Assembly: GCF_011386835.1 (NCBI RefSeq)
Contig: NC_088794.1
Coordinates: 65,596,001-65,660,000, forward strand
Length of the DNA stretch: 64,000 nucleotides
DNA from: Chrysemys picta bellii
Taxonomy: Eukaryota
Reading direction: 5' to 3'
Part shown: positions 1 through 64,000 of the stretch, piece after piece
Layout: each line of letters starts with the position of its first letter
Numbering within the stretch: position 1 is the stretch's first letter
Notes under the pieces: model-generated
Seen by the model: the letters and a program-made list of their open reading frames with translations, nothing else
Databases searched by the model: none
What the model was told of the DNA's origin: nothing
Translations under genes and position numbers: made by a program

Positions 1-1040
1 GGGGAAATTAATGTAAAAGGAGTTGCTTATAAAATACCAGTGGATGCTTTTGTTTGTGTATGTGTCTGGGGAGAGAGGGTTGTTTTTAAGGTGACCCCAT
101 CTGCTTAAGTGCACTGCATATTTATTTTAAAACCCTCATAAAAAAGATAAAATCCTGAATGCAAAAAGGCCTAAAAATGCATCTAAATTGAGAAACTGCA
201 GCCAATTGATTATTCAGCTGGCAAAATGGAAATTTCAAGTTGCATAGACTGCTAATTGTGGCCTGCCTATGGAATGACAGGTCTATAATTTTTAGTTTTG
301 TGCACATTCAAAGCCAGTCACCTTGACACTTAGCAGTCCATTATCTGCTGGCCACCAACCATATGATGATATTCAAAGAATGACAGGTCTCTTCCATTAT
401 AGAATGATAAAATGTGCCATGCTTTATTTGGATAAAGCTGTCTTCACAGACAGAACAAACCAGGTGCTTATCTGATCCCTACATGTGACAGTGACTCTGG
501 GGCACCTTGTACTACACAGGGTTAAGATTTTCTTTTGTTCTTCTGGGAAAAGATGAGTGAAATTGGCATCCTCCGCATTGCTTTCTAAACAGACAGGTCA
601 CTTGTGATTCACTTCTCTGGATTCTTTCAGTATTGAGCATTTTCACACAAGACAGATTGAGGGAAGCTCTGGGTTCCAGTTCATAGAACTAAATGATTCA
701 CAACCTGATGAGAAATGTTTTCTTTTCTTTTCCTTTTTTTTCTTTCTTTTTTTTCTTTTAAACGTTTTTATTGAGTATTTTGTATGAATAGAGAACAAGG
801 TCATGAAAAGTGTCCCAGGCGACACATTATTAGACAATAAAAATCAACAAACCAGGACAAATCAACAACAAACCAGGTCAGGACCCAGCATTTAACTCAA
901 ATTTAAACAAACAGAGCGCCAGATTCAGCTTGGGTTTATGTCAGTTTCTGCTGCACACACAAGAGTGCAGTGCCTGGTAAGTCTGTCAGTGGCACCTGGT
1001 AACAGAACAAGATGGCTGCAATCTCCCCAGTGCTATAGAG

Positions 1041-1172
1041 CAGTGGTTTTCAACCTGTGGTCCGTGGACCCCTTGGGGTCCACAGACTTAAGTCTAAGAT
1101 TTCCAAAGGGGTCTGCGCCTCCATTTGAAAATGTTTAGTGGTCCGCACATAAAAAAAGGTTGAAATCCACTA
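1041..1172. mobile_element. Short hAT-type MITE
   Basis: TIRs CAGTGGTTTTCAACC ... GGTTGAAATCCACTA; the target-site duplication is degenerate. Confidence 0.7.
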
Positions 1173-1257
1173 TTTTTAGAGGACAAGCACAGACTGAAAA
1201 GTGGGTGATGCCTGCTAGTGAGAGGTGTTGCCATTTTGACTGTGGGATTCTCTGATA

Positions 1258-2032
1258 CTGTAACTCCTCACTTAAGTCATCCCGGTTAACGTTGTTTCGT
1301 TGTTACGTTGCTGATCAATTAGAGAACATGCTCGTTTAAAGTTGCACAATGCTCCCTTCTAACATCTTTTGGCAGCCGCCTGCTTTGTCCACTGCTTGCA
1401 GGAAGAACAGCCCGTTGGAGCTAGCTGGTGGGGGCTTGGAACCAGGGTGGACCAGCAGCCCCCTTATCAGCTCCCCGCTTCCCTAAGTTCCCTGTGCAGC
1501 AGCCACCCAGCAGGCTATCAATTGCTGGCAGTTCAGCTGTCCCTCCCCCCACTGCCTCTGCATTGGAGCTGCTCCCTGGAGCCTCCTGCTTGCTGTGAAG
1601 GGCGGGGAGGAAGAGAGGGGCTAATGTCAGGGTGTCCCCCTCCCTCCTGCTCCTGCACCCCGGTTACCCCATCTTCCATAGAACAGGGGGGACACACGAC
1701 AAGGCTCAGGACGGAGGGAGCTTCCTGGCAGCAGCTGCTATCTCAGCTTGCTGATCTACTTAAAAAGGCAGTGTACTTAGAGTGGGGTCAGCGTACTTAA
1801 AGGAGCAATGTGTATCTCTCTCTCACACACATGGTGTGTGTCTCTGTCTCCCATGCTGTCTCCCCTCCCTCCATTCGTGCTGCCTTAGGGCTCAGCCAAC
1901 TGCTAGTTCATCATTTAGCAGTAAGGCATTACCTGGGAAATATCCCTCTGACTTCACCGTCTCAACCAAGCTTCACAATCATCATCGCTGTGTACCAGTA
2001 TTAAATTGTTTGTTTAAAACTTATACTGTGTG
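1258..2032 (+). mobile_element. Tc1/mariner (Tigger/pogo-like) non-autonomous element, right end missing
   Basis: Begins TA|CTGTAACTCCTCACTTAA, resembling the C(A)GTAACTCCTCACTTAA end I recall from turtle Tigger-like elements. Interrupted by a hAT MITE and a (TG)n tract. Confidence 0.55.
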
Positions 2033-2325
2033 CAGGGGTGGCTCTATGTTTTTTGCCGCCCCAAGCACGGCAGTCAGGCGGCCTTCGGCGGCGTTTCTAC
2101 GGGTGATCTGCCGGTCCCACAACTTCAGTGTACCCTCCGCTGAATTGCCGCCGAAACCGCGGAACCAGCGGACCTCCTGCAGAAATGCCTCCGAATCCGC
2201 GTGACCGCGGATGGCACACCACTGAAGGCCGCCTGACTGCCGCCCTCACAGCAACCAACAGGACGCCCTCCACAGCTTGCCACCCCAGGCACGTGCTTGC
2301 TGCACTGGTGCCTGGAGCCGCCCGG
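2033..2325. mobile_element. GC-rich hAT MITE with perfect 8-bp TSD
   Basis: Ends CAGGGGTGGCTC ... GAGCCGCCCGG. TSD ACTGTGTG at 2025-2032 and 2326-2333. Confidence 0.85.

Positions 2326-2327
<2 letters not shown>

Positions 2328-2386
<59 letters not shown>
2328..2386. repeat. (TG)n microsatellite
   Basis: About 29 uninterrupted TG units, continuing from the right TSD of the hAT MITE. Confidence 0.98.
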
Positions 2387-2388
<2 letters not shown>

Positions 2389-4778
2389 TTCTGTTCTGGC
2401 TCCAAAGGTTTTGTCTCAAGCCTAACTCTCTAGTTTCAGTAAATAACCAGGCATAACTCAGTTACTTTACCTGAGGTTTGATTTGAGAATTCTGTACAAC
2501 CCATTCAACAGGAAAACTGTTTTAGAAATATTTTAGGGGGTTTTAGTGAGACACTAGTACCATGTTTGTATCTCTCTGCCTATAACTCCAAGGCTGCCTT
2601 ACTCACTGTAGGCCTGATCCAACACCCACAGAATCAGAATCAGTGGGTCAGGCTGTATAAGCCCAACTGAATGCAGACAGAGAAAAACTTTCAATAATAT
2701 ATTTTAGAAATCTCTAAAAATGACCTAAAATGGATTTTCTGTACAAAATAAAATTGCAGATTTAAGGTCCGGTACCTTCTAACCTGAGCTAGAAACAATA
2801 GCCTTATACTTCAGGAAAGGAGGATTCCTGGCTTTGAAAATGATACCCAGCTTCCATTTCAATGTGAGATTTTATACCATAAACTCCGCACTCAGCCAGG
2901 ACTGAGTACTGAAAGCTAGAGTAATTTGAAGGGAAAAATCCACATTATTCTTGTAAGTTTTTTGTTTTTAAGAAATATTTGTGTATAATATATTGCATAC
3001 ACACAAATACCCCCCTTTTAGATTCTAATGTGTAGATCTTGTACAGTACACTCCACATACCTTAACTCTAGAGAATGGACTAATGGAGAGAGAGTGCTCT
3101 AAACCGAATAATCCTGAGATTCTCATCTATTCCTTATATGCTACAATAGCACTAACACACCTTTTACGCCACAGGATGGCTTGCACTCAGGGAATTGTGT
3201 TTCATCCAATTTTCTTACAAATAATGAACAAGTTCTATCAGGTTTATTGGCACTATCTTTGTGCACACTTTTTTGGTGTAAATTATTTATTCTATTAATT
3301 TAACTGCAAACAGTCATGGACCGTGAGCTTACTGTGGCAATTTCATACACATTGGTTGTAGGTTAATTATTTAAAGATTGAGATATGTGTGGTAATGCCA
3401 AATAAGTGCCGATCTTATCAGTGAAAAAAATTGGATGCTTCTAGGTTTTTCCAGACTTCAGATCATGCAGCCATTATATGATGCCTACTAAGTTCTGTGT
3501 GTTATCACAAAAGAACACAAATGTGGTTTGAGATAGTGCAGGAGTTAACCCCTTTGGTTCCCATTATTTCCTCGGCTGACAAAGAGCTTTGATCCTTGTA
3601 AATCAGCTGGCCAGAGCATGCAAATCTACAAATAGTGTTGCTGTAGTAAAGGGGATGGTGCATGCTGCTACTGGACATATATGTTATGAGATGTTCCAGT
3701 GCTTTAGATGTGTTGAGCATGTTGAAACTTGCATGCCTAAGAATAAGCACCCAAATCCATGTTTAGGCACCCCCCAAAATGGTCTGATATTCCAGAGGTG
3801 CTGAGCCCCCCAAAAAGACAATGGAATGTGTGGGAGCCCAATACTTCTGACAACCGAGCCACGTTTATTTGGATATCTCAATATGGATTTTGATGTCCAA
3901 AAGTTTGAAAAATTTGGGATTTGAGTATAATTAGATATCTTGAACTCCACATAAGATTGATATTCAGTGTTAGTAACATAGAAAAATTGCACAGTATTCC
4001 ATTCCTACATCACTGACAAAACCTCATTCTCCATCAACATGTGGGTTACTCAGCTCGCAACAGGAAACTTTAACAGTTCACTTGAGGTAGTGCGACTCCG
4101 ATTAGCATGGGCAGGGAATGAGTCTAAAGAGAGATCACCATCTCCAGCGAGGATAGAACGTTGATGTTACAGCAAAGCTGCTCCCTTTCTGTCATCTCTT
4201 TTTCTGCAATAATATTACTGCCCTGTGCTGCACCATACCGTTACACACCTCACACTATTTTCAAACCAGGTCTTCAAAAGGGCTAGAAACGCTACTTTTG
4301 ATTCTCAGTATATTTTATATCCAGTTTCTGCATGACAACATTTAGAGCATTTTTTAAAGCTGCAATTACAATTTTTAGAGTTTTATTTATCAGACTATAT
4401 TTGAGCTTATGCCTAGGCTGTGACCACCTGATTCTGTTATAGCTGTTATAGTTCCTATGATGGGTGGTCCCAGCTCAAGCCAGCCAGGAAAAACACTGGA
4501 TTAGTGCATCTCCTAGGAAACTACACTGACGGAACTCCCATGTAGCACCAGCCCAGACTGTAAGCCTTTCTTTCTTCTCTCCTTCCATAACCTTCAGCAA
4601 GATCCTTTCTTGTTTCATAACCTCCAACAGGCCCACTATTCTTACCTCAAGCCTGTGCCTTCTCTGTAACCTCACAGTCATCACCACCACTGCAACCTCA
4701 GTGCAACACACTGTTTTTTGTCATCTTAAATGCACACATGTATGACATACCATGTTGGAAACTTCACTGCAGGCAGGG

Positions 4779-5866
4779 TGTAATGATGCTGCCCTTGGTG
4801 GGATACATCTGAGAGTCTCAATTCAGGACAAATTGATTAAAGCAGGGCAGTTACAGCCCAAGGCTGGGGTTCCTGTGCACACCAAGGCAAACCAAACCAG
4901 CCAAACAGAGAAGACTTTGGCTTTACCCCACTGGCTAACTATAAGTCACACAAGCGATTCCCTTAGAGACTCCAGTTTCCCAGTATCACCACCAGTGCCA
5001 CTCGTTATGGGGATGAATGGTTATGAAAACCAATACCCCAGTAATAGAAAAAAGATTCTCCCGATCCCAAAAGACCAAGCCCCAGACCCAGATCAATATA
5101 CAAGTCAGATCTTACCCACAAATCACGCTGTTGCCAATCCTTTAGAATCTAAAATCTAAAGGTTTATTCATAAAAGGAAAAAGATATAGATGAGAGCTAG
5201 AATTGATTAAATGAATCAATTACATACAGTAATGGCAAAGTTCTTGGTTCAGGCTTGTAGCAGTGATAGAATAACTGCAAGTTCAAATCAAGTTTCTGGA
5301 GTACATCCACAGCTGGGATGGGTCATTCCGTCCTTTGTTCAGAGCTTCAGTTTGTAGCAAAGTTCCTCCAGAGGCAAGAAGCAGGATTGAAGACAAGATG
5401 GAGGAGATGCAGCAGCCTTTTATAGTCTCTTGCTTTCTTTGTTCCAAAGACAAACTATCCAGCACATGGCATGGAAAAACCTTAGAGTTCTGTCCATAGG
5501 CATGTCCCTGCATTCCTTGCTGAGTCACAAGGTGTATCTGCCTTCTTTCAATGGGTCAGTTATATAGCTGATGGTCCTTAATGGGCCATCAAGCAGGCTA
5601 GGCAGTGCTGATGCCAAATTGTCTGGGGTGTCACCTAGAAGCACAGCACAAGTTTGAAATACAGCCAGTATAGAGCCAATACTTATAACTTTAAATACAA
5701 AAATGATACATGCATACAGATAGCATAATCATAACCAGCAAACCATAACCTTGTCTTAGACACCTTATTTGACCCCCCCTTTATATGAGATTTGGTGCCA
5801 CTACAGGACCTTGGTTGCAACAATGATCTATAATGTCGATATGTCGTTCCTGTCGATAACGTCACA
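4779..5866 (-). mobile_element. Solo LTR (ERV or Gypsy), about 1.09 kb
   Basis: TGT...ACA termini with 5-bp TSD CAGGG (4774-4778 and 5867-5871). On the minus strand there is TATAAAAGG (near 5420) followed by AATAAA (near 5165). Confidence 0.85.
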
Positions 5867-5882
5867 CAGGGCCCAGCTGGTT

Positions 5883-6449
5883 TCATAGAATCATAGAATC
5901 ATAGAATATCAGAGTTGGAAGGGACCTCAAGAGGTCATCTAGTCCAACCCCCTGCTCAAAGCAGGACCAATTCCCAGCTAAATCATCCCAGCCAGGGCTT
6001 TGTCAAGCCGGGCCTTAAAAACCTCCAAAGAAGGAGACTCCACCACCTCCCTAGGTAACGCATTCCAGTGTTTCACCACCCTCCTAGTGAAATAGTTTTT
6101 CCTGATATCCAACCTGGACCTCCCCCACTGCAACTTGAGACCATTGCTCCTTGTTCTGTCATCTGCCACCACTGAGAACAGCCGAGCTCCATCGTCTTTG
6201 GAACCCCCCTTTAGGTAGTTGAAGGCTGCTATCAAATCCCCCCTCATTCTTCTCTTCTGGAGACTAAACAATCCCAGTTCCCTCAGCCTCTCCTCATAAG
6301 TCATGTGCTCCAGACCCCTAATCATTTTTGTTGCCCTCCGCTGGACTCTTTCCAATTTTTCCACATCCTTCTTGTAGTGTGGGGCCCAAAACTGGACACA
6401 GTATTCCAGATGAGGCCTCACCAATGCCGAATAAAGGGGAACGATCACG
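5883..6449 (-). mobile_element. 5'-truncated CR1 LINE, 3' end with open ORF2 C-terminus
   Basis: ORF 5978-6475 reads [46 protein letters not shown]...[13 protein letters not shown], the typical CR1 ORF2 C-terminus, followed by an (ATTCTATG)3 tail. Confidence 0.97.
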
Positions 6450-6550
6450 TTTCTAGTCCCTCTGCTGAGAAGCACATGACATGACCAATTTACATCATGT
6501 ATGCCCCATTATGCTCCTCCCTTAGAGACATTAGAGTGATCTGAAGGATT

Positions 6551-6690
6551 AAACTGAAGGCTGGGAGTCTGGAATGCCTCAGTTCTAGTTCCAGATCTGT
6601 CACGGATTCACTGTGTAACTGGGCAAGTCAAACCAAGCTTCTGTCAGTTTTCCAATCTGTAAAATGAGGATAATAAATAATACCTACTTA
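6551..6690 (+). mobile_element. MIR / CORE-SINE fragment
   Basis: GGGCAAGTCA...TCAGTTTTCCAATCTGTAAAATGAGGATAATA, the CORE motif. Confidence 0.75.
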
Positions 6691-7106
6691 ACACACTGAA
6701 TTTTGCAACCTTTATTTCCAGGGTGGCACATCTGTCTGTTGCCACTGTCCTACGATTTTAGTCCCCTGATTTAGTCTCAGTTTTTAATCCCCTAATTGCC
6801 TGTTCTGATACACTTTTCTTTAGTATTTTACTCCCTCCCCTGGGAAGTGTAAACACTTCATACATTTATCCCTCCCTCTTAGTGGAATTGATAATATTTC
6901 TCTCTCTCTCTAGTAATATCTTTTTCTGTTAATTATTTACCCCAGCCATCTTTCACTGGCCTCTTTCCCTTTTTGCACTTAAATTGACTTACCATGTATC
7001 GTAACCTATATGTTAATCTTTTCCCAGCTTTGCCTTTTTTAAAATCAGTGTAATGCTGTGAGTGGAAGTGGGCAGATCAGAGGTATCATTTCTAGTCTGA
7101 CAGTAA

Positions 7107-7597
7107 GGGTTGGTCTCACTGCAGTCACAGGATGCAGCATGTGTATACATACCTGAGTGAGTTTTAATATAGCTAGCTCAGGTACCAGAGCAGTGAAACC
7201 GCAGCAGCACACTTCAATGCAAGTATCAGGAGGTAGCCGTGTTAGTCTGTATCCACAAAAACAACAAGGAGTCCGGTGGCACCTTAAAGACTAACAGATT
7301 TATTTGGGCATAAGCTTTCGTGGGTAAAAAACCTCACTTTTTCAGATGCACCCACAAAAGCTTATGCCCAAATAAATCTTTTAGTCTTTAAGGTGCCACT
7401 GGACTCCTTGTTGTTTCAGTGCAAGCTGTACAAACTTGTCCGGAATCGTGGGTAATTACTCCTGCAGCTAGCCTGTGTGGAAGCCCATGCTGCCTTGGTT
7501 TCATTGCTCCAGTTTCTGACCTAGCTAGATTAAAGCTAGCACAGGTGTGTCAGTGCGAGCTGCAGTCATTCCCCGTAATTACAATGTAGACATTCCC
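7107..7597. mobile_element. PIF/Harbinger-type MITE (hosts a nested Penelope-like insertion)
   Basis: Ends GGGTTGGTCTCACT ... AATGTAGACATTCCC, with TAA on both sides. Confidence 0.75.
7224..7414. mobile_element. Penelope-like short insertion (direct part plus inverted part) containing a hammerhead-like motif
   Basis: GTAGCCGTGTTAGTCTGTATCC...GCATAAGCTTTCGTGGG...TTCAGATGCA followed by an inverted copy. TSD TTCA(A/G)TGCAAG at 7213-7223 and 7415-7425. Confidence 0.75.
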
Positions 7598-8212
7598 TAA
7601 GACATACTGATCTCCTGCTTTGGTGTTTTTTGAGCTCCCTGGTTCCTCTGAGATTTTTGCCCTTACACTTTTGTATTATGATGACAACCTCTCCCCAAAA
7701 AGAGAACTAATAAAACTCAGCACCCCAGCGAGAGGATAGAACTTTGGACAGTACATTGATAATGGAGTTGCTTTAGCAGTTATCCAGTCACGCAAGAGGC
7801 TAGAATTTGATGTTGGTCCATGGCCAACTTCTCAATAGAGATCCAATGGATGGATACTGAGGGCTTTCAAAAACTCACTTGGGTGGGGTAGAGGTAAACT
7901 TCCAGTAATGAGATTAAAGATTGATTCTGTCAACCTACATTTCATGGAGCTCTGGAAAATAAAACTAAAAGTCATGGAAGAAAGACTGCAATTGTTGGAA
8001 GCTTATGAGGAAGATTAGCTAGGACATGAAGGAAAGTATATAGCAGCTGTAATTAATGGAAATACTCCACTTTAAATATCATATGCCATTAGAATGTGTT
8101 AAAAAGCAAAAAGCTGCATTATTTAGAGTGTCCAGCAGGTATGGAGGAGGAAGAAGGCCACAAAGCAATTAATTGCAAATTTTCTTTAAATTATTTTAGT
8201 TGATCAGACTCC

Positions 8213-8639
8213 TGTACAGAGCCACAGCCAGGGCTTGGGCTGTAAGGCCTAGTGGGTGTAACCAGAGTCAGGCCTAGTTGGTAAGGCCAGAGCAAAGGGT
8301 CAGAGCCAGAATCAGAAGCCGGGAACCAGACCAAGCCGGGGTCGGAAGCGAGGAACCAGAGCCAAGGGTCAGAGCCAGAAACTCAAATAAGGCAAAGGAA
8401 CAGGGTCTGTCACCGTAGCTGGCAGGGGATCCACGTAGTTACACAGACAACTTCCTGATGCCCCTCCCATCTTAAGGAGTGCACCTGGACTAATCAGGGA
8501 TCCCGGGAGCACTGCCAATCAGGCCCTCTGTGGATGACCACACAGACTGCTACTTTGCCAGAGTTGTCAGGTAGTGATGTGGATGCGGCAGTCTTTCAGG
8601 GTCCAGCAGCCACAGGTTCTAGTCCTATGGAGCATCACA
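8213..8639. mobile_element. Probable solo LTR (Gypsy-like)
   Basis: TGT...ACA ends and an internal CAGAGCCAG repeat-rich segment. No clean TSD. Confidence 0.45.
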
Positions 8640-9519
8640 CAGTCCCTTTGCCTTATTCACAGGTCCATCCTGTTGGCTTGAAGCCCTGAATGTACTTATA
8701 GAAATGGAAACACGGATTGAAAAAGTCTTCAGAACTACATTATGATAAAAAATAATAATAATGTGGAGTTGATAGGATTATATGAAAGATTTGGAGCAAC
8801 TGGGAAATGTGCCCACTATCATTACTCTTTATAGACTTATTTTATTAAAAACTGGCTTTGAAGCCTGTGAACAGTAAAAAGGATTTTTTGTTTCCTCAGA
8901 ACATAAGAATATACACTTTGCTGACCTAGTAAACTGGGATGAAAGAAGAAAATTTCTTTAAATCTGACTTTCGAGGAGTAGGTAGTAGTACAAGATTAAC
9001 TTGATTATTTATCCTGCAAAGCTGAGAGCCCTGTATAAGGTGGGGGTGGGGTGGGGGGAGGAGCTATGCAAACTAATTATGAGTAAGGTATGATTTAGCA
9101 ATTTAGCTATTTTACCTGGATAGTGAGTTAGAGCAAGAATTGGAAGAGAATTCTTTAAAAACTGAAAAAAATCTTGAATGAGACAATGCAAATCTTGAAT
9201 ATAGGTCCAACATGAGAAGAAAACATTTATGCCAAGCAATAAAGTGATGCTTCATAGGACACTAAAAGCCTCAATGTTCTCAGGATTTTCAAGCATAGAA
9301 ATATTTATTTTACTGACCCTAGTATGGGCATCTTGGCTAGTCCAATGTTTAACTAGGATGTTTTGCTATAAATTCTATGATCTCTCTCTGGCTGTGAAAG
9401 AACCTAAGAGCAACTTACAGGCTATGAACTTGCATGTAGCACTAGAATTCCTCCTGTTTTTAAAGTGTTCCATTTCTGCTAAGTAAAATCTATTTATTCA
9501 TGCCTGAATATTGATAATA

Positions 9520-9858
9520 TACCAGAATTTTCAGAAGACTTCTTGATCCATCGCTAGCTTTGAGTACTCAGCAGCAGACCTCCCAGAGATCAACCACACA
9601 TCATATATCCATCTCCGCACTGGTTGACGTACCACCATTCCTGCCATGATAACCTTCTCAAGGTTATTTCCATCTCTACACCTAATGTGACCAAAGCACA
9701 TAAGTTTATGCATCTTGATTTCTGACAGCAGGGTCTGCTTCTCTCCAGTGATATTTCTAATATAAGTATTTGTCGTTTTCTATCCAGGAGGTACACAAAA
9801 ATCTTCCTTAGCAGCACATCTCAAAGGCTTCAGTTTTATTTTTGTCAGCAGCATTACT
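9520..9858 (-). mobile_element. RTE-clade LINE 3' fragment
   Basis: Frameshifted minus-strand translation NAADKNKTEAFEMCC...EKQTLLSEIKMHKLMCFGHIRCRDGNNLEKVIMAGMV...RRWIYDV matches the RTE ORF2 C-terminal pattern (IEAFEMWCWRR...KLxYFGH...LEKxIM.G). Confidence 0.8.
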
Positions 9859-9859
9859 T

Positions 9860-12790
9860 CTTCTTCGAATGCTTGCTTGTGTCCATTCCATGCTAGCTAG
9901 GTATGTGCCATGTGCACAGTTGCTGGAGATTTTTCCCTGAGTGATATCCCTAGGGTCAGCTCTAGCACCCTCTGGAGCCACACACATATGTGCCAGCGCC
10001 ACTGGCCCCGCATGCTCTCAGTTCCTTCTTACCACCCATAACAATTGCTGGAACAATCCTTCTTGCTGTGGCAAGGTTTCTTCCCCAATGGTTGGACTTT
10101 CTCTGTCATATTCTGTATAGTTATCATAGTTAGTGTATATAGTTCTTAGTTAGAGTTAGTATATATGTAGCGTTAATAGTTTTTCCTGTCGTTGGGGGAC
10201 TATTTGCCCCTGGGGCTGGGCATGCCCTGGGCTTCAAGCCGTGTGCCTCTTGCGGCAAGCTGATGCCATTTAATGACCCGCACACTAGCTGTCTAAAGTG
10301 TCTGGGGGAGTCTTATATCAAAGAGAAGTGCTAGATCTGTAGGACTTCAAACCCCATAACAGAAAGGACAGGGACATTTGGCTGAAATCCATTCTTATGG
10401 AGGCGGCCCTCAGACCAGCCTCAGAGCCAAGCCACTCCAAATTGGATCAGAGTACTTCAGTATCCGTGCGGAGTGCTCCTCTGGCACCATGTTCTTCACA
10501 GAATTCTCCAGTGCTGAAGAGAGACAAGCGGGGAGGGACTGATGCAGTGAGACTTGCATCAGGCCACTCATCCTCCCCTGAGCCACTGATGGCTTTGCAG
10601 ACTGCCTAGAGTGCTGAGTCCGGTATGGGACCCACCACCGACTCTCAGGAACAGCCAGGGGGCCATACGGTTGTAGGCCCCCTCGATACCAGAGGCCTTT
10701 CAGATGGCGAAGGATCTGCTGTCCTTCCCGATCCCACCAACCCCTCAAGGAACCCCGCCGGGTAGGGCGACATGGGTCAGAAGGGAACAAGGTCTGGCAA
10801 GCTCCATCCTGGTACTGACCACCGTGGCACTGTCTGGAGGCAAGTCCTCCATGGTACCAGTGCATCGGTCACCATCCCGGCACTGGTCTCCAATCTCTCA
10901 GCACCACCTGGTGGCAGAAGCAGGTACTGCACCGCCATGGTCTACAAGGGAAGAATATTCTTCGGAGGGCAAAGAGGAATCCTTCACTCCAAATCTCAAA
11001 GACCTACCCATCCTCCAGGCCTCCAGATTTTGGTACTGGTCCTTCCATGACACTTGGCTGCCAGGCCACTGGCCGATGCAGTGGCAGTACTGGAATCCCT
11101 GAGGGTTCCCCCCAGTACCAGCTCCCAACTTGTGGCTATCTTAGAGGAGTGCAAGACAGTGGCCAGGACCTCCCTTCAAGCAGCTCTGGATGCAGACAAC
11201 TTGGCAGCCTGGACTATGGCATTGGCAGTCACCATGAGGTGCTTCTCACGGCTTCAATCGTCTGGCCTTCCTCACAAGGTTCAGCAGTCTGTCCAGGACC
11301 TCCCTTTTGAAGGCTCCTCCCTGTTTTCCAATCAGACATACTCGAAGCTCCAGAGCCTCAAAGACTCAAGACCTACATTTATTCCTTAGGCCTTTACATG
11401 TTGCTAGCCTCCAGGAAGCTTTTCAGGCCCCAGCAGCCTCCCAGGTTCATGGCACCTGCCAGGCAGGAGCCCAACAGAAGAAAGGGGAAAGGTTATAAAC
11501 AATGACAACTCCACCCTTCTACCTCAGCCTCCCAGTCGGGCTCTCATAGATATTTCAGTGAGCCGAGCGGGCCTTTTGAAGATACGCCCAAGGGGGTTAA
11601 CCAGTCTCAACTCCAGATCCGACCCCATTTTTGTTTTTTGGACTACCTGTCACCCTTCAGTTTAGCGTGGTCATAGATAACATTGGACCATTGGGTACTG
11701 ACTACAGTAACAGTCAGTTAACCCTTCAAATTTCATCCATCCCTCCCAACCCCTTCCCCCGTTCCTCTTCAGGGACCCTTCTCACAAGCAGCTTCTCATT
11801 CAGGAGGTGCAAGTCCTCCTACATGTGGGGGCCATGGAGGCAGTTCCTCAAGACTTGAGAGGGGGAAGGGGTTTTACTCCTGATATTTCCTAATCCTGAA
11901 GGCCAAGGTGGTCTACAGCCTATCCTGGACCTGTGTCACCTCAAGAAATATCTCAAGAAACTGAGGTTCTGCATGGTCTCTCTGGCCTCCATCATTCTGC
12001 CCCCTCCTTCCCCTCTTCTCCCCACTCCCCCCCCCCTGAGCCAGGAGACTGGTACTCTGCCCTCAACTTAAAGAATGCCTATTTTCACATCTCTATTTTC
12101 CGCAGTCACAGAAGATTCCTCAGGTTCATAGTTGGGCAATGCCACTACCAATTCACTGCTCTTCCCTTCAGTCTATCAGAAGTCCCACAGGCCTTAATGA
12201 AGTATATGACAGTGGTGGCAGCCTTCCTCAGGCATTGAGGCATGCAAGTCTACCTGTATCTCGATGACTGGCTGATCAAAGTTCGGTAGCAGGCTCAGAT
12301 GTGGCACAGCATCTGCACAGTATGGGCCACCTTCCAGGCGCTGGGCTGTTGATAAATGAGCAGAAGTCAACCCTGGTCCCAATTCAGAGAATAAAGTTAG
12401 TTGGGATAGCGCTCAATTTGACCCGGGCCAAAGCTTCCCTACCGGAAGCCTGTTTCCAAGCTATGTCGGACCTGATTTCCAAGGTCACAGTCCACCCACT
12501 AATGATCACTCAGGTCTGTCTTAAGCTGTTGGGTCACATGGCAGCATGTACCTACCTGCTGCCACTCACAAGACTACACCTCAGACCTCTTCAGATGTGG
12601 CTGGCGTCAGTCTACTCCCCGAACAGATACCACCTGGACTCAATAGTCACGAATCCGCCTCCAGTCCTCGCTTCACTGGCCTGGTGGAGAGACCCAAGAT
12701 CTGCAATGAAGGGGTACCCTTTGTTGCCCCTCATCTGTCAGTAACCTTAGTCTCGGACACGTCAGACCTGGGATGGGGAGCCCACCTCGA
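9860..12790 (+). mobile_element. DIRS-type (tyrosine recombinase) retrotransposon, decayed and 3'-truncated
   Basis: Starts TTCTTCGA...GTCCATTCCA. ORF1 Cys/His motif GFKPCASC...DPHTSCLKCL near 10210. RT fragments DWYSALNLKNAYFHI...HYQFTALPF and YLDDWLI (near 12255), then RNase H start SDTSDLGWGAHL. Multiple stops and frameshifts. Confidence 0.88.
11870..12790 (+). pseudogene. Disrupted DIRS reverse transcriptase / RNase H
   Basis: ORF-track fragments 11933-12238, 12301-12744 and 12546-12917 carry DIRS RT and RNase H motifs in different frames. Confidence 0.8.
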
Positions 12791-13619
12791 TCCCCCCATG
12801 GGACTTAAACCTGGTCCTGTCGAGGCTCACAGGGCCTCCCTTCGAGCCGTTAGTATCATGCCCCATACTGCTTCTCTCTTGGATTGTATGTGTGTGTCTA
12901 ACAATGGATTCAGGTAATGTCTATTTAAACAAAAGCTCACTGTTGTAATGTTTTCTTTCTGATATGTACATGACAAGAATTTGTAAACCTGTTAATGCTT
13001 CCTAAATGAATATAATATATATAATATAATATGGATATGGATTTAAGAGCAAAACCATCACCCAGTTTTAAAAAGTTTGGCTTCGGGTTTATGTGAGTGG
13101 AGTGAATTTTAACTACCGTGACCACCAGCAAGGATGGTGAGGTGTGTTCAAAAGTGGTGATCAGTGAAAAAAGTAAATCTGTGTTTGAGAACCTTTTTAT
13201 AGTTAAGTAAGTCTCTTCTCTCACTCACTCTACATTCACTCTACATCTCTTCTTCCAGCATTCTGCTTAGTAGCTGTTTGAGAATATACTAATAAATTAG
13301 CCCATCCCATGATACCCACTGTCAAGGAGTTGGTGGCAAAATGTCGATTGGATGGTGAACGTCCCCAGGGTGGAAGTTGCCAAAATGAATCACTCCAACG
13401 TACATCTCAACTGAATTCCCAAAATGCACGTACATTTTTTTCATTTACCATAGTTTTGATTGAAACAACCGATTTAAGATGCCTGAAAGAAAAAACATAT
13501 TAAAATGTTTAAAGTCATCAAATACTGCATAGTAATAATACATGATGCTGATTAAAGTAATGGAATATAGAATAGTATGGTTCCAATGCTGGTACTGCTT
13601 ATATATGAATGTCTTATAA

Positions 13620-13721
13620 CTAGAGCTGTCAAGCGATTAATCACTTTGTTAAACAATAATAGAATACCATTTATTTAAATATTTTTGGATGTTTTCTACA
13701 TTTACAAATATATTGATTTCA
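13620..13721 (+). mobile_element. hAT element left-end fragment
   Basis: TAGAGCTGTCAAGCGATTAA...AATAGAATACCATTTATTTAAATATTTTTGGATG, resembling a common turtle hAT terminus as I recall it. Confidence 0.55.
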
Positions 13722-16575
13722 AGGGCACATCCCCTTGAGCACAATGCAAATCTTGAAACTTACAAGTGGAAGGACTGTACTTTAATACAAAGTCTATAAT
13801 GGCATCCAACATATTATTGAACTGTTTTTCAGTTTCCTTTTTCATGCTGCTGGTAGCACAAAGCTGAGGCTGTGCTATAGGAAAACTCAGACTTACACTA
13901 GTGGTGCTTGAGTTTCAGATCTAAAGAACTCCTTTGTCTGGACTGCCTCCCTTAACTTTGTTCAGAGAGCTCTTAGACCATCCAAATGAAAATGAGGGCA
14001 CGTGCCTGATTTGGATTGGAACCACAGTGATCTGAGAGGTTTGAAATAAAAGGAGTTGACAGATTTGGGGGTTTCCTGTTGGAATCTAACCTTTAAAAGA
14101 CTCTCTAGAGACTAACACTTTGTCTTTCATTGAACTGAGTCCTCTCATTTTTACCAAAGGACGTGTTATTCTTTAGTTTAAAATGTTAAACTGAGATTCC
14201 ATCTGCCAGTTTCAGAAGTAGGTCAGTATTTGATAACTGTATGTATTAGAATTAGTTTTTGCTAGAATCCTCTCTTGCTCTCCTTCACGAATGTGCTTAC
14301 CATCCCTCCCAATTTTCCTAAGCATGCACATTCCATTGCGGAGAAGAATTTTAGTCTCCTCTATTTTATTTTTTTTAAACTGTCCCCCACGATGGAGGTG
14401 GAGCTTTGTTATGTGTGTTTGGTTTTTGTTTGGTTTCCATCTGCTAAAACAGCTTCCATCCAGTTACAGATATGGGTCCAAACTGGTGTAAACAGTGACA
14501 ATCCCCACTGATTTCAGTGGGAAGTGCACTCACTTATTTCAGGGCTGAATTCTGTGTCTCGCTTCATTGTCCTGAAAAGTGCAATCTGTGATCCTGTGGA
14601 AATCTCTGCAAATGCTTAGAGTATATTCAGAGAACATTTAAATATATTTGGTTTAATTCTCAAGTCTAACACCCAGCTCATTTTCAATGTGGTCCATCAT
14701 TCTGGTATGACATTACTGAAAACCTTCTGATTAAAGCCAGCTCTCTTATGCATACTTTACCTCTGTGACCTATGAGTAGCTTGAAACCATTTGAACTCCC
14801 TCTAAATTGGATTCCCCTGGTTGTGAGTGTTACTGCCTGTCAGTTCTATGTCAGTTGGATGGAAATCTTGCTGCAGAGGATGAAAGTTCATGGCTCAGTA
14901 TTAATCTACTGGGCAAACTACATCTATTGCTTTCAGTTTTCTTGAAATACAGTTTCTGATGACCTCTGACAGGTAAAATGCAATATAGAATGTTCTAATA
15001 TTCATTTTTAGTGGGGATATTTAAAATGTAGCATGTATCACACATGTATGCCAAATAAATACTATGAGAGACAATATTAAGAACACCGAGAAATGGCTAT
15101 TGAAAATGAAGGCCTTATTAATAGAACATGTTTGGGACTATTTCTATGTTATTGTCTTTTTCTCCATACAGAAAACAATGAGCTTTTCTTATAAAGGAGG
15201 CTCTCTCCTGAGAAGCCAGTCCTGGTTCCCTTGATGTCAAGCGAAGCAGGATCGGGCATCCAAATTGGTAAGTGAAAGTGACTCTCAAAAATACCTGGAG
15301 CAGCACTACTTTCAAAAGTGGCAGGATAAGTCACGAGGGTGCTTGTGCAGTGTGTCCTCCACACACACACATGTGAACATTTAATTTAGCATCAACAAAT
15401 GTTTAAAAAGAGAATTTGTACAGAATATTGCAGCCCAGGTGACACAATAATTAACCCAGAAAGGGCCTGATTGCCCTTGTACAACAATTTGGCAGTGTAA
15501 AGGAGCCCTAAACTGGGAGCAAATTACATTTATGCCCCCTTTAAGTCAGTGGAAAGGGACCTACGTGTAAATGAAAATCCATCCATGTCCAGCCCAAAGA
15601 ATAGAACAGGTGTGGGTTTGTAAACCTAAGGCTCAATCCTACATCCGTTTAAGTCTATGTTAAAATTCCTGCTGATTTCAGTGGGAGCAAGGTCTGGCCC
15701 TTGATTACTATCTTATTCATTGAAAGATGGGCAGCAGATCCTGCATTCCTTGCACACTCAAAATTGCATTTGAAGTCAATGGATTTGGAATCAAGAGGAT
15801 TGATCTCTAACTGCTTATATTGGCAAAACCAGTGTCACTTAATACAAATAATGCTCCTAAAGTACGAAGCATGGATCAAATTCATCCTTGGCATAGCAGG
15901 GTTTCAGTCCTATTGAAGTCAACTGGAAGAAGTGACACTTCTGCCAGGGCTGAGTAGAGCCCTGTGTGCATAGAGAACTTCAGATATCAACACCATGTGA
16001 ACATAGAAAGCTTAAAGCAAAAGACCTATTAATCTAAACACCATTATGTTTAGCTTCTTATACTCTTCACCTCTTTAAAAGGTTTTTCCTTTTAAAAAAC
16101 ATGACAATTCTGACAAACCAGACAGAATACCACATCTGGCAAACCCTTGCCATGCTGCCATTTGGTTTCTCTCAGACACTGCCAACAATAAATGAATAAA
16201 CATTTTTTTTAAAAATGATGAGATATAATGTTGATATAAATAAGGGTGGGTGTAATTCCAGATGTTGACTATGTGATCATTCCTTGTACAGGACAGGAGC
16301 ATATTTTCCCACGAGTTCTGTGTTTGAATCCAGACTGTACTTATGCACTCATTGTGACATTTTTTTCCTGTGAGCCACATGCAAAAGTAAAGTTGTGAAC
16401 TCATATTATTAACAAGTGCAGAAGAATTACAGTCCAAAACAGGGGGGAAGGGGCTCTTCTCTATCAATAGCTCTAATGCTGCAGTTGAATCTAAGGCAGT
16501 GGAACCGCTCATGGGTGCAGAGGTCCTTCTGTGTAGCTCTGATTGATGGGCTGGGGCCTAGTGTGTTAAGTCCTT

Positions 16576-16708
16576 GGCTCTGAGACCAGAAGGCAAATAA
16601 AAATAATGTAAACATTTTTGTTTTTAAAATGTCATGATTTTTTAAGCCAAGCTCATGATTTTGGGAGGCCTGTTTCATGATTTTTTAATGCTTGGGTTTG
16701 GCAATACT
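16576..16708 (-). mobile_element. hAT-like MITE end fragment
   Basis: Ends TTTGGCAATACTG with TCATGA repeats; related to the element at 55108-55835. Confidence 0.5.
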
Positions 16709-17441
16709 GAGCTGATGCAACATTAGTGTTATGAACTGTCAAGCCTAGTGCAAAAAAAAGTGATACAAAAGTGCAGAGGATAGATGCATGTTTTAGAATG
16801 TCTTACAGTATGTCTAACATGTATTTGGCCTACTAGGGAGCTTCCCAAATTCTGAATCAAAATTAGCAAAGAGTACATTGGATTGATAGTGGTGATCTTG
16901 TCCTTCATTTCTCTTTTGTTCTGATTGTTGACTTGGGATAGAGAAACCCCAAGCATGAAGAGATAACCTGCCTTAAGTACTAAATGCTGCATTTTCTGAT
17001 AGTACTGACAAGTTTCAGCTTACAATGTACTTTGTATGTTAATAAACTGGGAATAAGAAAAATTATTTAATTCATACAGGATGGAAAATAGAGTAGTAGG
17101 TTTAAATGTATTTGTTGCTTATACAGCACCTGGCTTAGAATAATGTGTGCTTAAGAAAAAGTTCCCAATATACAGTGTAGTACAGACATTTCTACATCTG
17201 ATAAGTCACAAATAAAAGATCTGATCAGCGGAAACCCAGAGCATCTACAACTTCCGATGTTATCAGTGACAACTGGCATTTCCGCATTTCCATGAGGAAC
17301 GCACAGATATTGCTTGCAGACTTAAGTGGGATGAAGGGGACTCCTCTCTCGCTTCAATGTAAAATATGGCTGTAGTCAAAGAGACAAAGGTACACATATA
17401 CTCCAAGATTTTTCCTAATTTGACATTGTTACTTTTTTCTA

Positions 17442-17517
17442 AAGAGACCAGATGGGTGAGGTAATATCTTTTATTGGGCCAACTTCTGTTGGTGAGAGAG
17501 ACAAGCTTTCGAAGGTC
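17442..17517. mobile_element. Penelope-like family 2 fragment (hammerhead-like motif with internal deletion)
   Basis: GAGACCAGATGGGTGAGGTAATATCTTTTATTGG...GAGACAAGCTTTCGA|AGGTC. Same family as 47945-48130. Confidence 0.6.
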
Positions 17518-20500
17518 AGCAGTTAGTTCATAGTGGTGAAGAGACTGATTTTCAGGCCACTGATATATCCGGCATCTATTTTCCACTCTTACCTCTAGGG
17601 ATAGGCTCCAGTTGGAGCAGGATACCAATCTCCACCTCAAACTCTGGGACAATTTGGATTTGGCTCCAAACATTGCAGATTTGGCCTGTGTGTAAAGTGG
17701 GCCCAAACTAGAATCCAAAATGCAAACACCTCTACACTTGCAGAAAGTTGTGATCTGAATGTGGATCCTATCATTGCTGTTCAGCCCGGCTCTATTTTTT
17801 TTTCTTTGCCTCCTTCCTTATCTTTTTCACTCTGTTTTTCCTACTCTCTTTATTTTATTCTCACTCTCCTTTCTTTTTTCCATAGGTGAGAGGCTTTCCA
17901 GACTACTGTGATCAGTGACAGACATCTCAATGGACAGTTCCTTGTGACTACTGGGGTTTTACAAAGAGACAGTGTGGTTCTGCTTCTCTCAGCCACTTGC
18001 TTTCAGACTATGGCATGTGCAAGTCTGAAAGCAAAACTGGAATCAACATGAATCCTAGACAAACTAAAAGATACCTTGGTAAAATTCTAAATGATCTTGA
18101 TTTTTATAGACTGCTTCTGCTTTGGATGGCAGATTTTACAATGAAAGCATTGTTTTGAATTCTCAGTAATAACACTATTAAATACGACCTATGGGGTCAA
18201 TATGTCTGAAAAACAAAATTATACAGAAAGGTTCCTGAAATTCAGAGTTCGGTCTGAACGGTGAATTGGCAGAGAAAAAATGACTTTTAATACCTTGGTT
18301 TTGAGATTTCCTCCCATGTAAAGATGACATCAAAAGCCCAGAAACTCATGCCTGGATTGCTTTTAGAAGCCTGTATGTATTGCCTGGAAATCCTCTCAAG
18401 ATTCCACTCATTCTTTTTTCTAATAAGCCTCCTATCTTTCCACCCTTTTATAGGAAGACATCTTCAAGCTGTTTATTAACACAAGTTGTACTCAAGCCCA
18501 TTGACAATTATTTTATATAAAACTGTGTGATGAAATTTCTCAAATTGAACTTTAAAACACAGTACAAAACTTGCTTGTGGCATTGTTTGTTTAACCACTT
18601 ACAAATCTTCTTTAATTCATACTATCTACACCTCACATTGGTGTTGTGGGGAGTAATTAATGTTTATACAGTGCTTTGAAATTGTAATGAAAAGAAAAAA
18701 GTGCTAACTATTGTAAATGATTATTTTGATATTAGTATTTTTCTTTCATACATAAATAAAATCTTGATGCCGTTTTAATCAAACTCTTGATATTAATTTT
18801 TAACCTATTCTAGCGTTTTCTCCCCCTGCCCCATTACTTCCTGACTATTGTTCAGCTCTGAGAGTATGCTGCTAAATGGCAGCAGGAATAACATACATAG
18901 CTTGCAGTCTATCATCTGCATTCCCTTTGCATTAGGTGTAACACTGGCATGAAAATCAGAGCCCCAGCTCCAATTTTTCCAGCTGTCTCTGTCTCCCTGT
19001 GATCTTTTGGTATAAATTTTCTGGCATGTCTTTGAATATACAGGCTTACACCCCTTGATTGTACCTAGGCATGTCGCCAGCTTAAAACATGGATAAATCT
19101 GAACAGAATCATTGACTATTTTGAACATCAGTAATTGTAGTGAGGTTAGTGACATAGTTGAGCCCTAAAAAAACAAAACAGAAAAACAAACAAAAAATCA
19201 GAATGTCTTTTTTTTTCAAATTTATATATGGTTTAGGTCTGTTTAGATTTCATTCAGATGTAGGAATATCAGAATTTCCTCAGTGTAGTCTTCAAGTTGT
19301 CTTTATGAAGTCCCTTAACTCCTTCATGAATTGCTAACTTTTAAGCAATTTGTGCCATCTTACTTCTGAGGTTACATTCTTTCTCTTTTTAAATTCTGTA
19401 ATATATGTTCTATTTTGGTCTCTTTCTGTTCCCGTGAGGGCTTGAGCTATAGCCAGGATTTACGCTGGCCACTGCAAACTGTTCTGAGTAGGCACATGGC
19501 TAGCGTAGACAGGCTACAGTGCCAGGACCAAACATGACATTCCTTGTGAAAAGCCTGTGCCAAGCTGTAGGTCTGAACAGTTTAGGGGAGACATGATGTC
19601 ACTGTCTACCTAATGTTAATTTGGACAGTATTTTTGTTGTATTTTTAGGTGTTGGTTTCAAAAATAACAATAAAAAAATGATCACCTACATTTCCTTAAT
19701 TTTTTAGTATACTATGTGGTTGCACAGCTCTTGCCCTGCATTTCTCATGTACTGGTAGTATTTCTGTTTCATTATTTTTCAAGCACTGTTTGATTACACT
19801 GATTTAGCAGTTTCTCACAGTTCACTGCTTCAGTTTTCATCAAATTATACTTCTAGTTACACTAGACACTTTCATCATCAATTTCCATATGCCTCAAAGA
19901 CATGTAGGGACCAGTTTGCCAACACTGAACTCAAATGCTAGACAATAACTAGAGTAGAATAGTTTCCTCATAGAATGTCTGAGACAAAGGGCTTAGAACT
20001 CCACAATTCTTCCTTGTAGCAGGCTGTTTCTGCTTCTATATGCCCAAAATCTAGACACAGATAACTGCTAGAGAATATTCATTTTAGTGTCAAATCTAAG
20101 TGTAAAAATGAGCATTAGCCAGAGATTAATCTTACTGTAGTGTAGGAACCTTTCCCAATTCTTCATAGGAACCTACTTTCCATGAAGGTTCACTTCATGT
20201 GAATTAAACCTTAGTTCTCTCTCCACAGGATAGAAGCATCATAAGCAGCCTACACCATATTTTCTATATAACAATTGAAATGTTTATTGTATGTATATTA
20301 TAGTAAGTATGATGTTTCATATTTATAATGATTATGATTTCTGCCTTCAGGATCTAAGCTATTTGAAGCTTCAGATCATTGGTGCTACTGGCAAAATTCA
20401 GGAACACTAAGAGCCAAGAATTGTGGGACTATAAAAAATGACCATGGAAAGACTTCTCTTTCTTTTTCTCTTCATTAGAGCTTGTTCATTTTGTTTATGG

Positions 20501-21337
20501 CTAAAATTAAGACCAATAACTGTATGGAGAACAATTGGGAGATATTTCCACATTCTGATACTTACTCCCTTAGAAAACTTTTAGTGATATTCACTCTACA
20601 ATTTCATTTTCTTTAAAGGGAGCCCTGCACATGAGCAGAATTTGTCCCATAAACTAGAACTGAATGTAAAAATGCTGGAGACTGTCAGTCATGCATCCAT
20701 CAAAAACATAAAGTTCATTATGCAAAGCATAAAATGAAGCAATGATGCCCACATATCTGAATGTAACAGAGGTTAATCCTGACTATCTGTTGACAATGAT
20801 TGTCATCAATAAGTTGTTTTTCTAGTGTAGACTGGACTTAACTCTGAAAGGGAATATCCCTTAAAATAATCTTCAGGACTGTTACAAAACAAAAGCACTG
20901 TGAGTTAATCTGTATGGCAGATTTTGCAATTGTTCCATATGTGGAACTCCCACTGATGTCAAGGGAAGTTTCACATATGAAATGAGTGCAATATGTGCAA
21001 TGGAGAGCCACATCGAGAAGAGAATTTTACTCTAACGGTAGGAATGTTGGTTCAGTAAGTCTTTCTTTTACTTAGTGCACATAGCGTAATATGAACTGTC
21101 TTCATCTATGCTTGACTTCTCTTACTAAAATCAGAAAGACATAGCCAGAGTAGGAGCATGAGACGGAAGCCCCCTGAGTTGGTTGTGGCTTCCCAAGACT
21201 CTGATCATTTTTGAGTGGAAATGTAATGTGATTAGAAGGTTTTAGTCAGTACAGTATGCCTCTCTGCACTGGCTCATGTTCAGGGCTGCTTCTTGGTTGA
21301 ATAATCTACATGATGAAGAGGGAGGGGACTGTTGCAT

Positions 21338-21350
21338 AGGTCAAAGGTCA
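21338..21350 (+). promoter_or_regulatory. Perfect DR1 nuclear-receptor element (AGGTCA-A-AGGTCA)
   Basis: Exact AGGTCAAAGGTCA in non-repeat sequence about 5 kb upstream of the promoter region. Function not shown. Confidence 0.35.
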
Positions 21351-22779
21351 AGCACTATTGATGTTCATGATAATGATCTTTGTTGTATGAGTGTGCACTT
21401 GATTTCTGTCAAAACCTAGAGTACTGAAACTTTCCCCTACAGTAGGTATGTATGTTAGCTGTGAGAGTGGCTGGGCTGCAGCCACAAAAAGGTGAAATTA
21501 CTGTTATGATATATTGGCTCTGTTGCTGCCTGTATTGCAGCAAAGTCAACCCTTTTGAGCATCCTTAATCCTCCCACTTTACATCGGCAAATAAGTGGTC
21601 CTTTGAGAGAACTGATTTAGTGAACAGTGTATACATCTGTCATCTACTTAACAGATAACTGATACAGAACAAGCAGGAAGTTTGGACACCCAACATTACT
21701 TTTAAGCAGGATTCTTTTGCCTTTTGTGTTCAAGACCTGAAAGTGAACTGCCACAGATTGTTGACCAGAAGGCAACCTCCAAACATCTTTCCTCCAGTCA
21801 TGGTCCGTCTTTCCCACATTTCACTAGGTTTCACTGTCTGTGGACCCTAAGTGCTCCTGATGTAATGTTTGTCCCATAACTACCATGTGTGAATCAACGT
21901 TAACATTTTTACAGTACATGTGTATTTATAAAACTGAAGTAACTATACACCCAGTTTACCAAGGAGTTATAAATCACTCTGATTTCCTTTGTATTTTTAA
22001 AAATAGTACTCAGCAGAATATGCAGAAGACCAAAAATTCGCTGCAATAATTTCTTATCTGGGTGCATTTACGGGTAGATACACTTCTGAAAATTTCAAAT
22101 GTAAGTGATTAATCCACAGATTTTTACATTGCTTTATTATTTTTACAGAGAACAAGTGGGAATATTCCAATTAACTAATTTAATTTAATAGGAGCAAGAC
22201 AGCAGATGACCATTATCTTGTGACAAAGTTCTGGTCCAATGAATGTAAAAAGAATGCCCAGAGGAAACTGGTGATATTTCCTTTGGTAGCCTTACCGATG
22301 CTCTATCAGCATTACAATGATATATCCCTCCCTGACTGAGGATGCTGATAGCACATATGAGAGTCACATCCCTATGAGAATTGTCCCCTTCTCAGAATCC
22401 TGGACTGCTTAAATGGACAGAGAGAAAGATGGTCCTTGTGTCCTTCCCTAAGATGCAGTGTTTGCTGGAATGTTCAACAGCTTAGTTTCTGGAGCTTGTT
22501 TTTGTGAGAGGGGGGAAATCAAATAAAGCTACAGACCAGAAGAAACGATAGAGGAATGAGATTACAAAACCCTAAACCTTGGACACAAGGTAGCATTCAT
22601 TTTTTCATGGTTCAGTTAGCTGCTGTTTCTTCTTGTTCTATTTATTTTCTTAGTTGAAAGCACTTTTAAGAGCTATAAGAAGAGCTTTCTAGCTAGTCTG
22701 GATAGCTTGTAGTCTGAACCCTCTGACTTCTGACCTTATTCTGTATGTACTAATTGTATTCATATAGTCAACGAAATTG

Positions 22780-23036
22780 CTGGGGTCGGCTCCCGGCATC
22801 AGCGCAGGAAGCAGGTGCTTGGGGCGGCCAATGGGAAGGGGCCGCACGTCCAGGTCTTCTGCGGCAATTTGGTGGCGGGTCCCTCAGTCCCTCTCAGAGG
22901 GAAGGACTGGCCGCTGAATTCCCACCGAAGAATGAAGCGGCGTGGTAGAAGTGCGCTGATCGTGGCTTTTTTTCTTTTCTTTTCTTTTCTTTTTTCTTCG
23001 CCGCTTGGGGCAGCAAAAAACCTAGAGCCAGCCCTG
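22780..23036. mobile_element. GC-rich hAT MITE (related to 2033-2325, opposite orientation)
   Basis: Ends CTGGGGTCGGCTCC ... GAGCCAGCCCTG; shares the GGGGCGGC / GCCGCTGAATT internal motifs. Confidence 0.75.
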
Positions 23037-23402
23037 CAAACTGCCTATCCAATATGCACATTTTCAGGCTATAAAATGTGGAAAAAACAAAACCCAGTAG
23101 AGATCTTCCTAGATCTAACATTAGATCTTCTCTCTCAGATGTGATGACTGATCCAATGTGTTAGTGTTTGCTTTAAGTGTCTTCTCTTCCCCAATTACTT
23201 AAAAATATATCCGTTTTACCAGATGTGTGGGCCTGTATCCACTGTAATCCATGGCCAAATCCCACTGACCTCTGTGTGAATGTGATCAGACCATTGGTCT
23301 TTGTTGTAGAGTTCTACTTGTAGAGTTCTTACTTGAATATGTTGCTACTAATTAATGATCACTTGGGGACAACCAGATTCCCAGATCATACCTTTCTTCA
23401 AG

Positions 23403-23458
23403 CAAAAAGAAGAACAGGAGTACTTGTGGCACCTTAGAGACTAACAAATTTATTAGCA
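23403..23458. mobile_element. Penelope-like fragment
   Basis: GCAAAAAGAAGAACAGGAGTACTTGTGGCACCTTAGAGACTAACAAATTTATTAG, near-identical to the other copies. Confidence 0.7.
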
Positions 23459-24984
23459 AGAATCCTTAACTCTCTAACCTTAAGATGTCAGAACGTTGTA
23501 AACACTAAAGCAATACAGAATGTACAGAGTATCTCTTTAGTGTTGCATCCAAACCAGAAGAAACTTTCAGTCACACTGGGTAGCACTTTACTGCAGAAGT
23601 AGTCCCATTGAAATAAATGGCGCTGTTCATGGAGTAAGGCACTGAGTAAGGATGGCATAATCTGACCCATAGATTGTATGCTCTTTGGGGCAGGAATTGT
23701 GTAATTGTGTATGTCTATCCAGTACTGCAAACACATACCAGTACTATGATTTAAGTCAGAGTCTGAGAACTCATTTCTTTCTTTCCTTATGGAAGATGTG
23801 CAAAACTTTTCTTTGTTTCGGAAAACCATCCTTAAAGAAAGACTTTAAAAATGCTTTTCTTGTACAGTTTCACAGATGATTTGGAGAGACTTTCCAAAGT
23901 GACTGATGGAGTTAGGTGCACAAGTCCATTGACTTTCATTGGGGGTTGTGTCCCTAACTTCCTTGTGCACTTCTGAAAATCCTACCCTCCTTTCTTCTGT
24001 TTGCCAGAGATAAAATACAGTGGTATTAAGCAGTGGAACTGCGATGGGATGACAAGGGGAGCTTCTATAGCACCTATTTATTTTACAAAATAATGAAATC
24101 TGTAATGAAACTTTTAATAGGCATCAGCCTAGTCCGTGTATTTCTTGTAGTTCATTTTAAATTAATATAAGTGTAAAAAAAGTGTCTAGGGTCAAAAAAC
24201 ATGGTTACGTAGATCTTTTTTCCCATTAGAACTAGGAAGCATTTATGTAAACAAAAGCTGTTTGTTAGAACCCGAAGAACATTTTTAATTTCATCCAACC
24301 AGAAAATCAAACCTGTGGCAATCACAACAAACCACTTGTTTACTTTTTCTATTCCCAAATGTATATCCTTAGATAATCTCATCAACATTTGTATTAAGAA
24401 ATCAAAATCCCCAGTCGAAATAAAGACAGACTTTCACAGTTTTTCTATTCTTGCTTATCTTGCATTCTTGTATTTAATTTTTTTCAGGAACTTAACACTT
24501 CTTTATCAATTAAGGAAGAAAGGCGGGAAAACAAAATAAGAAGTTGTATTCCAAAAACCACCTTAATCAATTTAAGAAGATTTGCTCTGCTGGAACAACC
24601 TCAGGACCACATCTATTCCTGTTTCACATCCTTCCAGAGTAGCCACTGATCTCTGGTGCCCTCATTTTTAACCAGTGATCACTTAAGAACGTTTTGGCCC
24701 CAATTCCTTCCTCCTTCCTTGCAGTGTCAACTTGACTAACGATTACTCAAAAAGTCTTGCCACTCCTCTGTGCATATAAGAGAATTGCCTAGGAGGCCCA
24801 GAATTGTTAGAAATTAATTCCTTTATTAAAAGAATTTGGGGTCCAATGGGTCCCCATTTGACTGGAAATGTTGCATTTCTCAGAAACATTTTCAGAATGG
24901 TGATCCAGATGACTGGGTAATGACTTAGCACTTATAGACTGAAATGTGTGGGTGGAAGCAAAGTGATCTGCAAGTTGAGTAAAT

Positions 24985-25090
24985 ATATGCCCTCAATTTA
25001 CAAATGAGGAAACTGAGGAACAAAGAAGTGCCCAAGGTGAGGCAAATCAGTGAGAGAGCCAGGAATAGACAGCACCTGTCTCTTCTGATT
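24985..25090 (-). mobile_element. MIR fragment
   Basis: CCCTCAATTTACAAATGAGGAAACTGAGG...GTGCCCAAGGT, the reverse CORE motif. Confidence 0.7.
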
Positions 25091-26099
25091 CTCAGTCCTG
25101 TGCCCTATCCAAATACCTCAGGGCAATATTTTTTCCAGTGGTGGAATATATTTCTCTGAAGTTCAGTACTTTAAATGCCTTTATTTGGTGAGAAGGAAGA
25201 CTCACTTGTTTGAGGACCATTTTAGCCAAAACAAATGAAATCTCTTTGGGGCCTTACAATGATCACCCTAAAATAAGCCCAGAAGGGCCTTATGACCAGC
25301 CTTGAAAAAACTCCTGCGACTCAATATGTTTTAGGCTGCTAAGTGGGATAACTGTTTATTTGTTGCATATGTACACTGCTACCTTTGCTCTCATACTGGA
25401 TTTCTACCTGATGATAGTCTAGATCTGTGAGGCTATCTTCAACAAGAAATTTAGGTCTGGTTGCCATGCATATCCTAAGGCTGGCCAAAATCAGCAGTAC
25501 TTTTAAATGCATAGGACCCTACTGGGCATCATTCTTCAGGGTCAGATAGAAATAGTTTTATCAGCCTGATTTTCTGGGTTTTCTTTGACATTTCTCTCCC
25601 CCCTTTGCCCCTACTTGTATGTTTTTAGAAGTCTTTTCTTCCATTTGTTGTCTTCAGAGAAAAAGAACAAACAGTTCCAGTGTTTACTTTGCTTCTGATG
25701 TGACTGTTGATACAATTACTATAGGCTTCTTAGGAGGACAGCGAGGGGGAAAGAAAAATCCCAACAAACTACTAAAAAAAACCATGTTTATTATGCTTTC
25801 TTCTGGGCACTGAGGTTAATTCTTGCTATAGAACAATTAACACATTTCAACCAGCTATTGTATTTGTACCTCCTGCATTACAGAAAATGTGCTTTTCACA
25901 AGGGAAAGCAGAAGTGCAGAAATCTGGGGAGACAGGTTTTTGTTTTGTTTTGATCATAAAGTATGCCTACTTTGTTCTCACCTAGCCCCAGCTGAGGGCT
26001 TTTCCCCCTTCAGGACTGGGGAGGTGTTACAATGCAGGTTTGTTTGTGTGCTCCCTTATCCGAAAAGTCTCCTGAATTTCCTGCCTTTTATTATTATTT

Positions 26100-28400
26100 A
26101 TTTCAAACGCGATGCTCAGTCTGTCCTTCTCCTTTGACCCAACTAACACAGCGCTTCTCCTTTCTTTCTCTTCCAGGCTCCATGGGAGGGGGAATTGCAG
26201 CAGTTTGGCAGAAGAGCTCTGCCCCCTTTGCTTGGGGAGTGAAGTCAGAGGCAGCAGGAGGAGCTGGCTGGCTGTGTGTGTATGTGCAGAGCTCCTTGGC
26301 CGCCCTGTTTCCTGGTGCTCTGCTCCCTGACCCCAGTGGCAGTCCCTTCTCACTGCACGGCTCTGCTCTCTCCCTTCTTTGCTCTCGCTCGCTCTCCCCT
26401 CTGTCTCTCTCGCTTGCTCTCTCTCCCAGATCGAGGCTCTGCTCTCATTCTTTCTCTCTGTCTCTCTCATTTCCACTCTCCAGCCAGCCGGGGGACCCTC
26501 AGGGTCGAAGGTTTTGCCCTGCCTACACCAACCTCCACCTTCCAGCCTTTCTCTTAACCAGCTCTCTCAAATCCCCCATGGATCGGTTCCTCTCCCAGCA
26601 CTGAAGGCATCCCTAGGACACACAGCAGCAGCCAGAAAAAGAAAGGTAATCAACCCCGATTAGAGAGAAGGGGAGAGAAATCAAATGGAAAAATAACAAA
26701 ACACAAAGCCTCGGGTTAGAGGTGCCTTGTCATGTACAAGTAGAAGGGGATCAGACAGGGGCTAGCGCAGCAGCGCCTGAGCCAGGCTGCTTTAAACAAT
26801 AATAAGAATAAAACTGGCTGCTTATTTTCCGTTCACCAGAATGATCATTTAGCTGGATGGTTTGGTTTTCATTTGTTTGGGGGTTATTTTTTGCACAGTG
26901 AAAAGCTAATTATTTTGTTGAGCGGCGTGTCTTGTCTCCCTCCCTCCACCCCATGCAAGCCCCCCCTCTATCCCCCACTGCGTTATTTCTTGTCTAGGGG
27001 GGAGGAAGTGGTGGAAGTGATTTGGCAGCAGAGAGAGAGAGAGAAATGGGATGAATTTTCCTGGCTGTTTACTAGAAAGTCTCGGGTGATCGGGGTTATA
27101 ATGTTAGAGCACGACCGGGGGAGGGTAGGCCAGGGAGCATTTTGCTTGCTGGAGAGACCAAGGAAACGGCAGATCAAGCGGGCGAAATGCAAAGTACAGT
27201 TACATTCAAACTGAAATGTGGCGTTTGCTCCGATTTTTTGTGCATTTGAAGGGGGCTTTTTCTCCTCCCCCCCCCCCCAGCAGGCAACCGGAGGGGCGGA
27301 GGGAAGCGAGACTCCAAGAAAAGTACCGATTGCAAACCGGTTTCTTTTATATTCAGAGCTGGAGTTTCGGTGTCTTATTTATATGCGAGAGAACTACATT
27401 TTAAAACATGCTTTGAAATCCTGATCCCAGAGGCCTAGAGCACTTGGAAACCTTTAGAGAGGAGGGATATTTTTTCGGGGGGGGGGGGGGATTGTGGAAA
27501 TGACACAGCTGCAATAAAAAGCATGTATTCTCTTGTTATTTGACTATGTCGCTCGTCCCCCCCCCCCCAAAAAAAATCAGTTTTAGTGCAAATGTGGGCG
27601 TGGAAAAATAACGTGCATTAATTTCAGAGAGCGGGGAGGAAAAAGGAGGGTGGAAACTTTATGTATTTAAAAAAATCAGAAATGCCCCCATCCCCGAGGA
27701 AATAATAAACACAAGAGCAATTGCAAAATCAGGAGCTTGCAGGGCGGGTTTGTGCTTCCCGGGGGCTCTGTCTGTGTGGTGTGTTTGATCTGGGCTATAA
27801 TGCCAGCTCGCCTAGTGGAAGGGGAAGATCGGATGGGATGAATGACGTTGGGAAAAGCGGGATGTTGTACAAAAGGCAGGATGGTGCGGTGTCAGAGCCA
27901 TTGGCCACTGATTGCGATCAATCGATCCGAGCCTGGGAAAAAAGGGGGTGAGAGGGAGTGAGCCAAGCACCCAGCGCATTCACAACAGCCAGCACAGAGG
28001 GTGCCCAGAGAGTACGAGGCGGCAGCCGGGCATGGACTGACTGATAGAGGAGGTAGCTTGTGCAGACTGGTACCACTTCTGCCTTTTCCGCCTAGTACTG
28101 AGTGCTACAGAGTTAACCATTTTGGCAACTGGATCGTTTATACTGAGGGATCGGCTTGCCACGAGGTTTTATTCCACAGACACATGAAGGGAGAGGAAGT
28201 CGGTGTGTGTGTGTGGGGGGGGACGGGGACGGGAGGTGGTATTTATGAATGTACAGCGTTGCGTTTGTTTCTCTATGCGACTCACGGTGTGTGTGCATAG
28301 TTTTTTGGATAAGCTTTCTGTGGGCATCACTAGTTTGATTTAACTTTTCATGCCTCCCGCTCTCTCTTGAAGTCTGCGAGCGCTTATCTAGAAGTGTGTT
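26100..28400 (+). promoter_or_regulatory. CpG-enriched promoter / first-exon region of MPPED2
   Basis: Local rise in GC and CpG outside recognisable transposons. GC boxes (GGGGCGGAG near 27293, GGGCGTGG near 27597), ATTGG near 27901, and CT/GA and poly-G/poly-C tracts. No recognisable repeats between about 25.1 and 29.4 kb. Confidence 0.6.
26177..26645 (+). other. MPPED2: Probable upstream non-coding exon of MPPED2 (5' boundary uncertain)
   Basis: Donor AAG|GTAATC at 26646, 5.7 kb upstream of the coding exon. An acceptor (branch-like AACTAAC at 26141-26147, pyrimidine tract, CAG at 26176) lies upstream. The interior is CT-rich. Confidence 0.5.
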
Positions 28401-29419
28401 AAGAGTGGGTAATGTGTTGTCTAGAATGAAATTTTAAAACACACGTCTACACTTAGTATATGCGATGTCACTCTGATATATGCACCACTCTTGATGAATA
28501 GATGAAGTTGGAGTTGCATGAAAAGTATAGTACTATACAGCATTGTAGGGATTTCGGGCAAATTATGAAATAATCACTAGCACATCCTGCAATAACCTAT
28601 AAGAGACCAAATAACTATCTTATTTATTGTGGTGGGCTTGTGTTAATATTTTTTTAATATGTTGTTGCTCTATCAACGTTGATGTAACAGATATTGGAAG
28701 CCTACTTGAAAAGAAAACGTTAACAGATAATTTAACCCCTTTTTTTCCCTCTTCAGTCTTGACAGACTTCGACATTTTCTCCCACCAGTCAGAAGAGAAA
28801 AAGCATTGATTGTTCAAACTGAGGACACACAAGTGCTTAAATCTGAGGGGGATTTTTTTTAATATAGTGCTATATAAGTCCAAAGAGCTATTATGTATAA
28901 TGTTTTAATTACAGTTAAAATTAAAATAAAATTGTAAAAGCTGCTCAGTATGAATACTCCTTAGAAAAGTAGGCTGTAGTATAAAATTTTTGTCTGCCTT
29001 TTGTTTTTAAAAGTGCCAGCCTTGTACATTTTATAGATGTAAAACTGAGCAAACAGACCCATGCACTAAGGCATCTCTTTGTAACATTCTAAATCATAAA
29101 TACACACTGAAAGATGGCTATTGTCATTCCCAGAATAACCTCTGGCATATCATTAGTAAAACATGATATAATGAAGTGGATTGCATATCCTTTTTATAGT
29201 TAGATTTCTTGCTTAAAAATTATCAGGTAAGAAGTGGCAAATATTGCATACTAGGTTGCACTTGACAGCTATGAAAAAACATGCAACTATTCTTTTGTGC
29301 TCATCATCTCAGTGAGTGCTTACTGTCAGGGGGGTGAGAAGAACAATAGTGCTGAAAAATGAGCCTTTTTTTCCTTGGGCTTAATACAAATTTGTTTATG
29401 AAAGTTCTGAAATACTCTG

Positions 29420-29543
29420 TTTCAGAGTAGCAGCCGTGTTAGTCTGTATCCGCAAAAAGAACAGGAGTACTTGTGGCACCTTAGAGACTAACACATTTAT
29501 TAGAGCATAAGCTTTCGTGGGCTAGAGCCCACTTCTTCGGATG
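29420..29543. mobile_element. Penelope-like short insertion (124 bp) with a complete minimal hammerhead-like motif on the minus strand
   Basis: TSD AAATACTCTG at 29410-29419 and 29544-29553. Minus strand 29543-29505 reads CAU CCGAAGA A GUGGGC UCUA GCCCAC GAA AGCUU AUGC. Confidence 0.8.
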
Positions 29544-31239
29544 AAATACTCTGCTTCTGTTTGACATTGTCTTCAAAGAACTCCACATTAAAGAAGATAA
29601 TAATCCAACACCTCTGATAGGTGAGCTGTATTGCTATATAAAACATTCAAGAGAAATTAGAAAATGAAATTAAAATCAGCCTCCCCGTCATATATTTGAC
29701 TTTTTTCCACGTCGGATATTTGTTGTTACCTTTCAGTTGAATTCGTTGCTTTGTTTAACTTAGTCTTATTTAATCATAAAGGTATATTTTTAGGATTAAA
29801 TATTATGGGAAGTTTTTACTTTAAATATTACAATGAAACAACTTAAAAGTATTTTCTATGACTATCAAATATCCTCTTAGTACTTCTGTTTTGTTAGTTA
29901 GCGGAAATTTATATTTTTGTAATAGTTTTATGAACACTGTAAAATGATGTTTAATATTATCTTTGTGTGTAATTCACTTTAATGAGCAAATTAATTTTTT
30001 TCTGAGTTACTTGTAATAGGAAATGTAATGTTCTGACTTTTGCTTATACTATTAATAGAAGTACATAGCCTTCCTAAAAGTCTGAGCAAAAATTTGGTTG
30101 TGGTTGCTTTTAATGTTCTCTGTTTTGCACAGTAGATTTTGATTGCAAAAAAATAAGATTGGGCATGTAATTTCCACACTATTCCCTAATTTATGTAAAC
30201 CCTAAAGTTCTTGTATAAAAATGTGTTTTTCCCCCCCCTTCAAGCCTTGATGGCTAACATTCTTTTTAATGACAGTCATTTCTCTAACAGGAAGATGTTT
30301 TCATTTGTAGTTACTTTTGAGTGCAGTGCAATTATGCAGTTTTTACGCTGCACACTCTTAATAGTTTGTATCTCAAAAGAATTACAATACTTAGAACAGG
30401 ACTGCAATTTGAAGCAGGTGTTGTGTTTTACTGTTATGCAAAATAACAGTATAATATAATTGTGAGGGAAATTAAGGAAACAGCTGCAAATTTGGTATGG
30501 AAACTACCACATTATGATTCGTGAGCAGTTATTACATGTATCTTACATCACACTTAACAGGGCAAAGATTTGATTTAGTAAATCTTACCTTGTTGATTTT
30601 TATCCCTCAGACCCTTAGTACTATTCTTATGAGGGCAAATTAGTATAAAGACCAAACAGTGATTTCACTGAAACATACAAAATCACAAGTAGCTCTCTCT
30701 CGTGGTGAGAATTTTAAGGTTTAGTTTAATTTTGTCTGCTTTTTACTGATATTGGAAATGGATGAGAGAATCCTATTCCTGGAATGAAGATTGTGGTATT
30801 TCTTTGCCCAACTAACATATGGAAGCGGAGGTAGGCCTGAGGTTGTAAAATAATAAAATAAATGGCCTATGGCAGGCCATCTGCCATTTGCTGGGCATTT
30901 TTTCAATATTTTATGCCAAACTGGAAACTAGTCTCGTAATCTAAATAAGTTTTATTACAAAGAAAAGATTTCAAAATTTTAATGTTGCATGTGGTAAACA
31001 TACTTCTGTTTGGGAGCTAAGAGTAGTCCAAGAGTATCACTGTAGGGAAAATATTGCATAGTTTGATGCCTGAGGTTCAGATCAGTCTCCTCCCTTCTAT
31101 TTCGTATGTTCTCATCTCAGCACATAGAGATTTACTCTTGTAACTTACACATAAATACAAGAACCTGCACCTTGCATCTAGTAATTTAAGGCCAGATCCT
31201 CCAGCTGAGGATCTGGCCCATAAATAGTACTATACAGAG

Positions 31240-31425
31240 ATTGAAAGCGCTTTACAGACATTAACTGATCAATTTTCACAATACCCTTGTAAAGTAGGGT
31301 CGTCTTGATACCCTCATTTTACAGATGGGAGGGCGGGGGAGAAATGATTTTATGAAGCAGTCAGAACTAAGATTAGAAGTTGGGAGTTCCTGGCTCTTAG
31401 GCCTGTGCTCACACTGCTAGACCAC
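31240..31425 (-). mobile_element. MIR fragment
   Basis: AAGCGCTTTACAGAC...CCCTCATTTTACAGATGGG...TTCCTGGCTC. Confidence 0.65.
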
Positions 31426-31470
31426 CGGGCTGGGCTTCTCCACTATAAATACTAATATTCTTTATGATGG

Positions 31471-31473
<3 letters not shown>

Positions 31474-31508
<35 letters not shown>

Positions 31509-31535
31509 ACGTATGTGTGTGTGTACGTATGTGTA
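31474..31535. repeat. (TG)n microsatellite with TAC/TAT interruptions
   Basis: Seen directly in the sequence. Confidence 0.95.
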
Positions 31536-32376
31536 CTAGAATTTGATGCTGTCTGGTGCACCAGAAAAGGTGTTGGTACTTTAGTGACTGGCACATTGTG
31601 AGTGACTTAGGCATGAGTGTGTATAAGCAGAGAAGCATGTTTTTCTTATATCTTGTATATGTATGTAGAATTCTAATTATATATGTGCACTGAGAGAATG
31701 CTGGTAATAGTAGCAAATAAATCACAACTATTTGATTACATAAAGTGTGTAGAAAGCTTAGTTTTGTTGCAGGTAGAATGAGTATATCGGTAATGCTGCT
31801 CAAATGCCAGTTTTCCTTCTGACCGATATAACTACTTTGAACCAAAGTGGTTTACCTTTTGTTACAGCTTTGTAAGATTGGCTGTCTTATATTCAGCTGG
31901 CAAAAGATCTGACGAAGTGTAACCAACTTTGTAAAGCTAACTGTGCTTCCAAGAGGGTGCAGGCATTTGACAAGAGCCATTTGACCTTCGTGAAGTTAGG
32001 CCCAGTTATTAACTTTCACAGCTGTAATTAGCACTAGATGTTTATTTAAAATTAAGAGGAATAGTAAATATAGGGCATTTAGCTGGGGCTTTCCACACAG
32101 ATTATTTTGTAGTGTAAACAAAGTCTTATTTTAAGCAATCCATACTACAACGGTTCTTAAAACAGTGCAAAGTGAGGAAGCCTTAGAAAAAGATGCAGAT
32201 ATAATTAACCTTTAGTGGCTAGATACTAAAATAAATGGGTACATTAGAAATATATAGATAGAAATTTCCAAAGGATATCAGCATAGGGCTAGATTGAAAT
32301 ACAGCCATAATTTGATCTTTTTGGCATCTCGGGACTTTAAACACTGTCTCTTGTGTTATTTTTCTTCCTTTTGTAG

Positions 32377-32492
32377 AAGTCTGTAGTGTTGATGAGGAGA
32401 TCCTTGGGTTCAGAAGTTGGCTGGAACACAATGCCCTCCGCCGTTCTTGACTCTGGAAAGTTGTAAATTGCTCATGTCTATAAGGAGGAAGG
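32377..32492 (+). other. MPPED2: 5' UTR part of the MPPED2 first coding exon
   Basis: Polypyrimidine tract and acceptor ttattttttcttccttttgtAG ending at 32376. An alternative AAG acceptor lies 3 nt downstream (TAG-AAG, NAGNAG). Confidence 0.8.
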
Positions 32493-32620
32493 ATGGCTCA
32501 TGGAATTCCTTCACAAGGCAAAGTTACCGTAACAGTGGATGAGTACAGCTCAAATCCAACTCAGGCATTTACACACTACAACATCAACCAGAGCAGGTTC
32601 CAGCCTCCACATGTACATAT
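32493..32620 (+). CDS. MPPED2: First coding exon (coding part) of metallophosphoesterase domain-containing protein 2
   Basis: ATG at 32493 translates to MAHGIPSQGKVTVTVDEYSSNPTQAFTHYNINQSRFQPPHVH, then AT|gtaagt. This matches the vertebrate MPPED2 N-terminus as I recall it (MAHGIPSQGKVTITVDEYSSNPTQAFTHYNINQSRFQPPHVHM). There is a canonical GTAAGT donor at 32621 (phase 2). It is too short to appear in the ORF track. Confidence 0.95.
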
Positions 32621-32828
32621 GTAAGTATTATTAACCTTGATTTTTGAACCTAATTTAAAATGAGATCTGTCAATAGGACAGTTGGTTGAAAGCTAGAACA
32701 AGGGATTTGTCAAATAAACCACTTGACGAAAACTGCCAATATTTGTTACGTAATATATTTTACAAATAGTGTTCCATCACCTCTAGATGCTACTGACTTT
32801 GCCTTCCCAAGAGCATGGCACAGACTTA

Positions 32829-33108
32829 GGCCTGCTCTACACTAGAAAATTAAGTTGGGTTAACAACTTTGCTCAGGCATGTGAAAAATCTGCACCCCTG
32901 AGTGGCATAGTTAAGGTGACTTAACACCCAGTATAGACAGCGCTAGGTCAACAGAAGAATTCTTTTGTCAGTTTAGCTACTGCCTCTTGGGGAGGTGAAT
33001 TACGTACACCAACAGGAGAATCCCTGCTGTCGGCGTAAGTAGCATCTACATTGAAGCACTGCAGCAGCGAAGCTGTGCCACTGTAGCATTTTTACTGTAG
33101 ACGTAATC
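32829..33108. mobile_element. PIF/Harbinger-type MITE
   Basis: TTA|GGCCTGCTCTACACTAG ... CTGTAGACGTAATC|TT. Confidence 0.65.
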
Positions 33109-33270
33109 TTGGTGAAACTCATCAGAATGTAGTACTGTGTATGAGGTGCCAGGGTCTGAAGTTCACTTGTAACTTTAGTGATCTCACTGCAACTTGCTGG
33201 AGGAACCTATTTCTTTAAAATTTTAGCACCCTTCCCCCACCCTTTACACTGAGCTGCAAAATAGGCCTAA

Positions 33271-33392
33271 TTGGGACTAATTGTCCTCTGATCACTGAAT
33301 CCTTTGTCCTCCTTGTTGTGAGTGGAACGTGTGCCGCATGCTGTATTCCACTCACAACAAGGATTCAGAGATTGTGGAACAATTAGTCCCAA
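33271..33392. repeat. Isolated 122-bp imperfect palindrome (hairpin)
   Basis: TTGGGACTAATTGT / ACAATTAGTCCCAA (14 bp), CTGAATCC / GGATTCAG (8 bp), and CCTTGTTGTGAGTGGAA / TTCCACTCACAACAAGG (17 bp). Confidence 0.9.
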
Positions 33393-34554
33393 GAAATACA
33401 AATACCGAGTTAAAATAATGTTCATGGCCTGAACTTAAACCAACAAAAGCATGGGAAATTCAGATCTAAGGCTCCTTACCTCATGGTGTTATCCCTTAGT
33501 ATTATATGATTTGTAAAATCATTCTACAATATAGTATCTAGGCACAATGGGGAGTGCTAAGAACTAAGTGCTAGCTTTAACTCTGAATTTCCTTCCCATT
33601 GTTTGGCTAAGTCAGATCCTTATCAGCTATTTCTATTTAAGTTCTTTTTTTCTTAATAGCCTCAAATGTATGTTAAACTATAAAACAAAAGGGACAGCTC
33701 TTGACCTCAGAGGGGCCCCCTGTGTTAACCAGGATTTTGCACATTGTCACGCTATTGCATTTGATAGGGCCTTTGCATAGTAAAAGTGCTAAAGTAGCAT
33801 GCCACTTCATAGCATTTTTGCTATGCAGAATCCTGTCAAGAGGTTGACAATCCAACAGTTGAGCACCTTCTCCTGGGACTTCATGTAGTAACAATATGCA
33901 TAAAATCATAAACCATTGGTGGAGCTTCTAAAAGGATTAAGTTCAGAAGAGTAGCCACTTCCCAAACTTGGAAATGTTTACCTTAATTACATTTTGTTGT
34001 TGCTGAAAAGATCATATTACTCTGCTTTCGGGGCAAAACTCTCCCCTCTGCTCCACAGTGTGGATCTCTTATCGGCAGTGCAGATCTCCATTGCACATTC
34101 TGCACTCCAGGCTGCCCTGCTGACTCCCATCAATATCAATAGAATTTTTCTGTACAGATGAGTTCAGAATAACCCATCAAGATCTAGACTGTAGATTGGA
34201 GAGAATTTTTGTTCTTGAAGGGCCTCTTCTAACTCCTATTGAATGCAACAGGAAATTATTGTGGATTTCAGAAGGTCCTGAAAATGGCTGAAAGACTAAA
34301 AAAAATTTACTTTTCAAAATGCATCTGTGATTGTTCTAGAAATAGGCAATAATAATAATAATAATGATAATCTCTAATTTTAATATTTTTGTGCATCTCT
34401 AAGCCAGAAGTAGTTTGGCAGATATCTTAGTTTCATTGGATTTGAAAAACTCCCTAGTCTGAATTAAAAAGCTGAGGATATAATTTACAACATAATGAAA
34501 ATGAAAACAGACTCTTAACTACAATGTTGCTGCTTTGATTTCAACATGTAAGCA

Positions 34555-34850
34555 TAAAAGAAGGGTGTGATATGATAAAGGGATGGAGTGATGGGAGAAG
34601 GAAATGATTTTTGCACCAAAATCTTGACTAAACTGGAAGAGAGTGAGTGAGGTGAGTTACAAAGTGCAGAAGGCCAAAGATTGCAGAAGTTGAGGCAAAT
34701 TTTGGCATTAGGAATGGAGAGCAAATGCTGGATTTTAGAGAAGTGATAGAGGAAGAAATGACAGGATGTGGGTGCAGAGGCGAGTGATGAGGTAAATATG
34801 TCACCAGAGTTGTGAGTGTGAATAATCAGGACAGAGGAGTTGTCTCTGGT
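34555..34850 (-). mobile_element. L2 LINE ORF2 C-terminal fragment
   Basis: ORF 34515-34853 (HNSGDIFTSSL...SCHFFLYHFSKIQHLLSIPNAK...YHITP) matches the L2 pattern NLGVIFDSSL...SCxFFLxNIxKIRPFLS...DHVTP. Confidence 0.75.
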
Positions 34851-35718
34851 CATGGAGAAGTGACAGAAAAGTGAGAGCTTCAGAAAAGGATGCTCATTTG
34901 CCTTTCCAGGGTGTTATAATGGAAGCTGTGTGCATACACAGGAGTCGGGGGATCAGCAGGCAAAAAAATCTGGGGAAGAAAATTGGGAAAGACAAAAATA
35001 ATCAAAAAACCTTTCTCTAAAAGCACACCTGCTCTTTTTACCCTTCAGTCTCTGTATTAATGCCACACTGCTGCAGCTGCCAATCTTTTATGCAGCTTTG
35101 TTTTTCTTATTGCACTATCTTGTTAATGCCTCTTTATAAAGAGTTCGAAGAACTTTTTTCTTCCTGTTAATGGAAAGTTACAATGCAGCCTAATAAAAGA
35201 GTGTTGGGAAGTTGATAAACGAACAAAAGAGTATACAAGCATTGAGCATACTAGAGTATACAAGCCCATGCCAAAGGACTGGTATATTGCTTGCTTGTTC
35301 TAAACACCATAGTCTAAGGTAGAACTCAGTTTGAAGGCCAAGCTGTCATGTTAGCACCCAGGTTTTCTTCTCAAGGAATTTTCAAAATTATGTGTGTGCA
35401 ACACATCTCAGTTTCTCCTTTGTGTGCGTGTTCCTCTGGGTGTGAAGGCAAGGGTTGGGGACAAGGCTTAAAGGACTACTGAATACAATTTAATCTTGAT
35501 TGCCTGAGCTGCGTACACATCTCTTGCATTCATAGGGCTTGATTCTGACCTCACACTGGTGTAAATTAAAAATCAGTGGAACCTTATCAGTGTAAAACTG
35601 CAGCATGAGATCAGAAACATGCTTACTGTTTCCTTAGACTTTGTCCACCTCTTCTTCCTCCCCTCCATTTGATGTCTCGGTACAGAGACACCTGGTGTAA
35701 TCAGCACAGAACAGAGAA

Positions 35719-35768
35719 GTACTCCTGTTCCTTTTGCGGATATAGACTAACATGGCTGCTAGTCTGAA
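35719..35768. mobile_element. Penelope-like fragment, reverse orientation
   Basis: GTACTCCTGTTCCTTTTGCGGATATAGACTAACATGGCTGCTAGTCTGAAA is the reverse complement of the family start. Confidence 0.7.
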
Positions 35769-36249
35769 AACAGTTTCTCTTGTGTTCTAGTCCCGGTTCT
35801 GACACTTCCTGTGGCTGTGGATGAGGTGTTCTAAAGCGGTACTGTCAGGTGAAAAGTCATTTATTAAATACCCCAACCAACCAAAACCCACATTTGTCTA
35901 CTCTTGTTACTCATAGCAGCTTTAATTACTAAATTGCAAGAATTGTACAACTCTAATATAATTTTCCCCATTTATGCTTTTTTAATTTTTGCACTGCAAA
36001 AATTAAATAATTTTGAGCAGGTGACACAAGGCCAGTTTCACTTTTTCACGGTCTGATTGTTCTGTATGTGTGCACAGTGATGCAGTGATTGGTTTGCAGA
36101 CACCATGAGACCAAAAATACTTCTTTTCATTCATATTTTAAAGAATTTATTAAAATATTTCGCTTGCATTTTGTAAAATCCATTCATTTTATGGTTTTGG
36201 ACTAAACTACCTGATTGTACCATGCTTAAAGGGAAACTACTAAGGAAAA

Positions 36250-36369
36250 GTTACAAAGTAGCAGCCGTGTTAGTCTGTATCCGCAAAAAGAACAGGAGTA
36301 CTTGTGGCACCTTAGAGACTGAAATAAATTTGTTAGTCTCTAAGATGCCACAAGTACTCCTGTTCTTTT
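36250..36369. mobile_element. Penelope-like insertion, fold-back form
   Basis: Direct plus inverted halves. 12-bp TSD TACTAAGGAAAA at 36238-36249 and 36370-36381. Confidence 0.8.
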
Positions 36370-37869
36370 TACTAAGGAAAAAACACCACAAATTGCATTT
36401 GTATCCCTTTTTGCTTCTTAAGAATGTATAAAGAAGCTGTGAAAGATCGCTTTCCCCTCAGATTTTTCTATTTCCTCATTTTAAAATGTTAAAAGTATCA
36501 AGAATATATTTTTCCCCCTCCTGATTCTGCTGGAGGTCTCATTGGCAGACTCTGAGAAATAGGTTGAAATCTTTCATAGTTCTTAATTGAAACTTTGACA
36601 AAGATAACTTTCCTTTCATTTGCTTACTAGGTATTTGAATTAAATAGGTATCAAAAACCCAGCTGGCCAGCCAAGAAAACAAAACAGAACACTAACCAAA
36701 AAACAAATACAACACAGATAGTTGTAATCAGACTGAATAAAAATCTCTTTCCTTCTCAAACAAGTTTCACTTCTTTGATAATTGTGATTTTATTACCAGT
36801 TCTTCAGTCATCCATAGAATAATTTAGGAAAAACAAGGTACTGAATATTTCTAATGTAATAAAGAAACATGGAAGAAAAAAATCTTTAAAAAATAAAATG
36901 ACCTTCAAGACTTTTAAATACATGCATCATTTATGTAGACTGTAAGCTCTTTGGGGCAGAACTTTTTTTTAACTGAAGGATTATACAACACCCAGCACTT
37001 CTGGGCTCTGATTGTGGCTTGTGGCCTCTGTGTGTTGTTGTAACACAAGCAATAATAATAAAGCAAAATAAAAAATGCCTCCTCTTCCACACCCTCACCC
37101 CACTTTTTCTAGGCCACCTTTAATCTTCTTTCCTCAGTTTTATTCACTAGGGGTGGTCTTTTTGATTAACAAATAATAATTGTCCAACTATATGAAAACT
37201 TTCACAGCAATACTCATTTTTTAAATTTTTCATTGAAATGAATCAAAAATGTTTCGATTTGAAACAAAAAAAATGTTATTTTAAGTGAACTGAAACTTTT
37301 TTAATTTTCTGGGTTCAGACCTCTCTCTCCTCTCCGCTTTTATTTTCATCTTGAAAAGAGAGTAAATGGATGTGAAATTGAAAAGGGGAGGGAAAAACCA
37401 AACTGAAAAATGTTCAATTAGTGCCTAATAAAAATGCATTTTTTTTGTTTAGTTTTGACAAAAAGATCACAAATTTCCAGGAAAACTTTTTTGGGGAAAA
37501 AAGGTCAATTCTTTTCTTTTATTTTTTTTCATGGAAAATACTTACCATTTTTTGACCAGCCCCATTATTTACTCCACAGTAGTGTTGAGAGGATTTGTTA
37601 ATTGAAGGTTCTACTACTGCAAATTAGTCCATGTAGACAGATCCTCATTTACTTTTTTGGGGCTCTACCCAGTTATAAAGGTCCACCCATGCAAAATAGC
37701 TTGCAGGAATGGGATCATTGTTTTTAAGGTGCTTTGAAGATGAATAGTGCTATATAAGCATTAAGGATTAGTATGTTAAATGTATGGTATGGTTTAAGGA
37801 CAGTTCACCACTTGGGAGTAAGGAAGGTGGCGATCTCAGTACAACAGCAATCGATGGAAACTTGCCTAA

Positions 37870-38605
37870 GGGCTTGTCTACGTGGGAAAATTTACTAGTA
37901 TAATTATGTTGCTATCATTATACTAGAATAACACCTCTTGTGGACACTCTTATTCCTGAATAAGAATACCCTTTTCCACTTCAGCTTGGAAAAAAGGAGA
38001 CTGAGGGGGAAGGTATGATAGAGGTATATAAAATCATGAGTGGTGTGGAGAAAGTGAATTAGGAAAAGTTATTTATTTGTTCCCAAAATATAAGAACTAG
38101 GGGCCACCAAATGAAATTAATGGGCAGCAGGTTTAAAACAAAAGCAAGTTATTCTTCACACAGTGCACAGTCAACCTGTGGAACTCCTTGCCTGAGGAGG
38201 TTGTGAAGGCTAGGACTATAATAGGGTTTAAAAGAGAACTAGATAAATTCATGGAGGTTAAGTCCATTAAAAGCTATTAGCCAGGATGGGTAAGGAATGG
38301 AGTCCCTAGCCTCTGTTTGTCAGAGGGTGGTGATGGATGGCAGGAGAGAGATCACTTCATCATTGCCTGTTAGGTTCATTCCCTCTGGGGAACCTGGCAT
38401 TGGCCACTGTCGGTAGACAGGATACTGGGGTGGATGGACCTTTGGTCTGACCCAGTTGGGCCGTTCTTATGTTTAGCATATACTCCCACCAAAGTGACAC
38501 AAGGTTAACTGGAAAAAAACTTTTATTCTGGAATAAGGGTATCCACATGGGAAGTTATGTCAGTATAACAGTGGCAATGTAATTATGCTGGAAAACTTTC
38601 CTTTA
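37870..38605. mobile_element. Harbinger-like MITE interrupted by a CR1 fragment (right end uncertain)
   Basis: TAA|GGGCTTGTCTAC left end. Self-complementary CTTATTCCTGAATAAG / TTTATTCTGGAATAAG segments lie on either side of the CR1. Confidence 0.45.
37980..38473 (+). mobile_element. 5'-truncated CR1 LINE 3' end (second family)
   Basis: TTCAGCTTGGAAAAAAGGAGACTGAGGGG...ATAGAGGTATATAAAATCATG...GGCAGCAGGTTTAAAACAAA..., ending in CCGTTCTTATGTT, a CR1 tail. Confidence 0.85.
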
Positions 38606-38871
38606 CACTGGGATGCTAAATTGTTAAACCCACAGTCATTATGAGAGAGTTAACCTTGGAAAGTAGGATCTTTTACATTTTTCTTCTTATAGGGAGCTGA
38701 TCCAACAGTCACTCAGTGCTTGGAGCTCCTATTGAAGTCAATCTGTATGTTGCTTGGATTTACTTTTTAGTATTTACTTTTCAGTATTTATGCTGTTTTT
38801 AAAAAACAAACAATACAAAATAATAAAAAAGCAAACACACTACATTTAGGGCTCAAGCCTGCAAACACTTA

Positions 38872-39048
38872 GGGCTTGTCTACACTTACAGCTCTATGTA
38901 GCTTCTGTTAGCATAGGTTACTCCACCTCCCCGAGAGGCAGTGGACATAATGCTATCTACACTGGGAGTTAGTCTGGTAAAGTTCCGATTTTCCACATTG
39001 CTGAGCAACATAGATATACCAACATAAGTTTGTATTGTAGACCAGGGC
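38872..39048. mobile_element. PIF/Harbinger-type MITE
   Basis: TTA|GGGCTTGTCTACACT ... ATTGTAGACCAGGGC|TT. Confidence 0.65.
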
Positions 39049-39319
39049 TTGCACACCTGAACGTGTTTGCAAAATCAGGGCAGTGAAAACAGGCTAGTCA
39101 GTTTTATTTAGTCAGTGTCCGTTTCATTTTCTGGTGCTCATATAGTAGAACAATGGGATTTGAACTGCAAATATGGTCATTTTTACTTGCTTGCAAAAGG
39201 TCTGTTCCACTGTTTTTTTTTTTGTTTTTTTTTAAGTCATGGAAGCATTACTATTGCTCTTAAATTTTTAATCACTTATTTTATAAAATCAAAGTTTGGG
39301 ACCTGCCAGTATTCCTTTA

Positions 39320-39465
39320 ATTTCATTGTGCCTAAAATTCTTTATCTGTAAAGTGAGAATAACAGTGTTTATCTACCTCACAAGGACATTGTTAGGTTTA
39401 ATTCATTGTATGTAAAGGACCTCAAGATCCTTAAATGGGATGTGCCAGAGAAGTGAAAAGTATTC
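39320..39465 (+). mobile_element. MIR fragment
   Basis: GTGCCTAAAATTCTTTATCTGTAAAGTGAGAATAACAG...CTACCTCACAAGGACATTGTTAGG. Confidence 0.6.
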
Positions 39466-39642
39466 ATATTATTTTCATTTATAGCTCAGAGATTTGAATT
39501 TCATTATTAAAGTTCAAATTAGGACCCCAGTCCTGTAAGCACTTATACATGTGGAGAAGTTTAAAAACATCTGTAGTCATTCACACTATTCAGATGCTTA
39601 AAGTTAAGCATGGAGATAAGTGTTTGCAGGACTGGCGCCTAA

Positions 39643-39714
39643 GGGTGAAATCCTGGCGCTATTGAAATCAGTGGGAATTTTGTCATTGACTTCAGTGGGG
39701 TCAGGATTACACCC
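39643..39714. mobile_element. About 70-bp palindromic MITE (representative of a dispersed family)
   Basis: GGGTGAAATCCTG / CAGGATTACACCC ends enclose two ATTGA(A/C)(A/T)TCAGTGG boxes. Similar units lie at 15629-15700, 45706-45770, 49210-49288 and 54446-54518. Confidence 0.6.
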
Positions 39715-39832
39715 TTTGTTACATTGAGTATATTGTGCTAAACTCTCTTTAAAAAAGTATTCCCTCTGCTTTCTGTTTGTAAGGCACTTCACATCAATTT
39801 TAACATTGCAGCTTTATAAAGAGACTGCCTGT

Positions 39833-40107
39833 GATGGCATGTGGCGCATCAGCGACTGTCAGTAGTAAAAATCCCCAACGGCTGGAAATGGGACACTAGA
39901 AGGGGGAGGGCTCTGAGTTACTACAGAGAATTATTTCCTAGGTATCTGCCTAGGGGGTCTTGCCCACATGCTCAGCGTCTAACTGTTCACCATATTTGGG
40001 ATCAGAAAGGAATTTCCCCCCAGGTCAGATTGGCAGAGACCCTGGGGGGTTTTCACCTTTTTCTGCAGCATGGGGCCTGGGTCACTTGCAGGTTTAAACT
40101 AGTGTAT
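39833..40107 (+). mobile_element. Probable CR1-family 3' UTR fragment
   Basis: GGGAGGGCTCTGAGTTACTACAGAGAAT...AGGTCAGATTGGCAGAGACCCTGGGGG...GGTTTAAACTAGTGTA, recalled as a frequent turtle CR1-associated repeat; not verified. Confidence 0.45.
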
Positions 40108-43100
40108 GAAAGGAATCATGAGTCTGACTCACAGATTTTGCTGATCCACTAAGATTTATAAGAGACAAGAGCAAGCCAAATATGTGCTTTGCACCAGCTG
40201 ATGTCACCATCCAGATTGTTGGTCGTCCCAACATAGTACGGCCTGGAACAGCTCATTAAAAGGGGTTTGCTATTGTGAAAGGGCTCAATAGAAAAGTTGA
40301 CTGCCTCATGGGACCAGTATTCTCATCCCTACTGAATGTGGCACTTCCAAGGCCCTCCCCAGCATAGAACCCAGAAATACCAGGAAGGCAGGGATGTTGC
40401 TGTGGAGGCAGCAGACCCCTCCCCTCCGTTCATGCATGAAGAGTAGGATCAGGCAGGTACAATCTGACCTTTTGTTATCTGTATGTTTAGAGCTACTGCC
40501 TGATTGTTTCCGCAGAGGGGTAGGGAGGAGATGGCACTCCTTGTGGAACTGACAAGGGAGTTTGACTCCTGCATGCTTTGGATCTCCCAAGTTTGGCAGA
40601 GGCTCTGTACTTCAGCAGTGATTCCCGGCCTCTTATTTTATGTGTCTTTGCTTGAATTTCTCCATTAGAAAAGCAAACTCAAATGAGACTAAAGGAGAGC
40701 CCTGCAATGAGTGTATGTTTGTAATGTAACTGCACATAGCCTTCATGCTTGTTTCTTGCATGACTGTTTCAGAAACATCAAAACATTAGTGCAAGCATCA
40801 GTTTCAAATAATATTTTACACAATGACCCTCAAGTTTGGATTTCAAATCTTGAGCTACCAACATTTACAGAGGTTAAAACAAACAACTCACTGCTGAGCC
40901 AGCTGTGGAGCAGGAGCTCTGTTGTAGGGTCCTAGAAATTCAGGGCAGCATGTCTTCCCTCTCCTCAAATGGTACCTGAACGTTTTTGCTTATTTCTGAA
41001 TTCTGTAAAATGTCTTTCTCAGGATATGTTGACCCTAGGTAATAAAGCTTCTCAGACATGATAGAAAAATCATAGGGTAGGGGAATTTCTTGAAAGCATG
41101 TACCTTTTCAGAATGCTGCAAAGTTACTTATTCAGAGACATAATAAAATTTGGCCTAGGGGCTACCTGTGTTGTCACAAATGACAAGTGCTAGCTGAAAA
41201 AGTCAGCACCAGAGTCAGGCAGAGAATCTCCTGAGTGTCATAATGTGAATTAATTCACCTGTAAATCTCAGACCAGATTTTTCCAAGTCCCTAGAAAGGA
41301 TTCCAGTATGTACTAATCCTTGAAATATTGGCATATATAATCTGTGGGCCAAATTCAAATGAGATATAAGAAGGGGAAATCCCATTTATATCAGAGATGT
41401 TGTTCCTGCTTTACCATGCCTGATTTTGGCACCTCCCTCCCCCTGATTTTCTTTTGTTTCTCATTTGTTTTGTGCAGAGCTGTACAATATGCATAGACTA
41501 AGGATATTTTAAATGTACTTAGCAGCATTCATTCCAAAAGATCCTAAAGTGCTTCACTAACTATATACATATTACACCATGGAAATGCAGCCATCTGTGA
41601 GGTGGAGCGCAACAACCAACTGGAACATAACTCACTGTTCAACAGATAAAGAGGGTACATTTTGGCTAACGACACTAGGTACCCTATTCTTGCCATAATT
41701 TTTTAAATTTTGACGCAGAGCTGACAAGGCCTGAGTTCTTAAGGTTTGTCTGATGCAAATAAACAATATAAAGATAGCCTGCTGTGTTTTTGTTGCTTAT
41801 GTTTATAGGGCAAAGACATATCCAATACAGTGACCTTATTTATTGTGCAGCATTTTGGAATTTTGTACTAGTCCTCAGGAGAGGTAGTGACCAAAAGGGA
41901 AAATATGTATAAGTTAAAAACATTGTGACAGGAAGTGCTGTGTAATAAACACAACTGGATCTTTTATGGTTTTATTTCAGTGGACATTGCAAAACAAGAT
42001 TATAGAATCTAATACAATAGGTCCAGCATGCAAAGATGTACTTCCCCAAAGTTTAAAGCAGGACACTGAAAGTCAAGGTTCCTGGGGACCTGAGTTTTCA
42101 TTGTGTTAAGAGTTCCTTTATGCAGTCCATCAGAGTAGGGGCCATAAACCAACAGATCCGTCCAATAGGTACTATCCTTGCATAGTAGATCTATCTCTCT
42201 TGCAGCTGCTAGGGCAGGGGAGCATGTGTTGAGCAAGATGCATGTGGATGTGCTCTGACTATTCTTGGTCACTGGAATGTTGAGGCACTCGGGGACCGGA
42301 GCAGCCTATAGCTGGCCCCAGAATATAGGTAGCCCTTTTTATGCTTTGTGAAGCTCAGCTAGACCTGAGAATCAGGATCTTACCATCTTTTCCTGGTTCT
42401 TCCATTGACCTGTTAACACATGGATAGTCTTGTATCAAACAGCCTGTCTGTTCTTCCTATTCCCATGTCTAAAGTTAGAACGATACCACCCTATCTCACT
42501 AGGGTGTCCTTTTGTAAAGGATTTGGAGATCCTTAGATAAAAACATTTCTCAAAGGAAAATTTGAGGAAATATTCTGAAATGGGAAGAGCAAGAAGTTTT
42601 CTCCATAGACATGCTTCTTGTGTGTAATTTTAGATTTTATGGAAAAGTCAGCGCTGACAGGTTTTGTACTTTTCACTGACGGAAGAAATTTCTGCCCTTC
42701 TTTTTTATAATGTGCATATTTTAAACATGTATCATTATGTATACGGATAAAATAAGTAACAACAAGAAAACCAAACCCCTACCTTGTTTTTACCAAGAGA
42801 TTATTCTTCGCTTTTGAACTATTATACCATGGTATCTTGTAAGATTTATTTTTATCTCCATTTTTGTATTTCTTATTCCAAGCTCTTTCTTCTCTGTATG
42901 CTGCTTGACATTAGGGCTACAAAGACCCAAATAGATGTTGACAAGAAGAGATGGTACTGGAGGCTCCTTCACAGCAAAGCCCTGACTTATAGTACTGGGC
43001 ATTACCTTATATCCAGTACATTGGATTGAAAAGCACACAGCCATTCAGCAGTAACTAGTTCTGTCCCTTCCTAGGAGGGAGGATAGCTGCTGGGGAGGGG

Positions 43101-43213
43101 TTGAGAGAATGTGTATGAGAGAGGGACCTTATCTGATGCATTTATAAGCCAGGAACTTGCTAGTTACCACATTTACAGTTTCTGTGGCATAAGGAATTGA
43201 GTGCAGTGATTAA

Positions 43214-43508
43214 AGATAGGTACACACTACCCGCCTGATTCGGAGGGTAGAGATCGATCTTCTGGGATCGATTTATCGCGTCTCATCTGAACGCGATAAA
43301 TCAATCCCAGAAGCGCTCCCCCGTTGACTGCGGAACTCCTGCTCGCCGAGAGGAGGAAGCGCTGTTGATGGGGGAGCTTGCCTGCGCTGCGTGGACCCGC
43401 AGTAAGTAAACTTAGTTCGATCTAGGAAACGTCGACTTCAGCTATGCTAATCTCGTAGCTGAAGTTGCGTTTCCTAGATCGATCCCCTGCCTCAGTGTGG
43501 ACCAAGCC
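43214..43508. mobile_element. CpG-rich PIF/Harbinger MITE
   Basis: Right end AGTGTGGACCAAGCC. Internal hairpins GATTTATCGCGT / ACGCGATAAATC and ACTTCAGCTA / TAGCTGAAGT. Reverse-orientation relative of 55375-55659. Confidence 0.8.
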
Positions 43509-46500
43509 TGAGAGCAGCAGGGTCAGTACATTATTCCTAAATGTTTAGCTACTGTATCAGTTTGCAGGGAGGCAATGGTGCTACTACTGTACATTTTCCC
43601 TGGTACTCATGTTAGAGGACACAAAGCAAAAACTCACCAGGGTTCAATTATATTAGAATATCCATCTTTTGAATGTCATGTTTGCTTTTGACGAACAGTT
43701 GGAAACAAAGAACCCTTCTGTGAATCCTCAAATGCAGCAAGGCAATAAATGGTGAGGCTGTGAATTTTGGGAGAAACAGTAGTGTATTTGAAATTCAAAT
43801 TTCATGTAATTCAGAGTTTGTTGTAACTCAGGGCTCTGTCCTCCTCCCATCCCATTAAAGACAGTGGTAACACCCTCATTGGTTCCATTGGAGCAGAACC
43901 AGCCTCTAAGAGGCTATATAGCAATATTAGTAGATTAAAGGGACTCATCAACTTATCAGTCACACTTTTTAGTGGAATTCTTTTACCTGTGATTGTTACA
44001 AATAACACCTATGATTGCCATAACTAGCAAATATTTGGGGTGGAATGCAGGGGAGTCAACATTTTCAGTTTGTTTTCTTTGTGCATTTGATGGCAATTGT
44101 ATAGTGCAGCTGGTCAAAAAATGAAACAATTTTTGCAAATTCTTTTGAGTTCAAAATTTTGCTGAAAACATCAACATTTTGGGATTTTTTTGATCTGCTT
44201 TAATGTATGGGAAGTTTCAAACCTGGACTGCACACAGTTTTTGTATCAGTATAACTATGTTGGTTTAGGGTGTGGTTTTTCTTACTGAACAACACCTAGC
44301 TAGTATGGACTAAACTATAAGAACATAAAGATGTTATATACTAGTGTAGTTTATTCCCTTTCCCATGGGGATTAAACCATACAGATATAAGCATCTTTAT
44401 ACTAATATAACTGCATCCATACAAGGGGGGTGCTCTGCTTTAACTATATATAACTATATATATAAAACGTGTACAACTTTGGGTGTTTTTTCCTCAATGT
44501 AGTCAGCCAGTTTTTGGTTTCCTCTGTTGTTGCTGTGTGACAAACTTGCACAAAGAGGGGAGAGAATACATTTTAAAAAATTAATGTGACTAAAACCACA
44601 AAAATTGGGTGGGAGACCCAGAGATGTGTAAGCTCTGAAACTACTTTTAAACTCATTTTAAAAAAAGACTAGATTTCAAATAAATGGTATCCCCTTAGAT
44701 ACTACCTTGATTTTCCTTCCTCTTTTCATATGAAGAAGAGATGTTTGTGGTTTTGAAAAGAATGCCATTTTATATGCAGAACCTATATAGTGGTAGGATC
44801 GCTATATATAGATAGCTTGAGAAGAAGAACATTTTCACTTGTTGAGGTCTGATCCATATTGCAACCTCTTGGATCTTTTGGAGATTGTTTTACTTGCTTG
44901 TGCTAAGTTTCTAGACTATTTTGTCTACTAGGAATGTTATCATTATAATGAGGCAGCACAGATCAAATACAGCAATACAAGTTTGTAGATACCCTGTGAG
45001 AATTTAAAAAAAAAAAAAAAGAGAGAAAATAATAATCCACTGGGGTATTATTTATAATGTTTTTTCTTTTTTTTTTTCACTGTGACCTTTGATGGTATTT
45101 TTGCCAGACTATTTTGTATTGCCATATCTTGACAGTGCCACAGTATTAACGGAAGGAGGCACAGGCTTTGTTTATTTCGGAATCTGAGACACCATTTTGG
45201 CAACAAAACTAAGACCTTTAACTCTTGGAGTTTTCACCATTTGTTGTTAATTATCCAATCTTGTAAATTCAACGCCTTGGAGAAAAGGGTGTGTTTTGAA
45301 ATGTGTATGTAAGTAGAGCATTCAGTTTCTCGGGGCAAAAAGGAACAGGGAGTCCTAACGGTATTGCTTTCAAGGAAATTAAATGCTCTGGGTTTTTGTT
45401 TTTGTTTTTCAATCTGATTCAGCTAGATCCCATTAATACTGAGAGGATTTTACTGTAAAGAACCTTTGCAATTCAGCTATGGTCTAGATTAAAGAGAAAT
45501 CCCAATTTAAGTGAAAAATGAACTTTGCATTGTGTTGCTTTCCTGATGGTCTGTTCATGCTGTAATTATGTATTGTACGTGCAAGAACCATTGTTTCCAG
45601 CCACCTCTTCCTTTCGAAGCTGAAGACAACATGCTATAGAATGGCAAGAGGCTTTAGCTGCCCATCTTTTATGATGTGTTTATTTTGTCCAATATAGAAT
45701 TAAAGGGTTTGATCCAATGAAAGTCAATGGAAATTTTTCAAGTGACATAAATGAGCTTGCGATCAGGCCCTACATGAACTAGGAGCCATTAGCAGATTTC
45801 ATGCAAGAAATGACAATTTGCAGGGAAGATTTTACCTTGAGTCACACTATAAAGAAATAATGCAGTTTCCTTAGGCACAGTATGAAGGGCCACCACACCT
45901 CCTGTCTAATAAAATACAGAAGGAATGCAGGAAAATAGCAAGTGAAAAACACAATGATGTTAGGCAGGGAACAGAATAAATGGAAAATGAAAGATGAGCA
46001 AATGATTTGAAATAACCAGCAAGCAACCAGAGGAAAAAAATATTGGAATTAAGTATAGCTCTCTCTCCATGTCCTGCAGCTGTGCTTTGTGTGTCAGGAT
46101 TTTACTGTCTGCATATGAGTTTGAAGGCATTCCTGCTCTAGCATGAAATATAGTGATTGCATATGGCACACATTATTACTGAAGCTTTAATACCAGAGTC
46201 AATCTGAAGTTGTTTGTATTTTATTATTTCCTAAACAAAAGCTTTTTTCAGCTCTTAAGCCTCTAGTCTTGTGTCTTGTAGTTGCTCACAAGGGAATTTC
46301 TCAGTGCTGAACAAGGGCTTGTATGTTCACATACTCATGCAAGGTCATTTAAACCTTTCAGTGCCATGTCCAGAGCCTAACCACTTTAAAGACACACTAT
46401 TATTAATTATTATTTTATTCTTTACAGTTTTTCTTCTATTAAGCTTAGTGTGCTTGTGAAAGGTGCCAGGCTGACTGCACTGGGAGAAAAACCCACTCTC

Positions 46501-47944
46501 TACAGAGCTATTGTAGTTGCCATTAAAGCTTCCTTCATAGTGTCCAACAAATGACCCTCATCTCTTACTTCTTTCAGGATTGCAAGGGTAGATTCGGCTT
46601 CAAACCCATTGAGCCCTAGGCATTTCTTCAGAGAAAGCCAAATGTAATGGTTGCATTTGCAAAGCAGACACTCATCTATGAGGAAACAGACAGAGGCCAC
46701 TAACTTGTTTCAGGCAGGTTACCAACAACCCATCTGATTGTAAGGGTTTTTGTTGTTGTTTCTGTTTGTTTGTTTAAAGTCAGATTAGAAACAGTGATCT
46801 AAGTGAACAACCGCATGACCCATTACCAATTCCCCAAGCCATCTACTTCTGTGCAATATACTCTATATCCCTAGGACATAAGGATGTCTCAACTGGACCA
46901 ACAGGATGTTTCTAACTAATTTACGGATTTCATCTTTTTATTTTCCAACATGAAACTGAGTTACTCTGACTCATATGGTGATTAATTTCCCCTTTTCCCC
47001 AAACAAACAAGATCTTCTTGTAGCACTTGTTACATAAAGTGGTCACCTTTAAAAGTTTGCTAGTTTTGCCTTAGATTGATGGATAGGTAGTCTATGTACT
47101 GTTCCCTAATTTTCTAAGGGAATACCTACAATAGTGCAAATACAGTGTTAATATTACTTAGTTAACTGAAGCAAGTGTTTATGGGTGACCACTTTCTCAT
47201 ATGAAAGTTATATCATCATCAGATACGACAGGACACTTTAGGATCTTTAGGGTTGAGCTAGTGTAGTTCAGAGTCCAAGACAAGTACAATGAGTTTAACT
47301 CTTTGCACATTTTAAAGCTTACAAGTGCCGTTAAAAATTCAACATTTGCCACTCTGTAGTGGTTGTGGGTACCAACCACAGTGTCACCTAAGAAGTGAAA
47401 GGTTACTGCAGGGGTTGTCAAAGGTGAGATTTTGTAAATAGCATTCACTAAATGGTCCTCCCGGCAAGGTCATCATTTTAAGAACCATCACAATGGTGGA
47501 AAATTTTAAAAAAGATTATTTACAGTTTACAAAAAATGACTTACTTTTCTACTAGTTTTGTGTTCCTTCTGCTATTATTTGTGTTTGAATGAAAGTTTTC
47601 TGCTTCTTTATCCAGGGTCACATTTCCTGGATCCTGTGAGGAAGCCATAATGTTGTGTTTTAGAGATGAATTGCTTGTTAAAGACATAACTGGGATGTCG
47701 CAGAGTTAGTATTTAGATATCACAGCAAAATCAAGTTGAAAGTTCATATGGGCTGTAAGAGAGAGAAACTTTATTAACCACCCCAATATATCTTTTGATG
47801 ATTAGAAGAAGAGGCAGAGGCAATATTAAAAAACACTTGAAAGGTGTAAAGTATGATATATTAGTGAGTATTCCCCCAGTGTGAGAATCCCTTTTTAAAA
47901 TGGGGTGAAGAGAGAGACATCAATATTCAGGTCCCATTTAAATG

Positions 47945-48130
47945 AGAGACAAGGTGGGTGAGGTAGTAGCTTTGATTGGACCAACTCCTGTTGGTGAAGA
48001 AGACCTTATGTTGGTGAAAGAGACAAGCTTTTGAGTTTATACAGAAGTTGATCCAATAAAAGATATTACCTCACCCACCTTGTCTCTGTAATTTCCTGGG
48101 ACCAACACAGCTACAACAATTCTGCAAACA
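47945..48130. mobile_element. Penelope-like family 2 insertion, fold-back form
   Basis: AGAGACAAGGTGGGTGAGGTA ... TACCTCACCCACCTTGTCTCT inverted pair. 9-bp TSD ATTTAAATG at 47936-47944 and 48131-48139. Confidence 0.75.
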
Positions 48131-48952
48131 ATTTAAATGCGTCTGTAGTCTACATTATAAATATACACTGGATGCAGCGGAGAAAACCGGCACACTCTCT
48201 CAGGATGCTGTTAGGGCCAAGCAGAATCTCATTAGGGACAACTTCAAAGATCAGTTCCTCATGCCCATAAAAACAAGTGTAAATTATCTTGTGTGAGTCT
48301 GCTGTTAGCAGTTGCACTGTTACATTATGCATGATTCTAGACTGCACATGGTTTGTACAAACTGCACTATGTTCCATTAGTGTTTTTCATTTTTATGCTA
48401 AGCCTTGCAACTTAGCAATTTATTGGTGTTATTTTGGCTAATATATTATTTGACTTATAATTTCCAATACATTTGCTGTTAATAATGACACAATATCTAG
48501 AAAGGACTAACAAGGTTCTACAGAGGTTAAAAGAAATAAGACATACAGCTCACTCTGTTTTATTGACAGCTTCACCTGCTTTCTCATTCCACTGCTTCCC
48601 CAGTCATGGGTACAGATTTTGAAGGTAGTAACTGCTCTTGAGTGACTGTGTGTTTCAAATGAATCTAGAAATGCTTCTTGGGATACTGCACTGAGGCAAT
48701 TGACCTAAATATTTGTGAAAATAAAAAATACATTCAACCCTCATTAACTTGTACTGTAGCCATCCCACACACCCCATAATACACATAATACCAAAAGGAC
48801 AGTCTCTTACCACTAATCAGGAGAGACTTAAATGTAAAACAGCCTCTGTATACTATGGAGTTTTGCCATTCGCTTTGGTCGGACCAGGATTTGGCCCCAA
48901 GACTTCACTATCCTTTCAAATACACTGCATAATAGTTACTAATATGCCATGG

Positions 48953-49118
48953 TGACAGGTTTCAGAGTGGTTGCTGTGTTAGTCTGTATCAGCAAAAAGA
49001 ACAAGGAGTACTTGTGGCACCTTAGAGACTAACAAATTTATTTGGGCATAAGCTTTCAAAAGCTTATGCCTTAATAAATTTGTTAGTCTCTAAGGTACCA
49101 CAAGTATTCCTGTTCTTT
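48953..49118. mobile_element. Penelope-like insertion, fold-back centred on the AAGCTT palindrome
   Basis: ...GGGCATAAGCTTTC|AAAAGCTTATGCC... with an imperfect 12-bp TSD AATATGCCATGG / AAGATGCTATGG. Confidence 0.78.
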
Positions 49119-50209
49119 AAGATGCTATGGAATATTGTATTACATTTCTAAAAAAGAATGAAGTGCATTTTGTGATGTGGTGTCTTAATTTTTTTATACA
49201 GTTTGGTCACTTGGGGCTCAGTCCAACTCCCAGTGAAGTCAGAGGGATCCTTTCCATTCACTTTCTTTGAGAGCTGGATTGGGCCCTTAACTGGTAATTT
49301 CATAACTTCTAGTTGATCACTAGTGTATAGTTTACAGCTAGCTTTACAGGTATCAAACAAGATGCTCTTGCAAATTATGTCTAGGTTATGGGTTTACATG
49401 GTTGGTGATGGGTGGTTCAAAGAGGTCAACATTCAGTGTGCTAGTGAATTGTTTTGTAACATTACAGAACAAGGAGAAAGGATTTCCCACCATTGTCCAA
49501 ACCTACAGGAATCAGGACTCTGTCATGCAAGACAATTACCACATCCTTGAAGGCCTGATTCTGCATCTGTTGAGATCAGAGTGGGCATTTTAACACTGAC
49601 TTCCATGGGAACAGGGCAGGTCCCTAAGGCAGAGAGAGATCTGAGCTTCAGACCCTCTGGTTTCTTTGCCAGAGTCAGTGAAATCACAAGCACCTGAGAC
49701 AAATGTTAAAAAGAAACATCCCATTCTAAATGCCTGTTCTCATTCCTTTTACATGTGGCAGTTGTGGTGTCGCTCATTGTCAGGGAAACCAGGGCACCTA
49801 CAGCTCTTCTCAGAACCATGAGGCCAAATCATCTGCCTCTGCTCAGGCAAACTCTCATTGATTCCAGTGGACTGGCCATGGAGAAAGGATACATGTCAGA
49901 TTTCAAACATTAAGCCCTCTGGGGCTGTCTTATCTCTCCATCCTGAGCTATGCAGACTGTAATACCTTTCCACTGGGCTTCCTCTGAGGTGGGGATCCCC
50001 AGGGTCCGTGACAGAGCTGAGCTGCAAGCTGCCAGATCCCTGTCAACATGGTTCCGTTGGAGCTGTGCTGGTGGAACATGGTGAGGGAAAGGAGCCTTGA
50101 AACACCTGCCCTGACCTCTCTCTCTGTTTCCCTTGAGAACCATGTGGTGATATCCTCCTGTTTAGCTCTGTCCTCCAGTCTGATCATCCCCTCCCACAGG
50201 AAAACTGAA

Positions 50210-50470
50210 GTAGATCTAGTTTACATGACGAAAGGTTGGCTGGCATAGCTATACTGGTGTAACCATAGCAGTAAACCTTCCTAGGATAGACGCAGCTTAT
50301 ACCAAAAAATATGTATACTGGTTTGGTGAGTGAAATAAGCTATACCAACGAAGTGCTTTTATGCCTGTATCACTGCATCTATGCTAAAGCCTTTGCTGGT
50401 ATAAAAATGTGGCCAAAAAAAAAAAAAAAATCACACTCCTCACCAACACTGCTATGCTGTCTGAAGTTTC
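50210..50470. mobile_element. Degenerate Harbinger-like MITE
   Basis: CTAGTTTACATG...AGCTATACTGGTGTAAC...GCTTATACC...AGCTATACC, motifs typical of the family; ends degraded. Confidence 0.4.
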
Positions 50471-51003
50471 ATAATTACCTCCCTAACAGACAAATCCAGA
50501 GTTCTTTATTTAGGCAAACTCCCAATGACTTCAATGGTGTTAAAATATAGTTAGCCTGATCACTCCCTTCTACTTATCCAGGTGTAACTGAGCACATAAT
50601 TTGGTCGGTTGTCTTTATTTCTGTGACTAAAAAGAAGTTTACAAAAGGTCATTGGGTGTGTTATAGGTAACACTTACCAGTTGCCTGGGGAAGATGGTTA
50701 CATCCATAAATGCCTTTGTGATTGTTGAAAACCTGCATCTTTATGACATTTTTTAAGCTGTAACTTTCTTTTTAATTCAGCAGAATCCCAACAATTTCTG
50801 CATTATCTGAACCTAGAGTGATCAGTTTCATTCGGAGTTTAGTAAGAACAAGGTGGGAAGAAATGTTCACTTAACATAATAGTTCAAGCCTGAGTTTTAG
50901 ATGACCGTGGCAGATGACCTTTGAACTGGCCATAAGATAAGAAGCAACAGTGATAATCATGCTATAAGGTTACTAGTAAGGCATGAAGTAACATTTGGAC
51001 ATT

Positions 51004-51120
51004 AAGCATCAGGGGGTAGCAGTGTTAGTCTGTATCCACAAAAACAAGGAGTCCGGTAGCACCTTAAAGGCCAGATTTATTAAGCTTTCGTGGGTAAAAA
51101 ACCTAACTTCTTCAGATGCA
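51004..51120. mobile_element. Penelope-like short insertion (117 bp) with intact CUGAAGA core on the minus strand
   Basis: 11-bp TSD ATTTGGACATT at 50993-51003 and 51121-51131. Minus strand reads UGCAU CUGAAGA A GUUAGGU UUUUU ACCCAC GAA AGCUU A. The 3' strand of helix I has been lost by a small deletion. Confidence 0.8.
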
Positions 51121-51147
51121 ATTTGGACATTGGAGGTCTGATTCATA

Positions 51148-51380
51148 GGTATGTCCACACGTGGCTGTGTAGTCATGGCACCAGCGCTGGGAGAGAGTTG
51201 TAAAAAACCCATCCCCACCCGGGGGGGGGTAGCTAACAGTGCTGGGAGCCGTCCCAGCACTGGTGCACTGTCTACACTGCCACTTTACAGCACTGAAACT
51301 TGCAGCACTCAGGGAGGTGTTTTTTCACACCTCTGAGTGAGAAAGTTGCAGCACTGTAAAATGGCAGTGTAGACAAGGCC
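51148..51380. mobile_element. PIF/Harbinger-type MITE
   Basis: GGTATGTCCACAC ... GCAGTGTAGACAAGGCC|TTA, with an internal second TCTACACTG end. Confidence 0.65.
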
Positions 51381-52060
51381 TTAGAAGTTGATTGAAATGT
51401 TCCTTTTCCCAGGTTTGGCAGTTCAAGTGGCATTCATGTCACTGTGTCCCTTGGGGGAAAAAAATCAAGGTGTTGTGAGAAAAATCCTGTGAACGAAGGC
51501 TGCAAAGCAAACTTGAATTTTCATTTACAATATAGTTGTATACTTCTTTTAAAGTAAAAAAGAAAAAGAGGGGGGAGGGTTGGGTGGTGTAGTAGTCGCG
51601 GTCTAGCCTCAAAAAAAGCACAGGATTGGAATAGCCGAGTAGGTAGGGACTGAGAGGCATTCGGAGAGATGGTGAGGAAAGTTGCAAAACCTGGTGCCCA
51701 AGCACAATAAATAATGCTGGCACAAATCAATGCTGCTATTTACCTCAATCTCACAAGTGCTAAATTTTCTCCTTTTTGCGGGGTGGGACAGCAGCCTGGG
51801 GAGGGGAAGAATGAAAGTAAATTATGGGGAAAGTATTTTTGAGTCTGTTTGGTTGGGAAGTTTATGAGACTCAAATCTAACTCCATCCTTAACAAAATGG
51901 ATCTTTGGAGGGTTAAAACTATGATGCAAGTTCAAACTACCTTTGGTATTAAAAGAGAATTTAGCCTAATGAGCTTGACAAACCAATGTAAACTTTGTGC
52001 TCTGTCCTTGTACATAATAGCAAAATAAAAATACCGAGGTTGCACTGGGGAGCTGGGAGT

Positions 52061-52380
52061 GTCTCAAACTTTTTCATGGTGTGGACCACATCGCAATAGA
52101 GAGTTGATCTTGTAAGTACCTCCATTCCCATTCTTGATTACACTGACTACTTCACCTACCATTGGTGGCTGAGTAGCATCTCTGTAGCAACAATGGGCCA
52201 ATTGCTCACACAGAAGAGTAATCGGGTAATATTTATTGTATATTTAGCTTTTCTTAATATGATTTAGCAGCTGGAAACAAGGAGGAGCCAGGACCATGTG
52301 ATCAGCTGACGCTACATGGACCATCAGCAAGTACTCTGTAACCATTGTTGGTACATGGAATCACAGTTTGGGAACCACTG
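52061..52380. mobile_element. Old hAT-type MITE
   Basis: AGTGTCTCAAACTTTTT...GTGGACCAC ... CACAGTTTGGGAACCACTG. Confidence 0.45.
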
Positions 52381-54632
52381 GGGTAAATCCAGGAAGTAGC
52401 AATCAGGTCATCATAAGTCTTCCCTTTGCTCTGCCCATTTGGACTGTTTGTGCAGTAAATAGTGATTTACTGTGGTTAATTTCAAATGCAAAAATGGTAC
52501 AACTTTGTACTCACCTTACTGCATAACTTTGACATCTGGTTAGCTGGTGAGAGATTGTGCTAAGGCAGAATTTTGTTTGTATCATACTACAGTTGTCCTC
52601 CCAAAGATTGTGCATGTACCCCTCACACTTGGATTGGAATTGCATTTTTACCGTCAGGTTGGGAGCTGAAAATTGAGTGGCACATGCCCAAAGTAGGATG
52701 ACATGTTAAATTCCAGTGAGGTTGCATGCCATCTAAAGCTTGAATGAGCTGAATGTGGCTAAACAACCCTAGATTCACTAAGGTCTGATGATACAAATGG
52801 CAGGTCTCCTCAGACTGAGGAATAACTAGATGGCAAGTCTGTGACTTGTGCATGCTGTGCTATGGTCATGGTTATTTATCAAAGGTCAAGGACAAAGCAA
52901 TGAACTGGCTCATATGGTTTTATATAGATTTGTTTATATACCACTGCCCTCTAGAGGAGCAATTATCGGATCTACTGTTGACTATTATATCACACGTTAG
53001 TTAGCTGGTGTACAAACTGGCTACACAGATGCTTATTTAGCTAATTTGTGTTTGGAGTGATCCTTGATGACAACTGTGGAGGGTGTACAGCCATGGAATC
53101 ATTACAGCAAGGACACAGGTACCTCTAAGAAATTCACTGTGGCCATTGATTGGTGATGATTTGGAGTACAAAGAGGCTCTCACATTGCAGAGAAAATCAG
53201 AGCAATTCCTCAGAATTAGGAACTGCATGTTAATCACTTCACCAGGAAAGACTGTTGAATGCATGAGATCTGAGAAACTTTGTCACAATGGAAAAAGGGT
53301 TTCATGATCCAGGAGAATTTGTAATAGCCTCCCCCCCCCCCTTTGTGGAGAGTGCATCTGAAAAGTGTAAGGCATTAGATTCACTTCCTTATGTGATTGA
53401 AGCAGCTGCTAGAGAGCCAGTTGCAATGTCCCCTCCCCTTTCAATGGGCACCTTTAGACAAATTTCACTTTTGACCAGTAATTTAGTACAATAGCCATAT
53501 TATGAGGCAGATTTGCTTGAGCCTTCTAACTGTTCCTGGAAGTTTAAAGAGAATGGGCCCAATCCTGCAAGTTGCTCAACATGTCCTTTGAGGAGGTAGG
53601 CCCCTTAAACTCGCTGGGAAGTCAGCAGATGTTGAGAGTACTTCCCAGCTTGTAGAATAGGGTCTGCTGCAAACAGTGACAATAGAACCTTAGTTTATAT
53701 TAATGAATGATCAAGTACTGAAGCAATTTCTAGAGCTGGGTGAATTATTCTTTGCAAATAACTTTTCTTGCCAATTTAGCCCTTTTTTCTGAAGATTGGC
53801 TCAGAAACACCCTATCTATGGGTCTATTTGTTATTTGTATTTGCTTAATAGTTTGTGTGAAAAATCTTAGCCTATTGGTTGTTTTGTGAGCTTGTTTTTC
53901 AAGGTGTGTGATTGGTCACTTAAGTTACATGGTTTTGTTTTTGTTCCATGATTAGATGACTGAAATTTTTCAAAGAAGAGAATAATGAATAACAAATAAC
54001 TTTCAGTACTAATCATTTGACCTAAAATGGTTGAACATTTCTGCTGGTACTTACTGTATGTTCTTATGGATAATGGATAATATAGCACCACCAGTAACAG
54101 CAAGCCAGCTTTGCTTTTTCTAGACATGAAAATATTTGTGAATCACTGCTTGTGTTTTTTTGACCAGGTCTAGAGACTTCACCTAGATTTTGTTTAGATG
54201 TGTTGCTTTTTGGTGCTGAAGATGTGTGGAATGTGAAAATTTGTGAAAGAAACTGGTCAGTTTTAACCATAATTCAACTTCAACTCATTTTTCAATTATT
54301 CTTATGCTATTTATTATTTGTATTATTCTAATCAAATACCAGGACCAAACTATAGAACAAAAAAATTGACCCTACTTCACAGAGGTTACAACAGTTTCAG
54401 CTAAACAACTACTGGTGCATTGAGGTGAACAAAATGTTGTCACTTAGGCCCTGATCCTCCACCATTAAAGTCAGTGGGATTGTTGCCATTGACTTCAATT
54501 AGCGTAGGATCCTGGCCTTAATGATGTGCTAGTAGCAACATTGGTCACATTGCCAGATTGCAATTGCTTGCGAAAATATAAAGAACACTACAAAAGAATA
54601 GAATTCCTGAGAGAAATAGTTCTGTGTTTAGA

Positions 54633-54800
54633 GGATAGAGTGGTTAAAGGACAGCTGTTCCCAGCTCTTTAACGGACTGGACTTTGTATCTCCTCAGGCA
54701 GGTCACTTAATTTGTGTCTCCTCATCTACAAAATAATATTGCCTGCCTCTCAGGGGCATTAGGAAGTTTAGTTATTCAGTATTTTCAAAATGCTTTATGA
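54633..54800 (+). mobile_element. MIR fragment
   Basis: TAGAGTGGTTAAAG...GGCAGGTCACTTAA...CCTCATCTACAAAAT. Confidence 0.55.
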
Positions 54801-55107
54801 TCATTTTGCTGGAAGGTCATAGAGAATTTAAAAAAAAGATACTACAGCATGGCAAAGCTGTTATGAAACTTTACCAGCCCATGAACAAAATGCTTCACTA
54901 CTCTTGCCACAATGATGATGATGATGATAATGAAAAAAACTGATACCTTATTTGCATGTCAAAAAAACCTAATTACCCTGTATGACTGAGTGGATAGAAT
55001 TTTGCAAATTTTATTATTAAAAGCAACTCCCCTTCCCAAAAAATTTACTTGTGTTGATACAATCCAATAGGATTGCTGCCAAATATCACTAACATATATT
55101 TGCATGT

Positions 55108-55835
55108 CAGTGTTGCCAACTCTTGTGATTTTATTAAGTGTCTCACAATAGCTGGTGTTGTCCTTAAAGCCCCAGCTACGAAAGGTAACTGGTTACATGA
55201 GAATTTCAGCTTTCATTTGAGAAAAAAAAGAAACAAAAATAAGTTTCTAACCTTCTTGGTTGCAAAGAAAAGCTTGAAAATGTAACCCAAGTGTCCAGGC
55301 TTATCGGCCTGGGGAAATGGACTTTAATGACTATTGCGGAATAAACTATTCTGGAGAATAGCTATAGTGATTTAGGCTTGGTCTACACTAAACCCCCAAA
55401 TCGAAGTAAGGTACGCAACTTCAGCTACGTGAATAACGTAGCTGAAGTCGACGTACCTTACTTCGAACTTACCGCGGTCCACACCCGGCAGGCAGGCTCC
55501 CCCGTCGACTCCGCGTACTCCTCGCGGCGAGCAGGATTACCGGAGTCGACGGGGAGCACTTCTGAGTTCGATTTATCGTGTCCAGACAAGACGCGATAAA
55601 TCGAACCCAGAAGTTTGATTGCCTGCCGCCGAACCAGCGCGGTAAGTATAGACAAGCCCTTAAATTCAAACCCCACTTTATTCCAGAATAACTTGCCTGT
55701 GTGACAACTGTAGAAAACCAGAAAGCAAATAAAAAGAACCAAAACATTCTTCTTAAAGATCTCATGTTTTTAAGCTAATCTTGTGATTTTTGGGGCCTGA
55801 CACATCATTTTTAAACATTTGGTGTTGGTAATATT
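55108..55835. mobile_element. hAT-like MITE containing a nested Harbinger MITE
   Basis: Ends CAGTGTTGCCAACTCTTGTGAT ... GGTGTTGGTAATATT. Confidence 0.55.
55375..55659. mobile_element. Young CpG-rich PIF/Harbinger MITE
   Basis: TTA|GGCTTGGTCTACACT ... AGTATAGACAAGCCC|TTA. CpGs are largely unmutated and there are several perfect internal hairpins. Confidence 0.88.
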
Positions 55836-58520
55836 TATGTTGGGTAAAATTCACTCCAATGCACCATTTACAACCTGGGTTAAAGGTTTAAGTAAGGTTT
55901 AATCTGTTCCTTGCCTGCATTCACTGTAATGGGGTGAAATTCACTCATTGTGGTGCCTATTTGTTCTACTGCAGGTAGGTTGTGTCATGATTTTTACATG
56001 TCTGTTGCACTGGTTGCTAAACAAGCAGATTCAGTCTTTTGTTTTAAAGCATAACCAGCAAGACAACATTTGCACTGCTTGTAACTGAATCACATAAGCG
56101 AAATTACATTGCCTGCATCTCATTTTGTATCATAAAATGTTATGGGATGCAGCTTGTTTCCCTACCCCCCCTAGAGCTTCTTATGGTGGCATTCTTTTTC
56201 CGCATTTCAAAGCTAGATTGCATCCGCTTTCTTTGTTAAGCATGGAAATAGCTGTTCTCCAATGTGTGGCAACATCTGCTATGCAAACCAAGATTTCAAT
56301 TCTGCAAAGTGTTGATTTGGAGAGCATTTGGATTTCCAAGTTTTCAAGGTCTCATGTTCTGCTGCATAACAAGCGATTGCTAATCAGGTTTGCATCATTA
56401 GTGATGACTTCTGCTTACTATGTAGTAATGCCTAAAACTATTCACATTCATGGGCATATAAAACTAACATATTGTGGTTTTTCAGCATGTTTGACTACAG
56501 AATTGACTTGTGTAGTAGAACTGCAAACATTGTCATCCAGTCTGTGGTTTTTCTAATTTTCGTTACGGGCATAAAAGTGAAGGTAAATGTATTTTCATAT
56601 TGAGTTTTCTAGAAGTGTTCCAAGGCAGATCTTTATCTTGACCATAATTCATGTTAGAATTTGATTTTTTTTGTACCTCTTTTTGAAAATAAATTATTTA
56701 GTACAGTAAGAATAATTGTCGACGGCAGAAGTCAGAAACATTTGTGATAAATTTGAATGTCCCAGATATTCCCTCTGAGGATTTCTTAATTCATTAATTT
56801 TTAAGATGGAAAATAAGATAAGCAAAAGTAAATGTTCTCAGATAACCTATAACATAGTGTGGTTGCCCACAAAACCTCTGCTTATTAACTACATTATTGA
56901 TAAAACCTCCTAATGCTACATACAGCAGTGCTTCTCATAGTGCTGTTTGCCTAAATGCAGTATGTGTTTCAAATAAACTCTATAGACAAGTTATGATAGT
57001 GATGTAACAAAAATATTAATTGGTGTCTGTTTTAAATTAATGCAGAAAATAGTTTTTATGGTGCTATAGGTACGAAAGGGGTTCAGTGACCTGTTGCATA
57101 AAAATAGTCATTGGAGAAAATGCATGACTGCATCAAAGGGAGAAGGAAAGTTTAAATAACAGCAACAAAGGTTAAAATGTCTGGGGTGTACAGTTTTGAA
57201 GTGGGGAGGTCCTGTTACTCTTTCTGGAGTTGCACTATGCAGTGCTTTATTAAAGAGGATGTCAAAATTTTGTTTCCTTAGGTAGCTTTGTCAACTTGTT
57301 AAACTGAAATAGTGTTTGTTTCTAATTCGAGTAGTGCCCCCCCGCCCCCATGGGTGCCCCACTGTGAGTGTATATGCGTCCCTGCACTTCTGATCAGGGA
57401 TTTTTGGTAGAAGTGTCTGTTTGGCGTGCCCGTGCGCTCTCCCCTCCTTGTGCTCTGCCTCCAGGCTAATTAGTGCTGCACGGACAAACCACCCTCTGCT
57501 CCTTCTTAGGTGCCTCCCCTCACCCCAGCTAGAGAGGACGCAGCGATTAGCTATCCGTTCACGGATACTTCTACTCTTTAGAAATTCATTCTTAGCTAGT
57601 TTTAGTGTTTTTCTTCTTAGTCTCATATAATTTCCTTTAGGTTTTTTCTCTTCCTGTTTAAAAAAATATATTTTTTTCTATTATCCTTCCCTCCCCCCCA
57701 GTACTGGGGATTGACCCCCAGTAAGGGGTATGCCCGGTTCTCTTGGTTTTAAGAGATGCCTCTCTTGCAAGGAGTCCATTCTGGTAACGGACAGACATTC
57801 CCGCTGTGTCCTTTGCCTCAGAGACCGCTGCATTCCACAGAAGTGTACTATCTGTCAGAAGCTAAAGACCAGACCCACCCCCATCCACCCAAAAAACCAA
57901 ACAAACCGGGAACTGAAACTACAGCAGCTCCTCATATAGGGAGCTCTTCAGCCTGCGTCTGACCTGCACCCAGAGGTCTCCCAGGCGACCTGAGTCTTCT
58001 CTGCAGCCTTCCTCCTCCAAGGCCAGTGAATCCAGGAAGAAATCCTCGGACACCCCATGTAAGACCTCCAAAAAGAAAGCTTTGAGCTCTCTGACTAAGA
58101 GGGTGGCAGATACATTAAAGATACTTCTTGAGGAGATAAGACACTCACCTTAAGCTAATGGATATTCTACATACATCCTCCTCCAGGATAGCGCTCCCCA
58201 TCAATGAGGTGCTTTTGGACTCAGCTAAGTTTATATGGCAAATGCCAGCATTGGCCATACTGATATGCAAATGGGCCGATAAAAAAATATTACGTACCTC
58301 CTAGGGAAACTGAATTTCTTTTTTCCCACCATCTGCCTATTTCCATCGTGATAGGTACAGTGAACTCCCGTAGCTAGCAACATCATTCCAAGCCCACCCC
58401 TTATGATAGGGACTGGAAGCACCTTGACCTATTTGGACGAAAGGCCTGTGCTTCTGCTACTCTGCAGTTTATAATTGCAAACTACCAGGCCTTAACTGTA
58501 AAATATAATTATATAAACTA

Positions 58521-58713
58521 CACCTCTACCCCGATATAACGCGACCCAATATAATACAAATTTGGATATAACGTGGTAAAGTGCTCTAGGGGGGGAGGGA
58601 GCTGCGCACTCCGGCGGATCAAAGCAAGTTCGATATAACGTGGTTTCACCTATAACGGAGTAAGATTTTTTGGCTCCCAAGGACAGCGTTATATCTATAT
58701 ATAGAGAGAGGTG
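58521..58713. mobile_element. Tc1/mariner (Tigger-like) MITE nested in DIRS ORF1
   Basis: TA|CACCTCTACCCCGATATAACGC ... GCGTTATATC...AGAGGTG|TA, with TA TSD. Confidence 0.85.
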
Positions 58714-59451
58714 TATACCAAATTTAACACTTTATTGACCATCTTTTAGAATCACAACCAGAACAATTTTGAGCCATTATCAACGAAGGGCAGTTAGTGG
58801 CCAAAATAGCACTTCAGAAGGCACGTGATGCATCTGAAAGAGTGGCCTTCCATCTTAAGAGCAGTCATGATGCGGCAAGAGTTGTGGTTGTATCTTTCAG
58901 GCTTCCCAAAGGAGGTGCAAGCAACTGTCAATGACCTCTCCTTCGAAGGCTCTTAAGTTGTTTGCTGAGAAGACAGATGCGTCACTCCACTCACTCAAGG
59001 ACTCCAGAGCCACACTTCGGTCACTATGCCCAGAAAAGAGAGAAAATGTAGTTCTCTGCCTTCTCACAGACCGCATAAACCGCAGTTTCCACCACAATGC
59101 TACTCTGAGCCACAGAGAAAGAAATTCAAATTCCAGAGGTTCAAACCATCAAGCCCATAATCTTTAAGATCGCAATCTGAGAGATCAAGGTCCTGAGGGA
59201 CCACTCCCTTAGACTTAGCTGCAATTCCCAATCCATTGCATCCCTTTGGATGCCAACTTTTTCCCCATTCTGCCACAATTGGGAACACATAACATCCGAC
59301 AGATGGGTTTTGGAGGTTATTACCAATGAGTATTTTATCCATTTCACTTCCCTTCCTCCCCACCCCGTTCTCCATCACTGTTCAAGGACCCTTGTCATGA
59401 GAGATTGTTGCGACAGGAGATAGATTACCTCTTCCATCCCTCTGCATCTCC

Positions 59452-60009
59452 GTGGCAAAGGTTTTTTATTCTCAATATTTCCTGATCCCCAAGAAAAAGA
59501 GAGGTTGGAGACCCATACTGGACCTCAGGGCACTGAACAAATATGTCAAGGCCCAAAAATTCATGATGGTCACACTAGCAGCTATTATTTCATCTCAGGA
59601 ACAGGGAGATTGGTTCTCGGCCCTCAACCTCCAAGATGCATATTTCCACACATCGATCCTACCGTCTCACAGACAAAGTCCCCATATTTCCTCTAGATCA
59701 GGACATTACAAGTACAGAGTATTCCCCTTTGGTCTCTTGTCGGCTCCCAGAGTATTCTCCAAGGTCCTTTCCATAGTAGTGGCTCACCTATGTACCCAGG
59801 GGATCATGATCTGCCCATACTTAGACAACTGTCTCCTGAAGGCCTGCTCCTTTGAAGAAGCCCTACCATTCACCCACAGAACTATGCATGTATTCATGAA
59901 CCTAGACCTGCACCTCAACATCCAAAAATTGAGTTTAAGTCCAGTACAATGTTTGGAGTTTATAGGAGCCAACCTTGACTCACTGCAAGCGAGGGTGCTC
60001 CTTCCATAA
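59452..60009 (+). pseudogene. DIRS reverse transcriptase remnant (YLDD changed to YLDN)
   Basis: FYSQYFLIPKKKRGWRPILDLRALNKYV...DWFSALNLQDAYFH...PFGLLSAPRVFSK...PYLDNCLLK. Confidence 0.88.
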
Positions 60010-61750
60010 CATAGATTTCACAGCCTATCCACACTTAGAGATAGTTCAAACCAGCCCTCAAACTTTGGCCAGACATTGCCATCACCTTCTGGGGCACATA
60101 ATGGCCGATATGTTCATCATATCTCATGCCAGGCTACCCATGAGGTGTTTGCAGATGTGGTTCATCTTGGTTTACAGGCTAAAGAAAGACAGGTTAGATG
60201 AACCTCTCTTGATGCCTTCCAGGGTCAGACACTCCCTGAATTGGTGGAAATACCCTGTAAAATGTGTGTAAGGGGGTCCCGTTCACTCAGCCTTCCCCCC
60301 CCCCCCAACTTTGCTTCTCAGAAAGGATGCATCCCTCTTGGATTGAGGTACACACCTCAATAATCTCATGACTCAGGGGAAATAGTCACGATATAGTACC
60401 TCCATCTGGAATTCACACACACTCCATGAGGTTGGTTTCCTCCTCTGTCACCTTCCTCAAAAATGTTACCATCTCGCAAATCTGTCAAGCAGCCACCTGG
60501 GCATCTATACATATCTTTGCAGAACACTATGTGATTACTGGGACTCTGCTTCCGACGCTAGCTTCAGCTCCGCAGTATTACCATCCATAACAGACTTGAC
60601 TCTGAAGCCCCAACCTCCCATTAGGGATACTGCTTGGGAGTCACCTACAGTGCAGCACCCATAGGGATACTACTTGAAGAAGAAGAGGAAATTACTCACC
60701 TTGTCCAGTAACGATGGTTCTTCAAGAAGTGTCTCTCCATGGGTGCTCCTCCCTCCTCCCTTCTACTTCTGAATTCTTGATATGGACTCTGAAGTAGAGA
60801 AGGAACTCAGGGTGGTTCGCCCACACAGCAATAAATAGCCTCGAAGCAGAGCACGAGAAGGGGAGAGTGCATGTGCAGGCCGAACAGACCCAGCTACCAA
60901 AGGTCTCGGATGAGAAGCACAGGGATGCACATATACCTACAGTGGTGTATCCATAGCTCTTGAAGATCCATCATTCTTCTGCACAAGTTGAGTAACCTCC
61001 TCTTCTTGAGGGGGCACAGCAATTGTCTTGTAGTTTTTTTGTCATAATCTATTTAAGTTCCATGGAAAGAGAGATGCATCTGATCGTATCTGATAACCTC
61101 TTTTTAACTGATAGTTTCCCCTGTTTTTGACATGATCTTTTAGAAATATGGAGATGTTTTTTAAAATGTGAGGAAAATCAAGTTTTAGGATTCTGCTCTG
61201 CATATCCAGAGGACATTAGAACACCCCTCAATTCCAGTCATTGAGCCATTATATTTTCTTGTACTTGGGATCTAATTCTATCCGAGGATGTGTTTCAGTG
61301 GTAATCATGTACATCTAAGACCAGGTATGAGCCTTAAGAGGGCTACTACAATAGACCTCTAAAAAGGTAAGGGGGGTAAGGACAGCATCAAAATTAGGCG
61401 TGTTAAAACTTAAAGGCCAAATTCTACAATTGCATTTATGTGGCCCTACTGAGGTCATTGTGGGGTGGCACAAACAAGAGCAGAATTCGTCTCTAACCTT
61501 TTCTTCCTACTTTAAAATATGTTATATGGAACAAATACACATTTTTACTGAAATTATGAGTCTGATTCTGATCTCACACCTGTCTAAATCTAGAATAACT
61601 GCATTGGCTATAGTGGAGTTATTCCAAATTTATGCTGGTGTAAATGGCATTAGAAACAGACCCAATATAATTAGTACTAGTGTGAATTAGCGTAAGTAAG
61701 TTAGGCCAGTTGTGTTACGATAGAGCATGTAAAAGTTTTTATGGTGTCAG

Positions 61751-62551
61751 CTACATTATGATCTGAGATTTTCAAGTAAAAAATGTTTCAGATCTGACCC
61801 TGGGCATCAGCAATCTCACTATCCTTCTGCCAAATAAAATACATTTAAAGTAATGAAGCACTTTTAAAAAAACTTGCATTTTCTAAAATTTTGCCACTCG
61901 GTTTCATATTTCACATATACTTCAGATACAGTCACATGGTTTCTGACCCACTCCTATGAGTAAACAAGAAGTTTTCTGCAGGGAGAGATGTTTAATATAC
62001 AGTTCTATGTAGAGCAGGGGTCGGCAACGTTCAGCACGCGGCTGGGCCAGTTTTATTTACCTGCTGACGCGGCAGGTTTGGCCGATCGCGGTCCCCACTG
62101 GCCGCGGTTCGCCATCCTGGGCCAATGGGGGCGGCGAGGGCGAGTGATGTGCTGGCCGCGGCTTCTCGCCGCCCCCATTGGCCCGGGACGGCGAACTGCG
62201 GCCAGTGGGGGCCGCGATCGGCCGAACCTGCCGCGTCAGCAGGTAAATAAAACTGGCTCGGCCGTGTGCTGAACGTTGCCGACCCCTGCTCTACATAGAA
62301 CTGTATATTAAACATCTCTCCCTGCAGAAAACTTCTTGTTTACTCATAGGAGTGGGTCAGAAACCATGTGACTGTATCTGAAGTATATGTGAAATATGAA
62401 ACCGAGTGGCAAAATTTTAGAAAATGCAAGTTTTTTTAAAAGTGCTTCATTACTTTAAATGTATTTATTTGGCAGAAGGATAGTGAGATTGCTGGTGCCC
62501 AGGGTCAGATCTGAAACATTTTTTACTTGAAAATCTCAGATCATAATGTAG
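61751..62551. repeat. 801-bp near-perfect inverted repeat (MITE plus inverted-duplicated 264/263-bp flanks)
   Basis: 61751-62014 is the reverse complement of 62289-62551, with one substitution and one homopolymer indel by my reading. Confidence 0.95.
62015..62288. mobile_element. Palindromic GC-rich hAT MITE
   Basis: CAGGGGTCGGCAAC ... GTTGCCGACCCCTG; almost fully self-complementary. Confidence 0.9.
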
Positions 62552-63004
62552 GTTAGGAGAAACCTTGTATCCCAGTCAAGATAGGTTTCCACTAGATGCT
62601 GCATCCCACACCAAATCTGACCAGGCAGATAAGTTGTGTTTTGAACATGTAGCTTCTTAATGCATTGTGTACTTGTTCTGAGTCACACAAATTGAATCTG
62701 TTGATAATGGACAGTTTAAGCCCGTTTAATTCCTTAAAATAATATCACATGCTGTATGAATAATAGGAAATTTTGTTCCCTCCCCCTTACCTGTCTGCTC
62801 ATGGGTCCTCCACTAGCATCAGTGGGAATTCTGCATGCACATTGATGGCAATATGTGGCCCTTAATACAAATGGAAATCACTGGGTTTGTCCAGGATAAT
62901 TCATCCTTGCTTTGAACAGGTTTTTGGCCCCAGCTCAATCCCCCATGGAAGTAGTCTCGGTCATAAAGCATATCAGCACACATTCACATAATTAGCAGTT
63001 ACTG

Positions 63005-63120
63005 GGTATGTCTACACTGCAAAAACAAACAGACAAACAAACCCATGTCAGCGAGTCTCAGAGCCCAGGACAACTGATTTGGGTTCGCACCAAAAGTCTA
63101 AAAATGGCAGGGTAGACGTT
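63005..63120. mobile_element. Harbinger-like MITE fragment
   Basis: GGGTATGTCTACACTGC ... GGCAGGGTAGACGTT. Confidence 0.5.
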
Positions 63121-63459
63121 CCTGCTGGAGCATTAACCACTCTGGGAGTACGTTCATCACTTTTATAACTCTCAGGCATTCAGCTGAAATAGTTGGAGCT
63201 ACACCAGGGATGAATTTGGCATCCTCCTTCTAAAGGGTTAAAAACATGGCTGTCTCAACTTTCAGTGCCCTTAAATGGGCATCTGAATGATCTGCAAAGA
63301 TGTGAATTTAGGATTCCAGGACATATGACCAAAATAGATTTAGGGAGGCAGTGTGCCTACTGGTTATAGCAGGGGTCTAAGGATTTGTCTAACCTAGAAA
63401 GGGTTAGACAAACCCTCCTAGTGGAGACATCATTTGTACCAGCAGATGTGCTTTTGCTG

Positions 63460-64000
63460 TGTCACGGGGGGGTTGGCCCTTGTGAAGGAAGTAGGTCCAG
63501 TGCCCCTGTGCCAGAACAGGTGTTCCTGTTTGGCCGATTAAGAGCGTGTGTCAGTACCCGGGGGCTATAAGGGACCAGGAAGAATCAGAGACAGGGAGAG
63601 GACCCAGTTAGTTGGAGGAGACCCAGTGAGTTGGGAGAGACCTCATGAATCAGAGCTGCCTGAGTGGGAGTTAGGGGCAGATGAAAGCTACCAAAGACTG
63701 TATATTTGGTACCTGGGAGAAAGCTGAAGGCAGGGGAACAGCAAGAAGGGTTTGCCGGCTGGCATCCCCAAACCAGAGAGCCAGGGCTGGAGAGAGCGGA
63801 AGTCAGGTGCGGCAGAGGGAGAGCTGAGGCCTAGGAAGGTCTGAAGGTAGGGGAGCAGCAGAGGAGCTTACTTGGAAAGATCTCCAGGACCAGAGAGCTG
63901 GAGCCAGAAGACTCATGAGAGGGCAAGGAAGAGTAAGGGATGCTCTCCTGGTAAAGATTATCTCCCAGTAGACAGGTTGTGGGGGTAGTTGCTGGGAAGA
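63460..64000. mobile_element. Probable LTR running off the window end
   Basis: Abrupt compositional change starting TGTCACGGGG, with purine-rich internal repeats (GGACCCAGT(T/G)AGTTGG twice). Confidence 0.5.

What the first reader, a model, noticed from the sequence alone, without database searches (positions are those of the whole stretch)
61751..62551. 801-bp palindrome: host DNA flanking a hAT MITE is inverted-duplicated
Seen: 264 bp of AT-rich unique-looking sequence left of the MITE (62015-62288) reappears as its reverse complement on the right. There are only two differences (GGCATCAG versus GGCACCAG, and AAAA versus AAA). The 8-bp direct TSD expected for hAT (ATGTAGAG) is replaced on the right by the inverted CTCTACAT. 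Inference: the self-complementary MITE seeded a fold-back or template-switch event (or aberrant transposition/repair) that overwrote the original right flank. If transcribed in the MPPED2 intron it would give about 400 bp of near-perfect dsRNA, a substrate for ADAR or endo-siRNA production, and a cruciform-prone fragile site. An assembly fold-back artefact is a real alternative.
Basis: partly seen in the sequence, partly recalled or inferred. Interest (0 to 1): 0.7.

Follow-up and report, generated by a model that had tools for sequence, protein, structure and literature searches.

The report
Transposon-centred 801-bp fold-back palindrome
A small hairpin-shaped transposon relic in a turtle genome is flanked by 264 bases of ordinary DNA and their mirror-image copy, most likely a large case of a known DNA-copying slip; no sequencing reads could be checked to rule out an assembly error.

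Summary
Window 61751-62551 is an 801-bp near-perfect palindrome. Its core is a 274-bp GC-rich, self-complementary element (62015-62288). On the left lie 264 bp of AT-rich DNA, and on the right lies their reverse complement. The two flanks differ by one transition and one 1-nt indel. Where a direct target-site copy (ATGTAGAG) is expected on the right, there is CTCTACAT. The 801-bp unit has no target-site duplication of its own, and nothing else in the 64-kb window resembles it.

Best reading (about 0.6): the element's own hairpin primed snap-back DNA synthesis, at a break or a stalled fork at its right end. This copied 264 nt of the left flank before rejoining the right side. That is a large version of fold-back priming / SD-MMEJ / template-switch mutation.

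Not excluded: an assembly artefact, a multi-copy long-inverted-repeat element, or insertion into an older palindrome.

I therefore checked no reads, orthologous loci or genome-wide copy numbers, and I sent no letters of 60900-63400 to outward search tools.

The scan has already noted the same kind of event elsewhere in this genome (s1-320879, s1-329955, s1-329969). This is a new member of a known kind, of modest interest.

The parts
61751..62014 (+). Left flank arm, 264 nt. AT-rich (GC 34%, one CpG) and unique within the window. It is the presumed template of the inverted copy, although the direction of copying cannot be polarised.
62007..62014 (+). ATGTAGAG, the 8-mer directly left of the core element and the putative hAT target-site copy. 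It fits the nTnnnnAn target preference, which I recall from memory.
62015..62288 (.). Self-complementary 274-bp core element, the putative hAT-type MITE. GC is 69%, with 33 CpG and CpG obs/exp 1.03. Its arms are 62015-62138 and 62165-62288. They differ at 8 transitions, 6 of them at CpG positions.
62139..62164 (.). Asymmetric 26-nt centre (the loop) of both the core element and the whole palindrome.
62289..62551 (-). Inverted copy of the left flank, 263 nt. It differs by 1 transition and a 1-nt indel. It begins with CTCTACAT where a direct ATGTAGAG is expected.
62546..62551 (+). ATGTAG at the outer right junction. It equals the first 6 nt of the 8-mer ATGTAGAG and is a candidate microhomology for the return or end-joining step. 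The next bases are GT, not AG.
61743..61750 (+). Left outer border, GGTGTCAG|CTACAT. Compared with the right border GTAG|GTTAGGAG (62552-62559), there is no direct repeat of any length around the 801-bp unit.

Best explanation
This is a real, fairly young inverted duplication made by snap-back (fold-back) DNA synthesis primed by a palindromic transposon relic.

Shown: a 274-bp self-complementary element sits exactly on the symmetry axis. The inverted copy of the left flank starts at the first base beyond the element's right end.

Inferred sequence of events:
1. A 3' end arose at or very near the element's right terminus. It could have come from a double-strand break, a one-ended transposase cut, or a nascent strand at a stalled fork.
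2. The right arm of the element annealed to the left arm on the same strand, forming a 124-nt stem.
3. A polymerase extended that 3' end along the left flank for 264 nt.
4. The new end was joined back to the right-hand DNA, possibly through the 6-nt match ATGTAG. This removed or displaced the right-hand target-site copy.

The product has no demonstrated function. It is a structural mutation that, if transcribed, would fold into roughly 390 bp of double-stranded RNA. In DNA it is a long quasi-palindrome with a 26-nt spacer.
For: - The symmetry axis of the flanks coincides with the element's own axis, and the palindrome runs seamlessly through both element ends.
- There is no direct 8-bp repeat at the element. 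The right side carries the reverse complement of the left 8-mer.
- No direct repeat of any length flanks the 801-bp unit, and its outer ends show no terminal motif.
- The flank is AT-rich and unique in the 64-kb window, with a sharp GC step (34% to 69%) exactly at the CAG.../...CTG termini.
- The duplication is bounded on both sides. It returns to unrelated right-hand sequence after 263 nt, and the outer junction ends in ATGTAG, the first 6 nt of the expected right-hand target copy. This is what synthesis-dependent microhomology joining predicts (PMC5728401, PMC2943611).
- The mechanism is documented. Fold-back priming at breaks near inverted repeats is described in PMC10622511 and PMC7999016. 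Local fold-back templated inversions of 5-34 bp are described in PMC11724301. Short-range template switching that yields single inverted repeats is described in PMC7954356.
- Follow-up agents of this scan judged two similar palindromes in the same genome to be real (s1-320879, s1-329955). These notes were not checked here.
Against: - No independent data were examined.
- The single T/C difference in 263 nt (0.38%) is about the painted turtle's heterozygosity of 3e-3 (PMC4054807). An artefact built from the other haplotype would therefore look the same.
- The microhomology reading is imperfect. After ATGTAG the sequence continues GT, not the AG expected from ATGTAGAG.
- The higher divergence of the element's arms (8/124 vs 1/263, p = 6e-4) would favour priming by a pre-existing, already diverged hairpin. 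But 6 of the 8 differences are at CpG positions, and the non-CpG contrast is not significant (2/88 vs 1/261, p = 0.16).
- A 264-nt copy is about ten times longer than the experimentally described snap-back insertions.
- The core's identity as a mobile element is not demonstrated in this window.
Confidence: 0.6

Rival explanations
1. Assembly artefact. The right arm does not exist in the animal. A chimeric fold-back molecule or a mis-assembly at a hard-to-sequence GC-rich palindrome wrote the reverse complement of the left flank into the consensus.
For: Strong palindromes are known trouble spots for assembly. The two arm differences are a T/C site and a homopolymer length. A heterozygous site (heterozygosity about 3e-3, PMC4054807) plus a polishing error would give exactly that. 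No reads could be examined.
Against: A fold-back chimera continues in the inverted direction to the end of the molecule. Here the sequence returns to unrelated DNA after exactly 263 nt, with no N and no overlap an assembler could use. That would need two switches in the same place in the consensus. The fold axis coincides with a natural hairpin, and the junction carries a 6-nt microhomology that is far too short for an assembler. Follow-up agents reported similar palindromes in this genome as real (unchecked).
Confidence: 0.15
2. The whole 801 bp is one copy of a multi-copy element with about 388-bp terminal inverted repeats (a foldback-type or long-TIR non-autonomous transposon). The GC-rich core would then be its internal part.
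For: Its shape alone fits, since foldback-type elements are long near-perfect palindromes. Copy number in the genome could not be measured.
Against: No target-site duplication of 2-10 bp flanks the unit, although its arms are 99.6% alike and therefore young. The outer ends show no recognisable terminal motif, while canonical CAG.../...CTG ends sit inside, at a sharp composition step. No second copy or fragment occurs in 64 kb.
Confidence: 0.12
3. A TA-duplicating (Tc1/mariner-type) MITE with ends GAGCAGGGG.../...CCCCTGCTC inserted into the central TA of an older 525-bp spacer-less perfect palindrome. Because TA is itself palindromic, symmetry would be kept.
For: With the borders shifted 3 nt outward, the element is flanked by TA on both sides, and the reconstructed empty site TTCTATGTACATAGAA is a perfect palindrome (reading).
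Against: This needs an unexplained, very unstable spacer-less 525-bp palindrome and an insertion at its exact centre, about 1 position in 525. The CAG start and an 8-mer fitting the hAT target pattern point to hAT. The model only moves the question of how the flank palindrome arose.
Confidence: 0.05

Closest known systems
Fold-back priming at a double-strand break next to an inverted repeat (yeast mre11/sae2 inverted duplications, CHO I-SceI experiments; PMC10622511, PMC7999016)
   Same: A pre-existing inverted repeat at the centre. Intrastrand annealing of a resected 3' end. Fill-in synthesis that copies the adjacent flank in reverse orientation. The junction lies exactly at the repeat.
   Different: Those events end as hairpin-capped chromosomes and dicentrics with kilobase-to-megabase duplications. 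Here synthesis stopped after 264 nt and the second end was recaptured, leaving a small interstitial palindrome. The priming repeat has 124-nt arms, against 3-15 bp at natural yeast sites.
SD-MMEJ snap-back synthesis and local fold-back templated insertions at breaks (PMC5728401, PMC2943611, PMC11724301)
   Same: A hairpin near the break primes limited synthesis. The nascent end then pairs with microhomology on the other end. The product is an inverted templated insertion between intact flanks. This is the same topology as here, including a candidate 6-nt microhomology.
   Different: Described insertions are mostly 5-34 bp, while this one is 263-264 nt. The enzymes involved (Pol theta or Pol delta) cannot be inferred from sequence.
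Short-range template-switch mutations, four-point model (PMC7954356; de novo hairpins, PMC10710096)
   Same: It fits the 3-2-1-4 pattern: the strand leaves at the element's end, copies backwards along the complementary or nascent strand, then returns downstream, producing one perfect inverted repeat.
   Different: Typical events span tens of bases and often only perfect an existing quasi-palindrome. Here a whole 264-nt host flank was added to a transposon hairpin.
Ac/Ds (hAT) alternative transposition giving inverted duplications that make dsRNA and siRNA (bioRxiv 10.1101/2020.01.07.897926)
   Same: An inverted duplication associated with a hAT-type element, with the potential to yield hairpin RNA when read through.
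   Different: Alternative transposition uses the termini of two elements or sister chromatids and inserts at a new target with an 8-bp duplication. By my own derivation, such products are not symmetric about a single retained element and do not start the inverted copy at the element's border.
Human PATRRs (palindromic AT-rich repeats, 200-600 bp; PMC7999016)
   Same: A several-hundred-bp near-perfect palindrome in non-coding DNA, comparable in size.
   Different: PATRRs are over 90% AT, with little or no spacer. This palindrome has arms of 34% GC, a 69% GC core and a 26-nt asymmetric centre, which should reduce cruciform extrusion. No breakage data exist for it.

Membership tests
hAT-superfamily MITE (the core element 62015-62288) | Terminal inverted repeats | tested here: met
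   The whole element is self-complementary, with 124-nt arms that match at 116 of 124 positions. The 23-nt terminus is found once on each strand.
hAT-superfamily MITE (the core element 62015-62288) | 8-bp direct target-site duplication | tested here: not met
   The left side reads ATGTAGAG and the right side CTCTACAT, its reverse complement. Under the fold-back model the direct copy was lost, so this copy cannot show the feature.
hAT-superfamily MITE (the core element 62015-62288) | Many dispersed copies with different flanks | not testable with these tools
   There is only one copy in the 64-kb window. No turtle genome is held in the collections, and letters of this stretch were not sent outward.
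hAT-superfamily MITE (the core element 62015-62288) | hAT-like terminal motif (CAG...) and target preference nTnnnnAn | tested here: inconclusive
   The ends read CAGGGG.../...CCCCTG, and ATGTAGAG has T at position 2 and A at position 7. The reference patterns are recalled from memory, not tested against a library.
Fold-back / snap-back inverted duplication (template-switch mutation) | The inverted copy starts at the border of a pre-existing inverted repeat and copies the sequence immediately on its other side | tested here: met
   The complementarity runs unbroken from 62014|62015 through 62288|62289.
Fold-back / snap-back inverted duplication (template-switch mutation) | Microhomology at the return junction | tested here: inconclusive
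   ATGTAG at 62546-62551 equals the first 6 nt of the expected right-hand target copy, but the next 2 nt do not fit.
Fold-back / snap-back inverted duplication (template-switch mutation) | An ancestral state without the inverted copy, in an outgroup or as a polymorphism | not testable with these tools
Exact look-ups of neighbouring ORFs found no other assembly.
Long-TIR / foldback transposon (the whole 801 bp) | Target-site duplication around the unit | tested here: not met
   The borders read ...GGTGTCAG|CTACAT...ATGTAG|GTTAGGAG..., with no direct repeat of 2-10 bp.
Long-TIR / foldback transposon (the whole 801 bp) | Multiple copies | not testable with these tools
   There is no further copy in the window.
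PATRR-type fragile palindrome | Over 90% AT, with a near-perfect symmetric centre | tested here: not met
   The arms are 34% GC, the core is 69% GC and the centre has 26 unpaired nt.

The most novel reading that the evidence does not exclude
Palindromic hAT-type MITEs in the painted turtle may act as recurrent seeds of palindrome growth. A one-ended transposase cut, or a break at the MITE terminus, would let the element's own hairpin prime copying of host flanks. That would repeatedly build several-hundred-bp host-DNA palindromes, and long dsRNA-forming loci, in the germ line. The one-sided G.U pattern (8 of 9 arm differences are wobbles in a + strand transcript) would then hint at strand-specific exposure of, or selection on, the hairpin.
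Probability: 0.15. Interest if true: 0.55.

Novelty: new member of a known kind. Interest (0 to 1): 0.3.

Why it matters
If real, this is a clean natural germ-line example of a long (264-nt) snap-back duplication in which the priming hairpin is a transposon relic. It links mobile-element structure to the birth of long palindromes, which are otherwise known mainly from yeast mutants, cancer genomes and the unexplained human PATRRs. It also marks a locus that could yield about 390 bp of intramolecular dsRNA. It does not reveal a new mechanism, and no function is indicated.

Tried and rejected
That excluded collection scans, Rfam, and paper or findings searches by sequence. As a result there was no MITE-family consensus, no copy-number test and no orthologous locus.

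2. Working beside the stretch. Exact look-up of six ATG-started ORFs at 58931-60587 and 63681-63916 found none in the protein collection, so no independent contigs could be fetched. I ran no further search on this.

3. Hairpin age from arm divergence. I tried to use divergence to tell whether the hairpin predates the duplication. Overall, the element's arms are more diverged than the flanks (p = 6e-4). The signal is mostly CpG decay, and the non-CpG contrast is not significant (p = 0.16).

4. Sister-chromatid or alternative hAT transposition. I derived the expected products by hand. None gives flank - element - inverted flank with the copy starting at the element's border, so I rejected this as the mechanism.

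5. hAT flank-hairpin replication. This would centre the palindrome on the flank/element border and lose the element. Rejected.

6. Gene context. Pfam on the ten longest ORFs of the window found only a reverse-transcriptase fragment. The MPPED2-intron claim was left untested.

7. A 6-nt templated filler (GTTAGG, also at 61700) at the right junction. It is within chance, so I dropped it.

Full report
**What is there**

The sequence at 61751-62551 is a single near-perfect palindrome. The repeat finder reports it as two inverted pairs: 61837-62138 / 62165-62466 (302 nt, 97%) and 61751-61838 / 62464-62551 (88 nt, 99%). Only a 1-nt indel splits them, and 26 nt remain unpaired at the centre.

A global alignment of the two halves shows three zones:
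- Outer flanks, 61751-62014 and 62289-62551. They differ at one transition (61807 T / 62495 C) and one extra A (61836).
- Arms of the core element, 62015-62138 and 62165-62288. They differ at eight transitions.
- The asymmetric centre, 62139-62164.

The core starts CAGGGGTCGGCAAC and ends with the reverse complement. Its 23-nt terminus occurs once on each strand, and none is expected by chance. ATGTAGAG lies to its left and CTCTACAT to its right. As single-stranded DNA, 61701-62601 folds at -503.6 kcal/mol against -110 for shuffles, z = -85.

**Surroundings**

- The flanks have 34% GC and a single CpG. The core has 69% GC, 33 CpG and a CpG observed/expected ratio of 1.03, in a window whose ratio is 0.25. 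The composition step lies exactly at the CAG.../...CTG ends.
- Neither the core nor the flank has another copy in the 64-kb window at blastn word size 9.
- The borders of the 801-bp unit read GGTGTCAG|CTACAT...ATGTAG|GTTAGGAG, with no direct repeat of any length.
- Upstream, 59452-60006 encodes a reverse-transcriptase fragment (RVT_1, E = 9e-13).
- The other palindromes in the window (7254-7421, 49004-49111, 36285-36370) belong to an unrelated repeat family.

**What could not be done**

Working beside the stretch, I looked up six ATG-started ORFs from 58931-60587 and 63681-63916 by exact sequence. None is in the collection.

Four tests are therefore missing:
- spanning reads;
- orthologous loci;
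- genome-wide copy number of the flank;
- a consensus of the element family.

The claim that the locus is an MPPED2 intron was also not tested.

**Mechanism**

The decisive anatomical fact is that the inverted copy begins at the first base beyond the element's right end, and that it copies the sequence immediately left of the element. This is the signature of a 3' end at the element's right terminus that folded back on the element's own 124-nt complementary arm and was extended along the left flank.

The literature describes exactly this sequence of events:
- intrastrand annealing of inverted repeats exposed at a resected break, followed by fill-in synthesis (PMC10622511; review PMC7999016);
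- at small scale, snap-back synthesis followed by pairing of the nascent end with microhomology on the other end (SD-MMEJ: PMC5728401, PMC2943611);
- local fold-back inversions of 5-34 bp (PMC11724301);
- a replicative version, the short-range template switch of the four-point model, whose 3-2-1-4 pattern gives a single inverted repeat (PMC7954356).

The present case has the SD-MMEJ / template-switch topology, an interstitial inverted insertion between intact flanks. It is about ten times longer, with a transposon relic as the priming hairpin.

The geometry and the loss of the direct right-hand 8-mer are shown. The origin of the 3' end (a break, a one-ended transposase cut or a stalled fork) and the polymerase involved are inferred.

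**Junction**

The right arm ends in ATGTAG (62546-62551). This is the reverse complement of 61751-61756 and equals the first six bases of ATGTAGAG, the 8-mer expected directly right of the element before the event. A nascent end ...ATGTAG could pair with that target-site copy on the other side of the break, which would explain why copying ended at 61751.

The fit is imperfect, because the next two bases are GT and not AG. The match becomes exact only if the element's true ends lie 2 nt further out, or if the two target copies differed. An orthologous locus or the family consensus is needed to decide. I treat this as suggestive and unexplained.

**Did the hairpin predate the duplication?**

The element's arms are more diverged than the flanks (8/124 vs 1/263, Fisher p = 6e-4). 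That would be expected if an already diverged hairpin primed a fresh copy of the flank. However, six of the eight differences lie at CpG positions, which the flanks lack. For non-CpG positions the contrast is 2/88 vs 1/261 (p = 0.16). Post-event CpG decay of arms that were once identical is therefore equally possible.

**Age**

One substitution in 263 nt gives K of about 0.004. Turtles evolve at roughly one third of the human rate (PMC4054807). The event is therefore of the order of a few million years old, with a Poisson range from under 0.1 to over 20 million years. Arm-to-arm gene conversion would make it look younger than it is.

**Rivals**

*Assembly artefact (0.15).*
- For: palindromes are hard to assemble. 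The one T/C site (0.38%) is about the species' heterozygosity of 3e-3 (PMC4054807), and the other difference is a homopolymer length. The two differences therefore do not prove two real copies.
- Against: a fold-back chimera does not return to unrelated sequence after 263 nt, no assembler joins on 6 nt, and there is no gap.

*Multi-copy long-TIR element (0.12).*
- Against: the unit has no target-site duplication despite arms that are 99.6% alike. Canonical transposon ends lie inside it rather than at its tips, and there is a sharp composition step at those ends.

*TA-duplicating MITE inserted at the centre of an older spacer-less palindrome (0.05).*
- For: it is formally compatible, because TA is itself palindromic and the reconstructed empty site would be a perfect palindrome.
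- Against: it requires an unexplained, unstable precursor and an insertion at its exact centre.

*Rejected outright.* Alternative (sister-chromatid) hAT transposition and replication of a transposase-made flank hairpin were worked through by hand. Their products are not symmetric about a retained element.

**Consequences**

As RNA, the + strand folds into 392 pairs (9 of them G.U; longest unbroken helix 274 pairs; -765 kcal/mol). The - strand folds into 384 pairs. So about 390 bp of dsRNA would form if the locus is transcribed. Editing, small RNAs and fragility remain untested inferences. The 26-nt asymmetric centre and the mismatches beside it should lower cruciform extrusion relative to spacer-less palindromes (principle from PMC7999016).

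**Relation to earlier notes of the scan**

The same kind of event has already been noted on other DNA of this genome, which follow-up agents call the painted turtle:
- s1-320879: a 165-bp fold-back inside an old MITE, judged real, species-specific and ordinary.
- s1-329955: a 509-bp palindrome in a GART intron, judged real and attributed to a copying slip.
- s1-329969: a hAT MITE with an inverted flank capture, not followed up.

I did not check them. They raise the prior that such palindromes are real in this assembly and lower the novelty of this one.

**Verdict**

- Observation: confirmed.
- Interpretation: partly supported.
- Most likely reading: a real, unusually long snap-back inverted duplication seeded by a palindromic transposon relic. 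This is a new member of a known kind, with no function shown and without confirmation from reads.
- Interest: 0.3.

Noticed in passing
window 62015-62288: The core element looks like a CpG island: GC 69% and CpG obs/exp 1.03, in a window at 0.25. It carries a CCAAT box (62122) next to a GGGGCGG box (62128), with their mirror images at 62177 and 62169. This layout resembles a bidirectional promoter. The element is either very young or protected from germ-line methylation.
   Followed up: partly
window 61751-62551: Eight of the nine transition differences between the arms would be G.U wobbles in a + strand transcript and A.C mismatches in a - strand one. Five of six CpG decays are C>T on the + strand. 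The two-sided binomial p is about 0.04. This could reflect strand-asymmetric deamination or selection on a + strand hairpin.
   Followed up: partly
window 59452-60006 (+): A 185-aa ORF matches reverse transcriptase (RVT_1, E = 9e-13). It reads YLDN where the catalytic YxDD motif is expected. It is a retroelement relic about 1.7 kb upstream of the palindrome.
   Followed up: partly
window 7254-7421, 36285-36370, 49004-49111: Three short palindromic copies of one repeat family share the motif GGCACCTTAGAGACTAACA...TTTGGGCATAAGCTTT. They are probably the Penelope-like fold-back insertions that the scan noted at 29420-29543 (s1-320908). They are unrelated to the element studied here.
   Followed up: no
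window 63400-64000: A purine-rich stretch with GC 54-57% and strong positive GC and AT skew runs off the window end. It was not identified.
   Followed up: no
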